A stretch of DNA of 64,000 nucleotides from an uncultured Gammaproteobacteria bacterium. GTDB lineage: Bacteria > Pseudomonadota > Gammaproteobacteria > UBA9214. The notes under the pieces were generated by a model. The model did no database searches and was not told the origin of the DNA. It saw only the letters and a program-made list of their open reading frames with translations. Where the stretch lies: positions 32,001-96,000 of the forward strand of contig CAWHCQ010000017.1 of assembly GCA_963827755.1 (NCBI GenBank), read 5' to 3'. The translations under genes and the position numbers were made by a program. Shown here piece after piece: positions 1-64,000 of this stretch; position 1 is the first letter of the stretch, and every line of letters starts with the position of its first letter.

Positions 1-234
1 CCCATTGAACTGACCCCGGTCGAGTTTCGCCTGCTTGAAGTGTTGATGTCGCAGCCGGGTCGCGTCTATTCACGCGCCAGCCTGATGGATGCCATCTATA
101 CCGATAACCGGGTCGTCACCGACCGGACCGTTGACAGTCATGTCAAGAACCTGCGCCGCAAACTCCAGGCGGTGATGCCGGCGGAAGAAATTATTCGTTC
201 GATCTACGGGGTGGGCTACAAGCTGGAGCTGTAG
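1..234 (+). CDS. OmpR-family response regulator, C-terminal winged-helix domain (BaeR-like), 5'-truncated by the window edge
   Basis: Frame 1 reads PIELTPVEFRLLEVLMSQPGRVYSR...DRTVDSHVKNLRRKL...IRSIYGVGYKL, a typical trans_reg_C motif. Confidence 0.85.
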   Translation, partial: PIELTPVEFRLLEVLMSQPGRVYSRASLMDAIYTDNRVVTDRTVDSHVKNLRRKLQAVMPAEEIIRSIYGVGYKLEL

Positions 235-300
235 GTTTTGCAGCGGTGCAGGATGCCTGAAATACACCCCGAGACTTATTTATGTTGAACCGGAGGCGCT

Positions 301-1800
301 CTACAGGATGCGATCCAGTTTGCGGTAGTTGATGGCTTCGGCCAGGTGTTGTGTGTAGATGTCACCCGATGCATTCATGTCTGCAATGGTGCGCGCCAGT
401 TTAAGGATGCGGTGATAGGCGCGGGCAGACAGTTGCAGTTTTTCGATGGCCCGTTGCAGCAGCGAGCGGTCCGGGCTTTGCAATGTACATATGTCATCGA
501 TTTGCCGATGCGACAGCTGGCTGTTGAGGGTGTCGTTGCGCTGCAGTTGCAGGCTGCGCGCCCCGGTTACGCGTTCACGCACCACGGCGCTTGTTTCACC
601 TTCTGGCCCCTGCATCTCGACAAACGACAGGCGTGGCACCTCGACATGCATGTCGATACGGTCGAGCAGCGGGCCGGACACCCTGTTCCGGTAACGTATC
701 ACCTGCTCGCTGGTGCAATGGCAGCGCCCGGACTTGTCGCCGAGGTAGCCGCAGGGGCAGGGGTTCATGGCGGCAATCAGTTGAAACCGTGCCGGGAATT
801 CGGTCTGCCGCCTGGCGCGCGAAATCATGATGCGCCCGGACTCCAGCGGCTCGCGCAACACCTCCAGTACCTGCCGGTTGAATTCCGGTAGTTCGTCGAG
901 AAACAGCACGCCGTGATGGGCCAGCGAAATCTCCCCCGGTTGCGGGTTGGAGCCGCCACCTACCAGCGCGGCGGCGGAAGCGCTGTGATGCGGTGCGCGA
1001 AAGGCGCGTCGTTTCCAGGTGCGGCAGTCAACGGACTGGCGGCTGATCGATGCGATCGTTGCGGCCTGCAGTGCTTCCGTCTCAGTCATCTCCGGCAGGA
1101 TACCGGGCAGGCGGCTGGCAAGCAGGGACTTGCCGGTACCCGGCGGCCCCGACATCAGCAGGCTGTGTCCGCCGGCGGCGGCAATTTCCAGGGCGCGCCG
1201 CGCCTGATGCTGGCCGCGCACATCGGCCAGGTCGGGCAAGTCGGCAGCACCGGCCGCAACAAGGGCTGCCGGTGTGTAATCGATCAGTGCCGTTTTATTC
1301 AGGTGCCGGGTGAGTTCGAGCAGGTGGTGTGCAGGCACCAGGCTGGCGCCCTTGACAAGACCGGCCTCGGCGGCATTTTCCAGCGGCAGGACTAGTACAC
1401 GCTGCGCCTTTTTTGTGTGCAGGGCCATCGGCAAGATCCCCTGCACCGCGCGCAGGTGGGCGGACAGGGCGAGTTCCCCGGCAAATTCGTACTGCGGCAG
1501 GTCGTTGCCGGGGATCTGGGCGGAGGCAGCGAGAATACCGATGGCAATCGGCAGGTCATAGCGGCCGCCTTCCTTGGGCAGGTCCGCCGGTGCCAGGTTG
1601 ATCGTGATGCGGCGCGCCGGGAAATCGAAATGCGAATTGAGAATGGCGCCGCGTACCCGGTCCTTGCTTTCCTTGACGGCGGTTTCAGCCAGTCCAACGA
1701 TCGACAGTCTCGGCAGGCCGTTGGACAAATGCACCTCGACGGTGACCAGCGGGGCATCCATCCCGACTTGCGCGCGGCTGTAGACAATCGCGAGTGACAT
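301..1800 (-). CDS. comM: YifB/ComM Mg-chelatase-like AAA+ ATPase
   Basis: 499 aa; N-terminal SLAIVYSRAQVG, INLAPADLPKEGGRYDL, Walker A GPPGTGKS, FLDELPEF, AAMNPCPCG. Confidence 0.93.
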   Translation of the reverse strand: MSLAIVYSRAQVGMDAPLVTVEVHLSNGLPRLSIVGLAETAVKESKDRVRGAILNSHFDFPARRITINLAPADLPKEGGRYDLPIAIGILAASAQIPGNDLPQYEFAGELALSAHLRAVQGILPMALHTKKAQRVLVLPLENAAEAGLVKGASLVPAHHLLELTRHLNKTALIDYTPAALVAAGAADLPDLADVRGQHQARRALEIAAAGGHSLLMSGPPGTGKSLLASRLPGILPEMTETEALQAATIASISRQSVDCRTWKRRAFRAPHHSASAAALVGGGSNPQPGEISLAHHGVLFLDELPEFNRQVLEVLREPLESGRIMISRARRQTEFPARFQLIAAMNPCPCGYLGDKSGRCHCTSEQVIRYRNRVSGPLLDRIDMHVEVPRLSFVEMQGPEGETSAVVRERVTGARSLQLQRNDTLNSQLSHRQIDDICTLQSPDRSLLQRAIEKLQLSARAYHRILKLARTIADMNASGDIYTQHLAEAINYRKLDRIL

Positions 1801-1907
1801 TTCCTGTCCCGGGGTGTGAAAAACGCAGCATAGGAGAATGTGTCTTCCTCAAGCAGGTCCCGTGACCGACAAGGCCTGTCGGACGATGCTGAAAAAGCGG
1901 TGGTTAG

Positions 1908-2131
1908 TCGCGGATTAGATCCGCTCCTACGCAGGGGTGGGTTGTTCATCGCGGATTAGATCCGCTCCTACAGCGCGAATGGTTTTTATGCGGGTGTTGA
2001 TCGCGGATTAGATCCGCTCCTCAGCGCGAATGGTTTTATGCGGGTGATTGATCGCGGATTAGATCCGCTCCTACAGCGCGAATGGGATCATGCGCGAATG
2101 GTTAGTTATCGCGGATTAGATCCGCTCCTAC
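1908..2131 (-). repeat. Tandem array of five 23-bp GTAG-type REPs (GTAGGAGCGGATCTAATCCGCGA on the minus strand)
   Basis: tcgcggattagatccgctcctac at 1908-1930, 1949-1971, 2001-2022 (1-nt deletion), 2052-2074 and 2109-2131; internal hairpin GCGGAT-cta-ATCCGC. Confidence 0.93.
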
Positions 2132-2147
2132 AGGTGGATGTGTCATT

Positions 2148-2170
2148 GTAGGAGCGCTTCTCAAGCGCGA
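2148..2170 (+). repeat. Variant REP, inverted relative to the array
   Basis: GTAGGAGCGCTTCTCAAGCGCGA: same GTAGGAGCG start and CGCGA end, different stem GCGCTT-ctc-AAGCGC. Confidence 0.8.
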
Positions 2171-2190
2171 TTCGTGATATTCCTGTTTGC

Positions 2191-2655
2191 ATGATTGGAA
2201 AACACCGTGCCTGTGATTTACGCAAAGGAAGGATATCACTGCCTGGTCAGCTTTATCTGGTTACAACGGTTACGAGTGGCAGGAAGGCCCTGTTTGCCAA
2301 CTTCCATGCAGGTCGTGTGGTGGTGCGGGAAATCAGGCGTTCTGAATGTTTCGGCTGGACTGACACCCTCGCATTCGTGATCATGCCGGATCATATCCAC
2401 TGGCTGTTCTCCATACAAAAAGATATTTCGCTGTCGTGCGTTGTCGGGACCGTGAAACGTCATTCAGCCAGGAAGATTAATGATTTGATTAGAAGTCGAG
2501 GATCACCTGTCTGGCAACAGGGCTTCCATGACCATGCTCTGCGCAGGGAGGAGGATGCAGTTCATGTTGCACGGTATATCGTGGCAAATCCGTTACGCGC
2601 AGGGCTTGTAGGCCGAATCGGTGATTATCCGTTATGGGATGCGGCATGGTTGTAG
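2191..2655 (+). mobile_element. rayT: REP-associated tyrosine transposase (RAYT/TnpA-REP, Y1 HUH family)
   Basis: 154 aa; LRKGR..YLVT, HUH motif MPDHIHWL, WQQGFHDHALR, catalytic Tyr in YIVANPLRAGLV; REPs on both sides. Confidence 0.92.
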
Positions 2656-2685
2656 GGGAAGGGATATCCACGTAGCTGGATTTGA

Positions 2686-2789
2686 TCGCGGATTAGATCC
2701 GCTCCTACGGGGTTTTGGTTCATTGCAATCGCGAAGCAAACCAGGCAGATGCAATGATTGGCCACTGTAGGAGCGGATCTAATCCGCGA
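2686..2789. repeat. Inverted REP doublet (REPIN-like) downstream of rayT
   Basis: tcgcggattagatccgctcctac 2686-2708 and its reverse complement 2767-2789, GTAG ends facing inward. Confidence 0.9.
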
Positions 2790-2807
2790 TTTGCTCCTTT
2801 AGCTTGA

Positions 2808-3053
2808 TTAGCGCTGTGTCTCTTCCAGTTCCGCGACGGTCTTTTCGAGGTGTTCGAGTTTCTCGCGGGTGCGCGCCAGGACGCGTGACTGGGCGTCGAA
2901 TTCTTCCCGGGTGACCAGGTCCAGTTTGGCGAGGGTGCCCTCCAGCAGGGTGCGGATGTTTTTGCTCACGTCCGCCTGCATTTCCTTCATCCCGGCGGGG
3001 ATGGTGGCGCTGATCTGGCGGGCAAGGTCGTCGATGAGTTTCATGGTTGACAT
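2808..3053 (-). CDS. ubiK: Ubiquinone biosynthesis accessory factor UbiK (YqiC/BMFP family)
   Basis: 81 aa with KLDLVTREEFDAQ..VLARTREKL..LE motif; conserved comM-ubiK-glnK neighbourhood. Confidence 0.88.
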   Translation of the reverse strand: MSTMKLIDDLARQISATIPAGMKEMQADVSKNIRTLLEGTLAKLDLVTREEFDAQSRVLARTREKLEHLEKTVAELEETQR

Positions 3054-3099
3054 GCCCTCACCATAGTCGATTCGCGGGTTTTGCGTCCAGCCTCACGGC

Positions 3100-3159
3100 T
3101 GCACTGAAACAGTGCACTGTAGCGGGGCGTGCGGGCCCTGTATGCACTGTTATCGTGCG
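3100..3159. promoter_or_regulatory. Two NtrC-type enhancer sites
   Basis: TGCACTGAAACAGTGCA (3100-3116, palindromic arms) and TGCACTGTTATCGTGCG (3143-3159) resemble TGCACC-N5-GGTGCA; upstream of a sigma54 promoter and glnK-amt. Confidence 0.8.
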
Positions 3160-3225
3160 TGGCTCACCAGGTATTGTGCCTCCATAACAGAATAACCTAT
3201 TGAATATATATATGAAATATATAAG

Positions 3226-3241
3226 TGGCACGGTTTCTGCT
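3226..3241 (+). promoter_or_regulatory. Sigma54 -24/-12 promoter of the porin-glnK-amt operon
   Basis: TGGCACGGTTTCTGCT matches TGGCAC-N5-TTGCW with one mismatch; AT-rich spacer between it and the NtrC sites. Confidence 0.85.
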
Positions 3242-3328
3242 ATTGGTAAAGTGATTTTCCCCTTTTTACGCAGTTGAAGTGGTTGTCATTGCACAGTGTT
3301 TAACCACAACTTAAATGGAGATAGAGAC

Positions 3329-4071
3329 ATGATGAAGAAAACTTTACTTGCAGCGGCAATGCTGGCGACCTCTTCGGCGGCACTTGCTGAAATCAGCGGC
3401 AACGTAACACTGGCCACTGATTACGTGTTCCGTGGTATTTCACAAACGGATAACCAGATGGCCATCCAGGGTGGTTTGGATTACGCGTGGGATAACGGTT
3501 TTTACGTAGGCACCTGGGCTTCAAACGTGGATTCGAGTTTTTTCGATAATGGACGTGACCCGCAGATCGAACTTGATATGTATGGCGGTTACAGTGGTGA
3601 GTACGATGATTTTGGCTATGACGTGGGATATCTGCGCTACCAGTATCCCAGTAGCGACAATGTGAACACCAACGAAGTTTATGTCTCTGGTACTTATATG
3701 GGGTTAACAGTGTCACTTAACTATTCCGATGAGTTGCAGTTCATACTTTCGGACCAGAGTGCCTGGTACTTCAAAGACCTCTTACGAGCAGACATTGCCG
3801 TGGTATGACATCGGCATCTCTACGCATGTCGGCCATAACTTCGGTGATGCCTTTGATGTGGGTATATCTGACTTGTTAAAGGCGACTCAGGTCTTCAAGA
3901 TTCCTATACTGACTGGAGCATCGGCGTGTCCAAGAGCTGGATGGGTGTTGATTTCGGGCTGACTTATACTGATCTCACCGACATCAAGTTTTCAGACTGC
4001 TGACCGAATCGAAGTGTACGGCTAACTGGTGTGACAGCAAGGTCGTATTTACCGTTGGTAAAAGTCTTTAA
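3329..4071 (+). CDS. TorF-family putative outer-membrane porin (TIGR02001-like), broken by several frameshifts
   Basis: Signal peptide MMKKTLLAAAMLA; ISGNVTLATDYVFRGISQT, AIQGGLDY, GFYVGTWASNVD; continues in other frames (DSYTDWSIGVSK, VFTVGKSL*) to TAA at 4069-4071. Confidence 0.8.
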
Positions 4072-4084
4072 TCTGATGACAAAG

Positions 4085-4110
4085 CCTGCCCTTCGGGGCA
4101 GGTGTTTTTA
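4085..4110 (+). terminator. Stem-loop between the porin gene and glnK (weak terminator or mRNA stabiliser)
   Basis: cctgccc-ttcg-gggcagg followed by tgttttta. Confidence 0.5.
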
Positions 4111-4124
4111 ATATTAAGGAGTAA

Positions 4125-4469
<345 letters not shown>

Positions 4470-4492
4470 TCACATAGACGGAGGAGATTCAA

Positions 4493-5757
4493 GTGGAAGC
4501 ATTAACTGAAGTGAAGTATGCGCTGGACACCTTTTACTTTTTGATGACGGGTGTCCTCGTAATGTGGATGGCCGCAGGCTTTTCGATGCTCGAGGCAGGT
4601 ATGGTGCGTGCCAAAAACACGGCCGAAATTCTGACCAAGAATATTTCCCTGTTTGCCGTCGCCAGCATTATGTACATGCTGGCGGGATACAGCATTATGT
4701 ATCCGGGCGAGGCCGTCAATGCATGGTGGCCTGGTTTTGGCGACATCCTGGGAAAGACCGACAATACGGCAGCTGAAGTACTGGCCAGTGGCGGGGATAC
4801 CTATTATTCCGGCCTGTCTGACTTCTTCTTCCAGGTTGTGTTCGTCGCAACCGCCATGTCGATTGTCTCGGGTGCCGTTGCGGAACGCATGAAGCTGTGG
4901 GCATTCCTTTTCTTTGCGGTGGTCATGACCGGTTTCATTTACCCGTTGCAGGGTTACTGGAAGTGGGGCGGCGGCGGCCTGGATGCACTCGGCTTCCTCG
5001 ACTTCGCCGGTTCCGGCGTGGTGCATTTGTGTGGTGCAACGGCAGCGTTTGCCGGTGTGCTGCTGCTCGGAGCTCGTAAGGGCAAATACCGTTCCGATGG
5101 TTCGATCAACCCGATACCAGGTGCGAACATGCCGCTGGCAACCCTCGGTACCTTCATCCTCTGGATGGGCTGGTTCGGCTTCAACGGTGGTTCAGAGCTG
5201 GTTATTTCCGATGTCGCAGAGGCCAACAATGTCGCGCTGGTATTCGTGAATACCAATATGGCAGCAGCCGGTGGCGTGATTGCCGCGATGCTGACCGCAC
5301 GCATGTTGTTCGGCAAGACCGATCTGACCATGGCGCTCAACGGCGCACTGGCCGGCCTGGTTGCCATTACTGCCGAACCGCTGACGCCGACGCCGCTGCT
5401 TGCCACCATTATCGGTGCCATCGGTGGTGTCATCGTGGTGTTCTCCATCATCAGCCTCGACAAGATGAAGCTGGATGATCCGGTCGGTGCCATCTCGGTG
5501 CACGGTGTGGTCGGTATGTGGGGGCTGCTCGCGGTTGTCCTCTCCAATCCGGATGCAACCCTGGTCGCACAGTTGACCGGACTCGGCGTGATCTTTGCCT
5601 GGACCCTGGTGGCCAGCCTGATCACCTGGGGCATTATCAAGATGGTGATTGGTATCCGCGTCAGCGAGGAAGAGGAATACGCAGGTGTCGACCTTATCTG
5701 AATGTGGCCTGGAGGCTTACCCTGAGTTTGTCGGTTCGCAGGGTTCCGGTAAGTAGT
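4493..5757 (+). CDS. amt: Ammonium transporter (copy 1), frameshift near the C-terminus
   Basis: DFAGSGVVH, GWFGFNGGS, DDPVGAISVHG; ORF stops at 5701 but the family tail ECGLEAYPEF continues in another frame to TAG at 5757. Confidence 0.93.
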
Positions 5758-5795
5758 CTTTAAAACCGGGTAAGAAGTAAGAAGTTAGTAGTATT

Positions 5796-5824
5796 AAACG
5801 GGCGCTTCGGCGCCCGTTTTTTTT
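5796..5824 (+). terminator. Rho-independent terminator
   Basis: aaacgggcgc-ttcg-gcgcccgttt plus T-run. Confidence 0.85.
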
Positions 5825-5829
5825 ATCAT

Positions 5830-6328
<499 letters not shown>

Positions 6329-6366
6329 AAATTTTCGAATAACCTATTCAACCGGGGAGAATTCCA

Positions 6367-7668
6367 ATGAGTTTTATCAAACCCAAAGGGCTGTCAGCCC
6401 TCCTTCTGAGCCTGTTCGCGGCCAGTATGCCGGCATTGGCAATGGCCGATGAACTCAGCAGTGGCGATACGGGGTGGATCCTGACGTCTACCGCACTGGT
6501 ATTGTTCATGACCATTCCGGGACTCGCGCTGTTCTATGCCGGACTGGTGCGCAGCAAGAATGTGCTCTCTGTTTTAATGCAGTGTTTTGCCATTACCTGC
6601 ATGGTGTCCATCCTCTGGTTTGCCTACGGCTATAACCTGGCCTTCGGTGATGGCGGCTACATGAATCAGTGGATGGGTGGTTTCGGCAACCTGTTCATGT
6701 CGAATGTCGACCGCGACAGTATGAGCGGCACCATTCCGGAGAGCGTGTTCGCGATGTTCCAGATGACTTTTGCCATTATTACACCGGCGCTGATCGTCGG
6801 CGGTTTTGCCGAGCGCATGAAGTTCTCGGCCATGCTGCTGTTTTCCGCTATCTGGTTGACCGTTGTCTATGCGCCGGTCTGTCACTGGGTCTGGGGTGGC
6901 GGCTGGCTTGCCGATATGGGCCTGCTGGACTTTGCCGGCGGTACGGTGGTGCATATCAATGCCGGTGTTGCGGCCATTGTTGCCGCCTTGGTGCTGGGCA
7001 GTCGCAAGGGCTTTGGCGAGGTAGCCATGCCACCGCACAACATGACCATGACCGTGGCGGGTGCTGCAATGCTCTGGGTCGGCTGGTTCGGTTTCAACGC
7101 CGGCAGTGCGCTGGCGGCGAACGGTGATGCCGGCATGGCCATGCTGGTCACGCATATCGGCGCGGCATCCGGTTCACTGGCATGGATGTTCATGGAGTGG
7201 GTGCGCCACGGCAAGCCGAGTGTGCTGGGTATCGTCACCGGCATGGTCGCCGGTCTCGGAACGATCACCCCGGCATCCGGTTTTGTCGGCCCGATGGGTG
7301 CGCTGATTATCGGCCTGACGGCGGGCGTGGTCTGCTACACGGCGACCAGCTTCATCAAGCGGACGCTGAAGATCGATGATTCCCTTGACGTGTTCCCGGT
7401 GCACGGTGTCGGCGGCGTGCTCGGGACCATGCTGGCCGGTGTATTTGTTGCCATCATGGGCGGCGTCGGCCTGGCGGAAGGCGTGACCATGGGTGACCAG
7501 GTGTGGGTGCAGTTTGTGGGTGTTGCGGCCACGATCGTTTATTGCGGTGTTTTGACCTGGGTCATTCTCAAGGTAGTTGATTTGATCGTTGGTCTTCGTG
7601 TCAGCGGGGATGAAGAGACCGAGGGTCTTGATATCGTGCTGCACGACGAGACGGGTTATAACCTGTAG
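6367..7668 (+). CDS. amtB: Ammonium transporter AmtB (E. coli-like, with signal peptide)
   Basis: 433 aa; PGLALFYAGLVRSKN, FQMTFAIIT, DFAGGTVVHINAG, GWFGFNAGS, DDSLDVFPVHG. Confidence 0.95.
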   Translation: MSFIKPKGLSALLLSLFAASMPALAMADELSSGDTGWILTSTALVLFMTIPGLALFYAGLVRSKNVLSVLMQCFAITCMVSILWFAYGYNLAFGDGGYMNQWMGGFGNLFMSNVDRDSMSGTIPESVFAMFQMTFAIITPALIVGGFAERMKFSAMLLFSAIWLTVVYAPVCHWVWGGGWLADMGLLDFAGGTVVHINAGVAAIVAALVLGSRKGFGEVAMPPHNMTMTVAGAAMLWVGWFGFNAGSALAANGDAGMAMLVTHIGAASGSLAWMFMEWVRHGKPSVLGIVTGMVAGLGTITPASGFVGPMGALIIGLTAGVVCYTATSFIKRTLKIDDSLDVFPVHGVGGVLGTMLAGVFVAIMGGVGLAEGVTMGDQVWVQFVGVAATIVYCGVLTWVILKVVDLIVGLRVSGDEETEGLDIVLHDETGYNL

Positions 7669-7692
7669 TTTCAGGTTATTTCCGGTATAGGG

Positions 7693-7719
7693 ACGGGCGC
7701 TTCGGCGCCCGTTTTTTTT
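7693..7719 (+). terminator. Rho-independent terminator, same hairpin as after amt copy 1
   Basis: acgggcgc-ttcg-gcgcccgt plus T-run. Confidence 0.85.
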
Positions 7720-7730
7720 GTTTTGTCTAT

Positions 7731-8523
7731 TTGTTGGGGCGCCTTGCAGGCGCTGGTTTTATTTGATGCGGGCTCTCGCGCCCGCCGGCGAGATACTTTT
7801 CTTTGCTTCGCCAAAGAAACGTATCCAAAAGAAAGGCGACCCGGAGGTGCAGCCCGAATACTCATTTTCAATGAGTATTCGGGTTCCCTGCGCTTCTCGC
7901 GAAAACCGGCGCATGCGCAACTCGCAATCTCGCTGCGCTCGAAAGCTCAGACAGGGCGCATGCTTCATCCGGTTTTCACTGCGATGCTCGGCTGCGCCTA
8001 CGGGAGGGGTAGATCAAACTCCAATCGGTGAGCCAGGTAGGATGGGTAAAGCGCAGCGTACCCATCAGGGTTCGGTGCTTTGATGGGTACGGCCTTCGGC
8101 CTTACCCATCCTACATAAAGGGAGTTGTGATTTACCCTCCCCGTAGCACTCACCGAGTACCGCAGCCAATCCGGGGAATAGCCGCGCACCCTGTCTGAGC
8201 TTTCGAGCGCAGCGAGATTGCGAGTTGTGCGCGGCCCCCGGATTGGCGAGGAACGCACGGGCAAGGCTGCGAGCGGCCTTGTAGTTCAAGCGGTGAGTGC
8301 TCCGGGTGCCTTTCTCTTTGGGTACTTTCTCTTGGGCAAGGCTGCGAAGCGGCCTTGTATATTCACGAAAGTACCTCGCCGCGCGGGCGCGAGAGCCCGC
8401 ATCCAATAAAACCGCGCCTGCAAGGCGCTCCAACAAAGAAATCGGCGGAGCGGAGAAAGGTGCCTCGCCGTGCGGGCAGCGAAAGCCCGCATCAAAAAAA
8501 ACCAGCGCCTGCAAGGCGCCCCC
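7731..8523. repeat. Large structured bipartite non-coding repeat element, copy 1: arm A 7731-8022, central REP doublet, inverted arm B 8121-8436, partial extra outer unit 8439-8523
   Basis: Arm A near-identical to 31574-31856; arm B near-identical to 31873-32148 apart from two local replacements; A and B are inverted homologues with compensatory stems. Confidence 0.9.
8037..8114. repeat. REP doublet of a second GTAG family (GTAGGATGGGTA...TACCCATC)
   Basis: GTAGGATGGGTAAAGCGCAGCGTACCCATCA ... TGATGGGTACGGCCTTCGGCCTTACCCATCCTAC; GTAG at the outer ends. Confidence 0.85.
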
Positions 8524-8531
8524 AATGGCTC

Positions 8532-8768
8532 CTACAATTTATTATGTGTCCCGTCGCAAAACGGCTTATCACTGCTGTGCTTGCAGCCGCATAGCCAGAC
8601 TTTGGTCTTTTCCGTGAGTTCGAATTTCACCGGGGTAAACTCGCTTCCCTTGTGCGAGCCGTCACAGAACGGCTGGTTTTTTGACTTGCCGCAGGCGCAC
8701 CACCAGTAGCTGCCCGCTTCCAGTTCCTGTTCATAGGGTGATTTTTGTGCAATGGTTGGCTCTGCCAT
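8532..8768 (-). CDS. CDGSH iron-sulfur domain protein (two CDGSH motifs)
   Basis: WCACGKSKNQPFCDGSH and LCGCKHSSDKPFCDGTH; start taken at MAEPTI (8768). Confidence 0.92.
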   Translation of the reverse strand: MAEPTIAQKSPYEQELEAGSYWWCACGKSKNQPFCDGSHKGSEFTPVKFELTEKTKVWLCGCKHSSDKPFCDGTHNKL

Positions 8769-8796
8769 GATGATTCCCGTTATAGAATAAAGAATC

Positions 8797-9429
8797 GTGA
8801 GTAAAACACCCCCATTACTGCAAATCAAGAATCTGCGACGCCTGGCGATCGGGCCGCTGTCGCTGGATGTCGATAGCGGCGATTGCCTGTGTATCTCCGG
8901 GCCATCCGGTTGCGGTAAATCGCAACTGCTGCGTGCAATCGCCGATCTTGATCCGCACGAGGGGGAGGTCTTGCTCGAGGGGGTCGACGCCAACGCGATT
9001 GCAGCGAACGAGTGGCGTGCACGGGTTGCCTTGCTGCCACCGGAGAGCTGCTGGTGGCTGCCACACGCCATTGATCATTTTCGTGACGGTGTGCCCATAG
9101 CACTTGAGCATATTGGTCTGTCGACGCCCATTCTTGACCAGCCGGTCAGTCGGCTTTCAAGTGGTGAACGGCAACGCCTTGCGCTGATGCGCCTGCTCTC
9201 CAACCGGCCGCGGGTGCTGCTGCTCGATGAGCCGACGGCCAACCTCGACCCGGAGAATACCCGGCGCATCGAGACGGTGATCACGGAATACCGCCGCAGT
9301 CACGATGCAGCGGTCATCTGGGTCAGCCACGACAGCGAGCAGGTCAAGCGGGTTGCAAACCGTTATTATGCAGTGGTGGATGGCCACCTGCAGCAGCGTG
9401 AGATGGAGTGGACGCAATGGTTACGTTGA
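8797..9429 (+). CDS. ABC transporter ATP-binding protein (FetA/YbbL-like)
   Basis: Walker A GPSGCGKS, LSSGERQR, LLLDEPT, WVSHD. Confidence 0.88.
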   Translation: MSKTPPLLQIKNLRRLAIGPLSLDVDSGDCLCISGPSGCGKSQLLRAIADLDPHEGEVLLEGVDANAIAANEWRARVALLPPESCWWLPHAIDHFRDGVPIALEHIGLSTPILDQPVSRLSSGERQRLALMRLLSNRPRVLLLDEPTANLDPENTRRIETVITEYRRSHDAAVIWVSHDSEQVKRVANRYYAVVDGHLQQREMEWTQWLR

Positions 9430-10208
9430 CAATTGCCGACCTGGCCATTGCGGCGCTGCTGGTGGTATTACTGGCCTTGCTGTCGATGCGCCTGCAAACC
9501 GGCATCAGCCAGCAACTGGTCATTGCCGCTGCCAGGACCGCCATCCAGCTGACCCTGATCGGGCTGGTGCTGAAAGCCCTGTTTGCGAATGTGCAGTTTG
9601 GCTGGGTGTCACTCATGGCCCTGTTCATGTTGCTGGTTGCCGGGCGTGAGGTCATGGCGCGGCAGGAACGGCGCTTCAAGGGCTGGTGGGGTTACGCGGT
9701 CGGCACCTTCTCGATGTTCCTGTCATCCTTTACCGTTACCGTATTTGCCCTCATCATCATTCTCGGGGAGACGCCGTGGTATGAACCACAGTATGCGATT
9801 CCCCTGCTCGGCATGTTGCTGGGCAACACCATGAACGGCATCTCGATTGCCATGGACCGCCTGACCACCTCGGCATGGGAGCAGCGCAGCGTGATAGAGG
9901 CGCGCCTGATGCTCGGCGAGCGTGCGGATGAGGCGATATCGGAAATTCGAAGACAGGCGATTCGCAGCGGCATGATCCCTATTATCAACGCCATGGCCGC
10001 GGCCGGTATTATCAGCCTGCCGGGTATGATGACCGGGCAGATACTGGCAGGTGCCGCGCCGGTCGAGGCGGTGAAATACCAGATCCTTATAATGTTCCTG
10101 ATCACCGCCGGTACCGGGCTGGGCACCATGGCAGCCGTTACCATTGGCGCAAAACACCTGTTCGACAAGCGCCAGCGGCTTTGCCTGGAACGGTTGCGGG
10201 AAAAATAA
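9408..10208 (+). CDS. fetB: UPF0014 ABC permease (FetB/YbbM, iron export)
   Basis: RTAIQL, YAIPLLGMLLGNTM, GIISLPGMMTGQILAG..P..AVKYQILIMF. Confidence 0.85.
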   Translation: MDAMVTLTIADLAIAALLVVLLALLSMRLQTGISQQLVIAAARTAIQLTLIGLVLKALFANVQFGWVSLMALFMLLVAGREVMARQERRFKGWWGYAVGTFSMFLSSFTVTVFALIIILGETPWYEPQYAIPLLGMLLGNTMNGISIAMDRLTTSAWEQRSVIEARLMLGERADEAISEIRRQAIRSGMIPIINAMAAAGIISLPGMMTGQILAGAAPVEAVKYQILIMFLITAGTGLGTMAAVTIGAKHLFDKRQRLCLERLREK

Positions 10209-10244
10209 CGGGTCTCCGGACTGCAAATCGGCTGCAGGTGCGCC

Positions 10245-10706
10245 ATGAAACTATTCACCATGTTTTTTGTTGTCGTCATGTTCACCAGCGTGGAAGTGGC
10301 GGCGGAAATCTATAAATGCACGTCTGCCGGCGGGGAGGTTGATTACACCGACAGGCCTTGCCGGGGAGAGTCAAGCATTTTTGTTCCCGGCCCGGCACCC
10401 GTGGTGGATGAACATGTGAAAGCGCGCGAGGAAAAAAGAAAACGGCTGCTGCGTGCCTACCGCGAGGAAGATGCTGCGGAAAAACAAAAAGCCGCCGAGC
10501 TGAAGGCCGAACGCGAAAGGCGCGCGGAGCACTGCCGTCGTGCAAGAATAAATTACCGCAGGATCAGGGAGGCCGGGCGTGTTTTCCGGCCCGGCAGCGA
10601 CGGCGAACGTGTCGACTTCACGGACGAGGAACGCGCCGCGGCAACAGCCCGTGCACAGGCCGATGTCGAAGCAATGGTGCGACGGGAAATAACGGCAGCG
10701 AATTGA
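10245..10706 (+). CDS. DUF4124-type secreted protein
   Basis: Signal peptide, then EIYKC...G.V.YTDRPC and a charged helical region; possible 3' frameshift (WCDGK* in another frame). Confidence 0.7.
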   Translation: MKLFTMFFVVVMFTSVEVAAEIYKCTSAGGEVDYTDRPCRGESSIFVPGPAPVVDEHVKAREEKRKRLLRAYREEDAAEKQKAAELKAERERRAEHCRRARINYRRIREAGRVFRPGSDGERVDFTDEERAAATARAQADVEAMVRREITAAN

Positions 10707-10758
10707 ACCGGCCGCTGCAAAAACAGGCCGCCATGCGCAGCCACTGGAGCAGACGCTT

Positions 10759-11649
10759 ATGAAAACCGGCATTATCGGACTCGGAGCCATGGGTGGGCCC
10801 ATGGCAGGCAACCTGAACCGGGCCGGCTATCTCGAGACGGTCTGGAATCGCAGCAGCGACAAGGCGCAGCGGCTTGCCGGTGAACTTGGCGTGGCGCTTG
10901 CAGACAGCCCGGCGACACTGGCGCAGCAGTGCGAACTCATTATCCTGTCCGTATCCGCCGATGCGGATGTGCTCGAAATTATCGAGGCAATGAAACCCGG
11001 TTTGAGTGCCGGCAAGGTCGTACTGGATACCTCCACCGTCAGCCGCGAGACCGCACAGCAGGCCGCGGCCCTGCTCGAGCAAAGCGGCGTCGACTTCCTC
11101 GATGCACCGGTCTCCGGCGGTATCGAGGGTGCGCGCCAGGGCACGCTGGCCATGATGGTCGGCGGCGACCGCGCGGTACTTGACAAGATCCGGCCGGTAC
11201 TGGATTCAATTGCCGGGCGCGTCGCTCACATGGGGCCGGTCGGTGCCGGCCAGTCCACCAAGGCCGTCAACCAGGTGATGGCCGCCGGCATCAACCAGGC
11301 CGTCACCGAGGCGCTCGCCTTTGCACAGGCACTCGACTTGCCCATGGACAAGGTCATCGAGGTCGTCGGTGGCGGGGCGGCCGGCAACTGGTTTCTCGAC
11401 CACCGCGGCCCGGGCATGACAGCGGGTAAATTCGAGCCGGGCTTTCGCGTTGCACTGCACCACAAGGATCTCGTCATCTGCCAGCAGCTGGCCGAGCAGT
11501 TCGACGTCGCCCTGCCGGTGATCGAGATGACGCTGATTCACTACCGCCGGTTAATGGCGGCCGGCTATGGTGATGAAGACATCTCCGCACTGTTTCGGGA
11601 GAAGCGGGGAATGTTTGAAAAAGGCAGTGACCGCCCGAAACGACCCTGA
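10759..11649 (+). CDS. NAD(P)-dependent beta-hydroxyacid dehydrogenase (3-hydroxyisobutyrate/tartronate semialdehyde reductase family)
   Basis: GIIGLGAMGGPMA, FLDAPVSGG, GAGQSTKAVNQ, FEPGFRVALHHKDL. Confidence 0.9.
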   Translation: MKTGIIGLGAMGGPMAGNLNRAGYLETVWNRSSDKAQRLAGELGVALADSPATLAQQCELIILSVSADADVLEIIEAMKPGLSAGKVVLDTSTVSRETAQQAAALLEQSGVDFLDAPVSGGIEGARQGTLAMMVGGDRAVLDKIRPVLDSIAGRVAHMGPVGAGQSTKAVNQVMAAGINQAVTEALAFAQALDLPMDKVIEVVGGGAAGNWFLDHRGPGMTAGKFEPGFRVALHHKDLVICQQLAEQFDVALPVIEMTLIHYRRLMAAGYGDEDISALFREKRGMFEKGSDRPKRP

Positions 11650-11925
11650 CCGTTATCCAGCGGGCTGTGCACCCCGCGACTGCCCTTGTTGATAAACCGG
11701 CGAATCCACCGAGTACAGGATTGCCCTGTGCGCAGACTGTCATGCCGGGCCCGGATTGCATCTCGACCACAATCGAGCAAACGTTTTTTACTCCATGTCA
11801 TGTTTGAAAATTCTTTTAGGCCATGTAGTATCAGGCTGAGCCATTGAATTAATGTCAGTCAATAATCAAACATGTCCTGAAAGTCGCAATACAAAGGCGA
11901 CTTTCAGATTGCTCAGGATAAATCA

Positions 11926-12528
11926 GTGAGATCATGTTGTGATGATGACTGCGCTCTTGACGCTCTTCGCGATAAGCAGCGCAGTACGCTTGTAAAGGTC
12001 CTGTGGATTAATGCCTTCATGTTTATTGCTATAGCTGCGGCGGCGTTTTATGGCAAGTCAACCGCCCTGCTATCTGACAGCCTGGACAACCTGGGTGATG
12101 CATTGACATATGGATTAAGCTTGTTTGCGGTCTCCAAGGGCACAACTGCAAAGGCTCGCGTTGCTCTGTTCAAGGGTGGCCTGATTTTCCTGGCGGCTTG
12201 CATTGTTGTTGCCCAGATAATCTACAGACTTGTCAATCCAGTGCTCCCTTCCTATGAAGTAATGAGTATCTTTAGTCTTGCTGGCCTGGCAGCAAACGGG
12301 GTGTGTTTATTACTGCTTTGGCACCATCGGAATGAAGACATCAATATGAGCTCTGTTTTCGAGTGTTCACGAAATGATATTGCTGCAAACCTGTCTGTAA
12401 TAATGGCGGCTATCGGTGTCTGGGCATTTAACTCAGGCTTGCCAGACATCATTATTGCAACACTCCTGGCAGCACTTCTTTTGAATTCGTCTGCTCGGGT
12501 TATAAAGGGAGCATTGTCGGAGTTATAG
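11926..12528 (+). CDS. CDF-type cation (Co/Zn/Cd) transporter membrane domain
   Basis: N-terminal CC, STALLSDSLDNLGDALTYGLSL, DINMSSVFECSRND. Confidence 0.8.
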   Translation: MRSCCDDDCALDALRDKQRSTLVKVLWINAFMFIAIAAAAFYGKSTALLSDSLDNLGDALTYGLSLFAVSKGTTAKARVALFKGGLIFLAACIVVAQIIYRLVNPVLPSYEVMSIFSLAGLAANGVCLLLLWHHRNEDINMSSVFECSRNDIAANLSVIMAAIGVWAFNSGLPDIIIATLLAALLLNSSARVIKGALSEL

Positions 12529-12752
12529 GATGGGAAGACCCGAAAGCAGCCGGATGCGCTGTCCTGCACCGCTCAAATCTGCGTTTTGTGGCAGGAGCAG
12601 GGGGAGGTTATGATGAACGATGAAACCGTTGGCAGTTTTCACCGGGGTTTCCGGGCAATCGGCACTGTCGCGCTGGCGAATCAAAAGCAATACGTATCTC
12701 TGTATACCTGTGGCAGCACGGCACGGTGCAATGTTGGAAAACAGGAGGAATT

Positions 12753-13301
12753 ATGAACAAAATACTTTTAGTCTTTTTGCTTGTAATGGCGCCTCTTTGC
12801 CATGCCAATGATTTATTATGGTTTAGCTCTGATAAAAGCAAATGGCCCGATTCCGAGTCCAGGAAAAGCAGCGATGGTTTTGCGGGGATGCTCCTGGTTA
12901 CGCCTGATTCAGACTGGGAGGAAAAGTGGGCTGCATCATCTGAAGGCGTTCCGCAGTTTATGGCGGCCAACACCGTACGCTACGGGGAGGAGCTTTCTGT
13001 ATTGATATTCTTCATGAATCCAAAGCCGGATGACCGCAATAATGTAGACATACAATGTAGTTTCGTGGTGACTCGCCCGAACAAGACGATTGCCGTATAT
13101 GAGCAGGGAGTCGCCTGTATGAAAGGGGGATTGCAGGGTAACGAAAACAGAGTCGGATTATCGCCGGTTGTTCTGAAATTCGTGGGTGAAAAAAATGATC
13201 CTGCAGGCATATGGACGATTAGTGTGGATCTCAGAGATGTGAACCGGAATACAACACTGCAACTCAAAACCCGTTTCAGTCTGGTCAAAAACGATAACTG
13301 A
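12753..13301 (+). CDS. Hypothetical secreted protein
   Basis: RBS AGGAGG, signal peptide MNKILLVFLLVMAPLCHA, long open frame. Confidence 0.7.
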   Translation: MNKILLVFLLVMAPLCHANDLLWFSSDKSKWPDSESRKSSDGFAGMLLVTPDSDWEEKWAASSEGVPQFMAANTVRYGEELSVLIFFMNPKPDDRNNVDIQCSFVVTRPNKTIAVYEQGVACMKGGLQGNENRVGLSPVVLKFVGEKNDPAGIWTISVDLRDVNRNTTLQLKTRFSLVKNDN

Positions 13302-13433
13302 CATCAAGATAAGACGCATCCACCGGATGGTCAGGATGCGCTTGTTGTGCCCACGAAGATGCTACCGTTTCATGCTGCCTGATTCAGGTGTTAGATATCA
13401 AAAATATGCTGGTAATTACCATGGAGTGATCTT

Positions 13434-14465
13434 GTGAAGATATCCAGGAACCAGCTGGGCAAGGCGGCTGAAGAAGGGCTGCTTTCAGCCGAGCAGGCCG
13501 ATGCCCTGTTTGACTTTCTTCAAAGCCAGCCTGACCCGGCTCCCGTTTTTAATTTCACCAACATTCTCTATTACTTCGGCGGCCTGGTCGCAATAGGCGC
13601 GATGACGTTGTTTATGAACCTGGGCTGGGAGGAGTTTGGCGGGTGGGGAATTTTATCGATCTCGATTGCCTACGCGTGTATCGGGCTTTTTCTGACTGGT
13701 AAATTTCAGCGCGCGGGGCATGCCATTCCGGCTGGAATATGTGCAACCTTCGTCGTCGCTATTACACCGCTGGCCATCTACGGGTTCCAGCAGGGCATGG
13801 GATGGTGGCCTGATGCAACCACCTACCATGAGTACCATGAATATATAAAATGGCACTGGATTTACCTGGAGTTCGGCACATTGATAACAGGTGCTGTTAT
13901 GGCGTGGGTTTACCGCTATCCTTTTCTTGTCATGCCGGTTGCGGTAACCCTGTGGTACATGTCCATGGATATGGCAGCAATGTTGACCGGTGGCGAGGCC
14001 GATTACGAATTTCGTGCGTTTGTCTCCATGTGGTTTGGGTTGTTGACCCTGTGTATTGCCTTCTGGGTGGATATCCGCTCCAGAAAATCGGCAGACTATG
14101 CCTTCTGGTTATATATATTCGGTGTAATTGCCTTCTGGTGCGGTCTGTCGCTGCAGCACTCGGACAGCGAACTCTCCAAACTGATTTACTTCTGTATAAA
14201 CATGGGCCTCATAGGGATCGGTGCCGTGCTTGTCAGGCGGGTATTTGTCGTTTTCGGGGTACTGGGATGTGCGGTATATTTTGAACACCTGGCTTCAACT
14301 ATATTTGAGGATAGCTGGCTGTTCCCGATTGCGTTAACGGTGATCGGCCTGGCAATTATGTACCTCGGTATTATCTGGCAAAGACATGAGGCGGCAATAA
14401 CCCGTAATATCAGGAGAGTATTGCCCGTAGAGTTGCAGGAACTGCTTTCCGAAAGAACGGGATAG
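13434..14465 (+). CDS. DUF2157-type multi-pass membrane protein
   Basis: 343 aa; N-terminal AAEEGLLSAEQADAL, FNFTNILYYFGG, many hydrophobic segments. Confidence 0.75.
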   Translation: MKISRNQLGKAAEEGLLSAEQADALFDFLQSQPDPAPVFNFTNILYYFGGLVAIGAMTLFMNLGWEEFGGWGILSISIAYACIGLFLTGKFQRAGHAIPAGICATFVVAITPLAIYGFQQGMGWWPDATTYHEYHEYIKWHWIYLEFGTLITGAVMAWVYRYPFLVMPVAVTLWYMSMDMAAMLTGGEADYEFRAFVSMWFGLLTLCIAFWVDIRSRKSADYAFWLYIFGVIAFWCGLSLQHSDSELSKLIYFCINMGLIGIGAVLVRRVFVVFGVLGCAVYFEHLASTIFEDSWLFPIALTVIGLAIMYLGIIWQRHEAAITRNIRRVLPVELQELLSERTG

Positions 14466-14556
14466 CGGGCAGGCATTCGGCAACCCGTTCTGCTCTACAT
14501 GGGTGGCCGACACCGGGTGCGATGTTTTTCAAATAATTAATTAAAGGGCGAATACT

Positions 14557-15063
14557 ATGGGAAAAAATATGCTGGCGATGATCATTGCTGTTGGCAGCCT
14601 TTTTGCCTTCCCGGTGCAGAGTCCCGCGACAGAGCCGCATGACCCGTCTCAACGTATCGGTTTATCGCCGGATTTGCTGGCTCTTCTTGGTGAGGAGATG
14701 CGTGAAATTGCCGCAGGTGTGCAGGGCATAGCCTTGTCCCTGGCGACTGCGGACTGGAAGTCGATGGAGGAAACCAGTGCGAAGATTCAGGCCAGCTACA
14801 TTATGCAGAAGAAGCTTACCCCGGCCCAGGCCAGGGAACTGGAGCATGCGCTGCCCGCGGATTTCAAACGGATAGATGCGGAGTTTCACCAGCGGGCAGG
14901 AAGACTGGGCCTGGCCGCAGCAGCCCATGATCCCGAGCTGGCCGCCTTCCACTATTCACGCCTGGTGGAAAGCTGTGCGCTTTGTCATGCTGCCTATGCA
15001 AGGCAGCGGTTTCCGGGTTTCTCACCCATTGGACCGCAGGGCCACCACCACGCGAAACATTGA
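14557..15063 (+). CDS. Periplasmic class II (c'-like) cytochrome c
   Basis: Signal peptide, helical body, C-terminal CxxCH (ESCALCHAAY), His-rich tail. Confidence 0.75.
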   Translation: MGKNMLAMIIAVGSLFAFPVQSPATEPHDPSQRIGLSPDLLALLGEEMREIAAGVQGIALSLATADWKSMEETSAKIQASYIMQKKLTPAQARELEHALPADFKRIDAEFHQRAGRLGLAAAAHDPELAAFHYSRLVESCALCHAAYARQRFPGFSPIGPQGHHHAKH

Positions 15064-15132
15064 CTTCCGCTGCAGGCGGCAGCCCGAATGGGCCGCCATC
15101 CTGACACCCGTTGAGGCTTTAAGGAGGAGACT

Positions 15133-15660
15133 ATGAAAAAATATATGCTTGCCGTGATTTTGAGTGGCATCGTATTGTTCCTCTGGGGCTTCTTCTCCTG
15201 GGCCGTATTGCCCTGGCACAACACGGTTGCCAACGAATTTACAAGTGAACAGACCGTTGCCCGGGTGTTAAGGGAAAACGCACCAGGGGCCGGGGTTTAT
15301 TACCTGCCTTTTGCAGAAGAGGACCGCGGGGCTGGAGAGACCGGCGCATTTGTCAATGTATTGCCCGACGGGTTTGATATGAATATGGGGAAACTGATGG
15401 GGCAGGCCTTGCTGGGGCAAATGATGGCTGCGTTCCTGGTGCTTTTGCTGCTGCGCAATACATCGGGCCTCGCGTACATGCAGCGGGTGGGTTTTGTTGC
15501 CCTGGTGGGCCTGACGATCGGCTTTGTGGGTCATTTCCCCTACTGGAACTGGTTCGGATTTTCAGCAGCGTATGTAATTGTCATAATACTCGACTCGTTA
15601 ATTGCCTGGACCCTGGCAGGGCTTGTAATGGCAAGGCTTGTCGATGGTCAAAGGGCGTAA
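15133..15660 (+). CDS. Hypothetical membrane protein
   Basis: RBS AGGAGG; 175 aa with about four hydrophobic helices, PGAGVYYLP, YWNWFGF. Confidence 0.75.
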   Translation: MKKYMLAVILSGIVLFLWGFFSWAVLPWHNTVANEFTSEQTVARVLRENAPGAGVYYLPFAEEDRGAGETGAFVNVLPDGFDMNMGKLMGQALLGQMMAAFLVLLLLRNTSGLAYMQRVGFVALVGLTIGFVGHFPYWNWFGFSAAYVIVIILDSLIAWTLAGLVMARLVDGQRA

Positions 15661-15792
15661 CAATTAATACACGCCGGATGCGTGGCATGGGCGCCCGGGT
15701 TTTCTGCACCCCGGATATCCGGGTATTCAGCATGTCATCATTCAGGCAGCGTATTTATTCCATGCCAGGCAAAACAGGAGGGAAGTAGGGAA

Positions 15793-16071
15793 ATGGAAAA
15801 AAAAGACAATATGCCGATATGGGTTTTTCTCGCTTTTTCCAGTATCGAGACCAGGAAGGCGGCCTTGCTGCTGATTTCGGTCTGCGTGGTTTTTTCACTC
15901 TATTGTATTCCCTGGTCATTATTATTCACGGACAACATCTGGGTTGCGAAAATATTCCTGATCGATGACTGGAGCTGGCTTGCGATGATGATCCCGATTG
16001 TAGTCTGGTACTGGTTGAGTCTACGCTGGGTCGATAATCATTCCGGCTGGGAAGACGCCGGGCAGGATTAA
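15793..16071 (+). CDS. Small hypothetical membrane protein
   Basis: [22 protein letters not shown]...[10 protein letters not shown], two hydrophobic segments. Confidence 0.65.
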
Positions 16072-16148
16072 GACGGCTTGCCAGCAAGGTATACTTGCAT
16101 GTCCGCTTCCACCTGTCTGCTCCCTGCATACCCTGGCAGGCATATGCA

Positions 16149-16604
16149 GTGAATATCTGGGTCGATGCCGATGCCTGCCCTGCGGTAATCAAGGATATCC
16201 TGTTCAGAGCTGCCGAGCGTACCGGGACCCGGTTGACGCTTGTAGCCAACCAGCCCGTGCGAATACCGCGTTCACGCTGCATTAAATTTGTTCAGGTCTC
16301 GCCTGGTTTTGATGTTGCCGACAACGAGATCGTCAGGAGGCTTGCAGCAGGTGACCTTGTTATTACCGGGGATATTCCCCTGGCATCAGAGGTGATTGAG
16401 AAAGGCGCCCATGCGCTCAATCCCCGCGGTGAATTATATTCAGCTGACAATATAAAGGCGCGCCTGAATATGAGAGATTTTATGGACACATTGAGAGCCA
16501 GCGGAATCAACACGGGTGGCCCGCCGACGCTGAGCCAGAGTGATCGCCAGGCCTTTGCAAACAACCTGGACAGGTTATTGACCAGGTATGCAAATAGTTC
16601 ATAA
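16149..16604 (+). CDS. yaiI: YaiI/YqxD (UPF0178) family protein
   Basis: [38 protein letters not shown]. Confidence 0.9.
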
Positions 16605-16711
16605 CAAGCCGTCAAGAGGCACGCACCCTGGAATATGACGAAATAATAATAACGGAGGCCTACCCGAAAAAAGCGCGGCAACTCCGCTACCTGATCGGAC
16701 TGGCAGCGATC

Positions 16712-17134
16712 ATGCTGGCCGTGGGACTGGTTGCGCCGATAGCGACATTGAACAAGTTTATTCTTGTTCAGAATACATTTTCAGTGCTATCAGGGGTGCT
16801 GGCGCTGTTCAGTGAAGGCCAGTTCTTCCTGTTCCTGCTGATAAGCTGTTTCAGTGTGCTGTTGCCGGTCCTGAAGCTCGGCGTTCTTTACCGGCTGGTC
16901 AGTCAGAATTCCACGATGCGGGAGCAGACGAAGCGCCTGTTGCACTGGATGCACCTGTACGGGAAGTGGTCGATGCTCGATGTGTTTGTGGTGGCGGTGC
17001 TGGTGGTCCTGGTGAAGCTGGGAGCGATCGCCAATGTAGAAATGCGTTACGGCCTGTATGCCTTTGCGGCATCCGTGCTGCTGACCATGTTTGTTACGGC
17101 ACGCATCGTGAGCCTGACGAGTGAACCGCACTGA
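16712..17134 (+). CDS. Paraquat-inducible protein A (PqiA) single-domain membrane protein
   Basis: FSVLSGV..L, FSVLLPVLKL, GKWSMLDVFVVA, GLYAFAASVLL; true start may lie further upstream. Confidence 0.8.
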   Translation: MLAVGLVAPIATLNKFILVQNTFSVLSGVLALFSEGQFFLFLLISCFSVLLPVLKLGVLYRLVSQNSTMREQTKRLLHWMHLYGKWSMLDVFVVAVLVVLVKLGAIANVEMRYGLYAFAASVLLTMFVTARIVSLTSEPH

Positions 17135-17474
17135 CAATGCTGCTGTAAATGCCACCCGCCAGGCTTCATTCTGCGCTGTAACAGGGCATAATTCCGACCT
17201 GAAAGGTGCAGGCCTGTGTGTCACGCACGTCCTTGTCAGGGCGCTTTTGAGTAGCCTGCCGAGTGAGCTGTAGCGGTGGATTATATTCCTGCGGCACGTG
17301 AAAAGGTGGCGCAGATATCGGCTAAAGAGTGCTACAATCGCTTGCGTTCAGGGTGGTTATTCCCCCTGTAAACCTGATGGTTACATGAGTGATGACCCGG
17401 CGCAGTCCGGGAAGTTCCTGTCCTTCAGGGGCCGGATTTATGAATATTTTGTCATGAGACTAATGGAGAACATT

Positions 17475-18050
17475 ATGAAAGCTGTCGCAAAGGGTATTGT
17501 TTCGATTCTGCTGTTACCCCTGGCAATGGGTGCGCAAGCGGTGCTGGCCGAAGAGGGCAGCAGCAATAAAAACCCTGACCCGGTTGTGCAGGAGCAGGGC
17601 GCCATGGTCGAGGCTGCCGCAGCCATGGAGAACGAACAGGATACAGTGCAATACTCCGAGATGACAAAGGAAGAACAAAAACAATACAAGGCCGACATGA
17701 AGGCAGAAAAGAAGGCCGCACGCGAGCAGCTCAAGGCGGAAAAGAAGGCCGAACGCGAGCAGCTCAAGGCGGAAAAGAAGGCCGAACGCGAGCAGCTCAA
17801 GGCGGAAAAGAAGGCCGAACGCGAGCAGCTCAAGGCGGAAAAGAAGGCCGAACGCGAGCAGCTCAAGGCGGAGAAGAAGGCCGAACGCGAGCAGCTCAAG
17901 GCGGAAAAGAAGGCCGCACGCGAGCAGCGCAAGGCCGAAAGAAAGGCCGAACGTGATCGCCGCCGGGAAGAGCGCGAGCAAAAGAGGGCGATGAGGGAGC
18001 AGGATCCGAAGTATCGGCGCCCGATAGATGAGAGGTTCGAAGACTTCTAG
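17475..18050 (+). CDS. Secreted protein with an 11-residue charged tandem repeat
   Basis: RBS GGAGA, signal peptide ending AVLA, then seven KAEKKA(E/A)REQL-type units. Confidence 0.75.
   Translation: MKAVAKGIVSILLLPLAMGAQAVLAEEGSSNKNPDPVVQEQGAMVEAAAAMENEQDTVQYSEMTKEEQKQYKADMKAEKKAAREQLKAEKKAEREQLKAEKKAEREQLKAEKKAEREQLKAEKKAEREQLKAEKKAEREQLKAEKKAAREQRKAERKAERDRRREEREQKRAMREQDPKYRRPIDERFEDF
17700..17930 (+). repeat. 33-bp coding tandem repeat, 7 units plus a partial unit
   Basis: aaggcggaaaagaaggccgaacgcgagcagctc units start at 17700, 17733, 17766, 17799, 17832, 17865 and 17898. Confidence 0.95.
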
Positions 18051-18300
18051 GTGACATCCTGCAGGGATTGCTCACCTGCAGGAAAAATCCCGGTCGTGGA
18101 ACACGTGCCGGCCTGATCGGGGCACGTGAGTTCCGGGTGATCAACGACTGTATTTCACCTTCCCGGGTCGATGTCGTTTTTTTCATCATTTGTATTCATG
18201 CAAGCTGCCACAGGGGCCAGTGCCAGCTTGCCTCGTTCATTTGCGCTGTACCGACAGCAGTATTGAAGGTATTTCTTCAATCCAGATTCAGGGGGTTGTT

Positions 18301-18639
18301 ATGAAGGTTGCTTATATATTTTCCAGCCAGGGGCACACGGTGTCCTACAAGCTTGGCCAGATGATCCTCCCGCAGCTTGAAGCGGATGCGCATGGCGTTG
18401 ACGTGGTGGGCATGTTTTTCTTTGAAGACAACACCTATGTGCTGGTAAAGGACAACCCGCTGGGGGAGCGTCTGGCAAAGGTCGCCAGTGAAAAAGGCAT
18501 GTTGTTGATGGGCTGCGACAAGTGTTGCTACGAACGCGAGATCGATGGCAAGCTGGTCGACGGTGCCGTGATCGGTTGCTTTCCGAACCTGTACGAAGCC
18601 CTTTCAGGGAATATGCCAGACCAGGTGATCACCCTGTAG
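18301..18639 (+). CDS. DsrE-related protein (SaoD-like sulfur/selenium carrier fold)
   Basis: MKVAYIF..SYKLGQMILPQLE..HGVDVVGMFFF..CDKC..GCFPNLYEAL..PDQVITL. Confidence 0.7.
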   Translation: MKVAYIFSSQGHTVSYKLGQMILPQLEADAHGVDVVGMFFFEDNTYVLVKDNPLGERLAKVASEKGMLLMGCDKCCYEREIDGKLVDGAVIGCFPNLYEALSGNMPDQVITL

Positions 18640-18655
18640 GCTGTTTCCGGCAGAT

Positions 18656-19243
18656 TTATTCCGCGATCCTGATAAGTGTACTGTCAACGCCCTGTTTATT
18701 GAGCAACAGGCGTGTCTTGTTGAGCATATCAAGCTGTTGATAGGGGCCGACGCGCACGCGGTGATAGGTGTCGGTGTTATTGATGGTGACTGTCTGGATG
18801 CTTGTCTCAAGACCCAGCAGTATCAGTTCGGCCTTGAAGCGGTCGGCCTGTTCCCGGCTGCGGAATGAACCCACCTGCAGATAGTAGGTGCCGGGTTGTT
18901 CAACCTGCTTGATGCCCGCCTCGGTCTTGCCCTGGATTTCCTGCTCCGGGATCACGACTTCCATCTCCGGTAACAGGGTATAAAAGTCAAAACGCGGTTT
19001 TGGCGGTGGCGGGATGACCGCCTGTTTTTCCTTGCGTGGCTCGAGTGCAGTCTGACGTGTTACCTCCGGTGCAGGGGTCTGCATGCCTGCCGCAACCGGG
19101 TGCTGACCGGCCGGCTGCATTTTTATATAGACCAGGAAGGCCACAAACAGTCCAGTACTCAGCCCGGCAAGGAGGGTTAACCAGGGCGAGACGGGCTTGC
19201 GCTTTTTCCTTCTCTGCGCCCGGTGTTTGTAGTCTCTTGGCAT
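18656..19243 (-). CDS. SPOR-domain cell division protein (FtsN-like)
   Basis: MPRDYK N-terminus, one TM helix, FDFYTLLPEME, YLQVGSFR..YHRVRVGP; follows argS. Confidence 0.88.
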   Translation of the reverse strand: MPRDYKHRAQRRKKRKPVSPWLTLLAGLSTGLFVAFLVYIKMQPAGQHPVAAGMQTPAPEVTRQTALEPRKEKQAVIPPPPKPRFDFYTLLPEMEVVIPEQEIQGKTEAGIKQVEQPGTYYLQVGSFRSREQADRFKAELILLGLETSIQTVTINNTDTYHRVRVGPYQQLDMLNKTRLLLNKQGVDSTLIRIAE

Positions 19244-21003
19244 TACATCGCATCCGGGGCCGACACACCCAGCAGCCCGAGGCCGTTGGCTATCACCTGG
19301 CGTGTTGCCTCGATCAGGTTAAGCCGCGCATTGCGCAGCGCGCTGTCTTCAACCAGGAAGGTGTGTGCGTTGTAGTAGGTATGGAAATCGTTGGCCAGCT
19401 CACGCAGGTAGTGGGTCAGCTGGTGCGGTTCGTGATTAACGGCGGCAGATTCCAGTACTTCCGGGTAGCGTGACAGCCTGATCATGAGTTCCTGCTCATG
19501 TTCCTCGGACAGTAAAGAAAGCCCGGCATTGCCGGCCGCCCGGTCCCGGTCGAGCTGCTTTTCCTGCAATTGCCGCATGACGCTCATGACGCGCGCGTGC
19601 GCATACTGGATGTAATAAACCGGGTTTTCGTTGGACCGGGACTTGGCGAGATCCAGGTCGAAGTCCATATGCTGTTCGCATTTGCGCATCACGTAGAAAA
19701 ATCGTGCTGCATCATTACCGACCTCGTTGCGAAGTTCACGCAGGGTGACAAATTCGCCGGAACGCGTCGACATCTGAGCCTTCTCACCATTGCGATAGAG
19801 CACGGCGAACTGTACCAGCAGTACATCGAGCCGCCCCGGATCATCCCCGAGTGCCTGCAACGCCGCCTTTACGCGCGGGATATAGCCATGGTGGTCCGCA
19901 CCCCAGACATCGATGACACGGTCGTAACCGCGTTCCAGCTTGTTGGCATGGTAGGCAATATCAGAGGCGAAGTAGGTGCTCTGGCCATTGTCGCGTACCA
20001 GCACGCGGTCTTTCTCATCACCGAAACCGGTGGAACGAAACCAGAGTGCGCCGCCTTTTTCATAGACGTGGCCACTCTGTTGCAGCCGTTCAATACTCTT
20101 TTTCACGGCCCCGGATTCCGTCAGAGAACGTTCCGGGAACCAGTCGTCGTAGACCACACCGAATTCCTTCAGGTCCTGGCGGATGTTGTGCAGGATGGCA
20201 TTGAGTCCCTCGTCAAAGACTTTCCTGTAGTCTTCTGCACCCAGCAGTGACCGGGCGCGCGCAATGACGGCGTCGATATGTGTTTCCTTGTCACCACCTG
20301 CCGGTTCGTCCGGCGGCACGCCGCTGAATACGTCATTGACCGGATGCCTGAAGCGCTCGCCGTGTTCACGGTGCAGCGTGGCGCCGATATCCCAGACATA
20401 GTCACCCTGGTAGCCATTGGCCGGGAACGGTATTTCTTCCCCGCAGAGTTCGAGGTAACGCAGGTAGACACTGGCGGCGAGGATATCCATCTGCCGGCCG
20501 GCATCGTTGACGTAGTACTCGCGGTGGACTTTATAGCCAACCGCCTCCAGCAGGTCGGCGACGGCGGCGCCATAGGCGGCCCCGCGTCCATGACCCACAT
20601 GCAGCGGCCCGGTGGGGTTGGCGGAGACAAACTCTACCTGGACGCGCTGGCCGTCACCGTAGTGGCTGAGGCCAAAGCGGTTGCCCTGCTCAAGGATATC
20701 GCCGATGACACTGTGCCAGGCATCCGCGCCCAGGTAAAAATTGATAAACCCCGGCCCCGCGATTTCCACTTTTTTAATGCGCTCGCCGGTTTCGATGAGG
20801 GCAACAATCTTCTCAGCCAGTTCACGTGGCTTGCTGCGTGCCGGCTTTGCCAGGGTCATGGCCAGGTTGCTGGCGAAATCACCGTGCGCACGGTCGCGGG
20901 TTCGCTCGACCGTGACGTTCGGCACGATCTCCGCCGGCAGGTCGCCGCTGGCCTGCAGCCTGGCAACGGCGTCGGCGAGTACTTGTGTGAGGTGCTGTTT
21001 CAA
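19243..21003 (-). CDS. argS: Arginine--tRNA ligase
   Basis: [50 protein letters not shown]. Confidence 0.97.
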
Positions 21004-21140
21004 TTAGTTTGTCTGATCGGTTGCGGGAAGGTTATCTGTATGCATGTTTGTCTGCTTTCTGAGGGCTGCCTATTATCCCGCCCAACGCTCCAGTTGCAAC
21101 CGACAGTGCCGGATCCAGGAGGGTTCGATAAAATGCCTTT

Positions 21141-21171
21141 CCCGGATTGCGCTGCCCTCCACCCGGGCTAC
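21141..21171 (-). repeat. Solitary REP of a third GTAG family
   Basis: Reverse complement GTAGCCCGGGTGGAGGGCAGCGCAATCCGGG: GTAG plus CCCGG...CCGGG hairpin. Confidence 0.7.
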
Positions 21172-21176
21172 ACAAT

Positions 21177-21218
21177 TCACTTCTCACTTCTCACTTCTCA
21201 CTTCTCACTTCTCACTTC
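21177..21218 (+). repeat. Heptamer tandem repeat (TCACTTC)x6
   Basis: Six perfect units read directly. Confidence 0.95.
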
Positions 21219-21256
21219 TGATACACTTCTGAACGGATCTCATCCGCGATAAACTC

Positions 21257-23470
21257 CTAATAGGTATCCGCCGGATCAACGTCCACGGACCAGCGCACCC
21301 GGCGGGCCAGTTTGTCCTGTTCCAGCTGGCGCACCAGCCGGCTGAGCAGCAACTGCAGATTACCGCGGCTGTCGGACTGCAGCATCAACTGGGCGCGGAA
21401 ACGCCCGGCGCGGCGTTCCATGGCGGCCGCGACCGGTCCCCATACCTCGATTCGGCCGATGCCGGCTTCCTCGACCTGCGCGCGGACCGATTCGAGGAAA
21501 CGCAGCGGCAGAGCCTCAGCGGTGGCCTCGGCGCGCAGCAGTGCGAGGCTGGTTACAGGGGGCAATCGCGCGGCATGTCGCTCGAGAAGTGCGGCCCGGG
21601 CAAAGGCCGGGTAGCCCTGCCTGACCAGTAATTGCAGCAGCGGGTGATCCGGGTGCCGGGTCTGGATGACGACGTGCCCCGGGCGGTCATGGCGGCCTGC
21701 GCGCCCGGCGACCTGGACGATCAGCTGCGCCATGCGTTCGCTGGCGCGGAAATCGGTGCTGAACAGACCATGATCGGCATCGAGGATGCCAACCAGGGTG
21801 ACATTGGGGAAATGATGGCCCTTGGCAAGCATTTGTGTGCCAAGCAACAGCCGTCCATGGCCACTGCGCGCCTGCTCCAGCAGTTTGTCGAGTTCGCCCT
21901 TGCGGCGGGTGGTGTCGCGGTCGATGCGCAGCAGTTCCACGCCCGGAAAATGTTCGCCCAGTGCCTGCTCGACGCGCTCGGTGCCCTGACCCTGCGGGTG
22001 CAGGTCGCGGCCCTTGCATTCCGGGCAGTGGCTGTCGAGCGGGCGCTGGCTGCCGCAATGGTGACAATGCAGCCGGTTGTCGCGCCGGTGCCAGGTGAGA
22101 TGTGCGTCGCAGCGCCGGCAGTCTGCAATCCAGCCACAGCCGTAACACATGAAGGTGGGCGCATAGCCGCGCCGGTTCAGAAACAGCAGTACCTGTCCCC
22201 CTGCATCCAGGTGGACCCGGATCCGCGCAAGCAGGTCAGCGGAGAGGCCATCTTCCAGTGCCTGTTCACGGACATCGACTATGGCGTACTCCGGCATGCA
22301 CGCGACCCCGGTGCGCTCCGGCAGTGGCAGACGCCGATAGCGCTGTTGTTCAACGTTATACAGGCTCTCCAGCGAGGGGGTGGCCGTGCCGAGCAGGACG
22401 GGGATATTCAGGCGGCGTGCCCGCCACACGGCCAGGTCGCGTGCCGAGTAGCGGAAGCCTTCCTGCTGCTTCAATGACGGGTCGTGCTCTTCATCAACAA
22501 TCAGCAGCCCGGGCCGCGCCAGCGGCGTGAAGATCGCCGAACGGGTGCCGATGACGATAGGTGCGAGGCCGCTGCGTGCGCGCTGCCAGGCATCGAGGCG
22601 TTCGCGCTTGCCGAGCCCGGAGTGCAGCACGGCAAGGGGTACCGCGAAACGTGACTGGAAACGTTTCACCAGTTGCGGGGTCAGGCCGATTTCAGGCACC
22701 AGCAGCAGTGCCTGCCGGCCGCGCGCGAGTACCTGCTCGATGAGCTGTATATAGACCTCGGTCTTGCCGCTGCCGGTGACGCCTTCCAGCAGAAAACCCT
22801 GAAAATGGTCCAGGTGTTCCAGCACCTCGTCAACGGCATGCTGTTGCGCCGGGTTCAGTGAGTGGCCGGGCGAGCAAGGTGCTGCCGTGGCAGTGGACTG
22901 AGTCGGTTCAGCTGGCGCCTGTTGAAAGCTTTCAATCCAGCCCTTGTCGGCCAGGGCGTGCAATACACTGGCCGGGGCATCCAGTGCCGCGCGCTCCATT
23001 CCCTGCGGGTGCCGGTGGAGTTCGGCCAGTACACTGGCCTGGCGCCGCGCGCGCTTCAGGTCGTCGGGGTCGATTCGCCGGCCGGCCTCCGTCAATCGCC
23101 AGACGGTGCTGGCGACAGCAATCGGCGCCTGCCCCTCGCGCAATAATACCGGCAACGCTGCCGCCAGCGCCTCGCCGATCGGGTACTGGTAATAGGCGCT
23201 GGCCCATTGAACCATTTCAAGAATCTCGCCACTGATGACCGGTTCCGAATCAAGAACCTCAAGTGCGGCCTTGAGTTTTTTCGGGTCGACATCGCTGTCT
23301 GCGGGCAGATCGATAAGCACGCCAATGGTCGAGCGGCGACCAAACGGAACGCGCAGGCGCATGCCGGGTTGCAGGCTGGCAAGCGCCGTGTCGGCGGGCG
23401 GCAGGTAGTCAAATTCGCGATATAAGGGTGAAGCAACGGCGACACGCAGCACGCGTTTATCGGTTGCCAT
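21257..23470 (-). CDS. priA: Primosomal protein N' (replication restart helicase)
   Basis: GVTGSGKTEVY, DEEHD, CxxC zinc motifs, QVAGRAGR, WSVDVDP; start taken at MATDKR. Confidence 0.96.
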   Translation of the reverse strand: MATDKRVLRVAVASPLYREFDYLPPADTALASLQPGMRLRVPFGRRSTIGVLIDLPADSDVDPKKLKAALEVLDSEPVISGEILEMVQWASAYYQYPIGEALAAALPVLLREGQAPIAVASTVWRLTEAGRRIDPDDLKRARRQASVLAELHRHPQGMERAALDAPASVLHALADKGWIESFQQAPAEPTQSTATAAPCSPGHSLNPAQQHAVDEVLEHLDHFQGFLLEGVTGSGKTEVYIQLIEQVLARGRQALLLVPEIGLTPQLVKRFQSRFAVPLAVLHSGLGKRERLDAWQRARSGLAPIVIGTRSAIFTPLARPGLLIVDEEHDPSLKQQEGFRYSARDLAVWRARRLNIPVLLGTATPSLESLYNVEQQRYRRLPLPERTGVACMPEYAIVDVREQALEDGLSADLLARIRVHLDAGGQVLLFLNRRGYAPTFMCYGCGWIADCRRCDAHLTWHRRDNRLHCHHCGSQRPLDSHCPECKGRDLHPQGQGTERVEQALGEHFPGVELLRIDRDTTRRKGELDKLLEQARSGHGRLLLGTQMLAKGHHFPNVTLVGILDADHGLFSTDFRASERMAQLIVQVAGRAGRHDRPGHVVIQTRHPDHPLLQLLVRQGYPAFARAALLERHAARLPPVTSLALLRAEATAEALPLRFLESVRAQVEEAGIGRIEVWGPVAAAMERRAGRFRAQLMLQSDSRGNLQLLLSRLVRQLEQDKLARRVRWSVDVDPADTY

Positions 23471-23575
23471 CGAGACGTTCCGTATTGCCCCGAAAAGGGT
23501 TGAATTTAGGGTGCATGGCTGAGAGTCTTTGTTACCAAGTGAAGCTAACTCCTTCATCTGACTGGGGCCGCTTTT

Positions 23576-23610
23576 TTATCCACAAACTCTGTGGATAACT
23601 CTGTGGATGA
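23576..23610. promoter_or_regulatory. Three-DnaA-box cluster (DARS-like)
   Basis: TTATCCACA 23576-84, TGTGGATAA 23590-98, TGTGGATGA 23602-10, followed by an AT-rich tract. Confidence 0.75.
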
Positions 23611-24141
23611 ATGCCGTTATCGTGTTTTTTATGCCTATTTTTCCAGCATGAGCGTTAAATTGAACACATTTTATCCCTTGGAAAAATTCCATTTAAAAAC
23701 AATAACTAACAGTTAATTATAAGTTTCTTATATACTATTGTTGGCCGGTTTGTTGCGCGAAAACATCGCATCCCCTTGACTGTGAATAAGCGTGTCTGCC
23801 TGGAGCCGGTCAAGCTTGCCTCTGCAACCCCTGTTTTTACTGGTTAAAGTTATTAAACGCCGCATTTTTGCCCTGTTTTGGACCACGGATTTCAGGCTCA
23901 TGCATGATAGCACCGCAGGCTCGCAAACCGTGTCAAGCATTCGCCGCCAGGCGCTTGGACCGGCGTTCAGGGCGTGGTCCGAAAGGCTGCCAAATAACGG
24001 ATCAATAAACTGGAGATGAAATCATGATCAGTCGTGGGAGCGCAGCAGGTTTTTCGACGAGGTGAGAGCCAGTGAGTGACCCTGTGATCATGCCCCGGGC
24101 CAGCGCCTTTTCAAGCGTTCGGACGCTGCCCCGCCCGCGGT

Positions 24142-25522
24142 TTAAAGCGCCTTGATGGCGTGGATCAGTTCACCTGCCATCGCCTGGCCGTCGCCGTAGA
24201 GCATGCGGGTGTTATCGGCGAAGAACAGGGCGTTTTCGACGCCCGAGAAGCCCTTGCCCTGGCCGCGCTTGATGACGATGACATTGTCCGCGTAGTCGGC
24301 ATTGAGGATCGGCATGCCGTAGATCGGGCTCTCGGGGTTGCTGCGGGCCGAGGGATTGACCACGTCGTTGGCGCCGATCACCAGTGCCACATCGGCCTGG
24401 GCAAATTCGGCATTGATCTCGTCGAGGTCGTAGAGACGGTCATACGGCACGTCCGCTTCCGCCAGCAGCACGTTCATGTGCCCCGGCATGCGCCCGGCCA
24501 CCGGGTGGATGGCAAATTTCACATCGACGCCGCGCGAGAGCAACTGTTCCATGAGTTCCTTGATCTTGTGCTGCGCCTGGGCGACGGCCATGCCGTAGCC
24601 GGGAATGATGATGACCTTCTTGGCGTAGGCCATCATGATGCCGGCATCCGCGGCTTCAATCGGCTTCATGCTGCCTTCCACCGCTTCTTCCCGCACCATC
24701 GCCGCCGGCGCCGAAGGAGCTGAACAATACGTTGCCGATCGAGCGGTTCATGGCGCGGGCCATCAACTGGGTCAGCAGGGTGCCGGCGGAACCCACCACC
24801 GTGCCGGCAATGATCATGGCGGCATTGCCGAGCACGAAGCCCTCGAAGGCCACGGCCAGCCCGGTCAGGGCGTTGAACAGGGAGATGACCACCGGCATGT
24901 CGGCGCCGCCGATCGGCAGGGCCATGAAGATGCCGTAGGCCAGGGCCAGCACGAAAAAGGCAAGGATGACCGTGCCGGAAAAATCAGCGCCGAAGAGCAG
25001 TATCCCGCCAAGGGCGACGGCGCCGACAAATACGCCGATGTTGAAGATTTGCTGGCCCGGAAAGCGTACTGGTCGGTTCATCCAGCCCTGCAGCTTGGCA
25101 AAGGCAATCAGCGATCCCGAGAAGGAGATCGAGCCGATCAGGCCGCCGAGTATTGCCAGGGTCAGGAAGGTGGTGGAGTGAAACTCGCCGCCCAGCAGTT
25201 CCATTGCGGCAATGGTGCCGGCGGCGCCACCACCCATGCCGTTATAGAGTGCAATCATTTGCGGCATGTCGGTCATGGCGACCTTCTTGCCGGACCAGAA
25301 GGCCAGTCCGCCGCCGATGGCGATGGCGACGGTCATCAGCAGGTAGTTCTCCATGCCCGGGTAGAAGAAGGTGATCAGCGTGGCGACCAGCATGCCGACA
25401 CCGGCCCAGACGATGCCGCCGCGCGCCGTGACCGGCGAACTCATGCGCCGCAGGCCGACGATAAACAGGATGGCCGCGATGAAGTAACTGATTTCGATAA
25501 TGTTATCGATAATGTTCTCCAT
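24142..25522 (-). CDS. pntB: NAD(P)+ transhydrogenase beta subunit (frameshift near 24700)
   Basis: MTDMPQMIALYNGMGGG, PIGGADMPVVIS; then PGYGMAVAQAQH, HPVAGRMPGHMNVLLAEA, GANDVVNP in the second ORF. Confidence 0.93.
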
Positions 25523-25812
25523 CAGTTTTTCCCCTTGCTGCTCTTGAACATCTCGAGCATGCGCTCCGTGACCACGTAGCCACCCACGGCGTTGCCGGCG
25601 GCGAGCATGACCCCGACGAAACCGATGACCAGTTCAAGCGTGCCGTGGGCATGCCCCATCGCGACCATGGAACCGACCAGCACGATGCCGTGGATGAAGT
25701 TCGAACCGGACATCAGCGGGGTATGCAGGATGACCGGTACGCGGCCAATCACCTCGTAGCCGGTGAAAGCGGCCAGCATGAAGATATAAAGTGCGGTGAT
25801 GCCTTCGATCAT
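25522..25812 (-). CDS. pntAB: NAD(P)+ transhydrogenase alpha subunit part 2
   Basis: VPVILHTPLMSGSNFIHG, GGYVVTERMLEMF. Confidence 0.93.
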   Translation of the reverse strand: MIEGITALYIFMLAAFTGYEVIGRVPVILHTPLMSGSNFIHGIVLVGSMVAMGHAHGTLELVIGFVGVMLAAGNAVGGYVVTERMLEMFKSSKGKN

Positions 25813-26940
25813 GAGGCCTCCTCCAGCCGTTTCCGGGTCTGTTCATGGCGGATTTCGCCGCCGTGGGTGACAACACTGGCCGAGAAGATCTCGTCATCCC
25901 AGTCCGGTTCGAGCCTTGCCTTCCTTGATCAGCAGATCCAGGAAGTTGGACAGGTTTTTTGCATACATTTCACTGGCATGCACCGCCAGCAGGGCCGGTA
26001 CATTCAGCGGGCCGTCGATGATTACACGGTTATGGGTAATGCATTCACCGGGTTTTGTCAGTTCGCAATTGCCGCCACTTTCCGCGGCCAGGTCAATAAT
26101 GACGGCACCCGCCTTCATGGCATCGACCATGGCCGCGTCGATGATGCGCGGCGCCGGCCTGCCCGGCACGGCAGCCGTGGAAATGACGACATCGGCCGCG
26201 GCAACATGTTTGGCGAGTACGGCGACCTGCTGCTGTTTTTCCTCGTCCGTGAGTTCGCGGGCATAGCCGCCGCTGCCCTCGGCCTTGACATCGATCTCGA
26301 CGAACTTTGCGCCTAATGACTCCACCTGTTCACGGGTTTCGGGGCGGACATCGTAGGCCTCGACAATGGCGCCGAGGCGTCTTGCCGTGGCGATCGCCTG
26401 CAGGCCGGCAACGCCGACACCGATTATCAGTACCTTCGACGGGCGGATGGTGCCTGCGGCGGTGGTCAACATGGGGAAGAAACGCGCACTGCGGCTGGCG
26501 GCCATCAGAGCCGCCTTGTAACCGGCAATCGACGCCTGCGACGACAGCGCATCCATGTTTTGTGCGCGGGAGATGCGCGGAATCAGCTCCATGGCGAAAC
26601 TGGTGATGTTGCGCTCGCGCAGCAGGGCGATGCGCTCCGTTGATTCGTGTGGCAGCAGGAAGCCGAGGACGATGCTGCCTTCGCGCAGCAGGGCGATATC
26701 CTCGTTTGCCAGCGGCTGGACACTGAGGACAATGTCGGCCTTGCCTAACAGCTCAGCCCGGTCTGCAATGATTTTGGCCGAGGCATAGTCTGTGTCCTGA
26801 AAGAAGGCACCCTCACCGGCGCCGGCCTCCAGCAGGACCTCGATACCGGGTGCAGCGAGTCGCTCGACGATCTGGGGGACCAGCGCAACCCGGTGTTCAC
26901 CGGGTCGGGTTTCTCTGGGCACGGCAACGCATATCGGCAT
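25809..26940 (-). CDS. pntAA: NAD(P)+ transhydrogenase alpha subunit part 1 (frameshift near 25910)
   Basis: PRISRAQNMDALSSQ, GVGVAGLQAIATA, DLAAESGGNC; tail DWDDEIF...THGGEIRH in another frame ending at 25809. Confidence 0.93.
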
Positions 26941-27329
26941 AAGGACCTCCGGATGCGACTTGTCGTGCTGTTAGCCCGGGGCAAGTAACATGAATAAGTT
27001 GATTTTTAACAGGTAAACGGGGTGTTGGCGCGCGTGCTTACCCGTCCAGCAAGGCGCGATGTTAGCAGGCATTAATAGAGGAATACAATACATCTGAAGA
27101 TTAATTCAAACGGCTTGTGCGCATGCCGGCAGTGCCCGATACCGATGGTTGGTATCGATCGGGGAATCATGCTGTATTGGCGTGGTTGAGCGCTGGCAGA
27201 GGCGGGCAGCGGCCCCTTCTGGTGTGTGTTTTCCGGGCGTGATAATCTATGAAGCATTGCAGTAGTGCTGTTGTAGTGTTGCATTTAGCGGGTTACCGGT
27301 CATTCCAGTGAGCCGGCGAACCCACGAGA

Positions 27330-27956
27330 GTGGCAATGATGGATTTGAATCACCAGGTATTGAGAACGGACATTTCAGGGATGCCGCTCGAATGGGTGGG
27401 CTACCAGGATGCAGTGCGTCTCTATCACCTCGAGCAGGTGGCCTATAGCTGCGGCAGCCTGCTTTACCGGGTGCACGGAGGTATCTGCGCCCTGACGGGC
27501 CGGCAGAGCATCATCGAAGTCAATTCCATTATCGCTACCCACGGGCACAATCATGCGCTGACCAAACTGGGTGAGCGTTACGTTCCCCCCCTTAACAACC
27601 CGGCACTGTTCAGGCGCGATTCGCGTGTCTGTCTTTACTGCGGTGTTGCTTTTCCCACGCGCGACTTGTCGCGTGACCATGTCACGCCGATTTCCCGGGG
27701 CGGGCTGGATGTCTGGGGCAATGTGGTGACAGCCTGCCGGCGTTGTAACAATCACAAGGCCGGGCACACCCCGGAGCAAGCCGGGATGCAACTGCTGGCT
27801 GTGCCGTTCGTGCCGACCCATGCCGAGTACATTTATCTGCAGGGCCGCCGTGTGCTGGCAGACCAGATGGAATTCCTGCGCGCACATTTCCCGCGCAGCA
27901 GCCCGCTGCGCCGGCGTCTCGCGCGCACTGCCGGAAAGAGTGCACCCGGTCAGTAA
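27330..27956 (+). CDS. HNH endonuclease (McrA-like zinc-finger HNH)
   Basis: LFRRD..CLYCG..LSRDHVTP.SRGG...W.NVVTACRRCNNHK. Confidence 0.9.
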   Translation: MAMMDLNHQVLRTDISGMPLEWVGYQDAVRLYHLEQVAYSCGSLLYRVHGGICALTGRQSIIEVNSIIATHGHNHALTKLGERYVPPLNNPALFRRDSRVCLYCGVAFPTRDLSRDHVTPISRGGLDVWGNVVTACRRCNNHKAGHTPEQAGMQLLAVPFVPTHAEYIYLQGRRVLADQMEFLRAHFPRSSPLRRRLARTAGKSAPGQ

Positions 27957-27961
27957 ATCAA

Positions 27962-28858
27962 GTGGCCGACAACAAGCGCTGCGTCTATTTGATCGACGCC
28001 AGTATCTATATATTCCGCGCGTACTATTCGGTTCCGGATACCCTCACCAATAATGACGGACAGCTGATCAATGCGCTGCACGGTTTTGCCGGGTTTCTTG
28101 CCGAGTTCCTGGAAAAGGCAAGGCCGGAGCATGTTGCGGTGGCCTTTGACGAGAGCCTGACGACATCTTTCCGCAATGAAATCTATTCAGGCTACAAGGC
28201 CAACCGGGAGTCACCGCCCGAAGAACTCAGCCTGCAGTTCGGCTTTTGCCGCTCGCTGGTACAGACGCTGGGGCTGGCGGATTATTCCAGTGAGCACTAC
28301 GAGGCCGATGACCTGATCGGAACGCTGGCACAGCGCCTGCGTGAACAGGGATTCTCGGTCGTGATACTGAGCGCCGACAAGGACCTGGCGCAGTTGCTTG
28401 AAGAAGGCGATATATTATGGGACTTTGCGCGCAACCGTAAACACGGCTATGCAGGCGTGCACGACTGGCTCGGCGTGCATGCCGGCCAGGTAGCCGACTG
28501 GCTGGCGCTGGCGGGTGACAGCGTCGACAACATACCGGGTGTCCCCGGCATCGGCGCAAAGACGGCAGCAGCACTGCTGGCGCAGTTCAGTTCGCTGCAG
28601 GAGATATACGAGCGCATCGACGCGGTTGCCGATCTCGAAATACGCGGCGCCGCGCGGGTGCAGCGCCTGCTGCTGGAGCATAAAGAGGCCGCCCTGCTGG
28701 CGCGCCGCCTGACCGGCATCGTGACGGATGCTGATATACAGGGCGATGCGCAGCATGTGTTGCGCCGCAGCGTCCGTGCCGATGAGCTTGCAAGCGTCTG
28801 CGACCGGCTGGGACTCGGCCGAATGACGCAAGCGCGCCTGTTGCGGTTGTCGGGCTAG
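27962..28858 (+). CDS. Stand-alone 5'-3' exonuclease / flap endonuclease (Xni-like, H3TH)
   Basis: LIDASIYIFRAY, YKANR, EADDLIGT, SADKDL, GDSVDNIPGVPGIGAKTA. Confidence 0.9.
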   Translation: MADNKRCVYLIDASIYIFRAYYSVPDTLTNNDGQLINALHGFAGFLAEFLEKARPEHVAVAFDESLTTSFRNEIYSGYKANRESPPEELSLQFGFCRSLVQTLGLADYSSEHYEADDLIGTLAQRLREQGFSVVILSADKDLAQLLEEGDILWDFARNRKHGYAGVHDWLGVHAGQVADWLALAGDSVDNIPGVPGIGAKTAAALLAQFSSLQEIYERIDAVADLEIRGAARVQRLLLEHKEAALLARRLTGIVTDADIQGDAQHVLRRSVRADELASVCDRLGLGRMTQARLLRLSG

Positions 28859-28867
28859 GGCGATGTC

Positions 28868-29804
28868 GTGTCCTTTGTGGAAAATCAGAATATGACAATC
28901 TGGAAAACCATCCAGGCCGATATAGAAAACACGACCGGCGCAAGGGCCTCGCTGGATCAGCAGGGTTCGGTCGGTGGCGGCTGCATCAACCGGGCCGTGC
29001 GGGTGCGCTACGGCGATACGGGCTATTTCGTCAAGCTCAACAGCGCGAGCAGGCTGGAGATGTTCGCGGCCGAGGCCGAGGGTCTGCTGGAACTGGCGCG
29101 CAGCAAAACCCTGCGGGTGCCCGTGCCAGTCTGCCGGGGTGATGACGGCGATACGGCCTACCTGGTGATGGAAGACCTGCAACTGGGCGGGCAGGGTGAT
29201 CCTGCAGCACTGGCCGACGGACTGGCGAACCTGCACCGGGTGACGCGTGACCGCTTTGGCTGGTCCAGGAACAACACCATTGGTGCGACACTGCAGGTCA
29301 ATACCGAGACGGATGACTGGGTTGATTTCTGGCGGCAGCAGCGCCTGCAGTTTCAGCTCGAACTGGCGGCCGGCCACGGGCATGGCGGTCGCCTGCAGTC
29401 ACAGGGGGAGCGCCTGCTGGATGTCTTGCCGCAGTTGTTTTCAGCTTATTCCCCGCAGGCCTCGCTGTTGCACGGTGACCTGTGGGGCGGGAACTATGCC
29501 TATAGCCGGGACGGCGAGCCGGTGATCTTTGATCCCGCCGTGTACTACGGCGACCGCGAGGCGGACCTCGCCATGACGGAACTGTTCGGCGGGTTCAGTG
29601 GTGAATTCTATTCGGCCTATCGAAGACCAGCTGCCGCTGGATGACGGCTACCCGGTGCGCAAGACGCTCTATAATCTGTACCACGTATTGAATCACCTGA
29701 ATATGTTCGGCGGTGGTTACCTTTCACAGGCGCAGGGTATGCTTGATTCATTGCTGAGTGAGCTGAACTGGATAACTTCTGATGGCACCGGTCAGGACTG
29801 CTAG
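28868..29804 (+). CDS. Fructosamine/ketosamine-3-kinase family protein (frameshift near 29620)
   Basis: VGGGCIN, FVKLN, LLHGDLWGGN, FDPAVYYGDREADLAMTELFGGF; tail RKTLYNLYHVLNHLNMFGGGY in the next frame. Confidence 0.9.
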
Positions 29805-29805
29805 A

Positions 29806-30366
29806 ATGAATCACATGGGTTTGCGATTTATATTCCCGCTGCTGGTCGCGCTGTCGTTACTGGCAGGCTGCAGGGCCGGCCTGCAGGTGGAGGCCGGGCA
29901 GTCATTGTTTCACGCATTGCCCGGCAGTGAATTTATTCTGCGCGCGGATATCGTTATTCCGCCCGGCCGGTTACGTGCCAGCTTTCAGGGTGGAAAATTA
30001 TTAAACGGTGCCAGCGAATTCGAGCCGCGTTGTGAACTTGAACTCCGAAACTTCAGTGAAGAGCCGCAAACTATCCCTGCAGGTACTTACAGGATTGACA
30101 GGGTCCGTGGCCTGGACCGTTACGTCAGTCGTCCGGACGAAAAGATCCTGCTGGCTGCGGCGGAGGTGCTGCAACTGGCCTCTGATGCAGGAGACTCGCA
30201 ATGGTACATGCGTACCTACCATATGACCCTGCAATCGGAAATGCAGGCCGATGCGCCAGTGCTGGTTTGTGGCGGCGCCTATAATTACGCATTTGACGTC
30301 CGCTATCCCACGCTGTCGGAAATGCTTGTTGCGCTGGGTGATTACGCCGTACTCAGGCTGCGCTGA
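29806..30366 (+). CDS. Hypothetical lipoprotein
   Basis: Hydrophobic signal with lipobox LLAGC; start uncertain. Confidence 0.7.
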   Translation: MNHMGLRFIFPLLVALSLLAGCRAGLQVEAGQSLFHALPGSEFILRADIVIPPGRLRASFQGGKLLNGASEFEPRCELELRNFSEEPQTIPAGTYRIDRVRGLDRYVSRPDEKILLAAAEVLQLASDAGDSQWYMRTYHMTLQSEMQADAPVLVCGGAYNYAFDVRYPTLSEMLVALGDYAVLRLR

Positions 30367-30396
30367 CCGTCTGCCCTCTGTGCAGGAGCCCGGCGC

Positions 30397-31461
30397 TCAG
30401 TCGTGGTATTGCCTGCTGAGCTGGTGAACGGCACTGATCATGGCGCCAACGTGTTCCGGATTGACGTCGGGGTTGATGCCATGGCCAAGGTTGAATACAT
30501 GGCCGGTGCCGGCGCCATACTGTTTCAATACCGCGCCGACCTTTTCGTGAATAATTTCCGGCGCCGCATACAGGGTAGCAGGGTCGAGATTGCCCTGTAA
30601 CGCGACCCGGTCACCAACCCGCTTGCGCGCCATGGCCAGGTCGGTTGACCAGTCAATGCCAAGTGCATCGACACCGGTGTCGGCCATCGCCTCCAGCCAC
30701 TGGCAGCCGCCCTTGGTAAACATAATGACCGGAACCTTCACACCCTCGTGTTCACGCTTAAGGCCGTCGACAATCTGTTGCATGTAGCGTAGCGAGAATT
30801 CGGCGTAGTCCTCGGGGGTGAGGATACCGCCCCAGGTGTCGAAGATCATCACGGTCTGCGCACCGGCGGCAATCTGTGCATTCAGGTATGCCGTCACCGA
30901 CTCTGCCAGGATGTTCAGCAAACGATGCATTAACGCCGGTTCGTTGTAGAGCATGCCCTTGACGCGCGAGTAGGTCTTCGACGCACTGCCCTCGACCATG
31001 TAGGTCGACAGCGTCCAGGGACTGCCCGAAAAACCGATCAGCGGAACGCGGTTGTTAAGCTCTTTCCGGATCAGGCGCACGGCATCCATCACGTAACGCA
31101 ATTCGTTTTCCGGATCCGGGACGCCAAGCGCCTTGATGTCGGCGGCCGTGCGCACCGGCTTGTGGAACCGCGGGCCTTCGCCTTCTGCAAAATACAGCCC
31201 GAGTCCCATGGCGTCCGGAATGGTGAGGATGTCCGAGAACAGGATGGCCGCGTCCAGCGGAAAGCGCTCGATCGGCTGCAGGGTGACTTCGCAGGCCAGT
31301 TCAGGGTTGGTGCACAGGTCCATGAAGCTGCCGGCCTGTTTGCGAATCTTGCGGTATTCCGGCAGGTAGCGGCCGGCCTGGCGCATCATCCATACGGGAG
31401 TGACGTCGACGGGCTGGCGCAGCAGCGCGCGGATGAAGCGGTCATTTTTTAGTGGTGGCAT
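30397..31461 (-). CDS. hemE: Uroporphyrinogen decarboxylase
   Basis: [38 protein letters not shown]. Confidence 0.97.
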
Positions 31462-31517
31462 TGGGGTATTGTAAGCGGGGATGGTGTTTTGCGTAACTAG
31501 TTTTCAGTTTTTTGGGT

Positions 31518-32197
31518 TTTGTTTCGCCCTGACCGGGCGAGGCACCTTTCTCCGCTCCGCCGATTTGGTAGAAGCGCCTTGCAGGCGCTGGTTTTATTTT
31601 ATGCGGGCTCTCGCGCCCGCGCGGCGAGATACTTTTCTTTGCTCCGCCAAAGAAACGTATCCAAAAGAAAGGCGGCCCGAAGGTGCAGCCCGAATACTCA
31701 TTTTCAATGAGTATTCGGGTTCCCTGCGCTTCTCGCGAAAACCGGCGCATGCGCAACTCGCAATCTCGCTGCGCTCGAAAGCTCAGACAGGGCGCATGCT
31801 TCATCCGGTTTTCACTGCGATGCTCGGCTGCGCCTACGGGAAGGTAGGTCAACTCCCACATACTCACGGATTGGGGGTAGATTTACCCACCCGTAGCACT
31901 CACCGAGTACCGCAGCCAATCCGGGGAATAGCCGCGCACCCTGTCTGAGCTTTCGAGCGCAGCGAGATTGCGAGTTGTGCGCGGCCCCCGGATTGGCGAG
32001 GAACGCAGGGGACCGGCGTAGCCGGTGAGTGCTCCGGGTGCCTTTCTCTTTGGGTACTTTCTCTTGGGCAAGCAAGAGAAAGTACCTCGCCGAGCGGGCG
32101 CGAGAGCCCGCATCCAAAAACAACCGCGCCTGCAAGGCGCCCCAACAAACAAGCGCAGCAAAGAAAGAGCACCTAGCCCGACAGGGCGAAACCGAAA
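31518..32197. repeat. Large structured bipartite non-coding repeat element, copy 2: arm A 31574-31856, short spacer, inverted arm B 31873-32148, imperfect terminal inverted repeats
   Basis: Same A and B arms as 7731-8436; ends gtttcgccctgaccgggcg (from 31521) and gcccgacagggcgaaac (to 32192). Confidence 0.9.
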
Positions 32198-32233
32198 CAT
32201 CAAACGGCGTAAAAAAATAACAATGCCAATTGA

Positions 32234-33686
<1,453 letters not shown>

Positions 33687-33688
33687 GC

Positions 33689-36600
33689 CTAGTGACCTCC
33701 CTTTGCGGCACGTGCCGTGACCACCTGGGCCGCTTGCATCTCCTGCAGCGCACGCCGGTAATCGACCGGCATGACCTTGATGAATTTCGGCAGCATAGCG
33801 GCCCAGTTATCAAGGATGCTGCGGCCGCGTGCGCTGTCGGTATAGTGCACATGTCTTTCGATCAGGCGGTGCAGTCGCAGGGCATCATAACGGGTCATAT
33901 CGCTGCTGATGTCTACGCGGCCGTGGGTCTCCAGGTCGCCGCCCTGGTGGTCGAGTTTTTCAAGTGCGTCGTCCTCGGCCGCAATCGGCTCGAGTTCGAC
34001 CATGGCAAGGTTGCAGCGTTGTTCGAAGTCGCCACGCTCGTCGAGTACATAGGCGATGCCGCCACTCATTCCGGCAGCGAAGTTCCTGCCCGACTCGCCC
34101 AGTACCACGACGATTCCGCCGGTCATGTATTCGCAGCCATGGTCGCCGACGCCTTCTACAACAGCGCAAGCGCCGGAGTTGCGTACTGCAAAGCGCTCAC
34201 CGGCAACGCCCCGGAAATAACATTCACCGCTGATGGCGCCATAGAGCACCGTGTTGCCGACGATAATGTTTTCTTCGGCGATAATCGGCGTTTCCGCGGG
34301 CGGATAGACGACGATGCGGCCGCCACTGAGGCCCTTGCCGACGTAATCATTGCCTTCGCCGATCAGCGTCAGGCTAACGCCATGCGCTGCAAAGGCCCCG
34401 AAACTTTGTCCGGCGGTTCCGCGCAGCGTGATGCTGATGGTGTCTTCCGGCAATCCCGCGTGCCCATAGCGCCTGGCGACTTCGCCGGACAGCATGGTGC
34501 CCACGGTGCGGTTGGTATTCTTCACCGGCAGGTCGATTTGCACCGCTGTTTTGTTATCCAGTGCCGCGCGCGACAGTTCGATCAGTTGATTATCCAGTGC
34601 CCTGGTGAGGCCGTGGTCCTGTACGTCGGCGCGGTAAATGCCGACGCCTGCTGGCGCCGCAGGCTTGTGCAGGACGCGTGAAAAATCGAGACCCTGGGCC
34701 TTCCAGTGATTTATGGCGTGACGCATATTAAGGCACTGTGACTGGCCGATCATGTCGTCAAACCTGCGGAAACCGAGTTTCGCCATCAGCTCGCGAATCT
34801 CTTCGGCAACGAAGAAAAAGTAGTTCACCACGTGTTCCGGTTTGCCGGTAAAACGCTTGCGCAGCTCCGGGTCCTGGGTGGCGACACCGACCGGGCAGGT
34901 ATTGAGGTGACACTTGCGCATCATGATGCAGCCTTCAACAATCAGCGGCGCGGTGGCAAAGCCGAATTCATCGGCACCCAGCAGTGCGCCGATGACCACG
35001 TCGCGGCCGGTGCGCATGCCGCCATCGACCTGCACCGCGATGCGCGAACGCAGGTTGTTCATCACCAGTGTCTGGTGGGTCTCGGCAAGGCCGATTTCCC
35101 AGGGAGATCCGGCGTGCTTGATCGAGGTCAGCGGGCTGGCGCCGGTACCACCGTCATGGCCCGAGATAGTGACATGATCCGCATGTGCCTTGGAAACGCC
35201 GGCTGCAACCGTACCCACGCCGACTTCTGACACCAGCTTCACACTGATGTCTGCCTGCGGATTGACGTTTTTCAGGTCGTGGATCAGTTGTGCCAGGTCC
35301 TCGATGGAATAGATGTCGTGGTGCGGCGGCGGCGAGATCAGGCCAACGCCCGCCGTGGAGTGGCGAACCCTGGCGATAGTTGCATCGACCTTGTGACCTG
35401 GCAGCTGCCCGCCTTCACCGGGCTTGGCACCCTGTGCCATCTTGATCTGGATCATGTCGGAATTGACCAGGTACTCGGTAGTTACCCCGAAACGGCCGGA
35501 TGCCACCTGCTTGATGGCGGAGCGTTTTGAATCCCCGTTTTCAAGCGGCTTGAAACGCTCGGTCTGTTCACCGCCCTCACCGGTATTGGACTTTCCGCCA
35601 ATTCGGTTCATCGCAATGGCCAGCGTCGTGTGGGCCTCGTAGGAAATGGAACCGAATGACATGGCGCCCGTCGAGAAGCGTTTGACGATTTCCTTCGCAG
35701 GCTCGACTTCATCCAGCGGTACCGGTTTTTCCGGAAAGTTGAGCTCGAACAGACCGCGCAGATTCAACAGGCGTTCATTTTGTTCATCAACCAGTTGCGA
35801 AAACTCCCGGAAGGTCTTTGCATCATTTGCGCGCGTGGCATGTTGCAATTTTGCAATGGAGTCCGGCGTCCACATGTGGTCTTCGCCACGCAGGCGGAAG
35901 GCATAATCGCCGCCGACATCAAGCTTGTTCCGGTAGATCGGGGCGTTGCCATAGGCATTCTGATGCCAGCGTACGGTTTCGCCGGCGACCTCCGCGAGCC
36001 CGATACCTTCGATGGTGGTTGCGGTGCCGGTGAAGTAGGCATCGACAAATTCAGTGCTCAGGCCGACGGCATCAAAGATCTGGGCCCCGCAATAGGACTG
36101 GTAGGTCGAGATGCCCATTTTCGACATGACCTTGAGCAGACCCTTGCCGATGGCCTTGATATAGCGTTTACAGATCTCGTGTTCGTCGAGTTTTTCTACC
36201 AGCTGTTCACGAATGGAGATGAGTGATTCAAAGGCCAGGTACGGGTTGATTGCCTCGGCGCCATAGCCGGCAAGCGTCGCAAACTGGTGAACTTCGCGGG
36301 CGGTGCCGGTCTCGATGACCAGCCCGGACTCGGTGCGCAGGCCGGCCTGCACCAGGTGCTGGTGGACGCTGGAGGTGGCGAGCAGGGCCGGGATTGCGAT
36401 GCGATCGATGTTGGCGCCGCGATCCGACAGGATGAGGATATTAAAGCCTTCCTGCACCGCGTCTGTTGCCTGCTGGCAGACAGAGGTGAGTGCGCCCTGC
36501 ATGCCGTCCGCGCCTTCTGCGGCGTCATAGCAGATATCGATGGTATGCGTGCGAAATGCACCATCGGTGTGGTCCTGGATGTGCCGGATGCGTTCGATAT

Positions 36601-38329
36601 CGGTGTTGGTCAGGATTGGCTGGCTGACTTCAAGACGCATGTGTCCGCCGGTTGATTCGAGTTCCAGCAGGTTCGGGCGCGGACCAATCAGAGAGACCAG
36701 CGACATCACCAGTTCTTCGCGAATCGGGTCGATTGGCGGGTTGGTGACCTGTGCAAAATTCTGTTTGAAGTAGTTCGACAGGGGCTTTGGCTTGTTCGAC
36801 AGCACCGCTACCGGGTTATCGGCGCCCATCGAACCGATGGCTTCCTGGCCGGTGAGGGCCATCGGGGTCATCAGGAACTTGATGTCTTCCTGGGTATAGC
36901 CAAATGACTGTTGCCGATCGAGCAGGGTCTCGTGATCCGGGGCCATCGCGCTGACCTCGCCGGGCAGATCGCGGAGCCGGATCTGGGTCCTGTTCAGCCA
37001 GTCCTGGTAGTCATGGCTGTCGGCGAGGGCGTTTTTGACTTCCTCGTTATCGATAATGCGGCCCTGCTCCAGGTCGATCAGGAACATCTTGCCGGGTTGC
37101 AGGCGCCATTTTTTGACAATGCGCTCTTCCGGGATATCGAGCACGCCCATTTCCGAGGCCATGACCACAAGGTCGTCATCGGTAATCAGGTAGCGCGCCG
37201 GGCGCAGGCCGTTGCGGTCGAGGGTGGCGCCGATCTGGCGGCCATCGGTAAAGGCGACGGCGGCCGGTCCGTCCCAGGGTTCCATGACGGCGGCATAATA
37301 TTCGTAAAAGGCGCGGCGTTTTTTATCCATCAGCGGGTTGCCGGCCCAGGCCTCGGGGATCAGCAGCATCATGGCATGGGCGAGGGAATAACCACCGGTG
37401 ACCAGTAATTCCAGCGCATTGTCGAAGCAGGCGGAGTCCGACTGGCCTTCGGCAATCAGCGGCCAGAGTTTCTGCAGGTCTTCACCGAACAGTTTCGATG
37501 TCATGGATTGACGGCGTGCATTCATCCAGTTGATATTGCCGCGCATGGTGTTGATCTCGCCGTTGTGGGCGATCATGCGAAACGGATGTGCCAGGTCCCA
37601 TGACGGGAAGGTGTTGGTGGAAAAGCGCTGGTGTACCAGGGCAAGTGCCGAGATCACGCGCGTATCATTCAAATCGGTGTAGTAGGTATTGACCTGGTTG
37701 GCCAGCAGCATGCCCTTGTAGCACAGGGTGCGCGCGGACATGGACGGGACGTAAAAGGTCTCGAGGCCTTCCCGGTCCGAATTCTGCAGCATGATTTCGA
37801 CGCGCTTGCGGATAATGAACAGCTTGCGTTCGAATGTATCGGTATTCAGGCAATTCTCGCCCTTGCGGATGAATACCATGCGAATGACCGGTTCAACCTG
37901 CCTGACGGATTCACCGAGGCCGGAGTTGTCGGTGGGGACGTCGCGCCAGCCGAGCAGGCCCTGGCCTTCTTCGGCAGTGATCCCGGTGATCAGGGTTTCG
38001 CAAAAATTGCGAATCTCCTCGCGGGCCGGCAGGAACAGCATGCCCACGCCATAGTCACCGGCAGCCGGCAGGTCGATGCCGAGGGCGGCGCATTCCTCGC
38101 GCAGGAAGGCATCCGGGATTTGCATGAGGATGCCGGCACCGTCACCGGCCAGCGGGTCGGCACCGACCGCACCGCGGTGGGTCAGGTTTTCCAGGATGCG
38201 CAGCCCCTGCTGGACGATCTCATGACTCTTGCGCCCCTTGACGTTGGCGATGAAGCCGACGCCACAGGCATCATGCTCGTTGGCAGGGTCATACAGGCCT
38301 TGTCGGGGTGGCAGCGTACCGTACTTCAT
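33689..38329 (-). CDS. gltB: Glutamate synthase large subunit
   Basis: 1546 aa; [48 protein letters not shown]. Confidence 0.98.
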
Positions 38330-38568
38330 TGATTTTACCCGCTTGTGAGGTTTCTCAGCCCGGCGCCCGGGATACAGACTCCGTGAAAAAATAATAAATA
38401 CAGTACTTTACAATATTGTAGCCAGTAATCGTTTGGCCGCGAGCATCCTGAATCCGGGCGGGGGCCAAAAGGCCGAATAGTATAGCGCTGCCGGGCCGGC
38501 GGTTCAATTTGCGATGGAGTGTTTTTCCTTTTTAATTTCAGGGATATGCAAAGTGCTCGTACAGCAGC

Positions 38569-38817
38569 CTATTTCGAATGTGCCTGCATGAACACCACCT
38601 GGTAGCCGCGCTTGAGCTGTTCATCGCGGATCTGCAGCAGCGCGGCCTCTGCGTCGCCCTGCTCACTGAAATGCTCTTTTTTGATCCGGCCGGCGGCGCC
38701 CTGGTAACCCCATTCCCGAATCAGCGACCAGCCCTCAAGCAGGTCTTCCTGCAGATGCAGGTGATAGAAGCGGGGTGCCTTGTCGCCTTGCGGCGGGATT
38801 TGCATGTAGATGCGCAT
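38569..38817 (-). CDS. WGR domain protein
   Basis: RFYHLHLQEDLLEGWSLIREWGYQG...RGY. Confidence 0.75.
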   Translation of the reverse strand: MRIYMQIPPQGDKAPRFYHLHLQEDLLEGWSLIREWGYQGAAGRIKKEHFSEQGDAEAALLQIRDEQLKRGYQVVFMQAHSK

Positions 38818-38878
38818 GGGTATCGGGAAATAAAAAATTATCTCACGCAGAGGCGCAGGGTGAGACAGCATTCATTCA

Positions 38879-40051
38879 CTAACGCTCCTGTTTGATGATG
38901 CGTTCATACTCCGCGAGGGCGTAGCGGTCGGTCATGCCGGCGATGTAGTCGGCGACTGCGCGGGCGCGGCCGTTCCGGCCGTCGGCGGTTTCCAGGTTGG
39001 CCAGGTGCTCGCGGGACTCGTCCGGCAACAGGTCTGCGTCCGTGAAATAGGCCCCGAACAGGGCGGTGACCGTTTCTGCCGCCCGGGTGCTCATGCGCTG
39101 TACCTGTGGATGGCGGTAAAGGTTGCTGCGCAGGAAACGTTTCAGCTCGAGATTTTTTTCGCGCATGCCGTCACTGAAAGCGATCAGGGCCACGCCGTGG
39201 TTGCGGACGGCCTCGAGATCTTCGGGGGCTGCCTGCTCGAGATTGCGGGTGCTGGTCTCGACCAGGTCGATCACCTGGCAGCCTATCAGGCGCCGTACTA
39301 CCTCGTGGATGGTGCGGCGTGGCGGCAGGTCGGGGTAGAGACTGCAAACCGTCTCGTGCTGTTCCCGGTACAGTTCGATCTCATTCAGGGAGTCGACGTC
39401 AATCAGACCGGAGCGCAGGCCGTCGTCCACGTCGTGAGAATTGTAGGCGATCTCGTCGGCCAGGTTTGTCAGCTGCGCCTCCAGCGAGGCCTGTTTTTTC
39501 TCGATAAAGCGTCGCCCGACTTCTCCAAGTGTTCCGGCATTCTTTATGGAACAGTGTTTGAGGATGCCCTCGCGGGTTTCAAAGGTCAGGTTCAGACCGG
39601 AGAACTCTGCGTAGCGCTGCTCGAGTTTGTCGACGACGCGCAGTGACTGCAGGTTGTGTTCAAAGCCGCCATAGTCTTTCATGCAGGCGTTCAGGGCATC
39701 CTGGCCGGCATGCCCGAAAGGTGTATGACCAAGGTCGTGCGCCAGCGCGATACCCTCGGTCAGGTCTTCGTTGAGATGCAGGGCGCGGGCAATCGAGCGC
39801 GCAACCTGTGCGACCTCGATGGAATGCGTCAGCCGGGTGCGGAACAGGTCGCCCTCGTGATTGACGAACACCTGTGTCTTGTATTCGAGCCGCCGAAAGG
39901 CGGCGGAATGGATGATCCTGTCACGGTCTCGCTGGAATTCCGTCCGGTACGCCGGCGCGGGTTCGTGGTGCCGGCGACCTTTTGAACAAAGCCCGGTGAC
40001 GGCGTAGGGTGCAAGCGTCGAGGTTCGCGATGCCGTGGCTGCGTCGTTCAT
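38879..40051 (-). CDS. dgt: dGTP triphosphohydrolase-like HD protein
   Basis: [42 protein letters not shown]. Confidence 0.93.
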
Positions 40052-40057
40052 GGGGTA

Positions 40058-41131
40058 TCAGGCCGCCGCCAGTGTCTGGTTCAGCAGGTCCGCATCGAAG
40101 TCACTGGTCAGAAAGGCGTCGCCGATGGCCTTTAGCAGGATCAGGCGTATGCCGTCATCGACCACCTTCTTGTCGACCGCCATGAGTTTCATGAAGCGTG
40201 CCGGCTCCATCTCATCCGGTGGATGGGTTGGCAGGCCGGCCTGCAGCAGCAGTTTTTCGATGCGCCCGACCGCCTCGTCTGTCAGCCAGCCATGCCGTGC
40301 CGACAGGTCGGCAGCCATGAGCATGCCGGTGGCGACCGCTTCGCCATGCAGCCAGTTGCCGTAGCCGGTGCCGGTCTCGATGGCATGCCCGAAGGTATGG
40401 CCGAGATTGAGCAGGGCGCGCTGGCCGCTTTCACGCTCGTCCGCGGCGACGATTTCCGCCTTCAGTGCACAGGAGCGCTCGATGGCCAGGGCCAGAGCCT
40501 TTTTGTCGCGTGCCATCAGCAGGCCGATGTTCTTTTCGAGCCAGCCAAAGAAAGCGGCATCGCGTATCAGGCCATACTTGATGACTTCAGCCAGCCCCGC
40601 GGCCAGCTGCCGGTCGTCGAGTGTGTCGAGTGTGTCGGTGTCGATCAGTACGCAGGCAGGCTGGTGAAAAGCGCCGATCATGTTTTTGCCGAGCGCGTGG
40701 TTGACGCCGGTCTTGCCGCCCACCGATGAATCCACCTGTGCCAGCAGCGTCGTCGGGATCTGCAGAAAGGCCACGCCGCGCTGGTAGCTGGCAGCCGCGA
40801 AACCCGTAATATCACCGATGACACCGCCACCGAGGGCGACCAGTGTGCAGCCGCGGTTAAACCTGTTTTCCAGCAATGCGCTGAAGACCAGGTTCAGTGT
40901 GTCGAGGTTTTTGTACTGCTCGCCATCCGGCAGGACAACGGTTGCCAGCTCGAAGTCGCTGAAGATGTCGCGCACGCTATCCAGGTACAGCGGCGCAATG
41001 GTTTCGTTGGTTACCACCATGACCTGTCGGCCACGCACGTGCTTTGTCAGCAGTTGCGGGTCGCCCAGCAGGCCCTGGCCGATAAAGATCGGGTAGCTGC
41101 GTTCGCCAAGTTCAACCGTTAATGTATCCAT
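40058..41131 (-). CDS. aroB: 3-dehydroquinate synthase
   Basis: [40 protein letters not shown]. Confidence 0.97.
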
Positions 41132-41220
41132 GGTCCCGGATTGTGTCTGTAGAGACAGGCAGGATAGCGAAAAATCACGCCCGAGGGAAAAGTCTTGAAG
41201 ACGTCTGTCAAAGTGCCGGG

Positions 41221-41736
41221 CTATTGCTGCAAGTCGCGGATAATTTTCCTGACAACATCGCGCACCCGCATGCCATCGGTTTCGATGACCAGTCCAGCGG
41301 TTTCCCGGTAGAGCGGGTCGCGAATTGCCAGCAGTTCTTCCAGGGTCCTGCGCGGGTCCGGGGTTTGCAGCAGCGGCCGGTTACGGTCACGTGATGTCCG
41401 CGAGAGCTGCTGCCTGACCGAGGTATGCAGGTAGATGACGTAGCCGCGGCTGCGAAGCCGCTCCCGGTTTTCGGGGTCGAGTATGGCACCGCCGCCGGTT
41501 GCCAGCACGATATTCGGCAGGCGGGTGAGTTCGTCGATGACCTCGGATTCGCGCTTGCGGAAGCCGGCCTCACCTTCCAGTTCAAATATCAGCGGTATAT
41601 CCACCCCGGTACGTTGTTCGATTTCATGGTCGCTGTCATGGAATGGCATCGACAACTGTTTTGCCAGCTGCCGGCCGATAGTGGATTTGCCGGCCCCCAT
41701 GGGGCCCGTAAGAAAGATGCTGCCCGGCGTTTTCAT
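41221..41736 (-). CDS. aroK: Shikimate kinase
   Basis: [25 protein letters not shown]. Confidence 0.96.
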
Positions 41737-41793
41737 GTCGGGCAGGCTTGCCGAAACATGACTGTAGCGGCGGGAAATGCCGGCAGTGGATGC

Positions 41794-43936
41794 CTAGATA
41801 TTGATGTCTTCCCTGACAATCTTCGGCGTAACGAAGATCAGCAGTTCGGCCTTGTCGTTGACAGTCAGGCGCTTGTTGAACATCCAGTCAACCAGCGGCA
41901 ATTCACCGAAGAAAGGTACACGATCAATTTCCTGGGTTTTTTCCTGCTCGTAGATGCCGCCGAGCACCAGGGTTTCGCCGTTGTCGACCAGGACCTGGGT
42001 AGATACCTCGTTGGTATCGATGCTCGGGACGCCGAGGAAGATTTCGCCGACGCTGTCCTTGTTGATCTGCAGGTCCATGATGATGCGGTCATCCGGCGTT
42101 ATCTGCGGCGTGACCCGCAGGCTCAGCACGGCTTCCTTGAATGACACGCTGGTTGCGCCGCTGGATGAGGCCTCCTGGTAGGGGATTTCCACGCCCGACT
42201 TGATGAAGGCCGCTTTCTGGTTCGATGTAATGACCCGCGGGCTGGAGATGACCTCACCGTGGCCTTCGGCTTCCATGGCGGTCAGTTCCATCTGCAGGAA
42301 GTGGCTGCCAAGCCTGCCGATCGCGAGGCCAAATGAACTGGTTGCACCGATAACCGGCAGGTCAACCATCAGGCCTTCGAGACCGCTGCCTGCCGGCGAC
42401 TTCAAAACCTGTGACCTGTGCCGGCTGTAGATCACCGGCAAGCTTGCCGCCGAAGGTGCGGAAATGATCATCGTTGAAGTTGGTGCTTTTAGAGAGTCCG
42501 AAGGTGACACCCAGGTCCTTGGAGAAATCATTGCTGGCAATAACGATCCTGGATTCAATCAAAACCTGTCGAATCGGTATATCCAGTCGTGCAACCAGGC
42601 TGCGCGCTTCTGCAAGTTTTGCTGCCGTGTCCTGTACCAGCAGGGTATTGGTACGCTCGTCAGTCGTGGCCTTGCCCCTGCCTGACAGCAGGGTGGTCTC
42701 TTCACTCTTCAGCAGGTCTGCAATGTCCGATGCCTTGGCATAATTGATCTGGATAAATTCGGAATACACCGGTTCGAGTTCCTCGATCTGCTTCTGCGAT
42801 TCGAGTTCGAGTTTTTCGCGCGCGGCGATTTCCTCGCTCGGAGCAACCAGCATGACATTGCCGGTTTGACGCATGGCCAGGCCCTTGGTCTTGAGGATGA
42901 TGTCAAGCGCCTGGTCCCAGGGAACATTTTTCAGGCGCAGCGTGAGCCTGCCGCCGACCGTGTCACTGACCACGATATTGATGCCGGTGAAGTCGGCAAT
43001 CAGCTGCAGGACAGAACGCGCCTCGATATCCTGGAAGTTCAGCGAAAGTCTTTCGCCAAGGTATCCGAACTCGTCTTTCTTGACGGCTTCCTCTTCTTCC
43101 CTGGTGAGACCCCGGACTTCGATCGTGAACTGGTTGCCTGACTGATAGGCGATATATTCGAAGGCACCCAGCGGCGAGATCACCATGTGAACGTTTTCGC
43201 CCTTGCTGTAGGCATCGATCGTTTTTACCGGCGTTGCAAAATCGAGCACATCAAGACGTCTTTCCATCTCCCGTGGCAACCGGGCGCGGTAGAAATCCAC
43301 GACAACCTTGTCATCCTGCTGTTGCATGTCGACAGGAATAGAGGGGTCAGACAGGGTGACGATGACGCGGCCTTCGCCGGCTTCGCCGCGGCGAAAATCT
43401 ATGTTACTGATACTGCCGGAAGCGGCGCCCATTGCAGCCGCGGCTGTTGCCCGTGCTTCGGACAGCTGACTGCCTGCGTTTTGCACGGTGAGGATGATTT
43501 TGTTGCCCTCTGCATGGGCCTCGTAGGGAACCATGTCAAGCAGGTTGACAACGACACGGGTGCGTCCCTTGGCTTCAACAACAGCGATGCTTTCAGCCAT
43601 GCCAATGCCGATCGACTGCCTGCGCTGCGCCAGTTCATTGGTGGTGTTGGGAAAATCCAGTGCAATACGGGCCGGGTTATCGATGGTGAAGCTGAGCGGG
43701 GTAGTGGCGGGCTGGCTCATGGTCAGGGTGATGACAGCCTTGTTGCCGGGCAGGGCAGAGAAATCGACGGCCTTGATAGAATTACTGGTCGCTGCCTGTG
43801 CAGAGATTAACCCACCCGCCAGAAGCAGGGCCGTTGCGAACAGCAGGCTCTGCAGCAAGCTGAAGCCGGATTGCCTGGTGGCCCGAAACAGCAAAACATG
43901 TTTTGCCGGTGCGCGATGAGTGGTATTTCCGTTCAT
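41794..43936 (-). CDS. pilQ: Type IV pilus secretin (frameshift near 42400)
   Basis: AMIN domains, LSLNFQDI, VPWDQALD, QVLIESRIV; secretin tail TPQITPD..GETLVLGG..ELLIFVTP in the second ORF. Confidence 0.94.
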
Positions 43937-43954
43937 TGCCTTGCCCCTGTGGGA

Positions 43955-44500
43955 TTATTCGCTAATTGTAATCGAAGCCGGGCGTTCCACCCAGCCCCCG
44001 ATACCATCCGGAATGATTTCAGTAAATTCAACTTCAAATTCCGTGATCTTGTTAATTTTACCGTGATTCTGGCCGGCATAATTGCCCGGCTGCACGCGGT
44101 GTATGGTGCCATCCGTGTCATTGATGAGCGCCCATGTCTCCTCGTTTTGCTCCAGTGTCCCAACCATTCTCAGGCTGTCAAGTGCGAATTCCTCAAGCGG
44201 CTCTGTCGGCCTGTCAAAATCGGGTGCGATGCCGTTGCCCGATGACACCAGGGTCGCGGCGCGTGGCTTGGAAAAAGTGGGCTCGGTAAACGGGTCCCGG
44301 AGATCGCCTGCCTGGTAGGCAAAGGACTTGTAGGGCTCGAATTCCGGCAGTGGTTCGATGCTGGTTTTTTGCCGGTTTTTCACGTCTTCGACGTAGAGTT
44401 CCAGGTCAGTTGTCGATTCCCCGGTGCAGGCAAGCAGTAACCCGGAAACTGAAACAATGCCAAGCCAGCGTGTCGCGAGTCGGTAAGCGCTGCTCATCAT
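43955..44500 (-). CDS. pilP: Type IV pilus lipoprotein PilP
   Basis: Lipobox LLAC, RDPF, EPLEEFALDSLRMVGT, GNYAGQNHG. Confidence 0.93.
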   Translation of the reverse strand: MMSSAYRLATRWLGIVSVSGLLLACTGESTTDLELYVEDVKNRQKTSIEPLPEFEPYKSFAYQAGDLRDPFTEPTFSKPRAATLVSSGNGIAPDFDRPTEPLEEFALDSLRMVGTLEQNEETWALINDTDGTIHRVQPGNYAGQNHGKINKITEFEVEFTEIIPDGIGGWVERPASITISE

Positions 44501-45105
44501 TTTGCCCCATCCTGCTTGTGTATTTCACTTTCTTCGAGGTAGCGATAGGTCTTGGCAGTAAGATTCATGGCCAGCAAACTGTCGTCTTTCCCGAGACGGG
44601 TAATATTGATGTCGTGCAGGGTTACGATGCGTGGCAAGGCCGAAAGGCCGCTTATGAAGTTTCCGAATTCATGGAATTTGCCAATGACGCGTATGCTGAT
44701 GGGTAATTCAGCATAAAATTCCCTCGGGCTTTCGTTCTCTGGCTTGAACAGCTCGAACTCGAGTCCGCTGGCAAGACCGGTCTGTGAGATATCAACCAGC
44801 AGGTCCGCGACTTCCGTTTTATTGGGTAATTGGCGCAACATGGCGCCGAAAGATTCGCGCATGTCTTCCAGTTGCTGTTCATAGGCTTCCAGGTTGGTCG
44901 CCTGCCCTGCCTTTTTCTCGAAGCTGGCTTTCAGCTCGCTCTCGAGCTGTTTTGTCTTGTCGAGTTCCAGCAGTTGATCCTTGGTATGGAACCAGTAGCC
45001 GAGAAATATGATGCTGCCCATCATGAACAGGATAACGACTGCACGTGCAGCAGCCGGCCAGCGGGCGACGTTCGTCAGGTCAAGGTCTTCCAGGTTCAGG
45101 TTCAC
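44497..45105 (-). CDS. pilO: Type IV pilus protein PilO
   Basis: LRQLPNKTEV, EFYAELPI, LPRIVTLHD, AKTYRY. Confidence 0.94.
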   Translation of the reverse strand: MNLNLEDLDLTNVARWPAAARAVVILFMMGSIIFLGYWFHTKDQLLELDKTKQLESELKASFEKKAGQATNLEAYEQQLEDMRESFGAMLRQLPNKTEVADLLVDISQTGLASGLEFELFKPENESPREFYAELPISIRVIGKFHEFGNFISGLSALPRIVTLHDINITRLGKDDSLLAMNLTAKTYRYLEESEIHKQDGAK

Positions 45106-45683
45106 AGCTCACCCCCGCTGCCGGCTTCGTCCGTGGACTTGTCGCGTGCACGCTGGGATCCCCGCAGGGTGAAGTTTGCAATCCGGCGGCGGTTGTTTTC
45201 TGTTGTCCTGATCTGGTCAAGGCGTGGATCGCTAAACCATTCTGATGAGTCTATGTTGCGCATATAGTCGGAAACACGTGCATTCGACTGCGCAACACCC
45301 TGCAGTGTCAGGCTTCTGTTCTGCTGGGTAAAGGTATTGATAAAGACGCCATCGGGCAGGGATCTGACCAGTTCATCCATCATGTGTACACTTTCCGGGC
45401 GGCTGCTTTGCAGGTCCTGGATAACGTTCATGCGTGCCAGCAGGCCCTGCTTCATCGACTCAAGGTCTTCAATGCGCTTGATGCGTTTATCAAGGATATT
45501 GATTTCAGACTGGAGAAATTGATTGCGATAATTCTGGAAAGATATCTTGCCATTAACAAACAGGTGAGCAGCAAATACCAGCAGCACGGCAAAGACCGCG
45601 CTGACTACGGTGGTGGTGACGAATTCCTTTTGCTTTTGTTTGCGCAGTTCCTCGCGCCATGGCAGGAGGTTGATATGTGCCAT
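45102..45683 (-). CDS. pilN: Type IV pilus protein PilN
   Basis: INLLPWRE, GVAQSNARVS. Confidence 0.94.
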   Translation of the reverse strand: MAHINLLPWREELRKQKQKEFVTTTVVSAVFAVLLVFAAHLFVNGKISFQNYRNQFLQSEINILDKRIKRIEDLESMKQGLLARMNVIQDLQSSRPESVHMMDELVRSLPDGVFINTFTQQNRSLTLQGVAQSNARVSDYMRNIDSSEWFSDPRLDQIRTTENNRRRIANFTLRGSQRARDKSTDEAGSGGEL

Positions 45684-45684
45684 A

Positions 45685-46770
<1,086 letters not shown>

Positions 46771-46987
46771 TTACCCGTTGTTGAACAACATAGGTAGTCC
46801 GCCGCATTAGAGAATATTGGCAAGTATTTGTCAACTAATGCGTAAAGCACAACAAGTGTTATTGTATTGGTTATCGGACAGTTACCCTTTAAGGTTGAGA
46901 AGTATTTGGCCGGAAAATAATCCGGGTATGTAAACAATGTATCTCCACAATGTTCATTGAACTTGATCACAGGTTGTTGCTGCGCAT

Positions 46988-49386
46988 ATGAAACTCTCTC
47001 GCACTGCTCGTTTTTTACTCTATACAATGCTGCTTGGCGGTCTTGCCGTATCAGTGTTAGTTGTTGTTCTATATATAAAAATCGAGTCAAAGCTGCCGTC
47101 CATCGATGTCCTGAAAGAAGTCAAGTTGCAGGAACCGCTGCGGGTTTTCACCCGCGATCGAAAGCTGCTGGCTGAATTCGGCGACAAGCGCCGCAAGCCG
47201 GTCACGATTGAACAGGTACCGCAGGCGATGGTACAGGCTTTTCTCGCGGCAGAGGATGATCGCTTCTTTGAGCATTCCGGAGTCGATTTCGCGGGTTTGA
47301 TGCGTGCCGCCGTCGAGTTGATCACGACCGGCGAGAAGCGCAGCGGTGGCAGTACCATCACCATGCAGATGGCGAGAAACTTCTTCCTGCCCACTGAAAA
47401 GACCTATTTGCGCAAGCTCACGGAAATATTGCTGGCCTTCAAGATTGAAAACTCGCTGAGCAAGAACGAGATCCTCGAGCTGTACCTCAACAAGATTTAT
47501 CTCGGCAACCGCGCCTATGGCGTCGAAGCGGCGGCACGTGTTTATTATGGTAAAAGTATAAGTGACATTTCTTTGGCGCAGGTGGCCATGATTGCAGCCC
47601 TGCCCAAGGCGCCGTCACGTATCAACCCGGTGAACGACCCCGAGGCTGCGACGACCCGGCGTAATTATATCCTTGGACGCATGCACCGCCTTGGCTACAT
47701 TGACGAAGCAACCCGGGAGGCGGCAATTAACGAGGTGGATCAGGCCAGCCTGCACAAGGTCAGGTCCGAGGCCAGCGCCGCTTATCCTGCTGAAATGGTC
47801 CGCGATGAAATGGTCCGGCGTTTTGGCCTGTCGGTCTATACCGCCGGTTATGAGGTCATCACGACCATCGATGCGGCGAAACAGACAGCCGCGAATCTCG
47901 CCTTGCGCAAGGCCCTGCTCGACTACAGCAAGCGGCATGGTTACCGGGGCCCTGAGGCGCGGGCCAGCCAGGAGGAGTATGACGTGGCGGATTATCCACA
48001 GCTGCTGTCAGACTATCCTCCGGTCGGTGGTCTGACGGCCGCCGTTGTCACCGGGACCGAAGAAAAGGTTGCCACAGCCGTCCTTGCCACTGGTGAAGTC
48101 ATCACGATCGGCTGGGAGGGTTTGTCGTGGGCCCGGCCCTATATCGATGAAAACAGGAGGGGCAAGTCTCCGAAACTGGCCGCTGATGTGCTGGGGCCGG
48201 GAGATGTAGTCCGGGTTTTACAGGCCGGGGATGGCACCTGGCAGCTTGCACAGATTCCGACAGTCGAAGGTGCGCTGGTGTCGCTGCGTCCTGTTGATGG
48301 CGCGATCCAGGCATTGGCGGGTGGTTTTGACTTCGACCGGAGTAAATTCAACCGGGTCACTCAAGCCCGGCGCCAGCCAGGCTCGAGTTTCAAGCCGGTT
48401 ATTTATACAGCAGCCCTCGACAAGGGATTTACTGCGGCAAGCCTGATCAACGATGCCCCGGTGGTGTTTGATGATCCTGCACTTGAATCGACCTGGCGCC
48501 CGGAAAATTACAGTGGCCAGTTTTACGGGCCAACCCGTATGCGCGAAGCGCTCTACCGTTCCCGCAACCTGGTGTCCATCAGGATTCTGCGCACGATAGG
48601 TATCGGTTATGCTGCCGGCTACGCCGAGCGTTTTGGCTTCACCAGAGACCAGTTACCGAGGGACCTGACGCTGGCCCTGGGCAGTGCCGCGGTGTCACCC
48701 CTGCAGATGGCGCGCGCCTATGCCGTGCTGGCCAATGGCGGCTACCTGGTCGAGCCCTACATCATTCAAAGCATCCATGATCCTGATGGCAATGCGGTGT
48801 TTCGCGCCAACCCGGCCCTGGTGTGTCCCGATTGCCCGCAGACACTGGAGAACATTGATGATTCTTCCCCCCCACGGCAATCAATCCTGCCGAGCAGGTC
48901 ATCTCTCCACAGACTGTCTGGTTGATGACGTCGATGATGCAGGATGTGATCCAGCGCGGTACCGGCAAGCGGGCGCGCGTCCTGAATCGCACGGACCTGG
49001 CCGGTAAAACCGGCACCACCAACGACCAGAAGGACGCCTGGTTCTGCGGATTCAACCACTCACAGGTGGCGATCGCCTGGGTCGGTTTTGACAAGCTGGC
49101 CCCGCTGGGCCGCCAGGAGACCGGGGGGAAGGCGGCCTTACCCATGTGGATAGACTATATGCGATCAGCGCTGTCGGGCGTCGAGCAGAGAAAGCCAGGG
49201 CCGCCGCAAGGCCTGGTCACCGTGCGCATCGATCCTGCCAGTGGTTTACTCGCAGGAAGCGGGCAGTCCGATGCGATATTCGAGACCTTTCGCGAAGAAT
49301 CCGTACCGCAACAGACCTCTGATGCAGGTGCCATGGGGGAAAACGGTGGCGGGCCGGGTGGCGGACCGGGCGAGCAATTATTTTAG
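46988..49386 (+). CDS. mrcA: Penicillin-binding protein 1A (frameshift near 48870-48925)
   Basis: EDDRFFEH, GGSTITMQ, RQPGSSFKP, SRN; second ORF has AGKTGTTND; divergent from pilM. Confidence 0.94.
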
Positions 49387-49506
49387 GGCATTGCTGCGGC
49401 GGGCAGAATGGATAAAGGCAGGCCTTCACCCGATTCTGCAGGGGCGCCTTGCCGGCGTGATATGACGAACGTCGAGCTGGTTTGCGCTCCTGCGCAACGG
49501 GTTGTC

Positions 49507-50427
49507 CTACAACTGTTTCAGATCGGCACGGATACTTTCGATCGATGCGAGAAAGCCTTCCTGCTCATTGGCATCCAGCGGTAGTTCGACGATTTCCTCA
49601 ATGCCGTTACAGCCAAGGATCGCCGGTACACCGGTGGTAATGTCCTGCTGTTGGTATTCACCCTCGAGGATGCATACGCAGGGCAATACCCGCCGCCGGT
49701 TGTTGGCGATGGAATCCACCATGGTCGCGATAGCCGCGGCCGGTGCGTTGTAGGCGCTGCTGGTCTGGCGCAGCGCCAGTACTTCCCCGCCGCCGTGCCG
49801 GGTCTTGTCGTTGATGCGTTCGATCGTGTCCGGGTCAAGAAAGGTCGTGGCCGGAACGCCGTTGACGGTACTGAACCGGGTCAGCGGCACCATCAGGTCG
49901 CCGTGTCCGCCTATGACCATGGTGTGAATGTCCTTGATGGAGATACCGGTTTCCGTGGCGATAAAACTGGCCATGCGCGAGGCATCGAGTACGCCGGCCT
50001 GTCCGAATATCCGCCGGCGGTCCCAGCCGGTGCGCTTCCAGGCGTGATGCGTGAGCACGTCGACCGGGTTGGTGACCAGCAACAGCAGGCAGTCCGGGGC
50101 ATATTCGAGGACGTCGTCGAGGATACTGTCGATGACGGCGCGGTTGATGCCGAGGACGTCGCTGCGTGACATGCCGGGTTTGCGCGGCGAACCTGCCGTG
50201 ATAATGACCAGCTCCGATCCTTTCAGCAGGGCGGGGTCGCTGCCACCGGTCACGCGGACATCGGATCCGAAAAACGGCGCCGCCTGGCGAATATCCAGGG
50301 CCGCTCCGTCTGCCGCACCTTCGCGGACATCCAGCAGGACGACTTCATTACACATTCCATGTTGTGCCAGTGTTTGTGCCGTGGTTTCTCCGACCCGGCC
50401 TGCCCCTACAATGCTGATCTTGTTCAT
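49507..50427 (-). CDS. mdh: LDH-like malate dehydrogenase
   Basis: GAGRVG, TAGSPRKPGMSRSD, VTNPVD, GVLD, GGHGD. Confidence 0.9.
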   Translation of the reverse strand: MNKISIVGAGRVGETTAQTLAQHGMCNEVVLLDVREGAADGAALDIRQAAPFFGSDVRVTGGSDPALLKGSELVIITAGSPRKPGMSRSDVLGINRAVIDSILDDVLEYAPDCLLLLVTNPVDVLTHHAWKRTGWDRRRIFGQAGVLDASRMASFIATETGISIKDIHTMVIGGHGDLMVPLTRFSTVNGVPATTFLDPDTIERINDKTRHGGGEVLALRQTSSAYNAPAAAIATMVDSIANNRRRVLPCVCILEGEYQQQDITTGVPAILGCNGIEEIVELPLDANEQEGFLASIESIRADLKQL

Positions 50428-50499
50428 ATGGATTCCTTATGCGAATTCTTGTGCCGGCTATCATAGAGGGCGTGGCCCTGTAAAAACAGCTTCTTCGAC

Positions 50500-51411
50500 T
50501 TATTGGATTACTTTTAGCCATTGCGAGTCTTGCGGCTCGCCACTTGGATAGAGGCCGTTGAGCAGGCGCAGCTGTTCTTCCGGATAATTCGTGAGCGGTG
50601 AATTCCGGGCCAGTGCTGCCGGGTGTCGTATGTTCATCTGTAAACCGTCTTTTACCGGCCTGACCCAGCCACGGGTTTCGATGCGCTGACCATCAAGCCC
50701 CTCCAGAAACCCGGGTTCGAAGTTCACAAAGTCCTTTTTGCCGATGCGCAACTGTAGCGGCCCTTCCAGGTCCAGCCACACATTATGCCGCGAATGACGT
50801 ACTTCTTGCACTCTGCCACGAATGATATGAAATCCGCGGGTATCGCGGGGCAGTGCCGCGCTCTGCCGGGCCTTGTAGGCATCCAGCCCCCACAGCCCCC
50901 GGCCTGCGCCGCGCGCCCTGTCTTCATGTCGCTGATAGCAGCGATAACCCCAGGTATTGGGTGGCACGACCAGTGTCGTTGCCAGCCCCTCCCGCAACAG
51001 CCGCACCGCAAGGTTCTCGCCATCCTCCAGGAAGGCATGTGCCAGCAGGCGTTTATAATGATCATGCTGTTGCCGGTCATCCTGTAACAGCAGGGTGCGG
51101 TTGTACGTATCCAGCAATTCCTGCAGGCGGGCCTTCGCCGCTTCGGCATAGGGCTGGTTGGGCTGGTCGTGATGCCGGGTTTCCGCGGTGTTGATGCCTA
51201 TAAGCCGCAGCCGGCGTCCATCCTCGAGTTTTACCGTATCGCCGTCATAGACATGAATGACGCGCACACGTTCACTGATGTGTTCGGCCGCGCAGCTGTC
51301 CGCGAGGGTGGCCCGGGTGAGGCCGCCGACAAGCAGGCAGCCCAGTAGCAGCTGGCAAAAAAAAGGGGCACCCGGTCCGGGCACCCCTTTTGCTGAACAT
51401 CTTTGCAGCAT
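50500..51411 (-). CDS. Thermonuclease (SNase) family protein
   Basis: VYDGDT..RLRLIGINTAE..DHYKRLLAH..GRGLW; both ends uncertain. Confidence 0.85.
   Translation of the reverse strand: MLQRCSAKGVPGPGAPFFCQLLLGCLLVGGLTRATLADSCAAEHISERVRVIHVYDGDTVKLEDGRRLRLIGINTAETRHHDQPNQPYAEAAKARLQELLDTYNRTLLLQDDRQQHDHYKRLLAHAFLEDGENLAVRLLREGLATTLVVPPNTWGYRCYQRHEDRARGAGRGLWGLDAYKARQSAALPRDTRGFHIIRGRVQEVRHSRHNVWLDLEGPLQLRIGKKDFVNFEPGFLEGLDGQRIETRGWVRPVKDGLQMNIRHPAALARNSPLTNYPEEQLRLLNGLYPSGEPQDSQWLKVIQ
51357..51391 (-). terminator. Rho-independent terminator of rpmE
   Basis: Minus strand aaaaggggtgcccggaccgggtgcccc plus T-run. Confidence 0.75.
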
Positions 51412-51421
51412 TTGCCGTGGA

Positions 51422-51625
51422 TCACCTCTTTCCGAAGCGCTGGCGGAACTTGTCGACGCGGCCACCGGTATCCACCATCTTTTGCTTGCCGGTATAAAAC
51501 GGGTGGCACTGTGAGCAGACTTCGATGGTGAGATCCCTGCCCACGGTAGAACGTGTCTCGAAGCTTTCGCCGCAACTGCAGGTGACCTTGATGGCCTCGT
51601 AGGCCGGGTGGATATCGCTTTTCAT
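51422..51625 (-). CDS. rpmE: 50S ribosomal protein L31 (zinc-binding type)
   Basis: [34 protein letters not shown]. Confidence 0.97.
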
Positions 51626-51706
51626 AACTGCCTCTGGAATAAGTACTATCTGCGTTTGCACGGCCGCTTTTCAGCCGCCGCGAAAAGGCCGAGGATAGTA
51701 CGCGAA

Positions 51707-52072
51707 TTACAGCCTGCCGGCAAGCTGGTCGGGAAATGGCAGGATTTCAGCTTCGTTGCGGGGCACTTGTGTATGGCGGTGCGGTGCATGCAGGTAATTC
51801 AGCCGCTCGATCAGGCCATGCGGGCCTGCGACCGCCTTCCAGAGCAGCCGGTTGATGAGCAGGCTGGCGACCATCGGGGTGCTCGACGTCTTTCTGATCT
51901 GGTCCAGTTTCCATTGCAAACAGCGCAGCCGCGGCTGTTTTTGCCGGGGGGCCTGCCGGATCGCGGCTTCAATGACACGGGCGCGTTCTGCCTCGAAGGA
52001 TGCCGGGTCCTGCCGGGCCAGCGTTGCCCAGTGATCGAAGTCATACCCGGACGGGCTGTCTGGTGCTGCCAT
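51707..52072 (-). CDS. DUF3135-type protein
   Basis: FDHWATLARQDPASFEAER..RLRCLQWKLD..AEILPF. Confidence 0.75.
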   Translation of the reverse strand: MAAPDSPSGYDFDHWATLARQDPASFEAERARVIEAAIRQAPRQKQPRLRCLQWKLDQIRKTSSTPMVASLLINRLLWKAVAGPHGLIERLNYLHAPHRHTQVPRNEAEILPFPDQLAGRL

Positions 52073-52213
52073 GCTGTTCTCCTGCCTGTTTTTTGTGGTG
52101 CTTTTTTTATTGCATGCGCCCCCATCCTAGCACGGTGCAGAAGGGACAGGCCCGCAGGGGCCCCGCCAGAGCGGGAAATTACCATTACTCAGGTTGTTGC
52201 AACCCGCCTGTGC

Positions 52214-52365
52214 TGTGGACAAGTGGGTGGATAACTGCGGTAAAAGCGGCTGGTAAGCTGGGTACGGATGCCGGCCCTGCTGAAAAACTTCAATAAATAC
52301 AATTAAAATCATAGGGTTATCTGCTTGAGTTGCCCACAGGCGTGCAGGGTGTTGCCTGTGGATAA
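52214..52365. promoter_or_regulatory. DnaA-box cluster around an IHF-like site
   Basis: TGTGGACAA 52214, GGTGGATAA 52226, TTGCCCACA 52330, TGTGGATAA 52357; AATCATAGGGTTA 52307-19. Confidence 0.55.
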
Positions 52366-52453
52366 CTCTGGCGGTGCCGGCAAGTAAAACTCAAGAAATT
52401 CCATACGCTTACCGATAAGTATCTTGTGTTTTTTTATATTCTCGAGATATCCC

Positions 52454-54907
52454 ATGCCCAAAACATCTTCTGCAGCAATGGACCTGAACGCGCTCCGAGC
52501 TCAATATGCCGATAAACTCCCGGGCAATATCAGCCATATCCGGTCTCTCTGGGACAACCTGCTGCATGTCAAGTGGGATGAGAAAACGTTTCTGGTATTT
52601 CGCCGGCTTGTGCATAACCTGGCCGGTACCTCGTCGACCCACGGTTTTACAAAAATCGGCTCTACGGCCTTGCGCCTGGATCAACAGCTGGAAAAGCTGC
52701 AGGATACAGGCCGTCCACCGAGTATGCGTGAACGTGCCCAGGTCACGGGGCGATTGCAACGACTCTCGGAGTTGCTCAAATCGTCACGTAATCTCGAAAT
52801 CCTGGATGTCGATGTCAATCACACGGTTGTCCCGACCAGCGAGGCACAGTCTGCCACCCGTGTGCTGATGCTCGAAGACGACGCCGATCACGCGGCGCTC
52901 GTTAAACTCTATCTCGAGCAGCGTGGTTGCGAGGTTGAGGTTGCAGAGGAGCCGCAATCCCTGCAGGCGGCTATCGACCAACAGAAGCCGGACATTTTAC
53001 TATTGGACGTGATGCTCCCCGGGCAGCCTGCCGGTGGTATCGAAGTTCTCACGACATTGTGCAAATCCGGCGATCTGGATATACCCGTTCTTTTCATGTC
53101 GGCGCGTGGTGATCTGGAAGCACGGCTGGCGGCGGTTCGCGCCGGGGGGTCGGGTTATTTCATCAAACCCATTGATCTGGCGGCATTGTCACAAAAGATC
53201 GAAAGTCTGAAAGACGCTTCGCACACCCGGTACCGGGTGCTTATTGTCGACGACGACGATGACCTGGCAGCCTTTCACTCGACGTTACTGAAAAAAGCCG
53301 GCATAAAGACACGCGCTGTCACCAATCCAATGCAGTTACTCAACGTGCTCAAGGAGTTCCGCCCGGACCTGGTTCTCATGGATCTCTACATGCCGAAATG
53401 TCACGGCGGAGAGCTCGCTCAGGTGATTCGGCAGGACCCAACCACCACCGACCTGCCGATTCTGTACCTCTCCAGCGAAAACAACGCCGAGCGCCAGAAT
53501 GCTGCACTCGGCCAGGGTGGTGATGCTTTTTTAGTCAAACCGGTCGCTGATAAAGAACTGGTCAATGCCATCACCAACCGGGTCAAGCGTGCGCGTTGGC
53601 TGAAACAACGGCTGCAATACCTTGGCCAGCAAGACTCCGGGACCGGGCTCATCAACCAGCGCGCACTCCTCTCGCAGCTGGAAACCACTCTCAACGAACT
53701 GGCAGGTGCCGAAGTCGGTGCCGCACTGCTGTTTGTCGAGATTGATCAATTCCGGACGTTGCGCGATCAGGGTGGTGTTTCTGCCGCAGAGCAAGTGGTG
53801 ACCCAGGTGGCGGGAGTCATCCGCAGCGAAATGGGGCCGACTGAGCAGGTCGCGCGATTGGGCGAGGCCAGCTTTGTGGTATTGATGCCGGGCGTCAGCG
53901 CGGGAACGGCTTCAGCGGTGAGTGACCGGCTGCGCAAGACTATTGCCAGGCAGTTTTTCCGGGTTGGTGGCCGCTCGAACTCCGTGACTGTGAGTATCGG
54001 TATCGCCCCGCTGAGTGAAAGCTACCAGAACGGCGACGAGTGGCTCAGTGGCGCAGCGGTAGCCTGCGACATTGCCCGTAGCAGCGGGTATGACAAGAGT
54101 TATCTGCACCAGCCGATGAATGAATCACAGGCCGAGCAGGATGAGGATGAGCGCTGTCTGGAGCTGTTGAGGAAGACACTTCAATCCGATTCATTGCGTT
54201 GTGTGTACCAGCCTATCGCCAGCATGCAGGACAGCACCGTAGAGGTATATGATTTGATGGTGCGCATGAACGATGCCGACGGACGGGAAGTGCTGCCAAC
54301 GCGTTTTCTGTCGGTCGCCGAAACGCACGGGCTGGCAGCCTCGATCGACAGATGGGTAACGCGCCACGCGATTCGGGTTCTGATGGAGCGTTACAGCACA
54401 GGCATCAAGACGGAGTTTTTTGTGAGGTTGTCAGCCGCCACCGTGGCGGATCAGGGGTTCAGTGGCTGGTTCAAAGAGCAGCTCGACCGCTCGGGCTTGC
54501 CGGCGACGGCGCTTGTTTTCGAGGTTGCGGAAAGCACTGTTACGACGCAACTGGATAATGCGCGCCGTCTGTTCGACAAGCTCCGTGGTTTTGGTAGCGG
54601 CATCGCCCTGATACACTTCGGCACCAGGCTGGGTTCGCTGCAGCTACTGGAGGATCTGAGCGTGGATTACGTGAAGATAGACGGTTCCTTTAGCCAGGAC
54701 CTCGCCAACAACCACGCGAATCAAAACAGCATTCGGGAAATAATCAAGTCGGCCCTTGATAGGGACATATTGGTGATCGCAAGTTTTGTCGAGGATGCCT
54801 CGAGTCTGAGTGCGCTTTGGCAGTGCGGTGTACAGCTCACACAGGGTAATTTTCTGCAGGAACCCAGCAGCATGATGAATTTTACCTTCGGGGAAAGTGG
54901 GGTTTAG
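52454..54907 (+). CDS. Hpt-REC-REC-GGDEF-EAL signalling protein with degenerate catalytic motifs
   Basis: VHNLAGT (Hpt), LLLDVML and VLMDLYMP (REC), ARLGEASF (GGDEF site), YQPI..YDLMVR (EAL site), YVKIDGSF. Confidence 0.88.
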   Translation: MPKTSSAAMDLNALRAQYADKLPGNISHIRSLWDNLLHVKWDEKTFLVFRRLVHNLAGTSSTHGFTKIGSTALRLDQQLEKLQDTGRPPSMRERAQVTGRLQRLSELLKSSRNLEILDVDVNHTVVPTSEAQSATRVLMLEDDADHAALVKLYLEQRGCEVEVAEEPQSLQAAIDQQKPDILLLDVMLPGQPAGGIEVLTTLCKSGDLDIPVLFMSARGDLEARLAAVRAGGSGYFIKPIDLAALSQKIESLKDASHTRYRVLIVDDDDDLAAFHSTLLKKAGIKTRAVTNPMQLLNVLKEFRPDLVLMDLYMPKCHGGELAQVIRQDPTTTDLPILYLSSENNAERQNAALGQGGDAFLVKPVADKELVNAITNRVKRARWLKQRLQYLGQQDSGTGLINQRALLSQLETTLNELAGAEVGAALLFVEIDQFRTLRDQGGVSAAEQVVTQVAGVIRSEMGPTEQVARLGEASFVVLMPGVSAGTASAVSDRLRKTIARQFFRVGGRSNSVTVSIGIAPLSESYQNGDEWLSGAAVACDIARSSGYDKSYLHQPMNESQAEQDEDERCLELLRKTLQSDSLRCVYQPIASMQDSTVEVYDLMVRMNDADGREVLPTRFLSVAETHGLAASIDRWVTRHAIRVLMERYSTGIKTEFFVRLSAATVADQGFSGWFKEQLDRSGLPATALVFEVAESTVTTQLDNARRLFDKLRGFGSGIALIHFGTRLGSLQLLEDLSVDYVKIDGSFSQDLANNHANQNSIREIIKSALDRDILVIASFVEDASSLSALWQCGVQLTQGNFLQEPSSMMNFTFGESGV

Positions 54908-55028
54908 TCCGTAGCTTCGAAAAACCGGGCCCTGCCGGGATGGAAAGGCTCGTGCACACTTCCTGGCCGCCAGGCCTTTCGTCTGCAAACCCGGCTGCCG
55001 CAGGACGGTCAGCGCGGGATTGCTTGTC

Positions 55029-56501
55029 TCAGTTCGCCGCCACGGTCCGTGATTTTGCCCAGTTCCTCAGGCGGTCAATCTTTTCGGACATGACCTGAGA
55101 CAGCGGCCGTGTCTGTTCGATCTCGGACTGGATGTGGCGGGTCTCCAGCGGGGCGTCCTGTTCGCGCGCCAGGTAGGTCGCGGCGACGATGGCCTGCTCG
55201 ATTTCGGCGCCGGAAAAACCCTGCGTCGCCCTGGCAAGCGAGCGGATGTCGAAATCGTTCGGCTGGTGGTCGCGTTTGCGCAGGTGGATGGCGAATATTT
55301 CCGCCCGGGTGGCGATATCGGGCAGGTCGACGAAAAAGATTTCATCGAGCCGTCCCTTGCGGATCAGTTCAGGCGGCAGGTCTTCGATGACATTGGCCGT
55401 GGCGACGATGAACACCGGGGCCGTGCGCTCCGACATCCAGGTCAGCAGGTTGCCGAGGAGGCGGCGCGAGGTTCCGCCGTCGTGGTCGCCGGAAGAAATG
55501 GCCTTCTCGATTTCATCGATCCACAGCACGCAGGGTGCCATGGCCTCGGTGGCCTGCAGGGCCTCGCGCAGGTTGCGCTCGGTTTCACCGAAGAACTTGT
55601 TGTAGAGGGTGCCGAAATCAAGCCTCAGTAAAGGCAGCGACCACAGGCCGGCGACGGCCTTCGCAGCCAGGCTCTTGCCGCCGCCCTGTACGCCGACCAG
55701 CAGGATGCCCTTCGGCGGGTCGATGCCGGCGTGCGTCTGCAGGAAAGCCGCCTGCCGCAGTTCGATCCAGCGTTTCAGTTTTTTCAGTCCACCGACGTCG
55801 GCAAAGTCGGCAGTGTCGAATTCACAGGACAGGGCACCGTTGCTTTCCAGTAAGCGGTAGCGTCCCCGGGTGACCCGCTCCAGGTCGTCCTCCTTGATGG
55901 CGCCGTCATCATAGATGATGCTGCGGATAATGCGGCGTGCATCGGCAGCGGTCAGGCCGCGCAGCCGCCCGGTTACAAGGTCCAGTGTCGTGCGTTCTGT
56001 CCTGACCTGTTTGCCCGGGTTGGCCTGTGACCAGTGTCCGGCTTCCTCGCGAACGATCTCCTCGAGGTGTTCCCGGTCGGGCAGTGACAGGGAAAAGCGC
56101 GCACTGTAACCCTCGAGTTCTGCCGGGATCTTCAGCGCATGACTGACCAGCGCCAGCGTGTGTCCGAGCCGGTGATAATCGAGTGCGATTTCTTTCAGCA
56201 GCCGGACGTTGTAGGCATCTTCCAGGTAGGGATGAAAGTCCATCAGCAGGTAAATCGTCGATGTTTCGGTTGCCCTGATTTGTCCGAGGGCCTGTGCGGG
56301 TTCGCTCGCGTGGCGTTGCGGCGCACTTTCAAGATCAATGCGCTGCAGCCCGGTTGTTGCAGACCAGGACATTGCCGGCATGGCCAGCTTGACCGCCAGC
56401 CTGGCGAACAACCGGGTTACCCGTTTCTCGTCTGTCGTCTCGATTATGATCAGCGGGATGCGGGAACGCAGTAACAGTTCAAGGTCGTGTAGATCGTTCA
56501 T
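55029..56501 (-). CDS. Ycf46-like AAA+ ATPase
   Basis: VGGLKKLKRW, GVQGGGKSL, WIDEIEK, LPPELIRKGRLDEIFFVDLP. Confidence 0.87.
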   Translation of the reverse strand: MNDLHDLELLLRSRIPLIIIETTDEKRVTRLFARLAVKLAMPAMSWSATTGLQRIDLESAPQRHASEPAQALGQIRATETSTIYLLMDFHPYLEDAYNVRLLKEIALDYHRLGHTLALVSHALKIPAELEGYSARFSLSLPDREHLEEIVREEAGHWSQANPGKQVRTERTTLDLVTGRLRGLTAADARRIIRSIIYDDGAIKEDDLERVTRGRYRLLESNGALSCEFDTADFADVGGLKKLKRWIELRQAAFLQTHAGIDPPKGILLVGVQGGGKSLAAKAVAGLWSLPLLRLDFGTLYNKFFGETERNLREALQATEAMAPCVLWIDEIEKAISSGDHDGGTSRRLLGNLLTWMSERTAPVFIVATANVIEDLPPELIRKGRLDEIFFVDLPDIATRAEIFAIHLRKRDHQPNDFDIRSLARATQGFSGAEIEQAIVAATYLAREQDAPLETRHIQSEIEQTRPLSQVMSEKIDRLRNWAKSRTVAAN

Positions 56502-56523
56502 CTGTCTTTAGCAGGGCCCTGGT

Positions 56524-56715
56524 TCAGTCGTCGTCGCGTCGCGTCGTCAGGCTGGCAAGTTCGCCATCGGGACCGACTTCAAGGTGAAACTCGATCGGCC
56601 GGCAACACACCTGGCAATCCTCGATGTAGTCCTGGCTGCCGCTGGAACAGTCCACTTCGGTCTCGAACTGTTCGCCGCAGTAGGGGCAATCAACCGGTTT
56701 TAGCACTGTCTTCAC
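56524..56715 (-). CDS. CPXCG-motif cysteine-rich protein
   Basis: CPYCGE..QDYIEDCQVCCRPI. Confidence 0.88.
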   Translation of the reverse strand: MKTVLKPVDCPYCGEQFETEVDCSSGSQDYIEDCQVCCRPIEFHLEVGPDGELASLTTRRDDD

Positions 56716-57880
56716 CGGGTGTCTCGCTTATCCAGTATTGCAGCAGTTCATTCAGGTGTTGCTGTCCCTTCGGAGTTGTGCGGATAGTGTTGTCTTCCTG
56801 CAGCAACAGTCCTTTTTCGCAGGCCGCCGTGACGGTTTGCTGCATACAGGAAAACGGCAGGCCGGTGGTTTCGCTGAAGCCCGTGGTAGTGAAACCCCGG
56901 TCGAGGCGCAATGCATTTAACACGAATTCCAGTTTTACATCGGCTTCGCTCAACTCATTGTACGAGCTGATGCGTTGCGCACTGCCTGCGTTTTCCATGT
57001 AGCTGCGCGGCTGACGGGTTTTTGCGCTGCGCCGGATGGTCTGCCTGGCGGCATCGGTTATCTTCGCGTGTGCGCCGGCGCCGATCCCGAGATAATCGCC
57101 GAACTGCCAGTAGTTCAGGTTGTGCCGGCATTGCCCGCCGGCCCTTGCCTAGGCGGAGACTTCATAGCGCGTGTAGCCGTTGGCCTCCAGCAGTTCGCGT
57201 CCTGATTCTTGCATGTCCCAGAGTGTGTCGTCATCGACCGGTTCGGGCGGGTGGCGGTGAAACCAGGTGTTCGGTTCGATGGTCAGTTCATAGCGGGATA
57301 TGTGTGCCGGCTCAAGCCCGATGGCCGTGTGCAGATCGTCCAGCGCCTGCCTGCCGGTCTGTCCGGGCAGGCCATACATCAGGTCCAGGTTGATATTGGC
57401 AAAGCCCGCCTGTCGGGCTGCCGTGACGGCGCTCAATGCCTGCCGGTCATCGTGGATCCTGCCGATCTTTTCCAGCAGGCCCGGCTGGAAGCTCTGCACC
57501 CCGATCGACAGCCTGTTGACGCCGGCGGCGTAAAAACCCGCGAATCGTTCCTGGTCGACTGTGCCGGGATTGGCTTCCAGCGTGATCTCGGCATCCGGTT
57601 TCAGGGGAAGTCGTGCCCGCACCTCGCTTAACAGGCGCTCAATGGCTGCCGCTGAAAACAGGCTGGGTGTGCCGCCACCGATAAAAACGCTCTCCACGCT
57701 GCGTCCCCAGACGCCGGGCAGGTCCTGTTCGAGGTCGGCGATCAATGCATCGACATAGGCCTGTTCCGGGAGAGTGTCACGCGCTTCATGCGAGTTGAAA
57801 TCACAATAGGGGCATTTGCGTACGCACCACGGGATATGGATGTAGAGGCTCAGTGGTGGTGTAGCTGTGAAGTCGAACAT
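56690..57880 (-). CDS. hemW: Radical SAM heme chaperone HemW (frameshift near 57150)
   Basis: LYIHIPWCVRKCPYCDFNS, GGGTPS, YEVSA; continues CRHNLNYWQFGDYLGIGAGAH in another frame. Confidence 0.92.
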
Positions 57881-58083
57881 GGAGTCGTTACTGTAAACCT
57901 TTCATCATTATGTGCAAACAGGCTCTTTACGGGTATCGGGCTCGCATTACATGTGGTTTTGTGTACTCCATCACATCAGCCATGCGCACTTTTTCGTATG
58001 CTTGGTACCGTGCTCCTCGCTGCCCGGAGGGTTGACGGGGCAGTCACAATTTAGCGCTGGTATTTGAGCCTCGGACGGGTAAT

Positions 58084-58299
58084 ATGAAAAATCCATTGTC
58101 AATGATCATCAGGGTGGCCGATTTGAAAATTCTGCCGTTGGTCTTTTCGCTGTTGCTGCTGCAGGGTTGTGCCGCGATGGTGGTCGGTGCAGTCGTTGGT
58201 ACTGCGACCACGATTGCCGTTGAAACGATAAAGGTTCCGTTCAAGGTCGGCGCAGCAGTTATCGACGTCGTCAGCGATGACGAGGAAGAAGAAGAGTAG
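58084..58299 (+). CDS. Small lipoprotein
   Basis: Lipobox LQGC, amphipathic KVPFKVGAAV, acidic tail. Confidence 0.65.
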   Translation: MKNPLSMIIRVADLKILPLVFSLLLLQGCAAMVVGAVVGTATTIAVETIKVPFKVGAAVIDVVSDDEEEEE

Positions 58300-58915
58300 G
58301 CCCTGTCAGCGTCTGTCCCTGCGCCACCTCTGCAAATGCCGCCAGCAGCTTGCGCAAGGCCTGTCCGCGGTGACTCAGTGAATTCTTGATATCCGCCGGC
58401 AATTCGGCCGATGAGCAGTTGTGTGTCGGCACGTAGAACACCGGGTCATAGCCAAAACCGTTTTCACCGCGTGGCTCGAACAGGATGCGGCCCTCCCAGG
58501 TGCCCTGGCAGATGAGCGGTGTCGGGTCGGTTGCGTGGCGCATGTAGACCATCAGGCACTGGAACCGTGCCGTGCGCTTTTCTTCTGGCAGGTCACCCAG
58601 TTCGCGGAGCAGCTTTTCCAGATTGGCCTGGTCACTGGCGCCGACCCCGGCATAGCGTGCCGAATAAATACCGGGTTCACCGCGCAGGGCATCCACCTCA
58701 ATGCCGGAGTCATCGGCGATTGCCGGCAGCCCGGTGTGCTGTGCCGCGTTGCGTGCCTTGAGGATGGCATTTTCGACAAAGGTCAGCCCGGTCTCATCGA
58801 TATCAGGCACGCCGAAGCCTGTTTGCGGCTGTACCTGCAGGTCGAGTCCCGCGAGTAACTGGTTGATCTCGCGGACCTTGCCCTGGTTACTGCTGGCCAG
58901 AACGATTTCTTTCAT
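58271..58915 (-). CDS. rdgB: dITP/XTP pyrophosphatase
   Basis: ASSNQGK, ENAILKA, ADDSG, GFGYDP, SHRG; 3' end uncertain. Confidence 0.95.
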   Translation of the reverse strand: MKEIVLASSNQGKVREINQLLAGLDLQVQPQTGFGVPDIDETGLTFVENAILKARNAAQHTGLPAIADDSGIEVDALRGEPGIYSARYAGVGASDQANLEKLLRELGDLPEEKRTARFQCLMVYMRHATDPTPLICQGTWEGRILFEPRGENGFGYDPVFYVPTHNCSSAELPADIKNSLSHRGQALRKLLAAFAEVAQGQTLTGPTLLLPRHR

Positions 58916-59032
58916 TGCATTAATCCGGGCAAGTGGTTGTAGCGGCAGCTTGTTTACAGCCTGGCGAAATCCGGGGATGTAACCGCAGCAGGGTTGCCGG
59001 TTTTGGTCTTGCGGGCCAACCCGGGCCGGCGG

Positions 59033-59752
59033 TCAGCCCTGTTCGAGGGCGGCCTGCTGCGAGGCGAGTAACTCCCCGATACCTTTTTTTGCCAGTGCCA
59101 GCATGGCATTCAGTTCATCCTGGCTGAAGGGGTGTCCTTCTGCCGTGCCCTGTACTTCAATGAAGTTTTCCGTGTCATTCATGACCACGTTCATGTCGGT
59201 TTCGGCATTGCAGTCTTCCGGGTAGTCCAGGTCGAGTATCGGTGTTTCCTTGTATATGCCGACAGAGACAGAGGCCACCCGTCCGGTGATCGGGCTTTTA
59301 GTCAATACATTGCTGTCCAGCAGTTTCTGGATCGCGTCGGCAAGTGCGACATAGCCACCGGTAATACTGGCGGTGCGGGTGCCGCCATCGGCCTGGATTA
59401 CATCGCAGTCGATGGTGATGGTGCGCTCACCGAGCAGCTTCATGTCCATCACGGCACGCAACGAGCGACCGATCAGTCGCTGGATCTCCATGGTGCGCCC
59501 GCCCTGTTTGCCGCGTGCGGCTTCACGTCCCATGCGGCTGCTGGTTGAACGTGGCAGCATGCCGTACTCGGCGGTCACCCAGCCTTCGCCCTTGCCGCGC
59601 AGAAAACCGGGCACCCGTTCTTCCACGGAGGCATTGCAGAGGACGCGGGTATCGCCGAACTCCACGAGTACGGAACCCTCGGCATGCTTGGTGTAGTTGC
59701 GTGTGATGCGTACGTGGCGCATTTCGTCCGGGGCGCGTTTGCTGGGCCGCAT
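59033..59752 (-). CDS. rph: Ribonuclease PH
   Basis: [35 protein letters not shown]. Confidence 0.97.
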
Positions 59753-59918
59753 GGTGCTTTCCTGTCTGTAAATGAGGCGCGGATTATAGCGCGATATCTG
59801 CCGGTGATTGGTGCTGAATCGGTGTTAATTGAACAGCCATCCTGTTATAAACAGTCTGTCACGGGGGCGGGCCGGGATGCTTCCAGGCAGATTTCTGTTC
59901 AGACCAGCGGGAACCATT

Positions 59919-60995
59919 ATGAACAATGATGCTATTACAAGGACCAGCGGGCTGCTGGTGTCACTGGCGGCCTTTGTCGTGGTGGTTGCGGGGATGAAGG
60001 CCGCGGCCCCGTTGCTGGTGCCTTTTTTGCTGGCCCTGTTTATTGCGGTGACGATTGCATCCCCCTACAGCTGGCTGCAGGGCAGGGGGCTGCCGCCCGG
60101 ACTGGCGCTGCTGGTCGTGCTGGGCCTGTTTATCGGTGTCGTTTTCCTGATCGGCTCGCTGATCGGGACGTCGGTCGATGATTTCTCGCGCAGCTTTCCC
60201 GAATACCAGGCGCGCCTGAAGACTATGACGGATGGCCTGGTCACGTGGCTGGGCAGTATGGGTATTCATGTTTCAGGCGAACTGTTGTCCAGCTATATGG
60301 ACCCGGCCAAGGCGATGAAGATGACGGCGAATATTCTCAGCGGCATGGGCGGCCTGCTGACCAACGGGTTTCTTATTATCATTACGGTGATTTTCCTGAT
60401 GCTGGAGGCGGCCGGTTTTCCCGGCAAGTGGCGCGCGGCGCACCGCAACGCTGAAGACTCACTCGAGCGGATCAATACAGCCATTCGCAATATCAACCAG
60501 TACATGGGAATCAAGACGCTCACCAGCCTCGCAACCGCTATCGTCATCGCCGCCTGGCTTGGCATCCTCGGTGTGGATTACGCCATGCTCTGGGGGATGC
60601 TTGCCTTCCTGCTTAATTTTGTGCCCAACATCGGTTCCATCATCGCCGCTGTACCGGCCGTGTTGCTCGCGCTGGTACAGCTGGGGGTTGCCTCGGCCGT
60701 ATTGACGGGACTCGGCTACCTGGTGGCGAACGTGGTCATCGGCACGTTTCTCGAACCGCGCTTCATGGGCAAGGGCCTGGGGTTGTCGACCCTGGTGGTG
60801 TTTGTTTCACTGGTCTTCTGGGGCTGGGTGCTCGGGCCGGTGGGGATGCTGTTGTCGGTGCCGCTGACGATCGTGATCAAGATTGCGCTGGACAGCAACG
60901 GCAATTCGCGCTGGATGGCCGTCATGCTGGGCCCCGGTGTCGCGCCCGAACCCCCGGCTGCCGACGACGCGCAGGCTGGGTCGCCCGAAGCCTGA
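59919..60995 (+). CDS. AI-2E family transporter
   Basis: FLLNFVPNIGS, LEPRFMG, FWGWVLGPVGMLLSVPLT. Confidence 0.9.
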   Translation: MNNDAITRTSGLLVSLAAFVVVVAGMKAAAPLLVPFLLALFIAVTIASPYSWLQGRGLPPGLALLVVLGLFIGVVFLIGSLIGTSVDDFSRSFPEYQARLKTMTDGLVTWLGSMGIHVSGELLSSYMDPAKAMKMTANILSGMGGLLTNGFLIIITVIFLMLEAAGFPGKWRAAHRNAEDSLERINTAIRNINQYMGIKTLTSLATAIVIAAWLGILGVDYAMLWGMLAFLLNFVPNIGSIIAAVPAVLLALVQLGVASAVLTGLGYLVANVVIGTFLEPRFMGKGLGLSTLVVFVSLVFWGWVLGPVGMLLSVPLTIVIKIALDSNGNSRWMAVMLGPGVAPEPPAADDAQAGSPEA

Positions 60996-61277
60996 TATCC
61001 GGTTTCGGCCCCGCTGCGCAGCTTAAATATAAGTTATTGATAGTTGAATGATTGTTGTGAATGTATTATGTTGCTCTGGCAGTTGCCAGGGAAGCTGGCC
61101 CAGCGCCGCCAGCGGGGCAGTTGAGTGGGAGTGGATTCAAGCTGTTTGAACGCCCTCTCATTCAATGTTTCAAGTCTTTGTGCATTCAAGACAGGCGAAC
61201 GAGCGGTCGATAGACGGGTATCCGCGCTGCGGAAACTGGTCCTGTCACCCGGATCACACATTTGGAGATGCGCCATT

Positions 61278-61589
61278 ATGAAAAATTCACACAGAAAGCT
61301 GATTTCCTGCCTGATGGCTGCCGTGCTTGCTTTTGGCAGTCTGTCAATGGCCGGGCTGGCCTCGGCCGGTGAAACCTACGATTTCAATTCCAGGCCCAAC
61401 AGCGGGGAAATCTTTTTAGATATGCTCATCATGAGGCCGGTGATGCTGGTGGGTACCGTCATCGGTGCCGCGGCATTTATCGTCAGTCTGCCATTCAGTG
61501 CACTTGGCGGAAATGTCGCTGATACGGCCGAGACACTGGTGATGGAGCCGGTGCAATATACCTTTCTGCGTCCGCTGGGAGATATTTAA
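61278..61589 (+). CDS. Small conserved secreted/membrane protein
   Basis: RBS GGAG, signal peptide, D..IMRP..SLPFSALGGNV..P..YTFLRPLG. Confidence 0.75.
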   Translation: MKNSHRKLISCLMAAVLAFGSLSMAGLASAGETYDFNSRPNSGEIFLDMLIMRPVMLVGTVIGAAAFIVSLPFSALGGNVADTAETLVMEPVQYTFLRPLGDI

Positions 61590-61610
61590 CAGCGCCTGAA
61601 TACGTTCTGC

Positions 61611-61650
61611 AAAGCCACGCATGCCGGAAATGGCTGCGTGGCTTTTTTTT
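61611..61650 (+). terminator. Rho-independent terminator
   Basis: aaagccacgca...tgcgtggcttt plus T-run. Confidence 0.75.
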
Positions 61651-61749
61651 GCCTTCATGCGGCCACAAAACCGGGCAGGTTGGCCTGTCCACTGTTTTGC
61701 TTTGCCAATAAGGCTTAACATGGCGGCCTTGTTACAGACGGGTGAGACG

Positions 61750-63256
<1,507 letters not shown>

Positions 63257-63326
63257 CCGGGATCATTCGGGTAGACTGCGTCACCCATTTGGCAGTATTG
63301 GTGTTACCTGTTTTTCGGAGTGGATT

Positions 63327-63692
63327 ATGGCACGTGTAACCGTTGAAGATTGTCTGGACAAGGTTGAAAACCGCTTTCAGCTGGTGCTTGTTGCAACCAA
63401 GCGTGCCCGGCAGCTTGCGAATGGCGTGATGCCGCTGGTGGAGTGGGAAAATGACAAGCCCACCATTGTCGCGTTGCGCGAGATTGCCGATGGCCTGATT
63501 GACGCTTCCATTCTTGATGAGCCGCTTTACCCTGACCTGTCCATGAAAGAGACCGAAGAAGAGGCTGCCGCCGACGAGGCTGCTGGCTCCGCCGATGAAG
63601 CTGTTGAGGCGGCGCCTGCCGGCGAAACCGATACGGCCGCCGCTTCTGAAGATACCCCGGCGGAGGAAGCCGCGTCGAAAGACGCCGACTGA
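63327..63692 (+). CDS. rpoZ: RNA polymerase omega subunit with acidic C-terminal extension
   Basis: [36 protein letters not shown]. Confidence 0.96.
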
Positions 63693-63881
63693 GCCCGGTT
63701 CCACCCGCCACTGCCCCCGCCCCGGGGGCCGCAGGCTTTTACCCGCACAATCCTTTTCCCCCGTCGGGCCGATTCGACCTGCATGCTTACCTGTGCACGG
63801 TATTGGGGTTATAGTCCGGTAACTGAAGACAATAAACCCGAGGCGGAATGCTGACGATCAGTGTCGGCCTGGCTACAGCGG

Positions 63882-64000
63882 ATGGCAAGAAGACAGGAAA
63901 TACCCGGCGATGACGAATCGCGTTTTTTAATCAGTGACCTGCTCAGGTTGCTGGAAACCTACCTTGAGCCGGAACAGGTGCAGGAGGTTTACCGGGCCTA
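63882..64000 (+). CDS. spoT: SpoT (ppGpp synthetase/hydrolase) N-terminus, truncated by the window edge
   Basis: MARRQEIPGDDESRFLISDLLRLLETYLEPEQVQEVYRA; canonical gmk-rpoZ-spoT order. Confidence 0.75.
   Translation, partial: MARRQEIPGDDESRFLISDLLRLLETYLEPEQVQEVYRA

What the first reader, a model, noticed from the sequence alone, without database searches (positions are those of the whole stretch)
7731..8523. Giant bipartite non-coding element: two inverted ~280-bp arms with covarying stems around an invariant 35-nt core
Seen: arm A (7731-8022) and inverted arm B (8121-8436) are homologous, but three nested stems have different sequences while remaining paired. Outer stem: A AGGTGCAGCC 7845-54 / GGCTGCGCCT 7990-99; B AGCACTCACC 8145-54 / GGTGAGTGCT 8292-301. 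Middle stem: A GAAAACCGG / CCGGTTTTC; B CCAATCCGGGG / CCCCGGATTGG. Inner stem: A GCATGCGC / GCGCATGC; B GCCGCGCAC / GTGCGCGGC. The enclosed core AACTCGCAATCTCGCTGCGCTCGAAAGCTCAGACA (7919-53; reverse complement 8192-8226) is identical in all four arms in the window. A CTGCG-N3-CTCG motif sits on both sides of the middle stem. Three more hairpins lie at the outer end of each arm. Inference: a large fold under selection, kept as a fixed A/B hetero-pair and moving as one unit. I cannot assign it to a named IS, MITE or Rfam family.
Basis: partly seen in the sequence, partly recalled or inferred. Interest (0 to 1): 0.85.

Follow-up and report, generated by a model that had tools for sequence, protein, structure and literature searches.

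The report
Triple-helix repeat doublet reusing its footprints
Two back-to-back, differently coded copies of a widespread non-coding repeat sit between two genes; they are predicted to fold as single-stranded DNA ending in a three-stranded knot and likely spread as one gene-less mobile unit that returns to the same sites and sometimes brackets foreign genes, moved by an enzyme nobody has yet found.

Summary
Confirmed. 7731-8523 is one of 12 divergent doublets in this genome, with strong covariation across the genus. It is not a wholly new family: it has the scaffold of the extended TwoAYGGAY repeats (Sept 2026 preprint) but lacks their AYGGAY loops, and this scan has noted the family before, in this genome and others. 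The 35-nt core is invariant only here. Added by this work: (1) each arm ends in a pseudoknot whose third strand copies the purine strand in parallel (74 of 79 informative cases, 0 antiparallel), with different codes in the two arms (24 of 28 typed doublets); (2) variable hairpins close with DNA-type GNA triloops (49 of 107; GNRA 1, UNCG 0); (3) relatives reuse the same spacers, in both orientations, with genome-specific copies, and 5 of 7 lone terminal hairpins lie where relatives hold the doublet; (4) some arm pairs bracket toxin-antitoxin, effector or island DNA. Best reading: a gene-less ssDNA mobile doublet moved in trans. No enzyme was found; RNA function and gene conversion remain open.

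The parts
6367..7668 (+). amtB ammonium transporter, left flank (not part of the element)
   Evidence: PF00909, E 2.7e-123
7695..7718 (+). amtB terminator hairpin plus T-run; conserved in relatives with or without the element
   Evidence: sequence; orthologous spacers
7739..7753 (+). hairpin derived from the genome's GTAG REP family GTAGGAGCGCCTTGCAGGCGCG, fixed in the arm tails of this genome and its nearest relative only
   Evidence: 38 genomic matches, most at arm ends, 4 with intact GTAG; absent from arm ends of other species
7770..7792 (-). arm A terminal hairpins (CTCGCC...); the genus-wide form is CTCGCCC-N4-GGGCGAAAC
7793..7838 (-). arm A pseudoknot with predicted pyrimidine triple helix: stem-1 strand 7835-7838, third strand 7827-7834, Watson-Crick pyrimidine strand 7813-7819, loop 7805-7812, purine strand 7797-7804 (code a)
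   Evidence: sequence; family-wide test
7845..8004 (-). arm A rod: 5' CCCG, outer stem, two CGAG-N3-CGCAG internal loops (7888-7899, 7979-7990), variable hairpin 7853-7883, middle and inner stems, apical cap 7919-7953
8005..8139 (.). spacer between the arms' 5' ends (about 50 nt in other copies), with GATCT-type motifs
8037..8114 (.). GTAG REP doublet (GTAGGATGGGTAA... family, 26 matches in genome) inserted in the spacer
   Evidence: weak naRNA4 hit below gathering
8140..8304 (+). arm B rod, homologous to arm A with different stem sequences; small insert at about 8260-8290
8305..8375 (+). arm B pseudoknot/triplex (code b, third strand 8312-8319), purine strand disrupted here by an insert at 8335-8366; intact in the second copy (32035-32085)
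8375..8436 (+). arm B terminal hairpins and REP-derived hairpin (8414-8428)
8444..8522 (+). decayed tandem copy of the arm's 3' end (pseudoknot loop, purine strand, terminal hairpins)
8532..8768 (-). CDGSH iron-sulfur protein gene, right flank, convergent with amtB (not part of the element)
   Evidence: PF09360, E 9.7e-23
31520..32195 (.). second doublet in the window, hemE-gltD spacer, with decayed outer ends on both sides
2191..2655 (+). RAYT-type Y1 transposase flanked by short GTAG REPs; candidate helper for the REP parts, not flanked by arms
   Evidence: PF01797; flanks

Best explanation
The region is a divergent pair of homologous 230-290-base arms that is likely a gene-less mobile unit, predicted to fold as single-stranded DNA into a rod plus a triple-helix pseudoknot and probably copied and inserted by an as yet unidentified enzyme acting in trans. 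Shown: the pair, its copy number, the covariation, the two triplex codes, the reuse of spacers in relatives, lone terminal hairpins at such spacers, and genes between some arm pairs. Inferred steps: (1) when the locus is single-stranded each strand presents one correctly oriented arm; (2) the enzyme reads shape (tandem G.A loops, pseudoknot-triplex, terminal hairpin), so stems drift while pairing is kept, and A/B divergence lowers the stability of the 500-base palindrome; (3) copies are lost by deletion between the two terminal hairpins, leaving one hybrid hairpin TTTCGCCC-N4-GGGCGAAA; (4) new copies go preferentially into old copies or their remains, cutting near the pseudoknot's 3' half, which leaves decayed 3' ends stacked outward, flips A/B order and keeps old sites filled with young sequence; (5) the free spacer collects REPs and sometimes whole genes. 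My guess for the enzyme class is an HUH/Y1-type single-strand nuclease, untested.
For: 12 doublets in genome, same-type arms 92% identical within a genome, 80% between genomes, other type in same genome 69%. Patchy: exact arm pattern in 13 of 37 genus genomes, triplex pattern in 19 of 400 class genomes, also Silvimonas and Desulfobacterales. Third strand exactly parallel in 74 of 79 informative distinct domains, antiparallel 0, shuffle mean 26, max 38; stem 1 fully paired in 50 of 138 versus 8.2 shuffled. Distinct variable hairpins: GNA triloop 49, GNYA 8, GNRA 1, UNCG 0 of 107; GCGNAGC mini-hairpins are far more stable as DNA than RNA (PMC13037366, passages). G-T 22 versus A-C 10 and G-A 19 versus C-T 2 in stems (my count) fix the folding strand. 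Site reuse: 23 of 36 typed doublets fall on 7 shared sites, 5 of the 7 in both orientations; copies at the orthologous hemE site are no closer (0.798) than non-orthologous ones (0.798). Lone perfect terminal hairpins: 7 sites in 4 of 37 genomes (control 2), 5 of 7 at spacers where relatives hold the doublet. Outer decayed 3' copies on 38 of 81 arms (background 121 of 3000 windows), outer worse than inner in 26, equal 5, better 8. Cargo between divergent arms: HipA module, PAAR-Tae4 module, two orphan ORFs, and an 11-kb island in this genome at a site where relatives have adjacent genes, a short doublet or a lone hairpin. All 19 triplex-positive class genomes carry a Y1 gene versus 268 of 399 overall (not corrected for genome size).
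Against: No enzyme found: no transposase, recombinase or reverse transcriptase among 150 and 97 neighbouring frames scanned (52 and 77 with Pfam hits) or among recurrent neighbours; none of 45 Y1 loci has an arm within about 1.5 kb; two arm-bearing genomes have no PF01797 match. The GTAG at the arms' 5' ends here is not conserved. H-type pseudoknots with pyrimidine triples are best known from RNA, and C.G-C triples need protonation (recalled). AYGGAY hairpins in relatives fit Csr/Rsm RNA binding (Li et al., Discussion). The energy model still prefers arm-to-arm fold-back in native pairs (-216 to -284 versus -409 to -484 kcal/mol for identical arms). Lone hairpins and tandem 3' ends can arise by slippage without any enzyme; gene conversion and inversion between arms can explain homogenisation and flips. 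Solo arms show no general low-GC DNA upstream (34 of 81, p 0.65). No clean target-site duplication or movement event was observed.
Confidence: 0.5

Rival explanations
1. The arms work as RNAs: each is transcribed, folds with an RNA-type triple-helix pseudoknot, and is either copied by a reverse transcriptase in trans or serves as a protein sponge (Csr/Rsm in AYGGAY-bearing members).
For: Pseudoknot-triplex geometry resembles telomerase-type RNA knots (recalled); Li et al. treat the family as RNAs and cite Csr/Rsm binding; 5' hexamer or heptamer stutters flank many arms; RF02421, an RT-PCR-detected Burkholderia candidate (PMC3521395, passages), gives a weak hit on one own arm (E 0.2).
Against: GNA triloops 49 versus GNRA 1 and UNCG 0; 184 of 218 distinct cores sampled have the cap of this window and no AYGGAY loop (sample was selected with that cap); no conserved promoter in the spacer; in three unstranded RNA runs of one study the arms of a Stenotrophomonas doublet had lower depth than both flanking genes and no read ends at their borders (other strain, multi-copy, weak); no PF00078 match in 2 of 5 arm-bearing genomes.
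Confidence: 0.2
2. The doublet is passive cargo of ordinary REP/RAYT traffic: REPs at its ends or in its spacer are what the RAYT cuts, so it is a giant REPIN.
For: In this genome and its nearest relative each arm tail carries a hairpin of a GTAG REP family; a RAYT lies 5 kb away; the same spacers hold REPs in other species; REP arrays follow TwoAYGGAY elements in P. fluorescens SBW25 (Li et al., section 8).
Against: Most of those tail hairpins have lost GTAG; arms of other species have no REP at their ends; it does not explain selection on the triplex and rod; two arm-bearing genomes lack Y1 matches.
Confidence: 0.15
3. Old insertions that no longer move, kept for a host role at gene ends (termination, mRNA stability, DNA topology) and homogenised by gene conversion, with flips by recombination between arms and losses by slippage.
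For: Seven spacers are shared across species; many copies sit between convergent or tandem housekeeping genes; chimeric arms show conversion.
Against: Most orthologous spacers lack it and keep their own terminator (full doublet in 2 of 21); 13 of 36 doublets are at sites seen once; copy number swings from 0 to 23 exact matches within one genus.
Confidence: 0.15

Closest known systems
Extended TwoAYGGAY elements of Pseudomonadota (Li et al., bioRxiv 10.64898/2026.09.22.753630; Rfam RF01731, Weinberg 2010 PMC2864571)
   Same: Long basal stem with side hairpin, 3' pseudoknot and terminal hairpin, GATCT-type 5' repeats, divergent doublets, REP neighbours, wide copy-number swings. One class genome (G176) holds arms with this window's A-type scaffold and two AYGGAY hairpins, and another arm with this window's cap.
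   Different: No AYGGAY loop in the core, no RF01731 match in the genome.
REPINs/BIMEs with RAYT Y1 transposases (Bertels and Rainey 2011 PMC3116915; Quentin 2018 PMC6006769; passages)
   Same: Gene-less inverted doublet as the unit, intergenic, vertical persistence, central deletions, hetero-pairs, hairpins of DNA type.
   Different: Arms ten times longer, branched, with pseudoknot; conserved ends face outward 3'; no conserved GTAG foot; no cognate gene flanked by arms found.
Intrastrand triplex repeats BoxC/PIT/TMECO (Holder 2015 PMC4666352; abstract and outline only)
   Same: Multi-copy bacterial repeat with an intramolecular triplex.
   Different: That motif is short and G/C-rich; here the triplex is T-rich, closed by a covarying pseudoknot stem and attached to a 170-base rod.
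Integron attC cassettes and pdif modules (recalled, not tested)
   Same: Folded or paired sites bracketing toxin-antitoxin and orphan genes.
   Different: No attC or dif consensus seen, no integrase nearby, most doublets are empty.

Membership tests
TwoAYGGAY (RF01731) | two hairpins with AYGGAY loops on a common stem | tested here: not met
   core has one non-AYGGAY hairpin; an AYGGAY pair occurs only as an insert in the terminal hairpin of a few arms
TwoAYGGAY (RF01731) | match to the Rfam model | tested here: not met
   0 matches at E<=1 in the genome, no control rang in that call; model does hit 7 of 150 class genomes; no Rfam family at gathering in window
Extended TwoAYGGAY scaffold (Li et al. 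2026) | elongated basal stem with side hairpin | tested here: met
   shared motifs with RF01731-positive loci L196, L192
Extended TwoAYGGAY scaffold (Li et al. 2026) | 3' pseudoknot and terminal hairpin | tested here: met
Extended TwoAYGGAY scaffold (Li et al. 2026) | divergent doublets and short 5' GMTBT repeats | tested here: met
   12 doublets; one GATCT per arm here, long arrays in Xanthomonadales members
Extended TwoAYGGAY scaffold (Li et al. 2026) | match to the authors' extended covariance model | not testable with these tools
   model not available
REPIN/RAYT | conserved GTAG/GTGG foot 5' of a short hairpin | tested here: not met
   GTAG only in some species; CCCG is the conserved part
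REPIN/RAYT | inverted doublet as unit | tested here: met
REPIN/RAYT | cognate Y1 gene flanked by the repeat | tested here: not met
   0 of 45 Y1 loci from 11 arm-bearing genomes searched
MITE (DDE type) | short terminal inverted repeats plus target-site duplication | tested here: inconclusive
   terminal hairpins at both ends have different loops; no strain-level empty site available
BoxC/TMECO triplex repeats | short G/C-rich intrastrand triplex motif | tested here: not met
   third strands are T-rich, 4-8 nt; family definition from abstract only
RF02421 Bp1_684 | score above gathering 44 bits | tested here: not met
   best 17.9 bits, E 0.2

The most novel reading that the evidence does not exclude
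A cross-phylum class of single-stranded-DNA mobile elements in which a natural DNA triple-helix pseudoknot is the recognition and insertion site of an unknown enzyme: doublets home into their own remains, the two triplex codes distinguish the two ends, and the spacer works as a cassette slot that captures toxin-antitoxin, effector and island genes. TwoAYGGAY 'RNAs' would be one capped variant of it.
Probability: 0.25. Interest if true: 0.9.

Novelty: new variant of a known kind. Interest (0 to 1): 0.62.

Why it matters
The TwoAYGGAY family has been an unexplained 'RNA' since 2010. An AYGGAY-less branch on the same scaffold shows that the named loops are optional and points to the pseudoknot-triplex as the working part. 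DNA-type loops, defined footprints and reused sites make three open questions testable with short oligonucleotides and strain comparisons: DNA or RNA, where the element's ends are, and which enzyme moves it. A biological DNA pseudoknot-triplex read by an enzyme, or a repeat that ferries defence genes, would be new.

Tried and rejected
Rfam at gathering and at E<=10: only sub-threshold hits, the best on the inserted REP doublet. Giant GTAG REP: rejected, GTAG not conserved. Coding role: ORFs over the arms differ in frame between copies and were not pursued. Neighbour hunting for an enzyme in genome, metagenome and viral loci: nothing recurrent. Phage collection: no match; plasmids: 16 records, pseudoknot head only, nearly all large replicons; viral contigs 0, 2 and 3 matches, several at contig ends. 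Antiparallel pairing of the upstream pyrimidine tract: rejected (0 of 79; an earlier looser count gave 49 parallel, 6 antiparallel, 12 ties). General cargo signal by GC content: not found. A/B divergence as full block of fold-back: not supported by the energy model. A covariance model of the whole arm was not built (too long to calibrate), so family searches rest on patterns and an HMM. Paper searches for a description of the triplex or a mobiliser found none.

Full report
Observation. Every stem, the core and the flanking motif are at the stated coordinates, and a second copy lies at about 31520-32195. The element fills the spacer between amtB and a CDGSH protein gene, after the amtB terminator. 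No Rfam family reaches its threshold. Single arms fold with z-scores near -6.

Genome survey. The 2.85-Mb genome holds 29 cores with at most two mismatches: 12 back-to-back doublets, one internal duplication, two arms at contig ends and two arms 11 kb apart on contig C4. Read 5' to 3' away from the centre, an arm is CCCG, an outer stem, two internal loops built from CGAG-N3-CGCAG, a middle and an inner stem, a cap TGTYTGAG-hairpin-CGAGTT, a variable side hairpin, then a 3' head and terminal hairpins. By my reading 9 of the 12 doublets are A plus B and three contain chimeric arms. This copy is untidy: a GTAG REP doublet sits in the spacer, two small inserts interrupt arm B (one breaks its head), and a decayed copy of the 3' end follows.

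Relatives. DNA matches were found in 23 of 24 genus genomes (many weak) and 0 of 16 from other families; an exact arm pattern occurs in 13 of 37 genus genomes. In 31 aligned arms 97.3% of cells pair and 27 of 51 pairs show changes on both sides, above all 500 shuffles and all slid registers; kinship inflates such counts. The 35-base core and the GTAG are not conserved between species. A and B are old lineages: same type in different genomes 80% identical, different type in one genome 69%, same type in one genome 92%; Stenotrophomonas doublets form their own two types on a separate branch (midpoint-rooted FastTree of 67 arms).

The 3' head. It reads stem-1 strand, pyrimidine tract, GG linker, pyrimidine strand, loop, purine strand. 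Among 147 distinct heads the upstream tract equals the parallel (Hoogsteen) copy of the purine strand in 138; in the 79 where parallel and antiparallel differ, 74 are parallel and none antiparallel (shuffle mean 26, maximum 38), over at least six purine codes. The loop pairs fully with the four bases before the tract in 50 of 138 (shuffle mean 8.2; one-base register shifts not counted). This is the geometry of an H-type pseudoknot with a major-groove pyrimidine triple helix (geometry recalled from telomerase RNA). The two arms carry different codes in 24 of 28 typed doublets; 5 more could not be typed. In eight doublets of two further species both arms start like A yet most still differ in this code.

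DNA or RNA. Of 107 distinct side hairpins 49 close with a GNA triloop, 8 with GNYA, 1 with GNRA and none with UNCG or the reverse complement of GNA (86 of 154 before removing duplicates). GCGNAGC mini-hairpins melt near 76 C as DNA, while the RNA counterpart of GCGAAAGC melts at 39 C (PMC13037366, passages). Stems tolerate G-T (22) over A-C (10) and G-A (19) over C-T (2) (my count). Three unstranded RNA runs of one study laid on a Stenotrophomonas doublet gave depth of about 0-45 per direction on the arms against mostly 50-280 on the flanking genes, with no pile of ends at arm borders; the reads come from another strain and a multi-copy family, so this is weak. Against DNA: such knots are known mainly from RNA, and AYGGAY loops of relatives fit Csr/Rsm binding.

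Relation to known families. I read the abstract and sections 8, 11, 42, 43, 44 and searched terms. [quoted passage not shown] RF01731 has no match in this genome but hits 7 of 150 class genomes. Locus L196 has this window's A-type stem, both internal loops, side hairpin, head and terminal hairpin around two AYGGAY hairpins; the same genome has an arm with this window's cap (L288), and L275 has the cap with one AYGGAY hairpin. So this is the same scaffold with another cap. The preprint's supplements were closed and may already show it. From Weinberg 2010 I saw one table row and the first seed rows.

Sites. Of 21 orthologous amtB-CDGSH spacers, two hold a full doublet (in opposite A/B order), two a centre-deleted one, one a perfect lone terminal hairpin, and the rest other repeats or little. 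The hemE-gltD spacer is filled in four genomes, in both orders, and holds other repeats in three. Of 53 loci given, 36 had a typed doublet; 23 fall on seven shared sites, five of them in both orientations, and 13 on sites seen once. Copies at the same site in two species are no closer than copies at different sites (0.798 each). The symmetric hairpin TTTCGCC-N4-7-GGCGAAA occurs alone at 7 sites in 4 of 37 genomes (reversed control 2); for 5 of the 7 both flanks match flanks of doublet-bearing loci in relatives. It is what deletion between the two terminal hairpins would leave. On 38 of 81 arms a second, usually more decayed copy of the 3' end follows at 36-43 or 84-90 bases in most cases (background 121 of 3000 windows). 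Together these fit cycles of loss and refilling at the same place; slippage, gene conversion and inversion fit them too.

Cargo. Divergent arms bracket a HipA module (L297), a PAAR-Tae4 module (L359/L360), a 250-residue and a 124-residue ORF without Pfam match (L284, L270); tandem arms bracket a HicB module (L058) and a 98-residue ORF (L378). In this genome two A arms flank an 11-kb island with soxYZ-like genes; in relatives the two outer genes are neighbours, with a short doublet in one and a lone degenerate hairpin in another (part of that output was cut). Among 190 loci from wide searches my finder scored 86 solo, 28 short doublets and 6 distant divergent pairs, and solo arms have no low-GC side, so cargo is occasional.

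Enzyme. None found. The window's RAYT is flanked by short GTAG REPs, and the arm tails here carry a mostly decayed hairpin of such a REP family, but no arm lies beside any of 45 Y1 genes and two arm-bearing genomes have no Y1 match. All 19 triplex-positive class genomes have one, against 268 of 399 (not size-corrected; the tallies include genome G075, flagged unpublished, on which no other claim rests). A reverse transcriptase was found in 3 of 5 arm-bearing genomes.

Verdict. A real, strongly selected structure; a new, AYGGAY-less variant of a family described weeks ago and noted repeatedly by this scan. I commit to a gene-less single-stranded-DNA mobile doublet moved in trans (0.5), with RNA function (0.2), REP/RAYT passenger (0.15) and immobile domesticated repeat (0.15) as rivals. 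Interest 0.62.

Noticed in passing
window 1878-2172, 2191-2655, 2656-2791, 5805-5905: RAYT-type Y1 transposase gene with arrays of its GTAGGAGCGGATCTAATCCGCG REPs; at least six GTAG REP families in the genome but only this one GTAG-flanked Y1 gene among four Y1 matches
   Followed up: partly
window 8260-8290 and 8335-8366; also G000 C4 arms, L017, L282: a 30-35-base hairpin insert (GCTGCGAAGCGGCCTTGTA type) that repeatedly sits after GGGCAA inside arms; possibly a tiny element targeting this one
   Followed up: no
G000 C4:87500, C40:74830; L006: a 50-base module with two ATGGAT hairpins inserted in the terminal hairpin of some arms; the same module is seen inside REPs of relatives
   Followed up: partly
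window 7720-8531 and orthologous spacers L163-L188: the amtB-CDGSH spacer is a hot spot for unrelated repeat families in different species, many ending at the CDGSH stop codon
   Followed up: partly
L001, L003, L004: three longer Y1 genes bounded by GGGGTCAGA-type terminal repeats, two of them broken
   Followed up: no
L494 (G000 C14): a group II intron-type reverse transcriptase frame of about 400 residues
   Followed up: no
window 17634-18022: nine tandem 33-base repeats inside a 250-residue ORF (EKKAERE-like repeats)
   Followed up: no
window 4131-7668: tandem duplication of a P-II plus ammonium transporter gene pair
   Followed up: no
L284:1843-2595: 250-residue low-GC ORF between divergent arms, no Pfam match, with an RxxxxH-like motif suggesting a HEPN domain (motif recalled)
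   Followed up: no
L066, L107: tandem arrays of four to six arms alternating with GTCATTCCCGCG-type repeats
   Followed up: no
L184, L102 spacers: the arm's own 5' heptamer (CCCGTTA type) is repeated three to four times in tandem in the spacer
   Followed up: no
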